Below, one piece after another: positions 1 to 64,000 of a stretch of 64,000 bases of DNA; the first letter of the stretch is position 1; each line of letters begins with the position of its first letter. The DNA is taken from NCBI GenBank assembly GCA_903813345.2, contig CAIIXF020000001.1:29698001-29762000 (forward strand). The letters are read 5' to 3'. This DNA is from Owenia fusiformis. Lineage: Eukaryota. A program made the position numbers and the translations under genes. Below the pieces are notes generated by a model. It was given only the letters and a program-made list of their open reading frames with translations, made no database searches and was not told the origin of the DNA.

Positions 1-258
1 ATAAAATATAATGTTGTGGCTCGTGTCGTCTAGTGGCAGTAACATAAAATGTTAGTTTGATTTCTATTTCTTTTATTGTTCATTGATTAATATAACTTTA
101 CATGTCCTAAGTAATTTCCTGGTTGTAACCGACTGATTATACTCTAAAACTCAACAACTGAATCTTACTCTGCAAAATCACACTGTCTCTAATCAACTCT
201 AAAATCAACTTCGCTGAGGCTACACAATTCTTATTTATATACAGCCTGTTTTTGGCAA

Positions 259-331
259 AGAGCCAGGTTGGCAAATAGCCAACTGGCACCAGGCCAACTG
301 GGCATAAAGCCAACTGGCACTGGGCCAAATG
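259..331. repeat. Short ~15-bp tandem repeat (GCCAACTGGCA core, ~5 copies)
   Basis: agccaggttggcaaat/agccaactggcacca/ggccaactgggcataa/agccaactggcactg/ggccaaatgg. Confidence 0.6.
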
Positions 332-1547
332 GATAAATAATCGAATATACAATAAAAACATGGGTTCAAAGCAAGGGGAGACCTCCGACCACTCCAGGAA
401 ACCCACTAGATCAAAGTACTTATCTTTATTACAGTTGGTTTCCTAGAGGTGTGAAGTGACATGGATGGTCTTATGTAAAGTTACAATTAAATTGAATGAT
501 TAATCCCCAAGAGCAAATATGCATTTCAGTGATAACCCTCTCCCTATTTCTGAGTCAGTTTTAACCCCCTCCCTTTCCTTGACCATCTATGTTACATTAC
601 ATTGTAAAATGTTGTGGCAACGCTGTAACTTAAACATGTATCATCAGGATTCAGGATGTTGAATTTACTTATTAAATACTCTTGAACATTTTCTTATTTA
701 AACCCCTTTGGAGAAAATCAAATTCATTGTAGGTATTGCATTACTAACTATGCTTACATAAGGAATTTGATAAAACTGATGTTTTAAATCCCTTTGTATA
801 GATTATGTATGTTCAAGACATCATGTGTAATATACTTGATATAATATGTAAGTAAATCAACTAATGGTAATATTCATGGATCAAGCCCTACATATCTACA
901 TTCCTCCTTTTTTGTTCAACTTTGGTAATTATGATCAACTAATTTTTGAAATTTTCAAAATAAGGAATGATTATTTGTCCTTTGAAGATGCTGTGTTTCT
1001 AGTTTTTCATTTTGATTTGTTAACACTTGTGAAAATGATTAAAATATTTCCCATACAGTACAATAACTGGATTGGAAGATATAAAAGTTACAGTTGATAT
1101 GTCAAAGTTTTATTTACATTCATGTGATATACAATAAGAATCCAAATTGATAGTATCACTCATTCTAATCCCTATTAACTCTTCTCTAACCAAAGCTTTG
1201 TTGATATACTCCATTTTAGTTATCTATTAATGCTTCTGTAAATGTATTTCAGGTTGTAGGGGGAAGAGGGGATCATAGATACATGATGTATGTCCAATCT
1301 CAGGGTTTGGGACTATTTGAAGATGAAGATAACTGAATTTTTGGGCTAAAGTCGAGTCAATATTGTGACATCCAAGATCAATGTAATTTCATATTTTTGA
1401 CTTTTGTAGTAATGTATTGTGCTTTGTTTAGTCTAGCTACAACCCCTGGCCTTGTGACCCCCCTCCCCCACTACCCATCCCAATAAGTGTGAGGTGTGTA
1501 GTCAGGTAGATGGGGGAGGGGGGAGTCGCAGGCTTGTAGCTAGACCA

Positions 1548-1795
1548 CCCGCCCTTGGGGGGGGCCCAGAAAAAAAGTTGGGCTCAAAAAAAGGCCTTGA
1601 GGCCCCAATCAGTGAGCCTTTTGGACATAACTGAGCCTTTTAAGGCCTTATTTTTAATTTTAGGTTTTTTGAAGAAAATGGGTCTTAAATTTTCAAAATT
1701 TGGGCCTACTTTTTGGTTTCAGGGGCCCAAAATCTTTATCCACGCAACCGCGCAAATCTTTTGCCCCCCCTTGTTGGTTTTCAGATCCGCCCCTG
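1548..1795. mobile_element. Partial MITE ending AGATCCGCCCCTG; related copy at ~8163-8345
   Basis: The two loci share TTTGAAGAAAATG..., TTTTTGGTTT.AGGGGCCCAAA, CCACGCAA.CGCG and CCCCCTTGTTGGTT...CAGATCCGCC segments. Confidence 0.65.
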
Positions 1796-4700
1796 CTACT
1801 GCATGTATAACACACGGTTAGGGATGGTCAAACAAGATGATGAAATGAGGTAGGGTGGGAACTTCATTTAATTTGACACCATTGATGAAGCCAATTATTA
1901 TAATGTGATTCATTATTAAACATTTAATTACAGTATGATGTAATTGATAAGATAGATAGTTGTTGCTTTCCTGTCACACATTTCCTGTCTTTTCTAGAAA
2001 ATATTTAGATAGATTTTAGCAAGGAATATGGTGATGTTCAAACTGTCTCAAGAACATCCTTGCCTTATATTACATGTATTTCCTAAACCTTGTGTTTGAG
2101 AATGGGGGGGGGAGAGGAGTTTAATTTGGAGTGGTGGGGGAAGGGCAACATGAAGTTGGATGGAGAATGTTGGGGGTAACACTGGTTTGAAAGAACTATG
2201 GACACACAGGTGTTTTATACCCCCCCCCCCTCCCCCCAATAGCAAATTTCTTGGTACTCACCAACCTTATACAACTGTAGATTTTATGCACTGTTTGACA
2301 CTGTGGCAATGACAGCAAATATAGATATTTTCATGGTGATTAACTCATATTGTTTTTTATTGATTAACATTTAAATCACAAATTGCTGTCATATTTCTAT
2401 CAGTTGAGCCTGCGATGATTCAGCACTATATGGTAGTAAAGGTTACAGTTTTATATTGTAATTGTAAGGTTATAGTAATAAATGCTTGTTTTTGTTGAAT
2501 AATGATAAACACCACGATGTTGATTTTAATATTAGCATTTTCTGTGATCATCATTTTATTAATCTGCATTAATGTATATCAGCAGTAATGCTAGCTCATA
2601 AAACAATACACGGAATATCCTTTTTTATTTGTTCAATTTATGGTATGTTTCTATATATACCAAGATACTTGTTAAGCCCCAATCCCATGTCCATGTAATT
2701 TTCATTGATCTACCATTCAATCATAAAATAAAAAATATTGTAATTAATAACGGCATTCAGACTTTTTTCTTTGAATGGTGATACGGCCAGCATGATGTCC
2801 AGCTATCATGTTGCATTGATCACATGACAAGATACTAGATTTTCGATTGATTAAACAGCTGAAATTAACCAGCCAATTATGTTTCACTACCGATACCAGC
2901 ATATTAAAACTGCCACCCCTGTCTTCCTTTATTCCTTTATCTGTTTAGTGACTTCAAGAGACCCTATTGTTGTTTATTGTTTACTGACTGACATGGCCCT
3001 CATGTACCCATATATTTATCTCCTCATCAACTGTTGATCATCATTTCAGGGTATAACTACTGGAACTACTGAACAAGCAAGTGAACTGTTGACCACCATA
3101 TCAGGGTGGAACTGCTGAACAAACTCACTAAACATGGGATAGCAACTGAAAGAATATGGACTTTTAATCCCTATAAGGTCAGTTCTCAATTAGGAATTCA
3201 CACTTTAAAATACAAACATCCTTCACAATGGACTGATAAAAAGTCAGCCCTGTATATCCAGGTGGGGGGAGGCTTTCTGAGTCAGTTTTCAAGCCATTTT
3301 TAGGCCAAAGTTGTCAAATGTGAACAAACTTTAAAAGCTGTTTCCGGGTCTACAGGCCCACGTCGATTCATGCCATTCAAATTTTAGAGGAGTTTCCAAA
3401 ATACTTCTGACATTAAAATAGTCAACTTCTTCATTCCAACAAAGATTAGTGAGTGATCTGGGTGGTTTTATAGGCCTTTATAGTTTATTCATAGCTTTTT
3501 GTTCACACAGTTGATCTCAGGTTAATCCCCCTTGTCTTTCACTCTCTGTTTGGCCACCCATTATTCATGGGATCGTTTCTATCACCTTTGACTTCACTGA
3601 TATTGATATCTAGTCTCATCATTAACAGGGTTTTGAGATATGGAATAGAGTATTTCAGCTACTTTTCAGTGTTTCCAATTTACCATGGTTTGTAGACCTT
3701 AGGAGGAGAGTAAATCATTTTTACAGATTGTAAAGCAATGCATTACTTTTCATGGACCAAGGATGCATCCTTTTTACTCAAGATTTTCTCAAATATACTT
3801 ATTTACTTTAATTATCAACCTTCAACTAAAATCCTCCAGCTTCTAGCTTGACCCTAGATCACCAGACAAACATTTCTTTTATAAACAGTCTATTAAAACC
3901 TAGAGAACCTATTTGTACTTTAACAATCTGATCAAGGCCATGTTATTAAAAGGCAAATGAATAAATTCTGAGTGAAAAAAAGTAATTGTGAAAATTCACA
4001 TATTGCACAAATATACTGAGTTTATATATAATAAAAGCATAAGGGTTTGGAGTGTCCTTGAGCTATTGATTTGTCTTTTAATGCTAAAGCTGTTGTCATT
4101 ATCTCTTTCTTAAGAGATTAACCAGAGGCTCGCATTAAAGCTCTACCCTCTGTAGATGAAGCTCTCCAATTAAGAGATGGGAAATGAAATTCTTTACAAA
4201 TGATATTTTGAAAGGCATTCTGAACAAAGAAAAGTAATTTTAGAAAAAATGTAATAATTAAAAAATATTGAGGTATTTTGTTTGCTGTGGTCTCCTCAAG
4301 CACTGTTGAGAGCTGTGGGCCGTGTGTTTCCTATCCATAATATGTACAAGTATTTTTTGTTTTTTGAAATTAAACAGATAATAGCTTGGAATTAACAAAA
4401 ATACAGTGTATTGTAGCTTGTAAAAAATGTCATTAAATTCATATATTGGAGAGAAATGTTTTGAAATCATAATCATATACTAGTTTTATGATTAGTAGTG
4501 GTATTTTAAGAATAGGTGATATTTAATGTTTTGTCTGCAGATCAGCTGATGATCATCCATTCTCATTCATCCTCTATTGTTGCCATGTGTTACCAACCAA
4601 CATCTTTGAAAATATGATAAACCTATTTTTACAGGCAATATCAAGCTAGAAATACTGATGTATATGTGACTAATGGGTCATTATTATGACATCAAAGAGT

Positions 4701-5381
4701 CAATAAAATATATATGTATGTGAAGTATTTCTTAAAAACCTTGAATAACATGGATTTTCTAGTATATGATAATATTTCATACTTCTTACATGGTTTAAAT
4801 TGCAAGGGAACCTCAGTTTCATCCCTCATCGCCACAGTGTAGTGTAGCTTTATCTTACCCTTTGGTGTTTAGTTTTTATGCGCCTTTGTGAAAACATGTA
4901 CTGGGAGTGTGTGCGACAGCCTTGGCGTGTGTTAGGTTCAATTTATTCAATAAACCAACGTTTTTTCTTTCTTTTGAAGCGTTTATGCCAATTTAAGTCC
5001 CAAACGACCTGGTTGCTTATTGAAGGAAGTATAATTTTTGTATTAAGTGGTGGGAAGTGTCTGATTAGGGCTAATTATTTTAACATTATTTCAGGATTCT
5101 ATTATTGAACCAATGGATATGGTAAAGCATTATTGACTTTCACTTAATTACATGAACTGCTGTTACCTACTATCAATATATTGTTTGAATAAAGAACAAC
5201 AAATGGGGGCACTTCTTTTTTATTAAGGGCACCTTTTTATGCCAGAAAGGTTAAACCTGTTGACCATGCAATGTTTGTTTTATCAATAAAAGGCTGTATC
5301 CATGTAATGAAATCAAATTATTTTTTGAATAGAGTTAGAATAATGATAAATGCACTAATATGTAGTCAACAGTTGGAGATA

Positions 5382-7044
5382 CAGTAAAACCTGTCTCATC
5401 TGAACACTACTGTGATTGGCTAAAAGCGTTTGGACTGTGAGGTATTCACATTTCAAGGACGCTAAAGCGTTTGGACTGTGAGGTATTCACATTTCAAGGT
5501 TTTTGTATGTTTGGGAGTCAGGATTTTGGAAAAATATTAACACAATCCCAATAAATGTTTATAGTTCAATTGAACTCACACAAAATTCTGACCTACCAAT
5601 ATTTTTTTTATATTGTGATCTGATTTCAATTTAATAGAAATGATATGTTATGATTGACCCCTTTCAAATCTTTGGATATTATATATAGATCAGATTGCAT
5701 TGATATGCATCAACTTAATAATAACATTTTATACTTAACTAATGAAATGATCACATACTTTTTTTCAAACAAGTTTGTGATTATGTGATTCTGATCTACC
5801 TGAACGGTGATTTAAAAAATGCTTTGAGCTATTTTGTTGATTTGTGAAGTGTTCACATAAGACAGTTTTTTCTAATATGACTGCTCACTGTTCAAATTGA
5901 GAGATGATCCCATTTCAAGGTTGTTATTATAACATGGGAGTCAATGGTGGAAAAACAGGACCAGGAAAAATGTCAGATTGGGATAATTAAGGTGCTTGAA
6001 TATACAGGTTTGACTCACGCCCGGTGATCGTGAATATGGGACGGAGGGGGGGAGCAGGCAATTTCTGCTAGGAAATTCAACAAATCTGGAAGATTTATTT
6101 TTTTAAGAAAAAGTTTACTATTGAATTGCTAAATGGATAGGCGCACGGTATGGTAGAATATGTTAGGTTTTCTGGGATTTTTTCTGAAACGATACGCATC
6201 TAAGGTATGAGATCTATTAAAAAAGGCGCAAGGCCATCAACAGGGACAAATCAACGTTTTGGCTATAAATCAAGCAACAATGGACTGCACGACCTGTAAT
6301 AAATACTTGTAAGTGATGTTATCATAACTAAATTAATGTCATTGCTGAATTTATAAAATAAGTTTCCAAACGTAAAATAAAAAATAATCGAAAATAATTA
6401 AAATGGGACGGAGGGGGGGAGGGGACGGAGGGGGGGAGTAATAATTCTATAAAGTGAAACAACTTCACATGAATTCTTGTATTTGAAAAATGAACTCATT
6501 AACTTAGTAAGAAACTGGATGATATACCCCTGGAGACTGAAAAATGGGGACATTTGAAGTAAAAGGACTTAAAGTCGCGAAACATCTCTAATCATGTCTT
6601 ATATACATATTGCTCCCCCCCCTCCGTCCCCTCCCCCCCCTCCGTCCCAAATTCATTATTTTCGATTATTTTTTATTTCACGTATGGAAACTTATTTTAT
6701 AAATTCAGCAATGACATTAATTTAGTTATGATAACATCACTTACAAGTATTTATTACAGGTCGTCCAGACCATTGTTGCTTGATTTATAGCCAAAAACGT
6801 TGATTTGTCCCTGTTGATGGCCTTGCGCCTTTTTTAATAGATCTCATACCTTAGATGTGTATCGTTTCAGAAAAAATCCCAGAAAACCTAACATATTCTA
6901 CCATACCGTGCGCCTATCCATTTAGCAATTCAATAGTAAACTTTTCTAGAAAAAATAAATCTTCCAGATTTGTTGAATTTCCTAGCAGAAATTGCCTGCT
7001 CCCCCCCCTCCGTCCCATATTCACGATCACCGGGCGTGTGACTG
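5382..7044. mobile_element. Tc1/mariner-type MITE, interrupted in its right TIR by the foldback element
   Basis: TA|CAGTAAAACCTGT left end; right end ACAGGTTTGACT|G split by the insertion; internal ~42-bp tandem duplication at 5419-5499; same end type as 11368-11540. Confidence 0.7.
6016..7038. mobile_element. Foldback non-autonomous DNA transposon, ~425-bp inverted arms, CAC...GTG ends, 5-bp TSD (Transib-like)
   Basis: 6016-~6441 is the reverse complement of ~6608-7038 with scattered mismatches; TGACT duplicated at 6011-6015 and 7039-7043. Confidence 0.88.
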
Positions 7045-10000
7045 TGCATTAAAATGAAAGGAGGGGATCAAAATTACCGTCTCATTTGGTGGATACTTGG
7101 AGGCAACTATTTAAATAAAGGAAGACAAATGATTTCCAATAAATGATCCTATTCACTGAAACACAGGAAGGTGGATGGATTTTTATTATTTTTCTTGTAA
7201 AATTACCCTGGATTCATCAACCTTAAATGACCCGATATTGGCAAACTATTTTAAGATATGTTTATACCACCTGTCAATGTTTTTATGTGAATTCTTCAAT
7301 TGTTTCTTTGAAAACATTGCATGTTCACCTTTTCTCTTTTTATTTTTTATTTATTTATCAACTGTTTTAATTGATTTGTTTTGCTAACAAACATGCCAGT
7401 GTAAACTTGTATATTTACTTGATCTCAGTATATAAATGAAAATACATCGTATGTCCAAATTATCTAAGCAATGTTTACACGTCCTTGTTCAAAGACAGTA
7501 AGTTAATCACATCAAGTTTTGTTGAAAATCATTAAATTGAATTTGTTAAGCAACACCTGGTCGTAGCATTAAATAAAAGATGTCACATAATAACACAGAA
7601 TAATGTATTTTTGTGTGCTTTGTATTGAATAATCTTTACAACTTCTGAAGTTTTTACTTAGTTTTATTATTAAGTAGACGACAGCTGGAATCAAATAAAT
7701 TTTGTGCAGCAATCCAATATTTTATCGAAAAAAGGCTAAATTATGAGACAGAGTGGCGGTAATTACATTTTCTTGGTTTCCAGGTGAACTTTTACAGCCA
7801 GTGTGTCTTTTAGTAGAACTAATTTGCAGATCTGTAGACCTAAATGCTTATGAGCACTCGATAATGATTTCAGTAGATATAAGTACTTGAAGTATAGGAA
7901 AGAAATTCAAAGAATAAGGAAAATTATTTGAGCTGTCCTTATGTAGCATATTGCTTAAAATGATCATTAACAAGGGTCTGTTTGGATCACTTTTATATTT
8001 GGTTCCATGATATGAAATCAATGCTAGACTTTTTATTATGTCATGTTTCGGTACAATTGGCAATTAAACAAAATATAAACCAGCCTTCACATATCTGATC
8101 TAGAATGGGAGCTTTGTGTACTGTTAGATGCCAGTGTACAAGCCTGCTTTGTAAAGGTTCCACAGGCGGATCTGGTCATAACTGGGCCTTATTTTTTGAT
8201 TTTAGGCCAAATTTTGAAGAAAATGAGCCTCAAAATTTGGGCCCACTTTTTGGTTTTAGGGGCCCAAACTTTTTTTCCACGCAAGCGCGAACATTTTTTT
8301 CTCAGACCTGAAATTTGGACCCCCTTGTTGGTTACCAGATCCGCCAAACCAGATTGGGGTCTCTCAATGAGACATTGCTGATTCTATGCTGTTGTATGTG
8401 ACTCGCCCATATATACTCTAAAGGTACTGATGGTTTAAAATAGTAAATTATATTAAGAAGTTGTGATATGCTGTGATATGTCATTGCAACATTTGACCGA
8501 GATCACTTTTCTGAATGATTCTGTTCCTTGTTGTTCATAATCTCAAACAACAGTACATTATTTGCAGACAGAGAGTATAAATTGCCTTGCATTTTTCAAA
8601 AGTATCATTTATAGATTAGAGGAATTAATAAATAATTGGAGCACAGTGCTAATGAGTGTTTTTAACAGAAGAATTTTAAATCAATGGTGCATGGTATAAT
8701 AAACCTTGGCTAGAACAATGTAGTTGTATGCTTTACTCGAGGCTGTGTTTACACCTTTTCAGAAATAGCAGATTTATTAGTTCTACATGATTGTATTTTT
8801 TTGTTGAACATTTTTATTCATTGTGTTCCATGAATAATAGTCACATTTACACATATTGTATTTTTAAGTGTGTTTTTGAAGCATTTTTTGTTGTTATGAC
8901 ATCATGGTTTTAATGCCACCAATAAATGGTTAGAGTTTAGATATCATTTTTCATCATGATAAACCGATGACATCTCATTTCTTCTCAGCCAAGTTGAACT
9001 TTTTGGCAGTATGTCCTTTGCTTGAAATTGTACATATAGTTTGGCCAGTTAGGTCTAGAAGTTTCCACAAAATAAAAGTTTAAAGTTTTAAAAACTACCA
9101 CCATTAAGTTGTTGAAATATCATATTTTGGGCACAAGTCTAAGATTTTGTAAAGAATTAACCTGAAAAGTTTGAATTGTCCACAACTTTAGAAATCACCC
9201 TGTGAGCCAAGTAACCATGGTACTCTTTTATTCCATTATGTATTTGTATCATACAAAATTGGAAGCTGAATCAACAAAAAACAATCTTCCACAGACCAAT
9301 GCATTAACACATACCAGTATATGTACAATGTGGCATTGTTTTCCTGCCATAGTGTTTATTTGTATTGATGCCATTAAATAAAAGCATATGTCATAGAATT
9401 GCCATGCAGAATTGATATATCATAGTTTATGCATTCAACTGAATTGTCAGTTTCATGCAAAAGGACAATAACAGGAATCAGCTGGTTTGAGGTTTAAGGT
9501 AGATGTGCATGATGAGAATTTCCATATAGTTTTCAATGATTATTAATGAATGAGATGGATAATGTTTTTCATATTTTAATGTTGATATTTAAAGATTGTG
9601 GAAGAAATAGTTCAAAATGAAAATATTGGAATTTGATAGAATTGAAATGACAATTTGCCAAATATTCCAATCGTTATTGTGAATATGTGGAATTACCTTA
9701 AGGAAATTAATATTATCAGAAAATATTGAGTATCAAATGAAGAAAATCAGAAATCAGAAATATAAGGATATTGTTGACTCTTTACTTATGTTATTTTGTT
9801 TTGTTGGTGCTTACCTTCATATTCTTGTTCTATTTGTTTTGTTCCTTATGTCACTCAAAGTTGATTATATGTTTAATATCCTGGCAAAGGCCAAATCTTA
9901 GGAGGGTTGGAAGTGAAAACACAAACAAATTAAAAAAACTTTATTTATTGTATTTCTCTTAGGATTTTAAATAATTCAGTGATAAAATATTATTACAAAT

Positions 10001-11367
10001 ACAAAGAGAGTAATTTTTGGTAACATACCTGTTGAGTTCAATTGAACGTTTTAATGCAGACAATACTGAAGCTGAAATACACATAGTACAGGTTTTCAAT
10101 TTGGGAATTCTTTTTACGATACTTTGATCTAAGATTATACAATTTTAAAGTTTCTCTTGTCATTTGGATTCATTACAAGTTTATATATTAGCACTTTAAA
10201 TTTTTTGTTCTTTTCTGAAAATTTGTTTAAATCATAGAAGGAAGATGACGTTAAACATTAATTAAACTTTGCATTGCCTTATATTAAATTGAATTTCTCA
10301 ATTAATTTATGTCCCTAATGAACTATTTCAGAGAAATTGACTTTCTTTTTTTAACCTCTCATCCTCTTTATATACAGTACTTCTTCAATGACTTAAAAAT
10401 ACAAATACAGTATGCTACATGCAAAAGGTCGTACTTCAATAATTACAAGACTTTCCATTTCATCATTCATTTAGATCTATGAAGCAGCAAATAGCGAAGC
10501 CATTGACTCATTATTCATCCACACATTTTGTACAAAAACTCTTCTTTTTTAATCGGCACCTGCCTGGTGCAAAATCATTAGTCATCTCCATCTTTTCTCT
10601 GTCAAAACTCCGCCAAATTGTTCGTTTCTCGGCTATAAACTGTCATGTGGAAGAAGTGATCTGAATTGATTTCTTTGAGGCTATATAAGTGTCATTCGTC
10701 ACTGGAGGCTCGTGGCTTTTGCTTGTAGTCTTTAGTTGGTTAATGTCATCTTTAAATGGGTTAATGCATGTCTAGGATTCTTCTCCGATGCTACAAATAT
10801 CAATTACTCAGTATATGTCTAGGTCCCGACTTCCACACCTTTGGCTGAATATTCCTATGAATTGCCTCATGGATTTATTATCTTTTCTTAAACCATTCTG
10901 ATTAGTTTCAACTATTTTCAAGCAACATCAAATGTCAATCAAACCTTGGTGATGTTAATACATAGTACATTGAAATAAAAAATAAACAATTTGTTTTAAT
11001 TCACCTTACATTATTATTAAAGATATAAACAATATCGGTTTTTATCATAGGAAAGATATTAGCCTGGGGTAGTTTGCTGAGAGCTCCTTATAACAATAGG
11101 TACAAGTCAAAACATGAGAAATAATGTGACCTTTTTGCTTATTTCAATTGTAAATACCAGTTCATCGACAGAACAGATAAATCACAAGTAAAGAATTCAC
11201 ACCTATCAAACATTAAAACTTCACAGTCCGTTTCATATTTTAATAACATTTATAGAAGTGTTTTCAGAAAAAGTTCAAACATTTTGGAAAAAGAAATGGT
11301 TGTTAATTGAATACTTTTATGTGATTCTGAAAATCATGGATGAATACATGTATTCTGAATCCCAGTA

Positions 11368-11540
11368 CAGTAAAACCTGTCTTAGTGAACACCTCTCTAG
11401 TTAACACCTAAGTTTAGTAAACACCAGTTAAAGAAACATTCTACATTGACTTCTGTATAATCCCCTCTGTAATTAACACCTACCTACAATGAACACCTTT
11501 TTGTGGCTCCATAGGTGTTCACCATATACAGGTGTTACTG
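11368..11540. mobile_element. Tc1/mariner-type MITE
   Basis: TA|CAGTAAAACCTGT ... ACAGGTGTTACTG|TA, with internal AACACC subterminal repeats. Confidence 0.8.
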
Positions 11541-12389
11541 TACATGTATATATTATTCTCAGTATCCTTCGTTTGCATTGCAGTATGCATTCGTTTGACT
11601 TCACTTCTTAAAAGAGAGCTTCGTCTTCACTCTTTCAAACTAAAATAAACCTTTGAACTCACCGCGCCAATCAGTGTTCGTCGGCCAAATTTGACCGACG
11701 TTCTATATATGGTCATTTCTTCTGACATCATCGTTGAGCCCGGAATTGACCAATGACATGCGCATATTTAATTAGAACGCATTTGGCGTATGTTTCTTCA
11801 AGCTCGCTAATTAGTGGAAGAAAGGTCAGCGCGTAGGTCAGAAGTGATTTATTACCCAAACTGTCACCGGTTCCCGTCGTGGGGGCAGGGCTACTAAACT
11901 GTAATATGGTCTCTACTAGGCAGAGTGTTGTTTAACTAGACTCTGCACGCAGGGTATAATCTCAGTAAAATGAAATAGATTTTCACAGGTGAATTAAATG
12001 AGAGCATCTACAGTAATTCTAAAAACAAGTACACTATACAGTTGTCTATTCTTTAGGCCATTGTTGAACCAGTTCTTGTTTTATTGCCTTTTAAGATTAG
12101 GTCCTGTCTCTGAAGTCGGATAGCATCACCATGTGGTATATAAATTACGTTTTTTTCTTATTCATGTGATTTAAATACATTTTCTTGAACTGAATAGAAA
12201 TACGATTGGAGATTTATTTACTTGTTTTATATTATTGGACATTTATCAGGAGAAATGTATAACTATTAGTTCATATTTAAATAAACATCATGAAGTTGAC
12301 ATAAAGGTATTATGATGTATGTTTATATAAATATGCAACAAATTGAAAATGCACTTGGCTCATAATATGTGTGTTAATATGACCCAAGT

Positions 12390-12542
12390 CAGGCCTGTTA
12401 CCAAAAATTCTTTCAAAATAATGCAGTTTTTCACCATTCTGAGCCCTTTTCCTGTGATTTTGCGCCAAAGTTGTCAAAAGCGATCCACCTTGGAAATTTT
12501 TGAAAAGTGAGCCCCCCTTTGCAAAAGCTGGCTATGGGCCTA
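12390..12542. mobile_element. Same CAGG-ended MITE family, opposite orientation; further partial copies near 3245-3360, 14402-14590, 16762-16905, 60359-60427 and 61370-61499
   Basis: CAAGT|CAGGCCTGTTACC ... GGCTATGGGCCTA|CAAGT; shared internal AAAAGTGAxCCCCC motifs. Confidence 0.7.
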
Positions 12543-15500
12543 CAAGTGCATTTTCAATTATTGCATGACTGTATTCTGATTTATCAGTCTCTTTTTTTTT
12601 ATCTAAATCCTGCTGCTGATAATGTTAAAATATTGTACAATCAATGATTAAGAAGAAAATCTCAACTACAAAACTGTGCATCAAATTTTCAGATTTCTTC
12701 TGACAATCCTTCCACTCAAATGGAGTAAATGGTCTGCTCATTATTCCAGAATTTAAAATATATTAGCTATCATGTCATGTTAATAAGATAATGTTTGATT
12801 TATAATGTTTTCTGAGAAAACACTTTGTAAATGAATGGTAAGCTTCCTGTGCTTGATAATTAGATGCTAGTAACATCCTTCTTCAAAGGACTTCATTTAT
12901 GCTAATATTCATATTTTATATGTTATGGTGGCACTATTATCTATAATGCAAAATGTGTGTGTCAAAAAAAATTATTTCATTCCCCCAATTTTTTTTGGGG
13001 GGGGGACTTAAGATTGATATTGCTGTACACCTTTTACATGTACACATGGTCACCTCCCTCCTCGCCTCTACAACGTTAATATGTCAATCTCCGCCTTGAG
13101 AACATATATCAGGTGTGTACCTCAGTTTACATGTAAATTTGATCCAGCATCTACAATAATATCTTGATTGAAACTGAAAGCCCCAATTTTGTATAGTCAA
13201 TTGAAGTTTTAATGGGTCGGCTATTGTTTGTAATAATGTGCCGAATTAATATTGTTATTGTTGTGGTGTTTCAGGGTGAGTGAGTCTGCTATGCAGTTGT
13301 AAAAGACATGAGATCTCAGGGTGGCTAACCATACATTATGAGTGAGACACTGGAGTGCAACCCACGCTATCATGACCCTTGTACCCCGCCTTGACCATAG
13401 TGTCATATAGCCTCAAACCCTGGGAACTGGCTGCACAACCAATGAGGATTGTGTCGGAGGAATGTGTTGGGTGATATCGAGCTTTTGACAATCACTGGTG
13501 GAACATTGTAGGATTATGTTCATAATGTGAGCAGAACAATCAGTCTGTATATTGTCCCACAGAATTTTGACAATCATTGGAGATTGTGTCAGGACACTCA
13601 CCAGGGATTAGGCCATTAAATTAAATTATGACTGGAAAAGCCAATTTGCTTCTGTCTACAGCTATACAAACACTAGACCCAGAGACATATAAATGAATGA
13701 ATGTTTTTATATCTCTGCTGTAGCTAGGTCACAATGTTGATTATAAGAGAGATAATTGATAATTCATATACATGTACAAACATTATGAAAGATTGTGTCT
13801 TTATACCATATTTTTATGAAAGATTGTTGCACAATCACTTTTGGACTGAATATATTCTAGTCTTTCATTAAATGGCTTCTTTCATAAATCAAAGTGTGAA
13901 TTGCTCCCAGGGTGTTTAGTAGGATTATAGTAAATACACATGTATGTAGAGTATATAGTTGTTTGTAAACCAAATGTATGTAATTATAAATGCTGTGTAC
14001 TATCCATTAGGGAAGGCAATGCAAATACAAAGCATGGACACCAGAGATAATGTACATGTACATGTAGTTCACATGAATAAAAAATAAGCTCAGAATATTG
14101 TATTGATGATTCAAAAGCTCTTGGTATATCTTCATATTCTCAGTAGCTCATTAAGGTCAATCAGGAACATTATTATATAGAGAACACCTTCATATGCTTA
14201 TTAGCTCAACTGGCAGATACAAAATGTTCACAGGTAGATTGGAGTACTTCTATCACAGGAGTACTTCAATACTGTAAATGGACCTCCGTGTATTCTGTTT
14301 GCATTTTGGTTTCCTATTTGTTATCCAGCAAAGAAGACACTTTAAACTTAACAAACATTTGTGAATGACACTTCAGGAGTACATTAAATGAATAATGACA
14401 CCCAGACCCATAGCCAGCTTTTGCCAAGGAGGGTTCCAAAGAGGGTTCACTTTTCAAAAAATTCTCTGGGGGTTTACTGAGACAAAGGCCCAAATCACGG
14501 GAAAAATGCTTAGAATGGTGAAAAACTACATGGTTTTGAAAGATTTTTTTGGCCAGGGGGAGGAGTTGGCCCAATCCCCCTTCCCCAAGAAGAAGAAACT
14601 TTACCAATCCCTCTTTCGATGAATGTACAACATTGATATTTCAGGCTGTAATATTTCCTGTGAAATATACAAGTTTAGGGTATTCAGCATATGACAGTAC
14701 TGCAGTATTATCATTGAAATCAGTCAAAATGATCACAAAATGTGATTTATTGCCGACAGTATTCTGACAGGGTTTCTATTTTCTACCTCATTTAGAAGCA
14801 CATAAAATTCTTGTTTTCTTCATTAAGACTATCTGTCTGTTTTTTCCTCAAGTCACCTTGGGCATGTTCTGAGACTAGATTATTTTAATTGAGCTTGCAA
14901 CCCGCCTCCTTTTATCATTTGTAAATTGTAAAGAAAATCCATGTGACAATACTACAAAACCTGGGCATAAACCTTTTAGTCTAATTTCTTTTTTGCTAAA
15001 ACAAAAAAAGTGATATGCCAATTTGAAACTTTTTATTATCACTGATAATATAACATGTTGTCATCTTGAAGCCTTGCCTTTTATTTTTTATGCTGCATTT
15101 GTTCATCAAATGAAAAAGAGTTTGCTCAATAAGCCTTCATTGATAGGAAATATCAATGCCTTATTTATAGCCTAGATGCTGTTTATAGCTTGACCAGGCC
15201 TGACTCCAGGGCTCCAGGAACAATGGATGAGCTATTTTATAATCTGGACAATGGATTATCTCCTTAAAACATGGCAGTGTGATTGCCCATATAGATGGGG
15301 AAATCTTTAGTATATAATAAAATGCCAATTAAAAATGGATTATGTCCATTCTTGATCTTCCGACTTGAAGCATAATAGGCCCCTATGACATATATAAAGG
15401 AATCAGATGGATAGGGGATTGACATTGGTTTATTGGCAACTGTTGACCTCCTCATTGATTCTACAAAGCAAATAAATGCAAAAATAAAAAGACATTTTAT

Positions 15501-18500
15501 TTAGACAATTATATTTCTCCATTTCTTCAAAATTAACCATTCTTGCACAAAGTGCCTGTACTTTCCCCCATATCTACAGTATTTCAAGGAAGGAATTGAG
15601 TTGAGGTGTAGGGGAAGGGTGGGGTTTCATTGAGGGCCTGAAACAACCAAGACAAGACAAGGCCATAATAGGGATTTGCTAGTTCTGCCTCTGCTTTGAG
15701 GATTCAATATGGGAAATATGACACTGGATTTACTGAAGAAAGGTATATAAACCATGCTCATATGACTATGATGACAACTGTGAAATTGGTTTCAATGTTT
15801 GTAATTATGAACCACCCTCATTGTGCCTCATAAATATCTTTTGAGGTGTTTCTTTGATATATAGCTGCTTTATCACCATGGTGATGTATGTTTTAAAACA
15901 AATGTTTGTGAGAGGGGAACATATTTAAATATGAACACGACTATGTCAGTCATTTTCAGACATATTATGTTTATTTATTGCATTTATTTTCATTATCGAT
16001 TTTTAATTGAATTTTGACATACATGTATATATTATAGAAAACATCCATTTAATAAAAGATGATTATTATTATATAATCAACTCAAGCTACAAATATACCA
16101 AGCCTTGGAAAATAAAGCAACATAACTTAACCTACATATTTCTTCAAGTCAGTGCAAAAATAAAACATCAGCTATGGATCATCAGAAATAGACGCAAAAG
16201 TTGAACTTTGTATTTAGGGTACAAGAGTTCAATGTAAGGTACTACCTGCATGGTTGCTCTCTACTAATTTCACCATTTACCTGTGTATTTGAATGCCACC
16301 ATGAAAAAACCTATTTGGACGTCATGACCCAGCGTATGCAAAACAAAAGACTCAATTCCTGTGGAATGTTTACAAAAGAAATTAATGCCAGCTTGAAAAC
16401 AAATCAAAAATGAAGTACAATTTATATTTTAATGGTCTTGTTATAGAGGATGCAGTTTTTTGGCAGGGTGATTATCTGATTATAATTAGACAAAATAACA
16501 AAAGTTTTCCAGAAACAAAAGAAATAGAATATTGTGTTATCAATCTAGCTGTGAGTGTGTCCACATCATGTATCTAGATTCAACTGACACTAGCATGGGT
16601 GGCATGTGACACCCAAGCTAGACTAAAGATACAGATCTTTAATTTTATGCATATTTCGGGTAATTAAAGATTGCATCTCTGGCAATATGTAAAGCCATAT
16701 GATTACAAGTATCTCTGCTATTACAGGTATATGGCCATATTCTAATTTAAAACACACAATGCAGGCCTGTAGCCAGAGGGGGGGGTTCCTTTTCAAGTGA
16801 TACTGACATTTGCCATTTATGCCTTATGGACCAAAGTTATCAAAAGTGAACCCCCTGGAATTTTTTAAAAAGTGAATCCCCCTTAGCAAATCCTGGCAAC
16901 GGGGATTCATCGGGGGTACAAAGCACTCATTGCCATTTTGGCTTTAGTTTCGTTTTATTATATCTGGCCAAGATAAAACAGAGAGGGGTAGGGCAAACAT
17001 GCTTTATCTACACCAACAAAAATAAGATTGTTCTTCGAATATTTATGTGAACATTTATTGTGAGTGTAAAGTGTTTTTGACTTAAGTTCCTGTCATTGTA
17101 AATTTCTCAGAATTTTAACTATACTTTTGGTTTCTTTTTGTATCCCGAAAATGTGCTTTAATACATTATGCACATTGATACTTATTGCATCTGTTTTCTA
17201 CAATTAACAGACAATTACTGTTGGAAAGTGCTATGGTATACCATAATTACACATATTGCACTTCAACAATGAATTCAATGAAATATGCTTGGATTAATAT
17301 ATTTTACAATATAACTTTGCATAGTATGTTATTATACATCTCCATTCTTAACGGACAACATTCTCTGTTTGAAATTGCCATGGTATACCATGATGATTGT
17401 TTATGGGTTTGCTTTATATCCCAGACAAGGTGACAGACCAGTACCTTATTTGAATAATTCCTCCTATAATTCTTGACACTTTCTCTTAAAATTGATTGTT
17501 GATTAATTGGAATGGTTCTTAGACAACATGTAACGACTGAGTCTTGGGGGTGTTTTCAAAGTGTAATTTGAGACCATCTTGTGTTGTCTAAATGGCCATT
17601 AAAACCAGGAAATGTAAAGAAATGCTGGGCCAGTTAAAAGTCTGTTCTACAAGAGTTCAGTCATAAATCTCCAGGAGGTTAACCCTTTCATTTCTGCATT
17701 ACATGAATCATTTTGTTAATTTATACACATATCACCACCAATTAAATTATGTAATAACTACTGAATATTTTGTGAAAATTACTCTGAAAAAGATATTTTG
17801 AGTTTTATATTCCTGATGATATTTTGTTTTAAGGGCTCTGCTGTACCATGAGAATGAAGAAGTAAAAAGAGATTAAGTTTCAGTTTTTGGCGAAGGGTTA
17901 CATACTTTCAGAACAGGGTCAGTGTAGAATGGAATTTTCATTGACTGATGACATATAGATTATAGATATTCCTAACTGATTTGTGATTTGAATTTATATG
18001 ATCTAGAATTTATCTAAATACTGACTGTAGTGTATTTAGCCAATATACATGTACATCTATTAGCCTAACTACATGTACCAAACTAATGGTCAGCTATTAA
18101 TCTAGAAATATCCTCAAGAGGAGTCTACTTTAAAAGAAGAAGAAGAAGAAGGAGATGTCAAAATGTTGAAAAATAAAACAAATGTGTTCATGACCATGGC
18201 CTATTGAAGTAGATGTTTGTTTTGACCAGAGAGACTTTTTTACTTTGATCGGGAGAGATCAACAAACACCAAAAACCAAACCTCAATGAAACCTGTACTC
18301 TAAACTCCTCAGGTCTCATTGCCAGAAAAGAAACTATTAAAGGTCACACATTTCAATCAAGAGAAGTATAAACCTTTTGGCTGGTGGAAGGCGGGGGGGG
18401 GGGTTATCCAGAACTGGGGAGAAGGTATAAAAAATGCTTCAAATGTAATACACTATTAAACATACAGACCACCCCTCAGCAAAATATATTAAACAAGCTC

Positions 18501-21100
18501 ATTTGATGTCTAATGTCAAAATGACTCTTAGAGTGGCCTGTACCTTTCGTATGGAATGAAAAATCATGAGGTGTGGCTTACTTCATTTTTAACCTATATA
18601 TGAGTAAGAATCACCAAGAAGAACTGTTATGTGATCTTTGACACAGGAGATTAGCACTTCTACCACATCCTTGTTCTTCAGCTATTTCTTGGAATACACA
18701 AAATGTTCTAATGCTTTTTATGATACTTTTCAAAAGTAGATAAAGCATGTTTGCTCCATCTTGACCCTGGCCTAGGGCATAATTATTGGATGAGAGGGAC
18801 TACTTTTCAACCTATTTGTTGGTGAAGTATGTCTTGATCCACAAAATTTGGAGTTGATATTTCAAATAAAATAGCCAATTTTAATTAGCAAGATTAATCA
18901 GTTTAACTTATATCATCTTTTTACACTTTGAACTGTTTCTATTACACCAACATCTGTTTTGCTGAGACATAAAGTATTGAATTTTTGTTAAGGGACAAAA
19001 ACAGCACCTTAAAGTTGAACTTGAAAATATTGAATCACCTGTCTGAATTTTGAAGTTCTTTGTTTGGTTGTTTTTTGTATATGAAGCAGAGTACACAATG
19101 AGTTGCTGCTTTTTAGTACAACAGCGGATCAATATTCATATACCACAGTGATATTCCTTGATTTCAGATCATATAAGCAATCTTACTTTATTTACACAAT
19201 CATCTAGGAATATATTTAATTGTTTGTTATTGCTACTGATTAACATTGTGTCATTTTTAAGCTAATATAGAGTTAAAAGTGCAATCAATAATATCAGTAA
19301 ACCTATGATGGTATCACCTAATTAATAGCATATGAAGGGTATCAGGTATGAATGTCAGTTACACAATAAATTAGCTGCCTCTATGGACTCTGTCAAGATA
19401 CCCTGGATTATGGGACTACTATGGGCAGACCCATTGATTTTGATTACCCTGCTTTGATTGTCTGTTGAAACAACCCTCAAGGCGAAAGTAAGCCACATTT
19501 TATTTTATATCATCTCTGTTGAAGGACAAGCTATTATATTGATAAGTTAGTTCATTTTTATCAAGTATATGATCTAACTTTTTGTCATTTCCACTGAAAC
19601 CGATTTGCAGCTGTATTCAAATAATGTGACGCATGAGGCTATACTTATTTAAATGTCGCGTGTGACCTTACCTTATTGTATAAATACAAAACTTATCAGA
19701 ATAAAGTATGAATAAATTTAACTGAGAGTTTCATTGTTGCAAATCATGCAATATTGAAACAAGAGCCAAAATCTTGAGTTTTATTCTAATCAAAAGAAAC
19801 ATAAAGGTCTTTTTAAATTAATGTTGAGTATCAATGTAGATTTTTGGCACACTTAAAAAACGGATATAAAGAAATTCGCGTGCCAGCTGGTGAATTTTCT
19901 TTTTGAGTTTGTTTTGAATACTTAAAAAGGAAGAATTATTTTGGAGGAAATCCAAGTGTTTTGTTGTCAAGGCCAATTGAAACATCTGCTGAAGCCCAGA
20001 TAGTATTTTTCACCTGTTTGATAATTTACTAAATAAAACAACAAAATATAGAGATGTTAAGTTGTTCAGAGAGGGTTGACGCGTGCAAAAGTGCAACAGG
20101 TAGAAAGTAGTTCTTACTTTAGTATATGTCCACTTTGTTGTTAACTTTTTATTATGAAATGATAGATGTTTGATGCAAATAGGGACTGGGTATATTTTTC
20201 ATATTGTTAGTCTTATGCCTTATGATGTCCTTAAAGTGTCAATACTACAATGTTGGTCACCAAAGATTAAACCTTTATTGAAAGACCTAATCAAGTCCTA
20301 TTGTTATCAACCCCCTCCCCACATAAGACTCATACCTCCTACACAAGGATGGGATACATATGTCATTACATAGGCATAAGGAAAAGTAGTAGTGAGCGAG
20401 TATTTATATTTGTTTGCATTACTCCTGGATCCAAATATTGGCATTGAAAAAGATACATCGCGATAGCCTTTGTCTTTATCCTTCCAAAGTAAACCTGATT
20501 TGCTGCCTGGTTCAAGGTGCTTGTGGGCGCTTGTGTGACTCAATGGGGTCGCTAGCCGAGGAATCGATTGTGTTTAATTCCGGAGTTTGGTTGTTCTGTT
20601 GATTATTTGCGATATTTTGGCAATAATATACCCAAAAGTTATTCTCAAGATATATTCATGGTATGTGAGATATGATATGAGCAATAACAATACGACATCA
20701 TTGGGGTAGAAACCTATGGCATAATGCATCTTTAAGTTAACAACCAAAGTAAAAAGAATATTTTTTCTCATTCTTGCTCTTGAAGTTTTGACAGTTCATG
20801 ACAGTATATCCATAGACAGACTGAGATGGGTAAATACACTTTTATAAAAGATTAATAAATATGTCTAGGGCCAGGTCTAAATTGATGTTGCTTGATACAA
20901 TATATAAGGTGATTCAACCGTTGGACGGACTTGTTTTTATGAAATAAAAGTTTTTAGTTTCATTCAACTCGGGGATGTTCTCCTGCTTTGTTATAGGTTA
21001 GATACACATCCTTCCTATTAGCACTTAGTGACTGGTTACTCCAACAGAACTGAATGAATGAGTGAGTGAGTGAAACACTCCTATGATGATTTCACGTTGT

Positions 21101-21403
21101 CTGATTGGTTGCATGCCTTTCTGTGCTCCTCCCACTTTTTTCCCGCCAATGTCTGGCCTATTCACTGCCTCCAGACTCATATTCCACATTCCCTCCACCT
21201 TAGCATAATTTTCATGATTTTCCGTTGTAAAACAGGATAAACATCGCATTTGAGAAGATCTTATTGTCATTGAGAAGCATAGAAAGTGTTTTTCTTATGC
21301 GTAAAATACTTTCAGAGATATTGCCACTAATGTGAGTCAATCACTTGACCTCTAAACATTAGCGCATTGATATATGCGCAGAGCCGGTGTGAGTAGGCCA
21401 GTT
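21101..21403 (+). promoter_or_regulatory. Putative Myc proximal/core promoter
   Basis: Reverse CCAAT (ATTGG ~21104), E2F-type TTTCCCGCC at 21139-21147 overlapping CCAAT at 21146-21150, AP-1 TGAGTCA at 21333-21339, TATA-like GATATATG at ~21369-21376 and Inr-like CCAGTT at 21398-21403 about 30 bp downstream. TSS inferred, not observed. Confidence 0.5.
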
Positions 21404-21538
21404 GCTTTATTAATTCATTGGCCTCTGAACAGCGGGCTTTTCATGTTCTTCAACTTGTCGTCAAGACGTACAGTTCAGCTCTCGGATATACCCTATGAAA
21501 TATTAAGTTTGGATATTGTCAGCGACATAACTAAGAAG
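21400..21538 (+). other. MYC: Myc exon 1 (5' UTR; start approximate)
   Basis: Consensus donor AAG|GTGAGT at 21538/21539 and acceptor TTTTATTTCAG| ending 21933, 39 nt before the Myc ATG. Same layout as the three-exon vertebrate myc genes. Confidence 0.6.
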
Positions 21539-21972
21539 GTGAGTGTTTGCAGATTATTATGAGCGATTTTGGTCATATTTGGTTATGTACTTTCGTCAAT
21601 ATTTAAGAATGAAGAAGGCAATATGTTTCACTCAAATTTAAATGTGTGGATGTCTGGCATTCATTCAATCAAGAATTTGTATCTCTTGGTAAGTTCAAGG
21701 TATACTGAACTTCAACTTCTGTGGCAGTACATGTACATTATATCAATATAACATTTTATTAATTTAGTATTGATGATCAGTTCGTGTGAAATGTAAACGT
21801 TCATGTTTTTGTATAGCCTAGAAATTTAAAGGTCCACCCACATTGACTCGTGTGTTCATGAAAAATCACTACCAAATTGTAATAAGAATGTGAAATTATT
21901 TCAAAATCTTAACACTTTGCCATTTTATTTCAGTGATAAGCTTGCCACCATTTGTGTTCACACAGAATCAAA

Positions 21973-22522
21973 ATGCCTGTTCGGACAGATCAACGTGACG
22001 TTGGATATGATTTCTTTCAAAACAACCATGATGAGAATTTGGAACTTTACCCCACATCTTCAGCATCACACCCAAGCGAAGATATCTGGAAAAAATTTGA
22101 GCTGATCCCAACTCCACCAAGTTCTCCTCAAAGAGAAGACTCGGATTACTGGGATGACACTGAAGCAAAACGTCATAAGCTTGTTACAAGTCTTGTTGAT
22201 GGCCCATCAAATGAAGATGACTTCTTGTCTCAAAGCCTTGTATTAGGTGACTTTGAATTTGCTGGACTATCTAAGAACCTCCAGGCAAATGTTATTAAGG
22301 ATTGCATGTGGACATGTAAAGAAGACACCCCCTGCCACCCTAAAGACACTAAACTTGCGTCAAAGTTCACCATAAGAACATGTCGTAGAGATTCAGAGTC
22401 GAGCAGTATAAGTACACGAGATGATTCAGACTGTGTCGATCCTTTGGCCGTGTTTCCATACTCTGTCAGTCGAGATATCAGCAGTAGAGACAGTTTGGGA
22501 ACAGAAACACCTTCTGATTCAG
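21973..22522 (+). CDS. MYC: Myc proto-oncogene protein, coding exon 1 (transactivation region)
   Basis: ATG at 21973 (context CAAAATGC). MBI PSEDIWKKFELIPTPPSSP with the T58/S62-equivalent phosphodegron, MBII VIKDCMW, MBIII DCVDPLAVFPY. Ends ETPSDS with phase-1 donor G|GTAAGA. Confidence 0.96.
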
Positions 22523-24548
22523 GTAAGAGTCATCATTATCTCTTTTTGCAAAGATTAGGTTATTAAGAGATTTCGTTTAATTCTTATTAGTATTACACAT
22601 GGACTTCACTGCTGAAAATATTGATGTCATTCAGTTTCAACCTTTGCAGTCTGTTCAAGGTCAGTTACCAAGTGCAAATAATGTTTAGTAATATCTATGT
22701 CTATACAGTACATGGTTTTATCTTCTTGGGGTGCAGGGTTCTAAATTCCAAGATTATCACTGCTATCTAATATAATGACTAGCTAAGGTAACCCTACTGA
22801 GATCATTGCCCATTCATAAGATTCAATTGTTTTTTGGCTTATTTCTTTTTTGTCAACCTTGAAATGAAATGCACTTTATTTACTCGAGTCTCTAGCTTAC
22901 AGCTAGACGAAACTTCATTGATTTCGTATGTACTGTGCTACACGCACCTACACGCACCTAGAACTCATTTTTAATAAATTTTATAAATATTTTTAAGAAT
23001 ATTAATCATATTTAGGATGAAGCGTTGCTTGTCTGGATTTAGATATTTCAAAATTTCATTTCGGAGTTTGACACATGGTGAAATTTTCTCGCTGTAGCTA
23101 AAAATGGCTTCCGGTTCTGGACGTGATCGAACATTTGAAATTATTCTCGCTTAAAGAAATCAAATATAACAATAGATTCAGAGGGGGATGTGAGCTGATG
23201 TTCTTCAAATCTATACATAAAGGTATATTTCATATTATTATGCCATATTTACTGTGCGTGTGACACAATGATTTACAATATTTATAATACTAGGCAGCTC
23301 AATCTTCCTCCTCAAAGCCGGAATATAGAGAAGGCTTTGGACCAAAGTAACACTTTATTCATTATCAAACGACATTAGATGAATCAAATTCATAGTTCAT
23401 ATTCTAACTTCAATAATTATGTTCATGATTCAGTTATGACAGTTCCCTTTTGATGACTGGCTGTATTATTGCTCCTAGGAATTCTTGTTCAGAGATAATA
23501 CGTTGCATAATATAAATGATCAGGTTAATATATACCCAGGCTGGTATTACATCTAGACTGTGCAATAGGTGATTGCGAAATCCAGATAAGCTAGCCTTGT
23601 ACTTGTAGCTACACATACTGCAGTGTAAGAGCAGCTGGCAATGATGTATTGATTATACATAGAACTGGATTCGAGCCAACATTGTGTAGATTCAGTGTGC
23701 TTCGCTTTGTACTGTTCCTCTCACTTCTTACATTGTGAACATCTTATTAGTATATAGCACTTAAAATGATAATTAGACAATGAAGCATTATATCCTGTAG
23801 AAGTACCATTTTTAGTGTGAATTAAGGTATTATCAGTTGATAATCAAAGCTTCCCTTGGCTACATCATTTATTAAATTCAATATCCAAGGATGAGGAAAA
23901 TATAAACTTAATAGGTTAAAGTAACCACAGATATTTCTTTGTTAGGTTTTGATAAAAATGGATCTAACATCAACAAAAATCCTCTTTGTTTTCAAATACT
24001 ATGACACATCCTGTGGTGGCAAAGTAATACTATGAGTAATACATACCTCCTTTTATGCTAATCACTACTTTTACAGGCTGATAGCCAAAGATAAAAGACC
24101 TGTTCATATGTGATTCTCAAACATTTTTTCAAATTATTTTATCTCAAGAAATCTCGCAATTGCTTAAAAATAGACCAGAATATTTAGTTGATGAGAGACA
24201 ATCCCCTTTGGGTGTGTTAACATTCATATGCAGGTCTTGTGTAAACAACAGATTGTTCAGGCAGCAAACAGTTCACATATGGCATGTTACTTTGACTCAT
24301 GACTGCCTATTTTGTGTTGTGTAACCTTTTTAGTGGAAGTGACTAGCGTGTTCATTTTTAGTGTTCTTGATTTTCGGTCAGTGTTAAAACTCGGCAGATT
24401 GCACCTAATTACCTTGTTAGACATTTAAAACACGGGGACTGTCTACAGTAAATTATAACTGTTGAAGCATTTATAACAATAGTGCATTTAGACTTTGATT
24501 TTCTTGCACCTGAACTAGATTTTCATGTCTTTGTTTTTGTATTTACAG

Positions 24549-25183
24549 AAGAGGAAATAGATGTAGTGACAGTTGAGAAGAAGATTCTACCTCCAGTAAA
24601 GAAACGCACACACCCATCCCCGGAGGCTATTAAACAGGCTTTAGCGGAACATAGAGAGATGCACAACTATACACGCCCCTGTCCCCCCTCTCAGTCGCAC
24701 ATGAAAGTCAGCCAAGGAAGGATAACAATAAATGGAGTAAAACGCCCCTACTCTTCTGTATCGAACTCTCAATCAAATAAAAAGTTGAAGAGAGACAATA
24801 TTAACATCAGTGACTTGAAAAGTGCTGTGAAAAGATTACATGGTGGCTACAACAGCAATAGCAGTAGTCGATCAAGTAGCAGAGCTAGCTCAGACAGTGA
24901 GGACTGTGAGCGCAGATCGCAACATAATGTTCTTGAGCGCAAGAGGCGCAACGATTTAAAATCCAGTTTTCTAGGACTCCGTGATATGATTCCTAATCTG
25001 ACTCAAAGTGAGCGTGCACCAAAAGTGATCATATTAAAAAAGGCTGCAGAGTATGTATCTGGCCTTGCTAGGACTGAGTCTAGATTGAAGGCTGAACTGA
25101 GGAGTGAAGAATCACGTAAAGATCAGTTACTGAAAAGGTTACAGTTTTTAAAAAGGAACTCTAATAGCTCTTGGGATTATTAA
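24549..25183 (+). CDS. MYC: Myc proto-oncogene protein, coding exon 2 (bHLH-leucine zipper)
   Basis: Acceptor TTTACAG| at 24548 restores E-EEIDVVTVEK (MBIIIb). MBIV-like MHNYTRP; basic-HLH RRSQHNVLERKRRNDLKSSF...APKVIILKKAAEYV; leucine zipper; TAA at 25181-25183. Joined CDS is 394 aa. Confidence 0.97.
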
Positions 25184-26385
25184 ATATAACGTGTAGTACT
25201 ATTATCTTATTATTATTATTAGTGATGGTGGTGGGAGATACTGTTTCAGCACTGATGTTTATAAGAACTAGGCAGTCATATGTAAACATTTTAAGACCTG
25301 GTTGCTTAGTACATATTTTTTGTACATTATCTAGATGTTGAAATTAGTCATGTTCATCAATTGTGTTCATTGTAATAGTTAAGTTAACATCAAAAGTATG
25401 TTCTTTTTTGCGCCAAAATTAGGCATTGTGGGTATCCATGAGCTTGGTTAGAGAAACTGTGTTCACATTTAGCTTGTCCGGGAGATCTGAAGTAAGATGT
25501 TACTTTGGTTAAATGGATTAGATGTTTTAAAAGTTAAGACTATGTGTTCATAATCATATTAACCTAATGGTACTGCAAGCCAGTTATTTCTTGTGTTCAA
25601 GTAAAATACATATTTGTCATGTATTGATGCAATTCTCATACCTTGTGTACTACATTTTTAGTACTTTGTATTTTTTGTACAGCACATCTTTGTAAATATA
25701 TACAGCTACAGATATACATTTATTTTATTTTTCATACTAACCATTGTAAATTGAAAATCTTAAAACTTGAAAGTTTTTTGAGGTTTGTACATATGTATCA
25801 TAGCTATTACTTTTGTAAAGTAAAATTATATAAAATATATTCTATATATACAGTATAGTTTGAAGAGGAGATTAATTTGCCTCCATAGACTGGTAAAAGG
25901 ATAGTCATATTTAGTTTATATACGATATTGTAATGATTACTCCAGTGGAGTTACCACTCAGACATAATCAAGGAGAGTTAAGATTAATTAAGGACAGTAG
26001 CCTAGATTAGATAAGTAAAATAAGAACTGTAGCTATAATCAATGTCTCGACAAACATGCCTAGGTAGGCAAAGTTCTTTTCATCTTTTTTATTATTATTA
26101 ATTTTTGCATTTTGCAATTTTCTTTTATATTATATTCTCTTTTGTCACATAAGGTGTTGAAGTGTTATATTTCACTGCATCTCATAGACCTGATTATTTA
26201 GTTTGTAAATCACTGTGTAACAACACTAATCAAGGAAGGATTATATAGCTTAACGTATGCTTGAATTGGGGATTCTATTACAATATATTCAGTTATTGCA
26301 TACTCTTTTTTATATAACTTGATAAAATTCTATCTTGTACAAGTGAGGAAAGTAAAGGCCAATAAAATAAAGAAATTTCTACATC
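25184..26385 (+). other. MYC: Probable Myc 3' UTR (end approximate), poly(A) signal AATAAA at 26361-26366
   Basis: AU-rich sequence after the stop codon; AATAAA followed by a U/GU-rich stretch near 26405-26420. Confidence 0.5.
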
Positions 26386-28093
26386 TTAAAATCTAGAAAT
26401 CTTCATGTTTGTATTTATTTTGACTGACCTTTAAAATTTAAAGGGCTATGGGAATTTAAATGTCTATTGTGTTGATCTACCCATGTTTAACCAAAAGCAT
26501 AGGTTTACTAGTGTTTGGCGGGAAATTCTGAATAGAAAGCAAATAAGCTTATATACAGCCAAAGGAATGTAGCATATAACTTAACACATAGACTTGATAA
26601 GTACTGAAGTTGATCTCTTTGCTGACTTAGTGATCTCAATTGAATTTATCATATACTTATGAATGAAATCTAGATACGACATGCATATCGCGAATAATAC
26701 ACTAAGTAAGTACTCGTTTGAGAGTCTAGAAAGGTTACAGTATTAGTCTTTGACGTGACCTTGACAAACAACTTCATTTAAGATTGTTTTTGCGTTAAGG
26801 ACTTCTCAGAAACTAAACTATTGCAATTTATACTTTCTGAAGAGTTCCAATCGCATTCATTTAGAGTACTCCACTATTAAAACAAAACCACTTTGACCAT
26901 AAACCTGATAAAATGTCAAATGGATAGTCTCCCATCCCATGATATCAATGATAAGCCTCAAGGAGATGCAGTACATTTTGTCTGTAACCCTCCAGCTCCT
27001 TATCACCAAATATTAGCGGTTATGAAAATAATGACTGGAATCCATGTGTAATAACACTATCATTCAAACATATTGCTATCTTATTCAATGTGGGAGGGAC
27101 TGCTTGGTATACAAAGTTGACAAGTTGTTCAACAGTATACCAACAGATTTCATAATTCTTAGAGCTCTATAGAAATTTGAATTCCATTGTGAAAAGAGTT
27201 TGACTGGACAACCCCTTTAATATAAACTGATGTTTTATGTCTCGTTGAAATAAAGATAATACAGCTGAGCAAAAGTACAGCAGTTACTTTTCATCATTTG
27301 AGGAAAAGAATACGATACAAGATAGCATATGACATAAAAACTCCACACATGACTGTTTAACCCAATACATTCTTAAGTAGCCAAGAACAGGGAACCAACC
27401 CTAATGTCTGACATCTGATCCTCAGTTGAACGACTTGAGACCAGCAATCAGCTGTTTTTTGACAAAACTCAATCTGTGGTTTTGATGGAGCTTTACTTCT
27501 GCTTCGTTTGTCATATCTATTTGCCATGTTTGCATCTGGTCCCAATGAAGGAAACATTCCTGCCTCTCGCAACAACTCCAAGTATTTATCCAAATCATCT
27601 TCCATCACTTGTGAAGAAGCTATCCATTGAACAAGTTTGTTCTTATTGTCCTAAAATGTGGGATGAATACTAGGGATCGTGTCCAATTATCAAGAGTAAT
27701 GGAATAACAAAGTTAGTTCCACTAGGAGGGGGGGGGGTTGATTATGTTTTTTTATGTTTTATTGTTTTTCCATCTTGATAATTTGACACAATCCCTATAT
27801 TGAAAATCTCGGTGTCATTAAAATAAAAATTTATCATGATTATCTCTGAAAACTGTCATAATGTGATATATTTTCACTATGTTCACTTAGGTTTTCAAAT
27901 ATGAAGAATGCAGATATGGTACAAAAGACATAATATGTAAAACATTTTTATTGTTTCTCCTGGCATTGGCTGATTGAAAATCACAATACATTTCCAAAGA
28001 ATCAAACCCTGTATAGACTGTTGGTCAAGATCATATTAGCACAGTTCGGCAATTCAGTAATATAGGTGGCAGCACTTTACGGATAGTACTCTC

Positions 28094-28231
28094 ATGATTT
28101 TTTTCAACAAAATTTTCTCAAAAATGCCTCTAGTTGTCGTATTGGGGGCAACAGGAGCTGGAAAATCCAAACTAGCTCTGGAGATCGCAACAAAGTTTAA
28201 TGGGGAAATCATAAGTGCAGATTCTATGCAG
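28094..28231 (+). CDS. TRIT1: tRNA dimethylallyltransferase exon 1
   Basis: [47 protein letters not shown]-loop and ISADSMQ motif of the MiaA/Mod5/TRIT1 family. Phase-0 donor CAG|GTATAA. Second in-frame ATG at 28124. Confidence 0.93.
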
Positions 28232-28469
28232 GTATAACGACACAAATTACATGTTAAAATCTGCTAAAATGTTTGTGGGCGATAATAGAGGTTCTGACTT
28301 CATGTTTCCTTGATTTTTAGATAATTTACTCGTGTACCTCGTGTCTTATGAAGTTTCAGTCATTAGTAAATAACTAATATGTGATTCCAAGTAGGTATAG
28401 AAGGTTGAACAGTTGACAGGTTTATCTTTATCCTTATTTGCTGTTGTAATCACGAGGAATCACCCCCTA

Positions 28470-28864
28470 CAGTCTGTTACACTGCTTCAAAGGCAAGCAG
28501 TTGAACCTGAAAATTAAGAAATCTATAGACCATTGTGCCATAATATATAGAAAAATATATTCATATTGCACACGAATGACATTTGTATATTTCAGATTAT
28601 TCAGTGTTTAGTGCAATAAGCCTGTGCCCTCTTGTAATTTGAGGTCTGTCCGCCATGTTATTTTTTTGAGAATTAACATGGTAGAGAAGCATCAAAATAT
28701 AAGAGGTTACAGAGTTTATGAGCCAATTTACAAGCAATCCAACATATACAAATGTCATTTGTATGCAATATGAATATATTTTTCTATATATTATTGCACA
28801 ATATTATTTAGATTTCTTATATTTCAGGTTTAACTGCTTGCCTTTGAAGCAGTGTAACAGACTG
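28470..28864. mobile_element. Palindromic MITE with TA TSD (Tc1/mariner-type) in TRIT1 intron 1
   Basis: TA|CAGTCTGTTACACTGCTTCAAAGGCAAGCAG ... CTGCTTGCCTTTGAAGCAGTGTAACAGACTG|TA; inverted arms extend ~120 bp or more. Confidence 0.85.
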
Positions 28865-29784
28865 TAGTATGTATCCAACAGAATATTCGGTCTGTTATGA
28901 TTGATATATTTCCTGTGGAAATCGCGGTGATATTTTTTGCACATTAATTTCTCGTTTATTATAAGAATGTTCACCTTGAAAATTGGTGAATATGTTGAAG
29001 AGATGTTCATCTTAAACTATAAGCAAAAATATTTGTATAAGGCGGGTACAAGTTGATATAAAATAATGAAATGTTCAGACTCACCGAAACTTCAGGATGT
29101 GTTCATAAGTAGATCGCGAAATCAATGTCAAGGACGTTTGAGTTCACGAGATCCAAACGAGATATGCAAATTTTGAACTTTGACAACACATGACCACTTG
29201 ATTACCTCGGCCTTCTTCATGAATATTTCCGCTCTATTTACTATAAATGAAGAAAATTAATCGGGATAATGATAATAAATGACTAGATCTAATAAATTCC
29301 CGCACAAATGGAATTTAGCAATACGCTTCCGTAATGTTGCTCCCGCTCCACGTGTTATTTGTTTATAAATAGACTGACGTCACTGGCTAAATCTCGTTTA
29401 TCGTGAGAATTGGCATTGCCAAAATGGCTTGACCTAATCAATGGCTTCGCTACAAGAAGCGTCTGTACATTTTATGAATATCTTCAGTAAGAGGACAATA
29501 TACGAAAAAATAATATTGTGAGTTCTTTATAAGGTAATCATTTTATCATTAAACAAACTTATTTGTAACATTTATACAACACCACATTTTACAATAGGTG
29601 ACTTACAGTCTGGATATTTATTCAGACGAAGGATACAGTCTAAATCACCCCCTCCCTCTGTATTACATACAGTAGAGGGAGCGACTGAATCCCCGTGCTT
29701 GTAATAACCCATGGGCACTCAGGGGAGCTGAAGTGTAACGAGCCAGATACAGACATAAAAGTCAAGCGAATGTGCTAAATTCAA

Positions 29785-29860
29785 TGCCCCATGTGGGAAT
29801 CAAACTCAGGACCTTCCGCTCACGCTCCAGTCTGATGCCCTACTGCTCTATGGCTAGCCA
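29785..29860 (-). repeat. Degenerate tRNA-derived sequence (SINE head or tRNA pseudogene)
   Basis: Minus strand reads ...TAGAGCAGTAGGGCATCAGACT...AAGGTCCTGAGTTTGATTCCCACATGGGGCA: A-box-like and B-box-like motifs at tRNA spacing, but no intact cloverleaf. Confidence 0.45.
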
Positions 29861-30337
29861 TTACAGCTAGGCTGTAGCAGCGACCCAGCAGCGACTTGCT
29901 ATTGAGGGTCATTACACCATCATGCATCGCATATAGGTTACCTCTTTCAAAGGGTGATTGATCTGATAGAGCAGCCTTTGCACGCCCCCTACTTCAGAAT
30001 CATGGCGCTTGTATATCTCCAAATGTTCCCGACATCTCCATTCTCCATTTGCGAAAGTCTGTAAATTACCAGCAGCTTTTCTTTATCCTCAAATGGATAT
30101 ATTTTCTACTGACAAAGCAAAATGATGGCTTTGACAGAAATTCACAAAGTAGTGTTCGAAATCTCTGGATGTAGGTTACTGGAGATTTAGCAATTCATTA
30201 ATTTTGTGACATCTTCTTCCGTCAAAACCGATTCAACTCATGAATCTTGGTAATATCTGATTAACCGATGTGACAGGCAATTCTGTATATTTTTTTATTG
30301 TTTGAAATATTTAAATTTTGTTGTCAATATGTTTCAG

Positions 30338-30478
30338 GTATACAAAGGCTTAGATATCATTACTAATAAAGTGACCCCTGAAGAACAAGTGCATTGCAAG
30401 CACCATTTATTGGATTATGTTGACCCTCTGGTCACCTCATACAGGGTGACAGATTTCCGGGATGCTGCTTTACCTATT
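30338..30478 (+). CDS. TRIT1: TRIT1 exon 2
   Basis: VYKGLDIITNKVTPEEQVHCKHHLLDYVDPLVTSYRVTDFRDAALPI; acceptor TTTCAG|; U12-type donor |GTATCCTT. Confidence 0.93.
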
Positions 30479-31104
30479 GTATCCTTCAATAACATTTAGT
30501 TAACTTTTGAAATTCACATGTCAGGGATTTCATATAAGAAAAAAATAATACCATTTTTTTACCAGAATGCTTTTTGATTTGAATATGTAATGATTATCAT
30601 AAATACGTGTACCACCAATATAGAATAGAATCAATATTATTGTCTGAATTTTCCAATTTTACCATAGTGTTAGAAACAGACCTTTGAAACTGCAAGCGCC
30701 TCCTCGTCTCCAGAAAATGACAGAATTTATAATTTCCAATGAAGAACATTTGCATGCTCACAATAACAAACTATCAAGAATGAAATCAATGAGTGTATAC
30801 ATAAATATTGTTCAATTGTATGCGATAAAAATTCTAAATTCATGATTCATATTGATTTTATATAATTCATACCTTTTTGAATAAACCATCACTGACAATT
30901 CATATTAAAGTTCGAAGTTTTGAATTCCAAAAGCAAGTTCCAAATCCATTCCATTTCTGTGCTAGCCCTAGTTTACATGAATATTTTCCCCTACCCTAAG
31001 GCCGGGAGCCCAATATTTGTAGCCGAAGCTTCCTTTAAGGAAGTAAAATCAAATGAATCACTAAAAGTACTGGAAAGGTAATATTTCTTTAACTGCAGTT
31101 CTAG
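30479..31104 (+). other. TRIT1: U12-type (minor spliceosome) GT-AG intron, TRIT1 intron 2
   Basis: 5' splice site GTATCCTTC; branch-point-like TTTCTTTAAC at 31084-31093, about 12 nt from the AG; no polypyrimidine tract. Confidence 0.85.
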
Positions 31105-31206
31105 ATAGCTGATCTTGAGAAGCAGAGGAAGCTAGCAGTAATTGTTGGAGGTACTAACTATTACATAGAGTCATTGCTGTGGAACTTTGTCTTAGATGAC
31201 AACCAG
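31105..31206 (+). CDS. TRIT1: TRIT1 exon 3
   Basis: IADLEKQRKLAVIVGGTNYYIESLLWNFVLDDNQ (conserved VGGTNYYI motif); acceptor TTCTAG|; donor CAG|GTACGT. Confidence 0.93.
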
Positions 31207-31215
31207 GTACGTTTT

Positions 31216-31348
31216 TAGTCTAGCTACAAGCCTCTGTGACCCTACCCCCTCCCATTACCCTACCCCCTCCCATTACTTGACCACTCACCTTCTCACACGA
31301 GGGTGTGTAGTGGGGGGGGAGGGCTCACAAGGGCCTGTAGCTAAACTA
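31216..31348. mobile_element. Small hairpin MITE (TAGTCTAGCTACA ends); second copy at 1429-1547
   Basis: TAGTCTAGCTACAAG ... CTGTAGCTAAACTA with C-rich and G-rich arms; possible GTTTT TSD. Confidence 0.7.
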
Positions 31349-34300
31349 GTTTTTTCATAATTTAAAATACCAATGAGCTTGTCAGTTGTAGGGAATACAT
31401 GATCATGTTAATATAATTATACTTGTATTATACTCACCATCAGCCTGTCATGCATTAAAATAACTAAATCATGACATGCGCTATCCAGGGTACATCAAAG
31501 TACATGCATCTATCCACATATAACTGGAATAAATTATGAAAAATCAATTAACGCATCAGGAAATAAAACAATACAAATATCATATGGCATTGCCCGTATA
31601 GTTCAAGTGAAGTAAAAATCATTAGGAGACCATAATTATAAAAGTGTCAATTTAATGAGTTCAATACGCTTACTACATTATGGGAAAGCTGAAACATGTC
31701 CCATGAATCACAACTCGAAAGCGATAAATAATTATTTACAGAATGAAATAAAAAGGATGATTAGTACTTTTGCGTAAAAATCAATTTTTGTAACATTTGT
31801 TTTATTTTGTTTGTAACATTTAGAATATGCATTGTTTAAAATCTGCAATTATCTTATAATCCTTTTTGTTATTGATTTGAGGTAATTAGATAACATAATC
31901 TTGAGTTTATAACTAATCATGTAATATTTAAACAAGATCTCTTTCATGTCATGATGTCCGATTGGGGAAAAAGCACTGTTCATTTTACTGCATGTTTATA
32001 TAGAATGGCTGAAATATTTATTCATTAAATATTGATACGGTTTCCAGTGCATCAATACTATAACGTAAATGATAAAACAGAATAATGAAAATGTAAACCC
32101 AACAGACTTTAATATATCAAGATTTGTAGTAATTTTTTATTTCATAGCTGAATAGCTTTAAATACAGGGTTTGTGCTGTCAATATGGTAAGATGCACTCA
32201 CTACTCATATAGCATCAAGGCTTTAGCCTAATTAACATTCATCTTGCATCTTCCAGACAGGTAATTTATGTCATTAAGTGATTTAACCAGGTGGATGAAA
32301 AAATTAGCAAACACATTTGTTCATTCTCATTAATAACAATCTAATTAATATCACACCTTCATGAGGATGTTGAATGTTGATTAATCATAATGTCCAATTT
32401 TTTTTTTCGGAATTGGCATTCTACAAACTGTATATGCATTCCTTAATCTTGGACCTAGTGATTATATTAAGAAATCAGGATGAGACTTCATGAAAAATCA
32501 ATTAGTGAAAAATCTCCTCACAGATGCTGCTTTGCGTTAGTTGATGTATTTTAATTCTGTTTCGCATGTCATGTTGAGCTGTCAGGGACCCCCGAGAGAA
32601 ATATCAGGTATAAAGTTACTTCCTTTGCGTAGGTACATTGTAGATACAAACATGTCTTCATAAAAACTGCATTTGAAATAAAAATGTTTGAACTTGTTCA
32701 TAAAACTAACACATAGCTCTGTATACCACAACACTTTGATCTGTTTGGTGTTTACAATGCATTGTTATATCAGGCACAAAAATAGTGTTATAATTAGGAT
32801 GGCCTCTGTCCTTATTAACTAAGGTACATTCATGGGTAAATTGTTCCATGGACCATGGGTTTGTTAAGGGGTTCAAGTACCCGAACTCCTTCAACAAAAT
32901 TTAAAATATTATCAATATTTGACAAAATTTCAGGTCAAATTCAGCCTGACACTTGGTATAGGCATAGTAGGGCAAGACTTGCTTCTTGTTTGGTTTTCAG
33001 TTTTTCAAAAGTAGCAACAGCGTATGAGGCATCTTGTTCAAGAGGCTGTCTCAACAAGTATTTTTCACACCAAATCAACATACCAAATATTTGACTTTTG
33101 ATATTGGTTTCATTAAACAAATATCTCAATTATTTTATCTTAGTATCATAAAACTGTGTTTTTGATTATTTATTTAGACAATCTTTTGATTCACAATATT
33201 TATCAGCTATTATCCGAAGTACAAATAAAACGCAAAATGATATTATCTTGACAAAATTCTTTGGTTTGTTATGTTGACAGTTTTGTATCAATTAGAGAGG
33301 AAAATATACCAGGTAAATATCCTTGACTATTGTGTATATTTTTGAACACAAAAATTGATTTACTAAACAATGGTACTACTTTCTGATCAATACGTGTCTT
33401 TAGATTTCTTTGTTTTGAAATGTTGTAACTCTTTCGATTCATTCAGACCCTCCCGGATCTTGCAAAATGTGCAGATGCAAAAATCGTTAAAATTATTTTG
33501 ACTTCTGAACTTTATTATTTATTAAAGATCTGTTGACTTTTTTATTTGAGTGTATTAATGTTAATGTTGACAGATAGGTGTCGTTACTTTTGTTTTTAAA
33601 GTAGGGAAAAACTTGGCCATTGTAGGAATCCCTGAAATTCTGAGGGAAATTCTTTTAATTTCCATATTTTCTGTCCATCTGTCCGAATGGGCAATAACTT
33701 ATAAAATATATGAGTCAACCAAATTAGTATCACAATTGGGTGAAAGATGTAACATACTGTATTTTCTATCATCACCCAAAGAGCGCACGTAACTTTTAAC
33801 ACAAAAACAGTCTCAGGAAAATGCCTTCTGGATTTCAAGAAATGTCCTTTTTTCTAAATATAATATCAGTTTTGGGAAGTTTTAGAGTTTGATTCATTGT
33901 TTTTGCAAAATTTATGATTTTTTAGGAAACTAGAGATTTGTTGATAAACATGTATTAAGAAGTACATATACATTAATCTTCAAGTGTCAATTTTTGGGTT
34001 ATTATCAAGTATAATTTTAAAACTTAACCGATTTATTATTTTGTGGTTAAACTGGAACAAACATGAAATATTTTGTTACCCTGTGAATTTTTAGCGTGTG
34101 GTCTACCTACCTATCCCATAACTAGTAGATTTGATTTATATAAAAATACTCAGCATTTACTTTCAACTGTTGATATGTGGTATTAAAGGAAATATGGTAC
34201 AGGCGTATTGACATAAATATCTTATTTCGTGTAATTTTTATTTGCGGCAAATAAGGACATAAAACCACACAGGAAACTGAACTATCTTCGCTCAAAAGAC

Positions 34301-34964
34301 TTCGTAAAAAGCAAATGAACTTAACTCTAATAATACGTCTGTGATTCCTGAATGGCTTGCTATTCAAAAACTGGCCTTTTTGGCATTTTCACCGATTATA
34401 CTTATTGGCATTAAGTACAAACACGCAAAATGCAACTTCTTAGAAATGTTCTTTTTAAAAATTACAAGTGTGTCTGAGTTTATTCAAATAGCAATAAATG
34501 TTATTTGAGTAGGCTGTTAAGTGGTACATAGAGGTGTAAACTTGACGCCAATAGTAGGAATAAGTTTTATGATTAATATTCAAAATTTTATCAAAATGAT
34601 ATCTTTGGGATCTACATATAGCACATCTACGAAAATTGTATATATATATAATAGGATTTATTTGTACTGATGTCCTTTTAGGGCCAAACGTACATCCAAA
34701 CATACAATTTTCATTAATGACAGTAAAAATAGCAATAAAGTAAAGAAAATATATTGAAAAAAATATTAACATGTAATATTTTTATCACACCCTTGTTATC
34801 GCACCCTTGGGTGCTATATTGTGCTCAATTTGCCGAGTGGTCATATGGGCGGGCGGTTGGGCGGGCAGGTTTATGAAAAATCTTGTTTACAGGTTTCTAG
34901 CCAAAGCATTTCCGAAATCTGTGTCTTTTTCAAATATAATAGCTTCAAATATTTTAATATAATC

Positions 34965-35120
34965 GGCAGGAAAGTTCGTCTGTTATATTATCGACAGGAA
35001 AGTTAACTTGTTATATTATCAGCAGGAAAGTTAGCCTGTTATATTTTCAGCAGGAAAGTTAGCCTGTTATGTTTTCAGCAGAAAAGCTAACCTGTTAAAT
35101 TTTCAGCAGGAAAGTTAGCT
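34965..35120. repeat. 28-bp minisatellite, ~5.5 copies, following a truncated HINE-like 5' end (34779-34920)
   Basis: Unit AGCAGGAAAGTTAGCCTGTTATATTTTC repeated with substitutions. Confidence 0.85.
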
Positions 35121-36553
35121 ACGGGACTATTTTTTCTGTTGATAGACATATGTTGTGCTCCGCCTCCAGAATTCTACCTTTTGATGGAGCACACGCGTGC
35201 CATTTTGTAACCCCTTTCTTAGTTGTTGTCACTCATTTCCTCACAGTTATACCCAATATGGTTCTCTCAGGTTTAACTACTGTTCCTAATTCAAGTGACT
35301 TTTAAGGAGCGTGTTCTTATTTATGGCTATTGTAAAGTAAAAAAAATGTACCAGAATACATTGCACTCATAATGATTTCCCTTGATTATGTTTTTATAAA
35401 TAAACTTTGAAAAATTCAAAAATATGTCCTTGAAATTTAATGAGGAAGTCTTTAAGTTTTAAAGTTCATATTTTTGATGTGGTGGTGTTTATTTTTGACA
35501 GGTTTGAGGTTAATCATACCAGGAGATGACTGTTTTCAACTGTTTTTGTGCATTGAGAGGGAAGCAAAGCAGGACTTCCCAATTCCCTAATTGCTGGGAA
35601 CATCTAATCTCACAACAATGGGCAATGACACTTTTTGATTTTTTGAAAAATTATATTTTATTTGAAATGATGCAAAATGCTATTAATCATACTTGATTTA
35701 AAACTTTGGTAATACATCATAAACTGTAGTTTTTCCATAAGTAATGGACATTTAAAATATAATACTTTTTGTTATACATGTGTATGTTTAAAGAAATATT
35801 TCTATACATTTTATATTTTCCCATTTATCAACATTTTGATTCATAAGGTTGTTATAACTTCACCTTTATAATTCAAAAATGAATCCACATTTACTGAATT
35901 AACAAAATAAAATGCCAATATATATTCTCAAGTAAAGATGTAACGGAACCTTGTTATGATTATGTAAGATAAACATCAGTTCAAGGGATGTTCCAATCTA
36001 ATTAAGGGCTGCTAGTGAAACAAATATTTGGACACTTTTGATTGCTTCTGTTAAAAACTTATTGCATGACACACCACAAAGTAACAGGACAGAAAATAAG
36101 CATTTGCATCCAAGGTGTGTTAAAACCACCTTGGAACTCGAAGATGATTTATCAATTTAGAACATCATAAGATCATGGATGAGTATAGCAAGATAATGCA
36201 ATTTATGATACCATTGTTACACTTTTCAGTCTTTGATTGGTCAAACATAGGTCACATGACAGAATATAATCCATGATATTTACCATATTCACCAGTCATA
36301 CATAAATTAATAGGGAATACATCCTGGTAATGCCTACTCAGAAAAATGAAGGTTGAGATTATGAAATAATGAATCCTTTAAATAAATATTTGATCAGTTC
36401 AAAATTATGAGAAATAGTTCAGTCTGATAAACATTACCAAGAAATGTCTTGAATTTTGAAGATCCTCTGCCTGTATGTAGATATATACATGTATTTGGTT
36501 CTTTTGAAAACTGTTCCTTTTAGAGAGGCACACAGAAAGGTACATTCGGACAG

Positions 36554-37814
36554 TTTTTATCGTACCTAATAATACCTAATAAAGGTACGATATTGTCGTC
36601 AGCTTGACGGGCGGGCGGGCGGCGTCTCACTTTTCAGCTTGTCTACAGGTTTCCAGCCAAACCATTTGACAGATTCATCTGAAATTTTCAGGAATGTTTC
36701 TACGTATCAAAGTTAAGAACTGACTAGTTTTTGGGCATTCTGGGTAAATTTTAAGGTGGCCATTTTGGATTTTCCGTCCTAAAATCTTCACTTTCAAGAC
36801 TTGTCTACAGGTTTCCAGCCAAACCATTTAACGGATTCATCTGAAATTTTCAGGAATGTTTCTACGTATCAAAGTTAAGAACTGATTAGTTTTTGGGCAT
36901 TCTGGGTAAATTTTAAGGTGGCCATTTTGGATTTTCCGTCCTAAAATCTTCACTTTCAAGACTTGTCTACAGGTTTCCAGCCAAACCATTTGACGGATTC
37001 ATCTGAAATTTTCAGGGATGTTTCTACGTATCAAAGTTAAGAACTCATTAGTTTTTTGGCATTCTGGGTAAAATTTAAGGTGGCCATTTTGGATTTTCCG
37101 TCCTAAAATCTTCACTTTCAAGACTTGTCTACAGGTTTCCAGCCAAACCATTTGACGGATTCATTTGAAATTTACAGGGATGTTTCTACATATCAAAGTT
37201 AACAACTGATTAGTTTTTGGGCATTCTGGGTTAATTTTAAGGTGGCCATTTTGGATTTTCCGTCCTAAAATCTTCACTTTCAAGACTTGTCTACAGGTTT
37301 CCAGCCAAACCATTTGACGGATTCATCTGAAATTTTCAGGAATGTTTCTACGTATCAAAGTTAAGAACTGATTAGTTTTTGGGCATTCTGGGTAAATTTT
37401 AAGGTGGCCATTTTGGATTTTCCGTCCTAAAATCTTCACTTTCAAGACTTGTCTACAGGTTTCCAGCCAAACCATTTGACGGATTCATCTGAAATTTTCA
37501 GGGATGTTTCTACGTATCAAAGTTAAGAACTCATTAGTTTTTTGGCATTCTGGGTAAAATTTAAGGTGGCCATTTTGGATTTTCCGTCCTAAAATCTTCA
37601 CTTTCAAGACTTGTCTACAGGTTTCCAGCCAAACCATTTGATGGATTCATCTGAAATTTTCAGGGGTGTTTCTACTTATCAAAGTTAAGAACTGATTAGT
37701 TTTTGGGCATTCTGGGTAAATTTTAAGGTGGCCATTTTGGATTTTCCGTCCTAAATTCTTCACTGTCACACTGCTGTGTTTTAGGTACGATATTGTTCAC
37801 GTCTGTGCCTTGTT
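36554..37814 (+). mobile_element. Helentron-derived HINE/DINE-1-like element carrying 7 x 162-bp tandem repeats
   Basis: T-run, subTIR ATCGTACCTA (36559), nearby inverted copy AGGTACGAT, (GGCG)n microsatellite, core repeats starting at 36638/36800/36962/37124/37286/37448/37610, and 3' subTIR TAGGTACGAT at 37782-37791. Confidence 0.85.
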
Positions 37815-40067
37815 ACTTTATATCAGAGTATATTTTCTTTGTATTTTATGATTCAATGATTAGTTTCAGCTAAAGTAGTATTTGATGGCTGACGGACCAT
37901 CAGCCGGCAGTTGAATTTGCGAATTCTACCCTAGTTAATTCTGTGATTTCCGATCATATGATTATCCCATATTGAACCATCTCCATTTAGATAATATGAA
38001 CATCATCAAATCGGGATAATTTTTACATGCACAATACTTATACATGTTGTATATGTGGTCATGCCACTTTTAAAGGCAAGCAAATAATATCATATTTTAG
38101 GCTGACATTTTCAAGATGTTTAATCCATTTCTGGTGGGACATTTAAAACGGCTTTTTACACCGAATTACACTTTAAGAGTTGATAATGTTGATAGATTTG
38201 ATCCCTTGATAAAATATATGACTTATCATTTGACAATCACTTTCAACATATTTGTAAAACATATGGTATTACAACAGTCAAAGTATGTCTAACACTTACA
38301 GTTTTAAACAAATGTTGACTGATTTTGAACTGTCTGATTTTTCATGGTGATCATATCCAAAATTTGGGTGGCACATGTATGTTACTTATGCGTAAGGACC
38401 TTTACAAAATTTTATCTTTATCATGCCGCCTGATTAAATGGTAGCACGAAAATTAAGTCCCTCCCTCCTCTTTAAAGATAAATATAAATGCACAGGACTA
38501 AATAGGTCTTAAGCTGATATTACTATATATATTATAGACATTATAAGATATTTAGAATTTGCATTATGGGTAAGTGAGCATATTGCATCTAAATGAAAAG
38601 AAATAGAAATGGTTAAGTGAAGTATCATTGATTTTGACATAAAACGGGATAAATGGAAAAAAGTACTATGTATTTATCTGGCATTAGGAGCACAAAATTA
38701 GAATGTTCCTTTTTGTGAGGGGATTTCTTTAAAATTGTATGATTTGAATTTGAAATCCTATTTCAGTGCAGAAATGATGAATACCCAATTGTGTATGTTG
38801 GGTACACAGATGAAACAAAATCTACATTTCAATTACTTCAAGTTCTTAAAAGGGCAAGACCTAATCCTTTTAAGACATTTTTTCTGAGCCAGACTTTAAA
38901 AAAAGAATTAGATGAGATAAATATATACATCTTAGTGAGGATGTCCGGGTATTGTGTTACAAAAAAACAATAAAGAAATATTTTGAATTCAGTTATGTAA
39001 GAAAAAGTTATTGTCAAAATTAATAAAAAATGTTATGTCACCTCCAAAGGTCTAAGGAACCACTCCTAAGTTGAACCAGAATGCCTGGTAAGTAAAATGG
39101 AAGTCAGTCTAGCTGCTAAGTAACATGCTATAGAAAGTTCATACTTCCCTGGATAATACCATTTGTAAAATTCTGTCAATTGACATTTTGTCACTTTGAA
39201 TTACTTCAGTTTCTACCACTTATCACGCTAACAGGGACCTCTGCATTGTTCAAAAATAAATTGAAGACGGGTGAATGACATCTGATTTAGATGAAATGTT
39301 ATACAATACCTCAGATGAAAACATAAATAAATAAATATTCATTGATTTTTATTGCACTTTGAAAAGTGCTATATTGCCATCGTCCTGTTTGAATCAGAAA
39401 GGTGAGATGAAAATTTACAGTTTTGATGCCTCAATAGTAACTAACTGATGCCCTCTTATAAGAGTTTGAATATGTAACAATTGCAAGCTTATTATTATGA
39501 TGAAGATATTTAGATTCTGTCATTAAGATTCTAATCAAGTACATGTAGTAGAATTTTGATCAAACTCTAAATCTGATTTGGTATGTTGGACAGAAGGATT
39601 ATTATGAATGAAGATGAAACTCTCTTTTAAAAAAGCAAAATTGAACTATTGAAAAGGTTTGAATATTGAGAGAATTATTTTCCATCAAAACCCATCTGAT
39701 ATTATAACTACATGAATCACTGGTTGATCACTCAACTATAGGGGTTTACTATCTCTCAGATTAGACCAACTAGAATTATTTATTTTTCAAATGATTTTTT
39801 GGCCTGTTCGTCTCCAGTCTCTTATGGCTTGTCCTATATCTGCCTTTGAATCTCCCTTTCCTGGAGTTGCTTCATCAAATGTAACAAATTGTAAAACAAA
39901 ATGAAATATGTCCTTCGGTTCATCGAATAACATTGTCCGGAAATTGCTTCATATTTGATGGACGTGTTAACAAGATGTAACATAATAGATTTGTCCTCGT
40001 GTGTCAACCAAACATTTATAGGAATATCAATATTAGGAACTAATTGAAAATTGATATGCATATTCTG

Positions 40068-40218
40068 TTTTTATGTCACCACCTGACAAATTGTTATAGT
40101 GTCCAACTTTCCTGTGGTGACAGTTGGTGTTCAGTGGTTGGTGTTCGGTGGTTGGTGTATGGTATTCGGCATCTGTAACAAATAACAGGTGGTAACATTT
40201 TGATCTTAATGGCTTGTT
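40068..40218 (+). mobile_element. Core-less short copy of the 47188-48465 HINE family
   Basis: ATGTCACCACC ... GGTTGGTG microsatellite ... CTGTAACAAAT ... AGGTGGTAACATTTTG ... TTAATGGCTTGTT. Confidence 0.7.
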
Positions 40219-40843
40219 ATAATATGAACTTATCTATGCTATATGAGGTCACCAAATTGATTATGTAATTACAACTGTATAGAGCAATAGAAAAATCAAT
40301 TATCTGTTTTAAGTATGGAAGGAACAACAAATTAATGATGAATCATAACAGAATGTCAACATTATGAGAAACACAATCATCAATCCAGAATCAATTACTG
40401 ACAAAACATAGTTTACCCTCAGAACCAGACTGATGTAGACGAAGCTCTCTTTTAAAAACCCAAATCAAACTACTGAATTAGGGGTATATATAACACAACC
40501 AAAAAAGAAAACCATTGAAAGAATTGAAAGTAATAAGTTATTTTATCCTTGGTATTATAACCTTCATGGTGAATGTTTGTTTCATCCATTTTTAAAACTT
40601 TCTATAGAAAGGGGAAAGACCCATTTGTTTCACGTCCTTGACAGGATGTCAACTTATTGCATTGTAATCGATGTTCTTTTTCTTTACGGGAATACGTGCA
40701 CGAGCGGCAATAGAATATTTTTATGTTTATTGGTGCTTTACTGTAAATTGATGCTGTATACTATGTTCTGTGAGTTATGTAACTTTGGTAGACCACTTTT
40801 ATATTTGTTTTGCCTCTCTTGCTTGAGTTCTTGCTATTCTTAA

Positions 40844-41675
40844 AGGCCCCGTATAAAGTTTAAACCACTTTGGCTTATATTGTAGTCTTACCCAATGTTA
40901 TCAAAGTGTGATATGTGAAACATTTTTTTTTAATTTCAAAAAGTGGTTTTTGATAGACTTTTTGTTCCAAAATTTGTGAATTTATTTAAAACCAACTTTT
41001 AGAGGTCACTCATACCTTCTAATTAGCCACAATTTATACCAATGCATAGCATTCATCCTCCCGTGTTTTTTGCCGAAAAAATTAAGAAAATCGGTTCATA
41101 AATAAGCGAGAAATGAACTTATCAGTGCATGAAAATGGTTCTGAGAAAAATGCATTTCAAAATTTTGGTTCTCATAGAAACCAATGGTACAATGATATCT
41201 AAAACATAATTTATTTTTCCCTTTAACCTGGTTAGACAATCAACATTGGTTTTTTATGAAAGTCTAACATATTTAGAAAAGATTGACATCGAAAAAAAAA
41301 TTTCAATTTTTTTCAAAAAGTTTTTGGTACCTTAGTGACATCACTAATGTTTCAAAATATTTTTGATATGCTCAAACATTGAAGTGGTCCATTAAATATG
41401 GCATTTTATTATTGAAATAGTGTGTCCTTTGTTCAACCTTTGCATTGGTGTTAAAAAGATAATATTTTTTAAAATGCATTAAGAAATATTTGATGATTAA
41501 GAAATTTCAACTTTTTTTGAAAAACGGCGGGAAATTTGAATATTTGAGAAATGAAATGCTCACAACTTTTTTTCAAAAATTTTTTTTTGTTCAAAAATCT
41601 CTAAAATCACTTTTTAAGTCCTGAAAAATAGTAAATGAATGATAAAAAAATATTTTCAAACTTTAGACGGGGACT
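40844..41675. mobile_element. Non-autonomous DNA transposon with TTAA TSD and AG...CT ends (Kolobok-like)
   Basis: TTAA|AGGCCCCGTATAAAGTTT ... AAACTTTAGACGGGGACT|TTAA: 18-bp TIR with two mismatches; no coding capacity. Confidence 0.8.
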
Positions 41676-43427
41676 TTAAGAAATCATGATTTTTGCAATC
41701 CAAAAGACACTTGACCTTGACAATAGGTTGAATGGAAAGACACAACAAACTGGAGCACAACCACCTGTGTCAAGATATCTCAGCTAAACTTAAGATACTC
41801 TGGGTATATCATGTTGCTTGTCAAAAATGACAATTGAAGATTAATGGTAATACATTTGATGCTATCCTTCACAACAAAGATGGATGGTGCATACAGTTAA
41901 CTGACAGAATACTTGAAAAGAATTCCTAAATATGTTCTTCTATAGTTCTTAAAGTGATCAACTACTGTACTTACATCTATAGTTCAACAATATATCAGTA
42001 CCAAAGTTTGCATTCATTGCAGAGATTTTAAAAATGAAAGTGAGGCAGCCTCAGTTTCAGATCAGTGTACTGAAGAACTAACGATGCACACAGAATAACC
42101 TTTGAACAGTTAAGACAGTTTTACAGATCAATGGCTCTTACTGAACACACCTATTTAAAGCCAGCTGAGGAACCATTTACATTATAGTCAATCTAGGTAG
42201 TGGTTTTCCCAACTTCCAGTCAGCAATTAGTCAAAGTCGTAATTTTTCATTCTAAGAAATTCCAATTGATGGTTTCAGAATCGATAGAATAACTTAATTG
42301 GCCAAAACTAACAATGGCCGTCACAGTCTGGTGCATAAATTATTTCATATCAACCATGACATTTTCTCAACCAATCAGCGAGCAGTAAAAGACATGTTGA
42401 ACAGTGACTTCAGAGGAAATGACTATATTGGTTGGTTTTGCGAGTTCAGTGGGTTTTCTTAAACTTAGAGTGTAGACGAAGCTATCTTTTAAGAAACTAA
42501 GTCAAATGAATTAAGGGTTAGAAGAACTGTGTAGTAAACTTATATTGACCACTCACAATAAATTCCATTATGTTTCTTTATATTTTGAAGTGTGTCTGGT
42601 GCTTATTAGTCTTCAGCACTAGTACCACTTTAATGGACCAACATATAGAATATTGTCAGGGATGTTAAATATATATGGCAAAAAGCCATTGTGACTCGTT
42701 ATTTTTTATACATCTGAGCTAACCTGTTTGCACTGACAAATCATTAGTTTATGTCACTGTTTTTCAATGGCACTTTAATAATAATCATAACCCCATTAAC
42801 ATTAAACTATCTTTGAACTCCAGCTTTTCGTTTTAATAAATATTTAGACTGTATAGACATAGGGGCGTTATTCCATTTTAAGTTAAATGAATGATATAAA
42901 TTATTTGATTGCTTATCGGGAGAAATTGCACCTACAGTACTAATTACAATGATTAATGTAATTCTGATATACTATAGGATTATTAATTCTTTCAAAAATG
43001 GTAATTAGATGTTATTCCATAGTTACTGTAATATTCCATAGCTACTGTGATATTCTTTACTTTAACATAGGATATCCTGTCAAAATAAAAACAGTATTTT
43101 TGAACTAGTGGAAATCATATATCATATTGTCAGCACTTTTTTACCAAACATGATGCATTTTGAGAATTGCTTTGCTTGCAGTGATGCAAACCTAAAATCT
43201 CGCACCCTCCCTTGACAATTGCTGGCTATGTCTCTGATATTATGTTCTTTATTAATGCCATGACTGCATTTTTGTTCCTGCTTGGATGACATTAAGTAAT
43301 TGAATTGTCTAGAAGAAAGTCTGACTCTCATTGACAGTTCATCTCTTTATCACAAATTAACATATTATTGAGTAATAAGGATTGGCTATAGAACCATATA
43401 ATTATTTACCCTTTAATTTTTGTTCTA

Positions 43428-43582
43428 TTTTTATATCACTACCAGAAGTGATGACATGTTGTCATACGGTAGTCTCTAACTTTTTTGTGGCTTGTGTTTG
43501 GCTTGGCGTCCTGTGTCTCTAACAATGTTTGATATCTGTAACAAATGGCAGGTGGTGACATTTTGTATGTTAATGCCTTGTT
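43428..43582 (+). mobile_element. Core-less short copy of the same HINE family (a more diverged copy at 43880-44026)
   Basis: ATATCACTACCAGAAGTGATGACAT ... CTGTAACAAATGGCAGGTGGTGACATTTTGTATGTTAATGCCTTGTT. Confidence 0.7.
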
Positions 43583-45057
43583 ATAATATAGCTGTTTTTA
43601 TTCAACTGGTACATTGTACCTTCTTTGATTGTAGAATGGTTAATGTTTGCTTTGAATTTTAATTACCTCACCAAGAAATATTCGGCCAAATAGAGACTGT
43701 AATTTTACGAGATATTTCTCGAAAAAACATTGCGATTATTAGAAATGGCTTTAGTTTTCAGACCAATTTTGTCAGAATCTGGCCTTAAGTATTATTGGGG
43801 ATTTTGTGGCTGAAAATGCCTATATATGTACATGTATTTGACCTTGATTATGAAATTTTATCCAATCATCTGAAAATTCTTATGTCAACACGGATGGTGA
43901 ATGGTGACATATTCTTTTTTTGACTGCAATTCAGCAGTCAGCGTTTTGAGTCTATTTCTATAACAAATATCACACTTTTACAATTCTACAACCAGGTGTT
44001 GACATTTGGCATGTTAATGCCTTGTTATATTTTGTTAAATATCATCTTTTCATAATTTGTCTTCTCTTTATTCTACTAAAGGAGCCAAGTAAACTGAACA
44101 CAGGCGGTGATATTTATCATTCGCTTCATGATGATCATCTATATTACTATAAAAATATTGTATTGAAGTAATCAGCGCTGTAATATCCATTAGTGACATT
44201 TGAAGAAATGAAATAACTTCTAAAGGCTGGTAGGGTTTGTAAGCATGTTATTAATATATGGAGATTTTGAACTATAGGAATAATCAGTCTATGAAAAGTA
44301 CAAAGAAGCAGTGAAAAGGTTGATTTAGCGCATTAATGGTGTGGATAGACTATCAGATCATGCAATTCACAAGTGAACCATCATAATATCTGTTAATACC
44401 CTAATGCCATACACCAGGGACTTGAATACTTGGATTATGAATAACGTATCAGACTCTGATAACATTACAATTCCCTGCACATCTGGAAACTGACCACAGG
44501 TGTGAATCAGCAAATAATTGTTTGATTTGGAAAGACAAATGAAATTGAAAAATGGTCATCATGAACAAATACATATCATGTTGATTTCCTTATTATGTGA
44601 TTGAATTCCATTCCACATATCAAAAAATAGATTCTTGAATATCAGGGTCTGGCAAAAATTAACTTTTTCATTGTCACTGAATTTCATTAAGATTTTCATC
44701 TTGATTTCCAGTGTTGCATGGTCAATTTATTAAAATCATTATAAGTCTTAACTTCATGATTTATGTATCATAAGATAAGTATAACATGTATAAGTATTAA
44801 ATGGATTATGTTTGATTAAGTGCCTTTGTTTGTAGGATACATAGCATAATGATAATATACTGCCTTTGTTAGTTGTCAGAGTTTGGGAGCAATCAGTACA
44901 ATAACACCCAGGCGAGCAAATAAGTATTATTTAGCATTAATCAGACTTACAACAGTCTGACATTGAATTACATGAGTTATGTTGGACCTAAACTTATTAG
45001 CTAATGCTTAGGACCTCTGCTTAAGAAGGGATTTTCAATATGGCTGCTTAATAACTC

Positions 45058-45454
45058 AGATGCGAGTAGGTAGTTACCAGATTCACCACCAGGTGGCTCA
45101 TTCGGGTCAGATAACATGGCGGGTAAAGTAGAAAGTTCCCTTTAACTTAAATATTCATCAGTTTTAATTATTCAATATTCATATCACCTTTGTGTATCTA
45201 ATAGTTATGTAAATTAAAATATGTCCAGTAAAAGAAAATATTATCTGTCCAGTACGAGAAGATATTTCACTTTTTGGATTTATTAACATGGGGTCTATAA
45301 CTAGAAATCAGATTTTCAAAAAAAAAATTTCAAAGTTGATAAACAATTTTCAAAACCATTCTAGATGTACTTCTACAAGTAGATTTCAAATATGACATCA
45401 CTTTGAATTTTGAATATTTGATGAAGTAAATCAAGATTATTTCTACTCGCATCT
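45058..45454. mobile_element. Short element bounded by 12-bp inverted repeats (HINE-like); partial second copy at ~46217-46300
   Basis: AGATGCGAGTAG (45058) and CTACTCGCATCT (45443-45454); hairpin CCACCAGGTGG next to the left repeat. Confidence 0.5.
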
Positions 45455-46837
45455 TGTGGTCACTATTTTTAGTATGAAATGTAGTTTTTGATAACTCAAA
45501 TTTTGTATGCTATCATCAAGAGACCTTCAAAGCCCATGATTGTACTAATGCCTTAACGTCTGCTTGAGAAGGAATTTTAGATATGTGCGCTCAATTCAGC
45601 TCAGATACAAAGATATTCTAATTCTGCACTTTGTAAAATTTGAAACTAAATACATGTCAAATAAGTAGCGCCAACTTCATGACAAATACAGTGCAATATG
45701 ATGTGTCTGAGCTATGGTTTATGAAATATTTCTCATTTCCAATCTTCCTGAGCTTAAATATCATAGTTGCATCAATATATGTCTTAATATCATAAAATTG
45801 CAAATTATACTTGGAGACCTGAATCTCCAAGGTTAATTCTTCTAGCTCAGATGCATTACAAGGACAGTAATTTGATTATTTTGTGAAGTTATAAATTATT
45901 CTACGCAGTGAGACTATTTTTGTACAGACAGTAGTTTTGTTGAAAAATTACCAGTGATATTCCTTTGTTAATTGTGATTACATTTTCTGTTGAGTCAGTT
46001 CTTCCGTGGATCATTATTCTTAATAATTGTCCTCTTATTAGACATCACTGTCCTCCTTGTCAAACCTCTTCAGCGCTGAGATGGTGCATTTGGTTTCAGT
46101 TACACCATGAACATTTCCCAAAATAATTATTAGTTTAATGAATGATTCATGTAAGTTAATAAAACACTATAGAGTATCAACTTTTTGATTTGCTAAGTTC
46201 TTATTAGTAATTTTACATGTAGATTTTCAAATATGGTGTCACTTTGACAGAATTTTGAATATTTAATGATACAAATCAAGATTTTTTCTACTTGCATCTA
46301 GTCTATTCTGATTTATCAGAGTCTAGGTACAGATGGCGAATTCCACACTGAATTGAATCAGTCTTCACATATTGTGACGGATGGGTTATGTGTTACCGTT
46401 AGTAGTTATGATTAAAACGAAAAGGCAGGAAGTTACCTACCTGTACAGTATTCAAATACTTGTATAAAACAATGATATTCTGAATTTTTGAATAGATAAA
46501 TTAATCACAAGATGAGTCAGTCTCAAATGAACATAACATTGTGATTTATGTCAAGTTGTACCTGCTTTGTAGAAAGCAATGTCACAAAGACCATTAAAGT
46601 CCTGTCGAGCTGGTCTATTAAATTGCCACCTTAGAAGATATAGTATTAAGATATTGATTGAACAATGTCTTGCTAGCATAAGCCTAAACATTAAACAATA
46701 GGACGGATCCCTTATCAGTGAAATATAGTGAAATGCTCAGTCTTTGTGATAAAGATGCTTTATGGAATTCTTGCTATGTTTCTCGTTTTCTTATGCATTC
46801 CAGTGATCTCCCCAGCATGCGCTGCACCCACTTGAGA

Positions 46838-47187
46838 TTTTTAACTCACATGGTGAGCTATTGCAATCACTCACTTGTCCATCTGTCTGTTCATCCGTCC
46901 GTCTGTCTGTCCGTCCATCCGTCTATCAACAATTGGCCAGTTTTAAAACCTCTGTCAATAGGATTCCCGTTAAGTTATTTTTGTTCAACATCTATGGCTC
47001 CTGGATCAAAAGCTCGCCTATTTTCAAAATGGCCGCCATTTCACTGTAAAGAGTATTTGTATGAAATAATTTTGTCACAAAAAATCGGCAAAAAATTATA
47101 TCCGTTTTTTTTATTTTCAGCCATTTTAGCCATCATTCACTTTTGAGCAACACCATGTGAGCCCAATATCCACCGTGCACGGTATTA
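46838..47187 (+). mobile_element. Short HINE/pearl-like element
   Basis: TTTTTAACTCACATGGTGAGCTA start, (CCGT/CTGT)n microsatellite, 3' CCATGTGAGC and a terminal ACCGTGCACGGT palindrome. Confidence 0.7.
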
Positions 47188-48465
47188 TTATGTCACCACC
47201 AAAAGTGGTGACATATTGTTATGGTCTCCGTTTTTTTGCGACGGCGGTTGGTGGTTGGAGGTTGGCGTCCGGCGTCTGTAACAATTTCTTACAACTTCCT
47301 ATAACTTAACAAATACTGTTTAGACTGACTTCAATTTTTTTCTAAATCATCTACATGTTCTCAGAAGTTCAAATCTGACTTTACATTAGACATTTGACCT
47401 TCAATGACCTTCTCAAGGTCAAAAAGGTCTTTTTTCAACTTGCTTCACATTGACTAAATTTTTTTTCAAAATCATCTACATGTTCTCAGAAATTCAAATC
47501 TGACTTTAGATTTGACTTTAGATTTGACATTTGACCTTCAAATCTGACTTAAGATTTGACATTTGACCTTCAATGACCTTCTCAAGGTCAAAAAAGGTCA
47601 AAAAGGTCTGTTTTCAACTTGCTTCAAATTGACTAAATTTTTTTTTCAAAATCATCTACGTGTTCTCAGAAATTCAAATCTGACTTAAGATTTGACATTT
47701 GACCTTCAATGACCTTCTCAAGGTCAAAAAAGGTCAAAAAGGTCTTTTTTCAACTTGCTTCAAATTGACTAAATTTTTTTTTCAAAATCATCTACATGTT
47801 CTCAGAAATTCAAATCTGACTTTAGATTTGACATTTGACCTTCAATGACCTTCTCAATGTCAAAAAAGGTCAAAAAGGTATTTTTTCATCTTGCTTCAAA
47901 TTGACTAAATTTTTTTTTCAAAATCATCTACATGTTCTCAGAAATTCAAATATGACTTTAGATTTGACATTTGACCTTCAATGACCTTCTCAAGGTCAAA
48001 AAAGGTCAAAAAGGTCTTTTTTCAACTTGCTTCAAATTGACTAATTTTTTTTTTCAAAATCATCTACATGTTCTCAGAAATTCAAATCTGACTTTAGATT
48101 TGACATTTGACCTTTAATGACCTTCTCAAGGTCAAAAAAGGTCAAAAAGGTCTGTTTTCAACTTGCTTCAAATTGACCAAATTTTTTTTTCAAAATCATC
48201 TACATCTTTTCAGAAGTTCAAATTTGACTTTACAAGTTCTCAGAAGTTCAAATCTGACTTAAGATTTGACATTTGACCTTCAATGACCTTTTCAAGGTCA
48301 AAAAGGTCTTTTTTCAACTTGCTTCAAATTGACTAAAAAAATTTTTCAAAATCATCTACGTGTTCTCAGAAGTTCAAATCTGACTTTAGATTTGACTTAA
48401 GATTTGACATTTGACCTTCAATGACCTAACTAGGTGGTGACATTTTGTCATGTTAATGCCTTGTT
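47188..48465 (+). mobile_element. HINE-like element carrying ~8 x ~136-bp tandem repeats
   Basis: subTIR ATGTCACCACC (47190), inverted GTGGTGACAT, GGTTGG-type microsatellite, cores with CATCTAC at 47653/47789/47925/48061/48197 (136-bp period) plus irregular flanking units, 3' subTIR GGTGGTGACAT at 48433-48443. Confidence 0.85.
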
Positions 48466-50546
48466 TGTCATTAAAATAGGCTTGCACCCTCCTGAGAACC
48501 CATTTGCACCCACTTGAAAATGAGAAAAATCATGAAAATTTGGCATATTTTGACCAAATTTGGTCTAAATCGTGAAATCAAAAAAAAACTTCCATTTCCT
48601 TGGGAGGATACTGCGAATCTGAATAGCATGTCCAGCCTAAGATTAAATTTACAGGTCATGTTGCATTGCATTCATTTATTAGAGAACAATGCAAGAGTTG
48701 CACCTCAGATTACTCCACCCTAATGAGGACCTCTCACTGAACCCTAACCCTGGGACACCTGGGTAATTATTGTGCCCATGTAACATCTCGAGCAACTCAA
48801 TATTCAAAGCTGTTGAAGCCAGTTGAAGAAGATATTAGAAACGCTGCTTGTCTAATCATCTAAGAATAAAGTTAAATCTGATTTGTGATCTAATATAATG
48901 TATTCTGATTTCTGTTAGATTGCATCGCAGTAAACAAGTGATTAGGTGATACTGTTGCATGAGTCGAGGTAGAATGATTAATTTCCCTGGCAGACCCCTG
49001 GACAACTTATTGCATTATATTTATACATTTCAAGGTAGCGTGTCTCTCATAGAGGGATATTGAAGAAATGTGTGTTGAGTTAACTCGTTTATCTGATGTT
49101 GTCAGTATCTAAAATTCCAGCTACATCTGTAAAGTGTATTATAATATCTCCGCTTAGGATAATTTTGTTACTCATATGAAAATCTAACTATCAATAGTTT
49201 CAATTTTGAATGCTAATGTTATGTGATTAACCAGACTTCTGCTTTGCGAAAACTATTTCACCTGTGATTTACTACTATAGTTCCTTGTGAAATCATCTCT
49301 GAATAGAACACCGGATTGGTCTTTTAAAATGTAGAGTTTGTTATTAACCCTTTTTGTCTGATAATAAAGCAGTGCTTTGGTTGAGTAATGTAACAAAACA
49401 CCACTTATTTATATGATGTTCGTGTACTACTCTAATGCTTCCTGACTCTAATTTCAATAATTAATTCTTTAGAGATTGCTTTATTATTGTTCATATAAAA
49501 GAAGCCGCTGGAATTCAGGAGCCAAAAGCCATTACATATATTTGTTTCATGTTGAGCAATTTTATCTAAGTATCAAATGTAACTTAAAACTAATAAGCAA
49601 TCAATTCTATAAGTGCCAAGATTTCTAGCATCACTGAACCATAGCACTGAATTAATGGCAAAGGTCCATTGAGATATGCACAAAGCAGCATCCCTACTAA
49701 CCAATGCATTTCAATGATGTTTCTACAGTCGGTCCAAAGCAGTCTGTGTTTTATGTCTCATGTCTTGAAGATTGAAAAATACTACACCCACCATGTACTT
49801 TTCTTTACCAAATCAACATTACCAGGAAAATAGATATACAGCTTTACAATTGAGAAATGTTGCCAATTATCATTAATGAGTGTGTGATATTGTAATAATG
49901 ACTAGCACTCACAGACAACCCTGACATATGTAACTATGAGGGTCAAACACAAGTGTATTATCTAGTACCAAACAAATTTCGCTTTCATCCTTATTAATCA
50001 ATTTGCTCTTAAACTGAACAGTTGTCCTAATTGATTTTGATGACCACTTTAAAACTAGCCCTTGGCCTTAGGTCAAATATCAAATAATAAAACAGTAAAG
50101 ATGCAAGGGTGGGGGACATTTAAATTGGTTTATTATTAAATATCTATGGCTGTTATGACTCTGAAGTAGTCTAGTGGCTCTAGTATTACTTGTGGCTTAT
50201 TGCATTCTTTGTCTACGAAATCAATTTGTAATTACTGTATTATCCTCCTCCGTCTTCATAATATGGTGGTACCCTTCTTCCATTGTTTAATATCCTTGTT
50301 TTAATTAATTAATGTAAACCGTCATTTCTGAAAGTTCATCAAGTATAATTCTTAAAGAAAATCAGAAGACAGACATTCTATTACTTTAATGCATTTTCCT
50401 GGATTTATGAATAATGGATGATCTTATGAATCAATATCTAACTATGTCACTCTGACATGACACTGACTATTTGATAAAATCTTACTCAAAACAATGTAAA
50501 GATGGTAGCACCTCTTAGTGTCAAGCACTCATGACTTTTTCTTCAG

Positions 50547-50770
50547 GAAGTGCAAAATCATCCAGAGCTTCAGAGTGAGTCAAAAGAGGGCGCTGTTGAT
50601 CTTCAAAGTGACTCCAGTTCTGAGGAAGAGATTGAAAACGAACCAAAGAAAAAGAGGGAGCGAGATGAGTATGTTGGAATAGAAAGTGTGGAGCTGCACA
50701 GAAAACTTAAGGATGTTGACCCAGAAATGGCACTTAAGTTACACCCAAACAATAGGAGAAAGATTATCAG
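50547..50770 (+). CDS. TRIT1: TRIT1 exon 4
   Basis: Acceptor TTTTTCTTCAG|; encodes ELHRKLKDVDPEMALKLHPNNRRKIIR (family LHPNxxRK motif); phase-2 donor AG|GTATTT. Follows a 19.3 kb intron. Confidence 0.9.
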
Positions 50771-51258
50771 GTATTTGAAGTCAGTCATAAACAGGATTCC
50801 TACCTGGAAATGACAGGCAAATGAATTTTTCCACCACCAGGAAATGTTGGGTAATTTGGAAATTAGAACAAAGGGCCTAAATGTTGGGAATTGAAGTAAA
50901 AATATATCTTGGGAATTCAGGGAATTTTGTATCAAAGCTGAAAAATATAAAAATAAAAAATATAGCCTGTTTATAAAGTTATTGATATGCATGTAGTTAA
51001 CAGTAAACACTTTGATCTATCCTTTTTCTAGTTTGGTACCACTTCTTAAAAGATGGTTGATACATGTTTACCTTTTTTACTCCATTTTAAAACCTAGTAA
51101 TATAAGATTTGTTACAAAAGTGTAACAATTTGTCACTGATGCCAACTGCTGACACTGACTGCAAAACACTAGACACCACTTCTTTATGATTGCTTAAAAA
51201 TGTAAGACACTACCATGCTTTAATACATAGAATTGGTTATGACATTACTAAGATATTG

Positions 51259-52283
51259 ATTATCCCATCGAACGAAGTTCGGAGGGATATAGGGAACGCC
51301 TCCGTCCGTCCGTACGTCCGTACGTACGTCCGTCCGTCCGTACGTACGTCCGTCCGTCCGGGCAATAACTCAAATACCGTTGGCCCGATTTTGTTCATAT
51401 TTTGTACACATATACCCTATGGGGGTAGAAGTTCTGCTCGACGAAAGCCGATTTTCAAAATGGCCGCTCATTTCAAAATGGCAGCCATTTTAGTGACGAT
51501 TTTACAGTAATTTAGGTGCAATATGTAAAACTGTAATAGCAATATGTTTTAAATGTAAAAAAATTATAAAGGACATTAATAATGCTACAAATGTAGATAT
51601 TAAAGAAGCACATGGCAGCCATCTTGAAAAATGGCGACCTTTACTCATCATTTTACGATTTTTGCTGTAACTCAAAAAGTAGTGGAGCGATTTTGTTCAT
51701 ATTTGGTATGTGAATACTATAAGCATTGCACACTGTCTAAAGACACTTTTGGTAGAAGGCAGCCATTTTTCAAAATGGCCGCCATTTTAACATATTTTAC
51801 TATAACTCGAAAAGTAGTGGAGCGATTTTGTTCATATTTGGTATGTGAATACTATAAGCATGGCACACTGTCCTATGACACTTTTGGTAGAAGGCGGCCA
51901 TTTTGAAAACAATTTTGAAAAATGGCCGCCATTTTAACGTATTTAACTATAACTCGAAAAGTAGTGGAGCGATTTTGTTCATATTTGATATGTGAATACT
52001 TTAAGCATGGCACATTGTCTAATAAAACTTTAGAGAGTAGTCGGCCATTTTGAAACATGGCCACCATTTTTATGTGTGTTATTTTACAAGTACGTGTGCG
52101 ATTTTACAAGAGGTGGCTACTTAAAAGCATATTATTTCTTCTGATGACAACTTGGCTAGTGAGCAACCATTTTGAAAATGGTGGCCTTTCTGGTGTGTTG
52201 TTTTATGATATTTGCGCTTCGTTTGTAAAAATGCCAGCCATTTCTGTTCGATGGGATTCGCTACGCTTTGGCGTTGCCGTTGT
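51259..52283 (+). mobile_element. HINE-like element with (CGTC/CGTA)n microsatellite and ~3 core repeats of ~130-145 bp
   Basis: subTIRs ATCCCATCGAAC (51262-51273) and GTTCGATGGGAT (52246-52257); repeated AAAAGTAGTGGAGCGATTTTGTTCATATTTG units; 3' hairpin. Confidence 0.8.
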
Positions 52284-52359
52284 TCTGGTTAAACAATTGT
52301 CTTGCCACCATTACATAGAATCTTATGAATCAACTCCTTGCTTAACCTGCATTTTGTAG

Positions 52360-52505
52360 GGCTTTAGAAGTGTTCAGGAAACATGGCAGTAAGATGACAG
52401 AGATACTGAAGCTCCAGCATGAAGAGATGGGATGTAGCCATGCTTTGAGTGGCCCACTAAGGTTCCCTAACACTTGCTGCATCTGGGTGAATGCAAATCA
52501 AGATG
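52360..52505 (+). CDS. TRIT1: TRIT1 exon 5
   Basis: ALEVFRKHGSKMTEILKLQHEEMGCSHALSGPLRFPNTCCIWVNANQD; acceptor TTTTGTAG|; phase-1 donor G|GTAGGT. Confidence 0.9.
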
Positions 52506-52907
52506 GTAGGTTCCTCACATTTTCTGATATATTTTTAGAGAAAGATTATCAATATTTAAGAAATATAGACCGAAGAGCAGGTATTATTATATCGACGATT
52601 AAATACCACTGGGCTACACACAAACGTTTTCTCTACCCTGAAAGACCGAAAGGAGTGAGGGGTTCAAAGCTTTTGTCTAGCCCTAAGGTATTTATTTCTC
52701 GAAATAATACCTGATCTGAGGTCTATATTACGATTTGAATGTGAAAACGCACCAAAATTTTGAAAAAGCATCACTTCATTTTCTACTTCTGGTTTACCCC
52801 CCTATCACACCAAACTAGTTCTTACCCGTTCTTGCCAGTCCTACGAAAACGTCGTAAAACGGGCTCAATCTGGCTGTGGTCGGGAAATATGTCTGAAATA
52901 ATTAGCT

Positions 52908-55900
52908 GCATGAAATAATTTACTGCATGAATGACTTTGGTGATTCTATCTGGGTGGAAGTTAAAATCAATTTTAAATCAATTCTTTTTGGCACATACTA
53001 TCGTTCACCATCTCAAAACCAAGCTGAGACTCAGGATTTTTTTAGTAGATTTTCCATTACATGTAGTAAATTGCTTCACTCTAAAATAGACTTAATGTTG
53101 ATAAAAGGTGATTTTAATGCCAGGTGTAAAAGCTGGTGGGCATTAGATAATGAAAACTCAGCAGGTAAAATATTATATGATTATTCAGAGTCGTTGGGTC
53201 TTTTTCAACTTATAGATGAGCCGACACGAGTTACAAATTTAAGTAGGTCATGTATTGATCTTTTATTTACAAACAACCCCGATCAAATAAGCAATACAAC
53301 AATTAAACCTCCAATTGGATACACAGATCATAGTACTTTATCTACTGACTGTTGTTTTACTACTTTGAAAGAGGCGCCATACTCAAGACGGGTTTGGTAC
53401 TATTCCAAAACAGATATTACATTACTTAACAGTACAATACGCGAAGCAAATTTGGAACAGTTAATAGAATCGGTAAACGATATTGATAACCTTGTGGAAC
53501 AGCTCAGCGATAACCTTTTGAAAATATTCTCTGACCTGATCCCAAACTCAGTAATTAAATTCAAATCCACTGACAAACCTTGGTTTAATGACAAAATTAA
53601 AACCCTGATAAATAAAAGAAATAAGTTACATTATAAATTTAGAAAAACCCATAACTTGACCTACCTTCAAAAATACAATGAACAATGCACAATAGTTGAC
53701 AATGCCATAGAGGAAGCTAAGCAAATTCATGATTCAAATTTGCGCCACAAGCTCAATTCGTATAAACATGGAAGCATGTCTTATTGGTCCATCATATCAA
53801 AACTTTTGGGAAGATCTAAAAATTCAAAAATACCGTTTTTGTTTGACCACAATGGAAATTGTATTTCCAGAGGCAATGAGAAGGCAAATTTATTTTTGGA
53901 ACACTTCATAAAAAACTTTCATTTAGATGGAGAAGCTGGAAATATTTCTTTGAATCTCAGAACTCCAAATCAAATTGACATACTTTCGACCCATGAATCC
54001 GAGATTTTTGAAACACTACTTTCATTAAACATAAATAAAGCAACCGGCCCTGACATGATAAGTAATAGAATGTTAAAAATGGCAGCACCAGCCCTCTCTC
54101 CCATTTTATCTAAACTGTTCAACAAAATGTTTATTCTTCAAACCTTTCCTCAAAAATGGAAAATTGGGCATATTTTACCTGTTCATAAAAAGGGTGATAA
54201 ATCTAATATTCAAAATTTCCGTCCAATCACCCTCCTTTGTTGTATTTCAAAAATAGCTGAACGTATCATTTTCAAACGATTATTTGACCATCTACTATCA
54301 AATGACCTATTTTACAATCTTCAAAGTGGGTTTCTGCCAGGGCACAGCACTCAGGCTCAATTATTAAGCATTATTGATTTTATAACAAATGAAATAGAAT
54401 CTGGGGGAAATGTAAGGGGGGTTTATTTAGACATTTCAGCTGCGTTTGACACCTTACCTCATTCTTTGCTACTAAAAAAACTTGAATCTTATGGAATTGG
54501 CCCAAGTATTCTATCACTTTTAGCATCATATCTTTTTAAGAGACAAGCAAAAGTTATCCTTGATGGTCAAGAGTCTGTTTTGAGCGATGAGGATTATATA
54601 AATGCTGGCGTTCCACAAGGCTCTATTCTTGGACCCCTACTCTTCCTGATTTATATAAATGATCTCCCTGAAACCTTATCAAGCAAATGCTATATTTATG
54701 CAGATGACACATCTCTATACCAACCATATTCCAAATCTCATTGAAAGTAACACAATTTTACAATCTGATCTTAATTCAATTTTCCAATGGTCCAAGACAT
54801 GGAAAATGAACTTTAAGGCCTCTAAAAGCAAAGACATAATTTTCTCAAACCCAAGGAAATGTGAATATAACGTTCCTGACCTCAAAATTGGTAATGATGT
54901 TCTACCTCGAGTTGATCATCATAAACATTTAGGTCTCATACTAGACAAACACCTAACTTTTGACCAACACATCACAGAGCTCACCAAGAGGATTGATAAA
55001 CTATTAAACCCACTTAAATCTCTAAGCAACAAATTAAATGGAAAACACCTGGAATTAATCTTCAAATCTTTCATACTTCCAATTTTCGACTATTGCGATA
55101 TTCTTTATGGTTGTGCAAATATGAATAAATTAAAATCCATTGATCAATTATACTACAAAGCAGCCTGCATTTGCTCAGGTGTACTACATGGAACATCTTC
55201 AACAAAAGTCTTTAACTGCTTAAATTGGCCAAAGCTATCTGATAGAAGACAAATGCATAGACTTTTCCTGATGTACCGAGCTTACAACAATAAACTTCCA
55301 TCCTACGTTTTGAGCATTTTTAATCAATATCGTAGAAATCTTCCATCAATAACACGAAGAAGTCGTGACTACCAAATTCCAATCAAAACCTCAACATTTT
55401 CAAATAGATCATGCGTATTTAAATCCATCATTGACTGGGAGTCTCTCCCACCCGAAATTAAAGAATCACCAAATCTAAATATTTTTAAATCGAATGTAAA
55501 GAAAAAATTAATGACTACTTATATCATTAATTCCTCTGAGATCTCCTTGACAAGGAGCCAAGAAATTTCTCTGAACAAGGTGCGCTGTGATCTGATCTTC
55601 CAGTCCCATTTTTACGCCCACAATTTTACTAATGTACCATCCCCTACATGCAAATGTGGGTATAGCAATGAAACATCCATTCATGTCATGTTCTCTTGTA
55701 ACCTTAGATCACAATATCTTAAAGATTTAGAGGATGCACTTACTCTTCTAAATTTTAATTACCCAGCATTTAAAAACCAGCAAGACAAATTATCATTGTT
55801 TTTGTATGGAGACAGAAGTCTGCCAAAAGAAGTTAATATTGAAATTTTAAGGCTCACCTCAGCTTTTATTCAAAGGTGTGCAAGCGTGTAAGTATTTCTT

Positions 55901-56093
55901 CCACCACCAACTGTATAATTTTGTACACAATAATTCTTTTGTTTATTGCAAATTCATTGTCATACTTTCTTTTTAAATCTTGTTATTATTTAATTGTGGC
56001 TTATAATGCTTCATTGCAAAGCCGCAACATGTGTATGTAATAATTCTATTTTACTATGAAATAAATCAAATATAAAAAAATAAAAAAAAATAA
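52908..56093 (+). mobile_element. 5'-truncated non-LTR retrotransposon (CR1/L2-type LINE) in TRIT1 intron 5
   Basis: Partial AP-endonuclease (YRSP, GDFN, IDL, TDH), RT (FRPITLL, QSGF, LDISAAFD, GVPQGSILGP, YADD), C-terminal CxC..ET..H....C motif, A-rich tail at ~56072-56093, and a 12-bp TSD AAATAATTAGCT at 52896-52907 and 56094-56105. Confidence 0.95.
52927..55891 (+). pseudogene. LINE ORF2 (endonuclease-reverse transcriptase), N-terminally truncated, one frameshift near 54730
   Basis: ORFs 52927-54744 and 54659-55891 join by a single +1 shift just after YADDTSLYQPY, continuing into LQSDLNSIFQWSKTWKMNF. Confidence 0.9.
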
Positions 56094-56990
56094 AAATAAT
56101 TAGCTTCTTCGTTCTTAAACAGTCTTCAATACGTCCATCTCGTTCGCAGTTCGTTCAGGTCGCACCACATCGGTGTGCAACGTCGTAGAACGCGTCCCTT
56201 AGTCTAGAAGGTCAACATGACCTGATTACAGAACGGTATGGTCGCCATCGAATTTTGAATCGATTCAAAATTCTAAAATCACATTCCCGTCTGAGAACGT
56301 TCATAAATTTCGTAAATAGACCTTAGAAAGTTGCAGCTACGTTCACTCCGTTCGCACACAGTTTAAAACCAGTTTTGAAGAACGCAGTGGCAACTTGTTT
56401 GGTGTGATAGCTTTATTTTTGCTAACTCGTTCATAAGCAGTGTTAAATATGTTCTTAATCAGTTTAAACCCGTTTGCAATTAGTTCTACCTCGTTCTCAA
56501 CACGTCCTCAGACAGTTCAACTCGTTGTTAAAACGTTCCTAGTAGGATTGAAGTACGACAGTTCCGTTCGTAGTACGTCCAGCTCGTCATTAGTACATTG
56601 TCATTCGTTCTAATTGTAGAACGTGACGACCATGAGAACATTTTGAGCATTGTCTAAGTTCTAGAGGACCTACCCGTTCGAGTACGTTCGATGAAGTTTG
56701 TAAATAGATCCCAAACGGTTTTTAGTAGGTCCAGTCCGTTCGTACACAGTTTTCGAGAACGTAGTGAGAACTAGTTTGGTGTGATAGTAGGGTTAGCGTT
56801 TAGCTTTGAGAAAACACTTAGTACAGACCAGGTATTGTATTAACGAATTAATACTGGGTGAAATATTGACTTTGTTTGCAGTTTATAGAAAGTGTAAATA
56901 CAGTCATGTCCGAACGATTATTAAACCCTCAATTAACAGTCATAACACTGAACATATTTTTCTCAGCCACTCATATTTTTGATATTCCAG

Positions 56991-57102
56991 TATTGGATGA
57001 TCGCATCAACAACAGAACAGAAGATATGATCTCAAGGGGTCTGCTACAAGAGCTTACAGGTTTCCATGACAACTACAATAAGCAGAGGCTTCAGGAAAAC
57101 AA
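56991..57102 (+). CDS. TRIT1: TRIT1 exon 6
   Basis: VLDDRINNRTEDMISRGLLQELTGFHDNYNKQRLQENK; acceptor TTCCAG|; phase-2 donor AA|GTAAGG. Confidence 0.92.
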
Positions 57103-57394
57103 GTAAGGGAAATATCCCATTTCTAATTTTCATTTCAAACATTATAATGAGGTCATCGATATTCTGAATGTGGAACCATTAATGTGTTCCAGTTGACACT
57201 AGCATACAAAGAGAGCATTTATTTTACACTAGGATAGCTTGACTATATATTTAACCTGAGGGATATATCCCTTAGAATATTCAGTGATACCTTCAGTGGA
57301 TATATGATATAAAAGGGCATCTAAAGACATGAGTGGGTGTAAAAGGACCAACAAACACAGGAACATACTGTCATTGAAATTCCTTGAATTCCAG

Positions 57395-57513
57395 GGCTCC
57401 AGATTACACTCACGGAATCTTCCAGAGTATTGGTTTCAAGGAGTTCCACCAATATTTGATCCTGTCAGAGGATGAGAAGAACTCGGAAAGAGGGAGACTA
57501 TTGTTCAAAGAAG
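57395..57513 (+). CDS. TRIT1: TRIT1 exon 7
   Basis: APDYTHGIFQSIGFKEFHQYLILSEDEKNSERGRLLFKE (conserved GIFQSIGFKEF); acceptor TTCCAG|; phase-1 donor G|GTAAAC. Confidence 0.94.
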
Positions 57514-57807
57514 GTAAACCATTCTAGTGCTTTAGTGTTGGATAAAATCTAATACAGAGTTGAAAAATGGACCTAGTTTTTTTACTGAACTAATGTCTCA
57601 TTGAACTGGTTACAGTGTCTCAAATAATTGGAATGAGAAATTGTGTTGAAAAATGTTTTCATTGTCTTAAACTCATCTGAAACTTGGATGTCAATGTGGA
57701 GGGAATGTACAAAGAGAATAGTTTGAGCCACTGGAGTTTCTGTTTGAATAGACATGATTGTATGAAGAATTTTAATGTTGACAACATCAACAAATGAATA
57801 CATATAA

Positions 57808-57992
57808 CAGGCCCATAGTCAGGATTTGCCAAGGAGGGTTCACTTTTTGAAAAATTCCAGGGGGGGTTCATTTTTGAAAATTTTGGTCCAATTTTTGGCC
57901 TAAATCACATAAAAATGCTCAGAATAGTAAAAAACTGCATGATTTTGAAAGAATTTTTGGCCGGGGGGGAGGTTGAACTGGCTACGGGCCTG
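57808..57992. mobile_element. CAGG-ended MITE with 5-bp TSD (hAT5-like)
   Basis: TATAA|CAGGCCCATAGTC ... GGCTACGGGCCTG|TATAA; internal GGGTTCACTTTT repeats. Confidence 0.75.
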
Positions 57993-58038
57993 TATAATAA
58001 ACATAATCAACATAAAGATGTACTCTTTAACTTTGCAG

Positions 58039-58116
58039 GTAAAGAACAGTTACAATTGGTAACTAGAAGATATGCTAGGAAACAGAAAAAGTGGATAACA
58101 AACAGATTTTTAAAGA
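58039..58116 (+). CDS. TRIT1: TRIT1 exon 8
   Basis: GKEQLQLVTRRYARKQKKWITNRFLK (conserved TRxYARKQxxW); acceptor TTTGCAG|; phase-1 donor A|GTAAGT. Confidence 0.94.
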
Positions 58117-58133
58117 GTAAGTGCAGATGATAG

Positions 58134-58253
58134 TTTTTATTTCACCACCAGAAGTGGTGACATTTGTACTGTCTTCAACTTTTTTGTGACGGTGGTCTGA
58201 GTTCGGTTTCTGTAACAAATGCCAGGTGGTGACACTTTGTATGTTAATGCCTT
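58134..58253 (+). mobile_element. Core-less short copy of the same HINE family, in TRIT1 intron 8
   Basis: TTCACCACCAGAAGTGGTGACAT ... CTGTAACAAATGCCAGGTGGTGACACTTTGTATGTTAATGCCTT. Confidence 0.72.
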
Positions 58254-58460
58254 AGAATTATTTCAATGTAATGCAATCTGTGTTGTTGATTCATAATTAG
58301 ATAAATTTCACATTTATTACACATTTACACAAAAAATGTTCAGTTTTAAACATTTACACAAAAATGTTCAGTAATTGCACATTTACTCAAAATGTTAACA
58401 TTTATTACATATTTTGCTGAAATATCCATTGCTACTTTAATGTGTATATTTCTGTTTCAG

Positions 58461-58567
58461 GGCCTGGGGAGGCTCCTCCTGTGTTTGCTGTAGACTCCAC
58501 ATATCCAGATCAGTGGGAGAAAGATGCACAGAAACCTGCTTTCTCTGTGGTAGAGGCTTTCTTGAAG
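58461..58567 (+). CDS. TRIT1: TRIT1 exon 9
   Basis: RPGEAPPVFAVDSTYPDQWEKDAQKPAFSVVEAFLK; acceptor TTTCAG|; phase-0 donor AAG|GTTAGT. Confidence 0.9.
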
Positions 58568-59136
58568 GTTAGTTAAGACTAAAGAATAATATATTATATG
58601 TTCTATATGTAAGATGAACATGTATGCTCTTGAAGTGTATGTTTTAAGTGTATGTCTTTATGTGAAGTACTTATATGACAATGTTTGAAGTTGAAGTTTA
58701 TTCTGAGTAGAATGCAAACTGTTCTTTAAATCCAAAACAGATCCTCAAAGATCAATCCTGGATTAACCTAATGAGAATACAAATGTATTGGAAAAAATAT
58801 ATTTACTTTCTTTCAAACTATGGAACTTCGAGATATGGAGCTGTACACTAGTCATGTAGCAATGTCCTCAGTATTTCTTTCTACAAAAAATGAAGATTGA
58901 GATTTTCAGGATACCATTCCTCGATCATCAAATCCTAAAAAATCATATGTCTATGTTTGTGATTATATGTGAGAATGTTTGATGGTGAAGTTGAGATGTA
59001 TGAACACATCAAAAGCCTGAGATTATATTTAATGAGTATTATTTAAAAAATATATTTCCTCTGAACAGTTCAAATACAATCAAGGCCAAATCACCCAGCA
59101 TTTCTACTTCAGTCTATTGCATGAGTATGTTTTCAG

Positions 59137-59251
59137 GGAGAGGACTACCCAATAGAGCCACTTCCACGAGGGGACAACAGTGCAAATCAACCTGAACATA
59201 ATGTCTGTGAGGCATGTGAAAAGGTTTTCTTAACCAAGCAACAATGGGCAG
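59137..59251 (+). CDS. TRIT1: TRIT1 exon 10
   Basis: GEDYPIEPLPRGDNSANQPEHNVCEACEKVFLTKQQWA: CxxC half of the C-terminal zinc finger of eukaryotic tRNA-IPTs; acceptor TTTTCAG|; phase-1 donor G|GTATTC. Confidence 0.9.
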
Positions 59252-59549
59252 GTATTCAGGACTTAATTTTCTTGAAATTGTTTTCTTGTTTTAACATTAT
59301 GATTGCTTAATTTAGAGAAAAAATACCATGAATTCAGAAATTCTGTCCATATATACAATATTCACTATGCTACATTATGTACCATATTAGAATATAATTG
59401 TATGAGAAATCACTTTAAGTCGTTAAGTAAATTCATAATAAAAGAACTATACACAGAAAGATGACAGCTACTGTGTATTTCTTGTATAGAAATAACTACA
59501 TATCAGAAATATTGTCAGTAGATGTTACACGTAAAGTGTTTTGTTTCAG

Positions 59550-59707
59550 ACCATACTAAAAGTAGGAAACACCAAAAAAGGCTTGCTAAATGGAAACACA
59601 ATAGGAACAAAGCTGACTCAAATGAACATACAAATAAGACTGACAATAGTGATGGGGATAGTGTTAATGAACTCAATAAAAATGACACCATTGCTGGTCC
59701 AAGTTGA
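59550..59707 (+). CDS. TRIT1: TRIT1 exon 11 (terminal)
   Basis: DHTKSRKHQKRLAK... completes the C2H2 finger (HxKSRKH); acceptor TTTCAG|; TGA at 59705-59707. Exon lengths sum to 1440 nt = 479 aa plus stop. Confidence 0.9.
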
Positions 59708-62700
59708 GTTCAACTCAATAAAACACTTCTCTGGCTGCTGATACTATGGCGACTCCTTTACCAATTCATGTGGACTACACCGAGGAAAGTGACTCCTTTG
59801 TTAAACATTTGATCTCACGACATGGATAAAAATATCAATTAAACTATTTTAGAACTTGAAAATATGCAAATATTTTTACACCATAAATTCAATTAAACAT
59901 TGGAAACAAATCTCCAGTCACCATAGCAGGGACTTTATAAAAGAGGTACTTGGTCTGCAATATAAGTTTTTGTATCATTTATATAAATATATCTTAATAC
60001 CCTTTCATTAAATGTAACTCAAAAAAACAGTTATATTCAGCTGCCTGTACCTTAAACAAAACTATTGTGGCATTTCAAATTGTGATATTGTTATATTGCC
60101 ATATTGCCAAACATAATGCTTCAGGTTTACAAAGCTAGGATTAGAGATTATCTTAAATGAAATTCAGGATGTTGGGATTATCCTGAGGCAAATCAAATAT
60201 ATCTGCCCATAGGTTTGATGTTATGATAGGTAGATATATCACCAAGAGATCATCCAAGTTTCTTGAACTATGGAGGTAATGTAAACATTGATAACATGGA
60301 AGATGAAGTCAGTGCTGACAGGGAAGAGGTTGACAGACTCAATCAAGTAGAAGGGTATCAGGCCCGTAGCCTGAATTTTCCAAGGGGGGTTCACTTTTCC
60401 AAAGAATTCTAGGGGGGTTCACTTTGGCAAAGGATGTGTCTGGGTATATGCCCTTTTGGTCCCTCAGTCAAATGTATGTGAAATATGGTTTTTATTACTG
60501 TCCTAGTTATATTTGATAAGTATATTTACTTTTTCATGAGTTTTGATGCATAATTAGCCCCCTGCTGAGAGTCAGAATAAGTAGCCTAACAAACAAAAAA
60601 TAGTCATTATCATAGAAAAAAAACACCAATGGTAACATGTATGATATACAAAGAAGAAATAACTTAAGACCCATGAAGAATTAAAAAGAAAATCATATTT
60701 TTGAAATATTTTTAAGGATTAAAATTTTTTTCAAATTTTTGAATTTCCCGCCAGTTTAATTTGAAGGGGGAAAAACAAGATGGCTGCCATTTGATGTTAG
60801 AAATATCAGAAAAAAAGTTGCTTCACTTTTAGTTTTCACGGTGAGCACAGTTTTCCGGTTTGGGTTTTTTGACTGAATCTGACTCTTCATCACCAGGGTC
60901 ATGTATAGGGATTATAAAATTGAAACCAAAATGTTGTGCTCAGCATGAATTTGACTGAAATATGTGTAACTTCACCAACACAATTGAAGTCTCAAAACTG
61001 GATGCTCAGTAACTTTGAGTGACTATAATCCCTTGATTACCCAGATAAACACAAATTCACTTATCCAGAAATACCATTCAATGTCTATACAAAGAAAATA
61101 AGCAATGTTTTGGAGGATATGTTTCAAACTTTTTGTATAAATAATTCATTTAATATTTGCCATCGATTTTTTTTCAATTCTGACAAAGTGATATGCACCG
61201 TCTTTGATGCCAATATTCTTCATCAGTTGTTATACAAATTGATATTTTAGTAATCTCAGAAGAAGGATAAGATATTGAAGTTTAATAATATGTGTGATTG
61301 AGTTGGTTTTTCAGACATTACAATTTCCAATATTTTCTAAGTCGATACCCAGACTCATTCCCAGACTCATCCTTTGGCCAAAAATCACTCAAAAAATAGT
61401 CAGAATGGTGAAAAACTGCATGATTTTGAAAGAAATTTTGGCCAGGGGAGGAGGGGGGTTGGGTTCGCCTGAACCCACCCCCCCCTGGCTACTGACCTGG
61501 ATATTCAAATTGCCAATTTGTCATTTTGAAATGAGGTGGTTGCTAAATTTGGATAAAGCTGCCAGAATTTCTTCTGTAAACTTGTGTTTTCTTTCCTAGA
61601 TTTCATACCCATTTTATGTTTAATTTTTTGCACGAGATTATACTAAAATCATATTAATATAATTCGTGTATATACATTTCATGGATGTTTAAAGTTAGGG
61701 GTGATATGTTGGATCAGGGCAAATTCCAGAGGCTTCATTTCAAAAAATTGTACTTCAATCAGTATATTTCTGCATGAGTGCATAATATGCATATGTAGAA
61801 CATAAAGTTGTTTCTTTGGTTTCCACTATTTTATTATCAAAACAATAAATAACATTAGCATTTAACACACAGTGTGATGTTCTCTTTTCCTACTGTCATG
61901 ATTAGATCAAAAACTGACAAAACAATAAAACAATAAATAAATATATATATACGAAGTAACGATATACAAGTATATGATGTTCACAACTTTGATATAAAAT
62001 CAATCCTAATAAATATATTTAACTGTATAACTTTTGACTTGCTTGTTAAAGGCAGAATCAGAGCTATAGGGAGATCAATATGCAAGCAATGTGTACAGCT
62101 GATCTACCAATGTATTCCTGATTCGCTCAAATATAATATCTCCCAAAAGATTCGTGATATGTTATCAATTGATGAAGTTACTTAAGATTCAAAGTGCAAA
62201 AATTGGGAAAAATTTAAATTCTCCCAAATAACAAAAATGGTAACCATTCTTATAGACAAATGATTGCATTGGTGTAAAAATCTTTAGTGTTCCTCAGATA
62301 AGGTATATACTTGGGGTATTTTTAGAAAATAGACATGGCAAGGAATAATATGAGCCCAAAATATTGTAAAATTGAAACAATTTTCATAAAGATGGGCACC
62401 AAAGTAATCGAAGTAATTGCTAGATCTGATTCTGCCTTTAATCTAGCTAACGGTATGCTGAATGCAAGATACACATACCCAGCATAAGAGTAACTGGGTT
62501 CAGCAATCCTCTGATAATTACATGCCATCCTGTTGAAATTCTGATTGCACCATGCCAAAGGGGTGAAATCACCCTGCCAAAGGGTGAAATATTGAGATAT
62601 CTTTGACAATTCTAGTAAAATTAGCACCCAGTGAAAGAAATCCTGGGGAGATCACTGACATGTACAGGGTGGGCCAAAAATGTAACCCAAACAGATGTTA

Positions 62701-64000
62701 ATAACTCAGTCATCCATCATGGGTTTAATATTTGTTTTGGTTATGTATTGTCTACATTTGCTGGTACATTTGCTTAGAATTATGAAATTGTAAACAAAGA
62801 GATATCACCCGTAAGTAAAACAGTAACTTATGTTTATCATAAAGCTATAAGTGAATTGAAATTTTATGTTTTGCAAAAAAGATGTACTATGTATTGTAGC
62901 GATCAATTCTAATATCGCTTTCACCAAAAATGAATAGTTTTCTTCGTATAATTCCTTGCTTTTAATGTAGATTGAATAGTACCCGGGGAATAGTAATTTG
63001 ATCTTTTCCAAGTATCACACTGATTCCAGACCAATGACTGTTTGAGATGCCATTATTTAATAATCAATAGTTACTTGGATTGATATATAGAACAGTGCAG
63101 TAAATTATGATGTACTACACAAACTTTATTAATAATACACATAAGGGATTTATAAACACGTTATAAGTGATTTTACAAAATCTCTCCAATTTAAGTTGTA
63201 CTTAGCAGCATTAATATTATTGATAGTGATGAAATATCTGGGTGTTATTGATATCTGCATGCAATGGCTGAGACTGAAGTACATATGTTACTAGTTAATA
63301 TTACAACTATCCATGGTGATACCAGTTAAAATATTTTTTTGATATAATTTCGGTAATAAATCAAACTACATGTACATACAGTACATGTATTACTGTCATT
63401 TCATTTTTCTCGTGTCATCCTGAACATGTCTTTGCATTTCCAATTGGTATCTACCAGATTCAAATACTGTCAATAAATAGATGATTTGAACTTTAATGTT
63501 AGATCATACATAAGTGTGCGCTGGTTAAAACATACTCTAGTGAGGTAATTGCGGTTGCATACAAACATTTCCAATATTTTTGGTGCCAGCTGGGGAAGGA
63601 GGAGGGTGAACTGTGTCAAGAGGTGAAAGGGTTTAAAATGTCATGGAGCTTTAAACATTGGAATCAAGCAATATAATTTAATAGCTTCATAATAACAGTT
63701 TATACAGATAGCTGAAAATCAAGTATATATTCTATGTACAATTTCTGTAATGTGTGAGCATAAACATATGATATTACTCCTTTGTAAATGACATTTCATT
63801 AGTTTTTTTGCAGAATTGGTGTCCAGCCAACATTAATTTTCATACCAAAATAGTGATTGATTTCACATACTAATCTCCATGATATTGCCTTCAGTATTAT
63901 AAAAAAACATGTAATTGATAATAATAATCTAATATCACTATTGTTGACTTTTCACTATTCAAATGTGAATCCTTGACTCGGATAATACTCCATAAACAAT

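What the first reader, a model, noticed from the sequence alone, without database searches (positions are those of the whole stretch)
25362..25599. Four perfect TGTGTTCA 8-mers in the Myc 3' UTR: candidate miR-317-type repression cassette
Seen: the identical octamer TGTGTTCA occurs at 25362-25369, 25458-25465, 25543-25550 and 25592-25599, in otherwise unrelated flanks (not a tandem repeat), 180-420 nt after the Myc stop. A fifth copy lies in the 5' UTR at 21953-21960. Known: TGTGTTCA is the canonical 8mer site (seed match plus A1) for miR-317 (5' UGAACACAGC...), a protostome miRNA clustered with miR-277 and miR-34; miR-34 is a known MYC regulator in mammals. The site at 25457 extends to CTGTGTTCA (nt 1-9). 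One miR-277-type TGCATTT lies at 26106-26112. Inference: a multi-site miRNA control of Myc that I do not know to have been described.
Basis: partly seen in the sequence, partly recalled or inferred. Interest (0 to 1): 0.78.

Follow-up and report, generated by a model that had tools for sequence, protein, structure and literature searches.

The report
miR-317 sites on annelid myc mRNA
The messenger RNA of the growth gene myc in the marine worm Owenia fusiformis carries five docking sites for the microRNA miR-317, and clam-like and other related animals have such sites in their myc too, so this is very probably an old, apparently undescribed brake on Myc, though nobody has yet shown binding or repression.

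Summary
Confirmed. The window holds the only myc found in Owenia fusiformis. TGTGTTCA occurs four times in its expressed ~1.2-kb 3' UTR; 0 of 5000 shuffles give even three copies. The genome encodes mir-317 in an intact mir-317/277/34 cluster, with the matching seed.

New here:
(1) The fifth copy, in the spliced 5' leader, also pairs miR-317 nt 11-18. That pattern occurs 4 times in 500 Mb, once in mir-317 itself.
(2) In 10 other lophotrochozoan-type myc 3' UTRs TGTGTTCA ranks 1 of 9669 octamers (9 seen, 0.79 expected, 6 of 10 UTRs); rank 14 of 6904 after thinning relatives.
(3) Three bivalve-type UTRs share a site pairing about 20 nt of miR-317 around a bulge.

Against: no small-RNA, binding or reporter data; 4 of 10 relatives lack sites; site 1 is polymorphic; fly Myc is not a predicted target. 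Nine literature searches found no miR-317-myc link, and the scan's notes held none. A known kind of regulation on an apparently new, old target.

The parts
21468..21538 (+). myc exon 1 (non-coding; 5' end approximate); holds a 3-codon upstream ORF at 21495-21506
   Evidence: read ends at 21468 and 21481; splice joint in 48 and 79 reads; upstream ATG
21934..22522 (+). myc exon 2: 39 nt of leader, ATG at 21973, N-terminal Myc region
   Evidence: GT..AG joints; ORF; Pfam Myc_N on P0001
21943..21960 (+). 5'-leader miR-317 site: 8mer (21953-21960), G:U at nt 9, mismatch at nt 10, Watson-Crick nt 11-16, G:U nt 17, Watson-Crick nt 18; ends 12 nt before the ATG
   Evidence: pairing map; -24.9 kcal/mol, matched by 120 of 20000 random flanks; pattern found 4 times in the genome
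24549..25183 (+). myc exon 3, coding part (bHLH-Zip), stop at 25181-25183
   Evidence: 100% identical to Owenia fusiformis protein P0001; Pfam HLH
25184..26385 (+). myc 3' UTR, about 1.2 kb (end approximate)
   Evidence: stranded depth 27-89 in the bins from 25167 to 26421, then below 0.3; 8 molecules begin at 26361
25362..25369 (+). miR-317 8mer site 1; a minor allele at 25362 reduces it to a 7mer-A1
   Evidence: allele in 7 of 54 and 8 of 85 reads and in the X1 contig
25457..25465 (+). miR-317 8mer site 2, pairing nt 1-9
25543..25550 (+). miR-317 8mer site 3 (seed only)
25569..25576 (+). GGTACTGC, complementary (with G:U) to miR-317 nt 13-20; aligns with the conserved GATACTGC of the bivalve-type sites; 15 nt before site 4
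   Evidence: alignment, motif scan; homology is only suggested, duplex matched by 7% of null flanks
25592..25599 (+). miR-317 8mer site 4
25691..25793 (+). two Pumilio-type elements (25691-25698, 25786-25793; motif recalled), possible co-repressor sites
   Evidence: the first type also recurs in 8 of 11 lophotrochozoan-type and 4 of 10 cnidarian-type myc UTRs
26106..26112 (+). miR-277 7mer-m8 match, weak
   Evidence: 0.27 expected by chance here, 11 seen against 4.65 expected over 11 UTRs, P 0.008
26361..26366 (+). AATAAA, the only one in the UTR, probable polyadenylation signal

Best explanation
The five octamers are selected target sites for miR-317-3p, made from the mir-317/277/34 cluster on another contig (G000:C10:35268793-35268877, minus strand). 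Argonaute loaded with miR-317 docks on the four 3' UTR 8mers, 49-96 nt apart, and lowers Myc output by deadenylation, decay and translational repression. The leader site adds pairing to nt 11-18 with a mismatch at nt 10, which would strengthen binding without slicing and may let it act near the start codon. The link is probably old within Lophotrochozoa, with sites gained and lost between lineages. Shown: sites, their place in the mRNA, the miRNA gene, recurrence in other myc UTRs. Inferred: miR-317 expression and 5' end in Owenia, co-expression, binding, repression, and any function of the leader site.
For: Cluster far beyond chance. All five sites are sense-strand and in the mature mRNA. The mir-317 hairpin folds well (-42.6 kcal/mol, z -6.25), sits with mir-277 and mir-34, both over their Rfam cut-offs, and its 3' arm is identical to dme-miR-317-3p over nt 1-20. 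UGUGUUCA is the published 8mer site (PMC11482908). Identity among the copies stops at the edges of nt 1-8. Two separate cases pair beyond the seed, which points to this miRNA and not to a protein. First, the Owenia leader site: 4 matches in 499.5 Mb, one being mir-317 itself, against 3 for the control. Second, a site in 3 of 3 bivalve-type loci pairing nt 1-11 and 12-20, matched by 3, 16 and 2 of 5000 random flanks. Without Owenia, TGTGTTCA ranks 1 of 9669 octamers in 10 UTRs and leads 105 same-composition octamers (9 against a mean of 0.35); its reverse complement occurs 0 times. Outgroups are at chance level: 1 of 10 and 1 of 8 UTRs.
Against: No small-RNA, CLIP or reporter data. mir-317 scores 42.9 bits, under Rfam's 56. 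4 of 10 lophotrochozoan-type UTRs have no 8mer or 7mer (L009, only 344 nt held; L010; L019; L033). Thinned to one per subclade the rank falls to 14 of 6904 (5 seen, 0.56 expected, 3 of 7 UTRs). The three bivalve loci are related and count as one origin. Site 1 is polymorphic at the nt 8 position. In a related organism (run X13) the block holding sites 3 and 4 did not align, so they could not be checked. The leader site is absent from the 8 other leaders examined, several of them short or partly intronic. An antisense intronic octamer at 44095-44102 pairs equally well (-24.8), so such energies do arise by chance. Fly Myc is not in the sheet of about 1030 predicted miR-317 targets and falls in knockout ovaries (log2FC -0.65). 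Over a whole scan (27,000 UTRs x 100 seeds, both rough recalled figures) about 1.2 chance four-site clusters are expected, so the cluster alone would not suffice.
Confidence: 0.84

Rival explanations
1. The sites bind miR-317, but the main effect runs the other way: myc mRNA removes or titrates miR-317 (target-directed miRNA degradation or sponging) through the extended sites.
For: The bivalve-type site meets all four pattern criteria of Sheng et al. (seed, 9-10 consecutive 3' pairs, 3-6 nt bulge, below -16 kcal/mol). miR-317 rises on dora knockdown in fly ovarian soma (10.1101/2025.02.20.639214).
Against: The Owenia leader site has only 8 consecutive 3' pairs, ending at nt 18 of 24, and none of the four 3' UTR sites meets the criteria. 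3 of the 9 bivalve 3' pairs are G:U, and Owenia miR-317 stood in for the bivalve one. In Sheng et al. three candidates that met only two of three screening criteria had no effect when knocked out. Several plain 8mers are the usual signature of repression.
Confidence: 0.08
2. The octamer is the site of something else: a GU-rich RNA-binding protein, another miRNA with the same seed, or a DNA-binding factor.
For: The octamer is somewhat over-represented in the window (12 against 5.08; 7 outside the mRNA). A coral-like myc paralogue group, where miR-317 should be absent (recalled), has one copy. No catalogue of Owenia miRNAs or protein motifs was available to exclude other binders.
Against: Does not explain complementarity to miR-317 beyond the seed in two places. 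Strict sense-strand bias (13 against 0) argues against a DNA element. The coral-like copy is one event in a generally conserved UTR, absent in L042 and expected 0.3 times.
Confidence: 0.05
3. Chance clustering or decayed local duplication, with no function.
For: About one chance four-site cluster per genome is expected over all UTRs and seeds. Site 1 is polymorphic.
Against: No repeat around the sites. The leader site and the sites in other phyla are separate observations on the same gene.
Confidence: 0.03

Closest known systems
Canonical animal miRNA targeting through 3' UTR 8mer sites; Drosophila miR-317-3p targets (Dif-RC, PMC9683055; rn and CG18265, PMC11482908)
   Same: Same miRNA, same published 8mer UGUGUUCA, sites in an AU-rich 3' UTR (flank AU 0.55-0.77).
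   Different: Target is myc, which is not among the predicted fly targets; four 3' sites plus a leader site; recurs across phyla; not tested experimentally.
Drosophila miR-308 / dMyc negative feedback (PMC3545263); dMyc activation of miR-277 (PMC7455005)
   Same: A protostome miRNA represses Myc through its 3' UTR; dMyc binds the promoter of a member of the same 317/277/34 cluster.
   Different: miR-308 is a miR-2-family miRNA. The dMyc-miR-277 paper does not mention miR-317 and reports start sites of miR-277's own. No feedback is shown here: no CACGTG inside the Owenia cluster, the nearest 14 kb upstream of mir-317.
Target-directed miRNA degradation triggers (AGO1/miR-999, h/miR-7 and others; PMC10102002)
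   Same: The bivalve-type myc site has seed, short bulge and 9-10 consecutive 3' pairs.
   Different: The Owenia sites do not meet the pattern; no trigger for miR-317 was found in the searches; the three miR-317 rows of the fly candidate table are rdog, Nup75 and kis.
Mammalian miR-34 / MYC repression
   Same: A miRNA of the same cluster context restrains Myc.
   Different: Owenia myc mRNA has no miR-34 7mer-m8 or 6mer; the role would fall to its cluster neighbour.

Membership tests
Myc family gene | Myc N-terminal boxes plus C-terminal bHLH-Zip | tested here: met
   Pfam Myc_N 1.8e-20 and HLH 6.5e-15; exon 3 100% identical to P0001
mir-317 gene (the trans factor) | Hairpin with the miR-317 mature sequence on the 3' arm, in the 317/277/34 cluster | tested here: met
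   nt 1-20 identical to the fly sequence; hairpin z -6.25; cluster order and strand. Rfam score 42.9 is under the cut-off of 56, E 1.3e-6
mir-317 gene (the trans factor) | Expressed, with a homogeneous 5' end giving seed GAACACA | not testable with these tools
Canonical miRNA target | Perfect match to nt 2-8 plus A opposite nt 1 | tested here: met
   5 of 5 sites in the reference; minor allele weakens site 1
Canonical miRNA target | Sites in the mature mRNA, sense strand, outside the ORF | tested here: met
   stranded reads and splice joints
Canonical miRNA target | Conservation above background in orthologues | tested here: met
   6 of 10 UTRs, rank 1 of 9669; weaker after thinning, rank 14 of 6904. 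Motif-level only: positions differ between clades
Canonical miRNA target | Site-dependent repression and Argonaute binding | not testable with these tools
   needs reporter, CLIP or knockdown
3'-supplementary site (leader site) | Seed plus contiguous Watson-Crick pairing around nt 13-16 (definition recalled) | tested here: met
   nt 11-16 Watson-Crick at zero offset
TDMD trigger pattern, Owenia sites | More than 7 consecutive pairs within the last 8 nt, or 9 consecutive pairs; bulge 1-6 nt (PMC10102002) | tested here: not met
   leader site has 8 pairs (nt 11-18); 3' sites have long bulges or short pairing
TDMD trigger pattern, bivalve-type site | Same four pattern criteria | tested here: met
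   3 of 3 loci, counting G:U pairs and using Owenia miR-317 as stand-in
TDMD trigger | ZSWIM8-dependent loss of the miRNA caused by the site | not testable with these tools
   needs site deletion or ZSWIM8 knockdown

The most novel reading that the evidence does not exclude
myc and miR-317 form an ancient two-way circuit across Lophotrochozoa: miR-317 represses myc from both ends of the mRNA, including a functional 5'-leader site, while an extended site on myc mRNA (kept in bivalves, a trace in Owenia) triggers decay of miR-317, giving a switch for growth, regeneration or germ-cell proliferation.
Probability: 0.12. Interest if true: 0.82.

Novelty: new member of a known kind. Interest (0 to 1): 0.52.

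Why it matters
Individual miRNA-target links that persist across animal phyla are rare (own knowledge), and the control of Myc in annelids and molluscs is little studied. This one names a specific, testable brake on Myc in animals used for regeneration, growth and aquaculture work. Fly miR-317 loss causes germ-cell tumours (PMC11482908), so an anti-proliferative role is plausible, although fly Myc does not look like its target. The locus also offers natural test cases for a strong 5'-leader site and for a candidate miR-317 decay trigger.

Tried and rejected
Rfam scan of the window: 0 matches. Local RNA structure over 25300-25660: not more stable than shuffles (z 0.18), so no structured element. 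Tandem or dispersed repeat origin: none. Genome-wide count of three octamers within 100 nt of each other: 1840 matches against 496 control, but the 100 listed were all tandem repeats, so it gives no background. myc paralogues: only one weak other bHLH hit. miR-34 sites: none. Myc feedback through E-boxes: unsupported. Leader site in relatives: 0 of 8. Naming the unnamed lophotrochozoan clade: no names in the clusters; best named hit Lingula, 44%; left unnamed. The careful tree did not finish; the quick tree was used. Conservation in the related organism of run X13 could not be settled: 250 difference rows were not shown and 25523-25613 did not align. None of the 17 indexed holders is on record as RNA; expression rests on raw-read runs X18 and X20. 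Literature searches gave no miR-317-myc report; co-occurrences opened were incidental. The library lacks most subscription papers, and one supplement file of PMC10102002 was unreadable.

Full report
Observation. The octamer TGTGTTCA is at 25362, 25458, 25543 and 25592 and at 21953, all on the + strand; the window has 12 copies on both strands against 5.08 expected. In 5000 dinucleotide shuffles of the first 717 nt after the stop it never reached three copies, and any octamer with at least three G+C reached four copies in 2 of 5000. From the empirical rate in other Owenia DNA (10 in 207,428 strand-bases), P(>=4 in the UTR) is 4.5e-7. The flanks are not repeats and the region has no unusual fold. 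One caution: over roughly 27,000 UTRs and 100 seeds (recalled round figures) about 1.2 such clusters are expected by chance, so independent evidence was needed.

The gene. The exon-3 peptide is 100% identical to a 394-aa protein of Owenia fusiformis with Myc_N and HLH domains, and it is the only myc that the genome search found. Two stranded RNA-seq runs give exon 1 at about 21468-21538, exon 2 at 21934-22522 and exon 3 from 24549 to about 26360-26400, where the only AATAAA of the UTR lies; the strand reading assumes the usual library type. All four sites are therefore in the 3' UTR, the 21953 copy is in the spliced leader 12 nt before the ATG, and the copy at 21851 is intronic. Site 1 has a minor allele at its first base (7 of 54 and 8 of 85 reads, and the X1 contig) that leaves a 7mer-A1.

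The miRNA. Rfam's mir-317 model finds one locus, G000:C10:35268793-35268877, at 42.9 bits, under the cut-off of 56 but with E 1.3e-6. It folds into a hairpin of -42.6 kcal/mol, z -6.25. Its 3' arm is identical over nt 1-20 to dme-miR-317-3p as printed in a supplement of PMC10102002. mir-277 and mir-34 follow on the same strand, about 14 and 18 kb downstream, both over their cut-offs. PMC11482908 gives UGUGUUCA as the miR-317-3p 8mer. Expression and the 5' end in Owenia were not tested.

The leader site pairs nt 1-8, has G:U at 9 and a mismatch at 10, then pairs nt 11-18 with one G:U. Its -24.9 kcal/mol is reached by 120 of 20000 random flanks. The pattern CCACCANNTGTGTTCA occurs 4 times in 499.5 Mb: the mir-317 gene, this site and two unexamined places; the reversed control occurs 3 times. 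The pattern was defined after seeing the site, and 1 of the 11 other octamers in the window (44095-44102, antisense, inside the neighbouring gene) pairs as well, so this is strong but not decisive. The four 3' sites are mainly seed-only (null fractions 0.32, 0.05, 0.93, 0.07).

Other animals. A metagenome scan found 96 myc relatives and kept 80; 76 had a bHLH and a stop, and 12 of these had an 8mer within 1500 nt. I put 34 of the 80 into a quick tree with named proteins. Eleven fell in a clade (support 95) with Owenia, nemerteans and molluscs; L015 was dropped from counts as a near-copy of L019. L011, L017 and L022 group with Mercenaria and Mya (support 97). The other eight form an unnamed clade whose best named hit is Lingula. 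The labels cnidarian-like and arthropod-like for the outgroups are my inference; no named member of either was in the tree. Myc is followed by a TRIT1-type gene in the window and in L012, L017, L018 and P0105, which supports orthology.

In the 10 non-Owenia UTRs (up to 1400 nt each) TGTGTTCA ranks first of 9669 octamers: 9 seen, 0.79 expected, 6 of 10 UTRs. With one UTR per subclade it ranks 14 of 6904: 5 seen, 0.56 expected, 3 of 7. Outgroups show 1 of 10 and 1 of 8. All three bivalve-type UTRs carry two or three sites 200-430 nt after the stop, and the first has the shared form GATACTGCT, 3-6 nt, AGCTGTGTTCA. This is complementary to miR-317 nt 1-11 and 12-20 (three G:U), -26 to -28 kcal/mol, reached by 3, 16 and 2 of 5000 random flanks. 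It is one inherited event, and the upstream 9-mer could have another binder. Owenia has GGTACTGC 15 nt before site 4, possibly a remnant. L008, L012 and L018 have one 8mer 14-39 nt before an AATAAA. L009 (344 nt held), L010, L019 and L033 have none. A coral-like paralogue group has one copy in a generally conserved UTR. No leader site was seen in 8 other leaders. In run X13, a related organism about 90% alike, no difference row falls in 21943-21960, site 1 or site 2, but 250 rows were hidden, so this is not evidence; the block with sites 3 and 4 did not align.

Mechanism. The best reading (0.84) is ordinary multi-site repression of myc by miR-317-3p, perhaps helped by two Pumilio-type elements and by the leader site. 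The rivals are decay or titration of the miRNA by the mRNA (0.08), another binder (0.05) and chance (0.03). By the pattern criteria of PMC10102002 the bivalve site qualifies as a decay-trigger candidate and the Owenia sites do not. miR-317 rises on dora knockdown in fly ovaries. Feedback from Myc to the cluster is known for miR-277 in flies but has no support here.

Against what is known. Nine searches of the held library gave no report of miR-317 targeting myc. In the fly knockout study Myc's gene id appears only in the ovary expression sheet, down by log2 0.65, and not in the 1,036-row predicted-target sheet. So the link seems absent in Drosophila, which may be why it is undescribed. Papers seen: passages of PMC9683055, PMC7455005, PMC3545263, PMC4238352, PMC8978429, PMC3997519, PMC7773633 and 10.1101/2025.02.20.639214; passages and three supplement rows of PMC10102002; the abstract of PMC12144122; the abstract, passages, supplement searches and first supplement part of PMC11482908. 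None was read whole, and subscription papers are not covered. The scan's own notes held no miR-317-myc finding, only similar cases with other miRNAs, which I did not check.

Verdict. Real, very probably functional, and apparently a new target relation of a known kind, with cross-phylum recurrence and two extended sites that lift it above a routine seed cluster. Interest 0.52.

Noticed in passing
window 28122 onward (+); L012, L017, L018; protein P0105: A tRNA dimethylallyltransferase (TRIT1-type) gene follows myc here and in three related loci, and a bivalve gene model fuses the two. MYCL-TRIT1 adjacency in vertebrates is recalled, not checked.
   Followed up: partly
window 21495-21506 (+): Three-codon upstream ORF in myc exon 1, the only upstream ATG of the leader.
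   Followed up: no
window 44085-44102 (-): An octamer with extended pairing to miR-317 (-24.8 kcal/mol), antisense within the span of the TRIT1-type gene; no transcript checked.
   Followed up: partly
G000:C1:4037806-4037821 and G000:C8:13575930-13575945: Two other genomic matches to seed plus nt 11-16 of miR-317; number is at control level; context not examined.
   Followed up: no
window about 22880-23350 (myc intron 2): High-copy element with reads on both strands; one contig of run X1 lacks 482 nt here, suggesting a presence/absence insertion. A second repeat lies near 27670-27880.
   Followed up: no
window 52906-55891 (+): Two ORFs of a LINE-type element (endonuclease and reverse transcriptase domains in the first) between exons of the TRIT1-type gene.
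   Followed up: partly
window 25691-25698, 25786-25793; related myc UTRs: Pumilio-type elements recur in myc 3' UTRs: TGTAAATA in 8 of 11 lophotrochozoan-type and 4 of 10 cnidarian-type UTRs, well over expectation.
   Followed up: partly
related myc UTRs: miR-277 7mer-m8 matches are mildly enriched in lophotrochozoan-type UTRs (11 seen, 4.65 expected, 8 of 11) but not in outgroups.
   Followed up: partly
G000:C1:120706-128046 and G000:C1:2098130-2098912: Tandem arrays with 86-bp and 31-bp units that each contain the octamer.
   Followed up: no
L003:7558-7645; L001:1590-1800: A long hairpin between mir-317 and mir-277 (44 bits to a family with cut-off 100) and a short tandem repeat directly upstream of the mir-317 hairpin.
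   Followed up: no
window 25123, 25311, 25510, 26245: Nearly all reads of both RNA runs differ from the reference at these bases; none is in a site.
   Followed up: no
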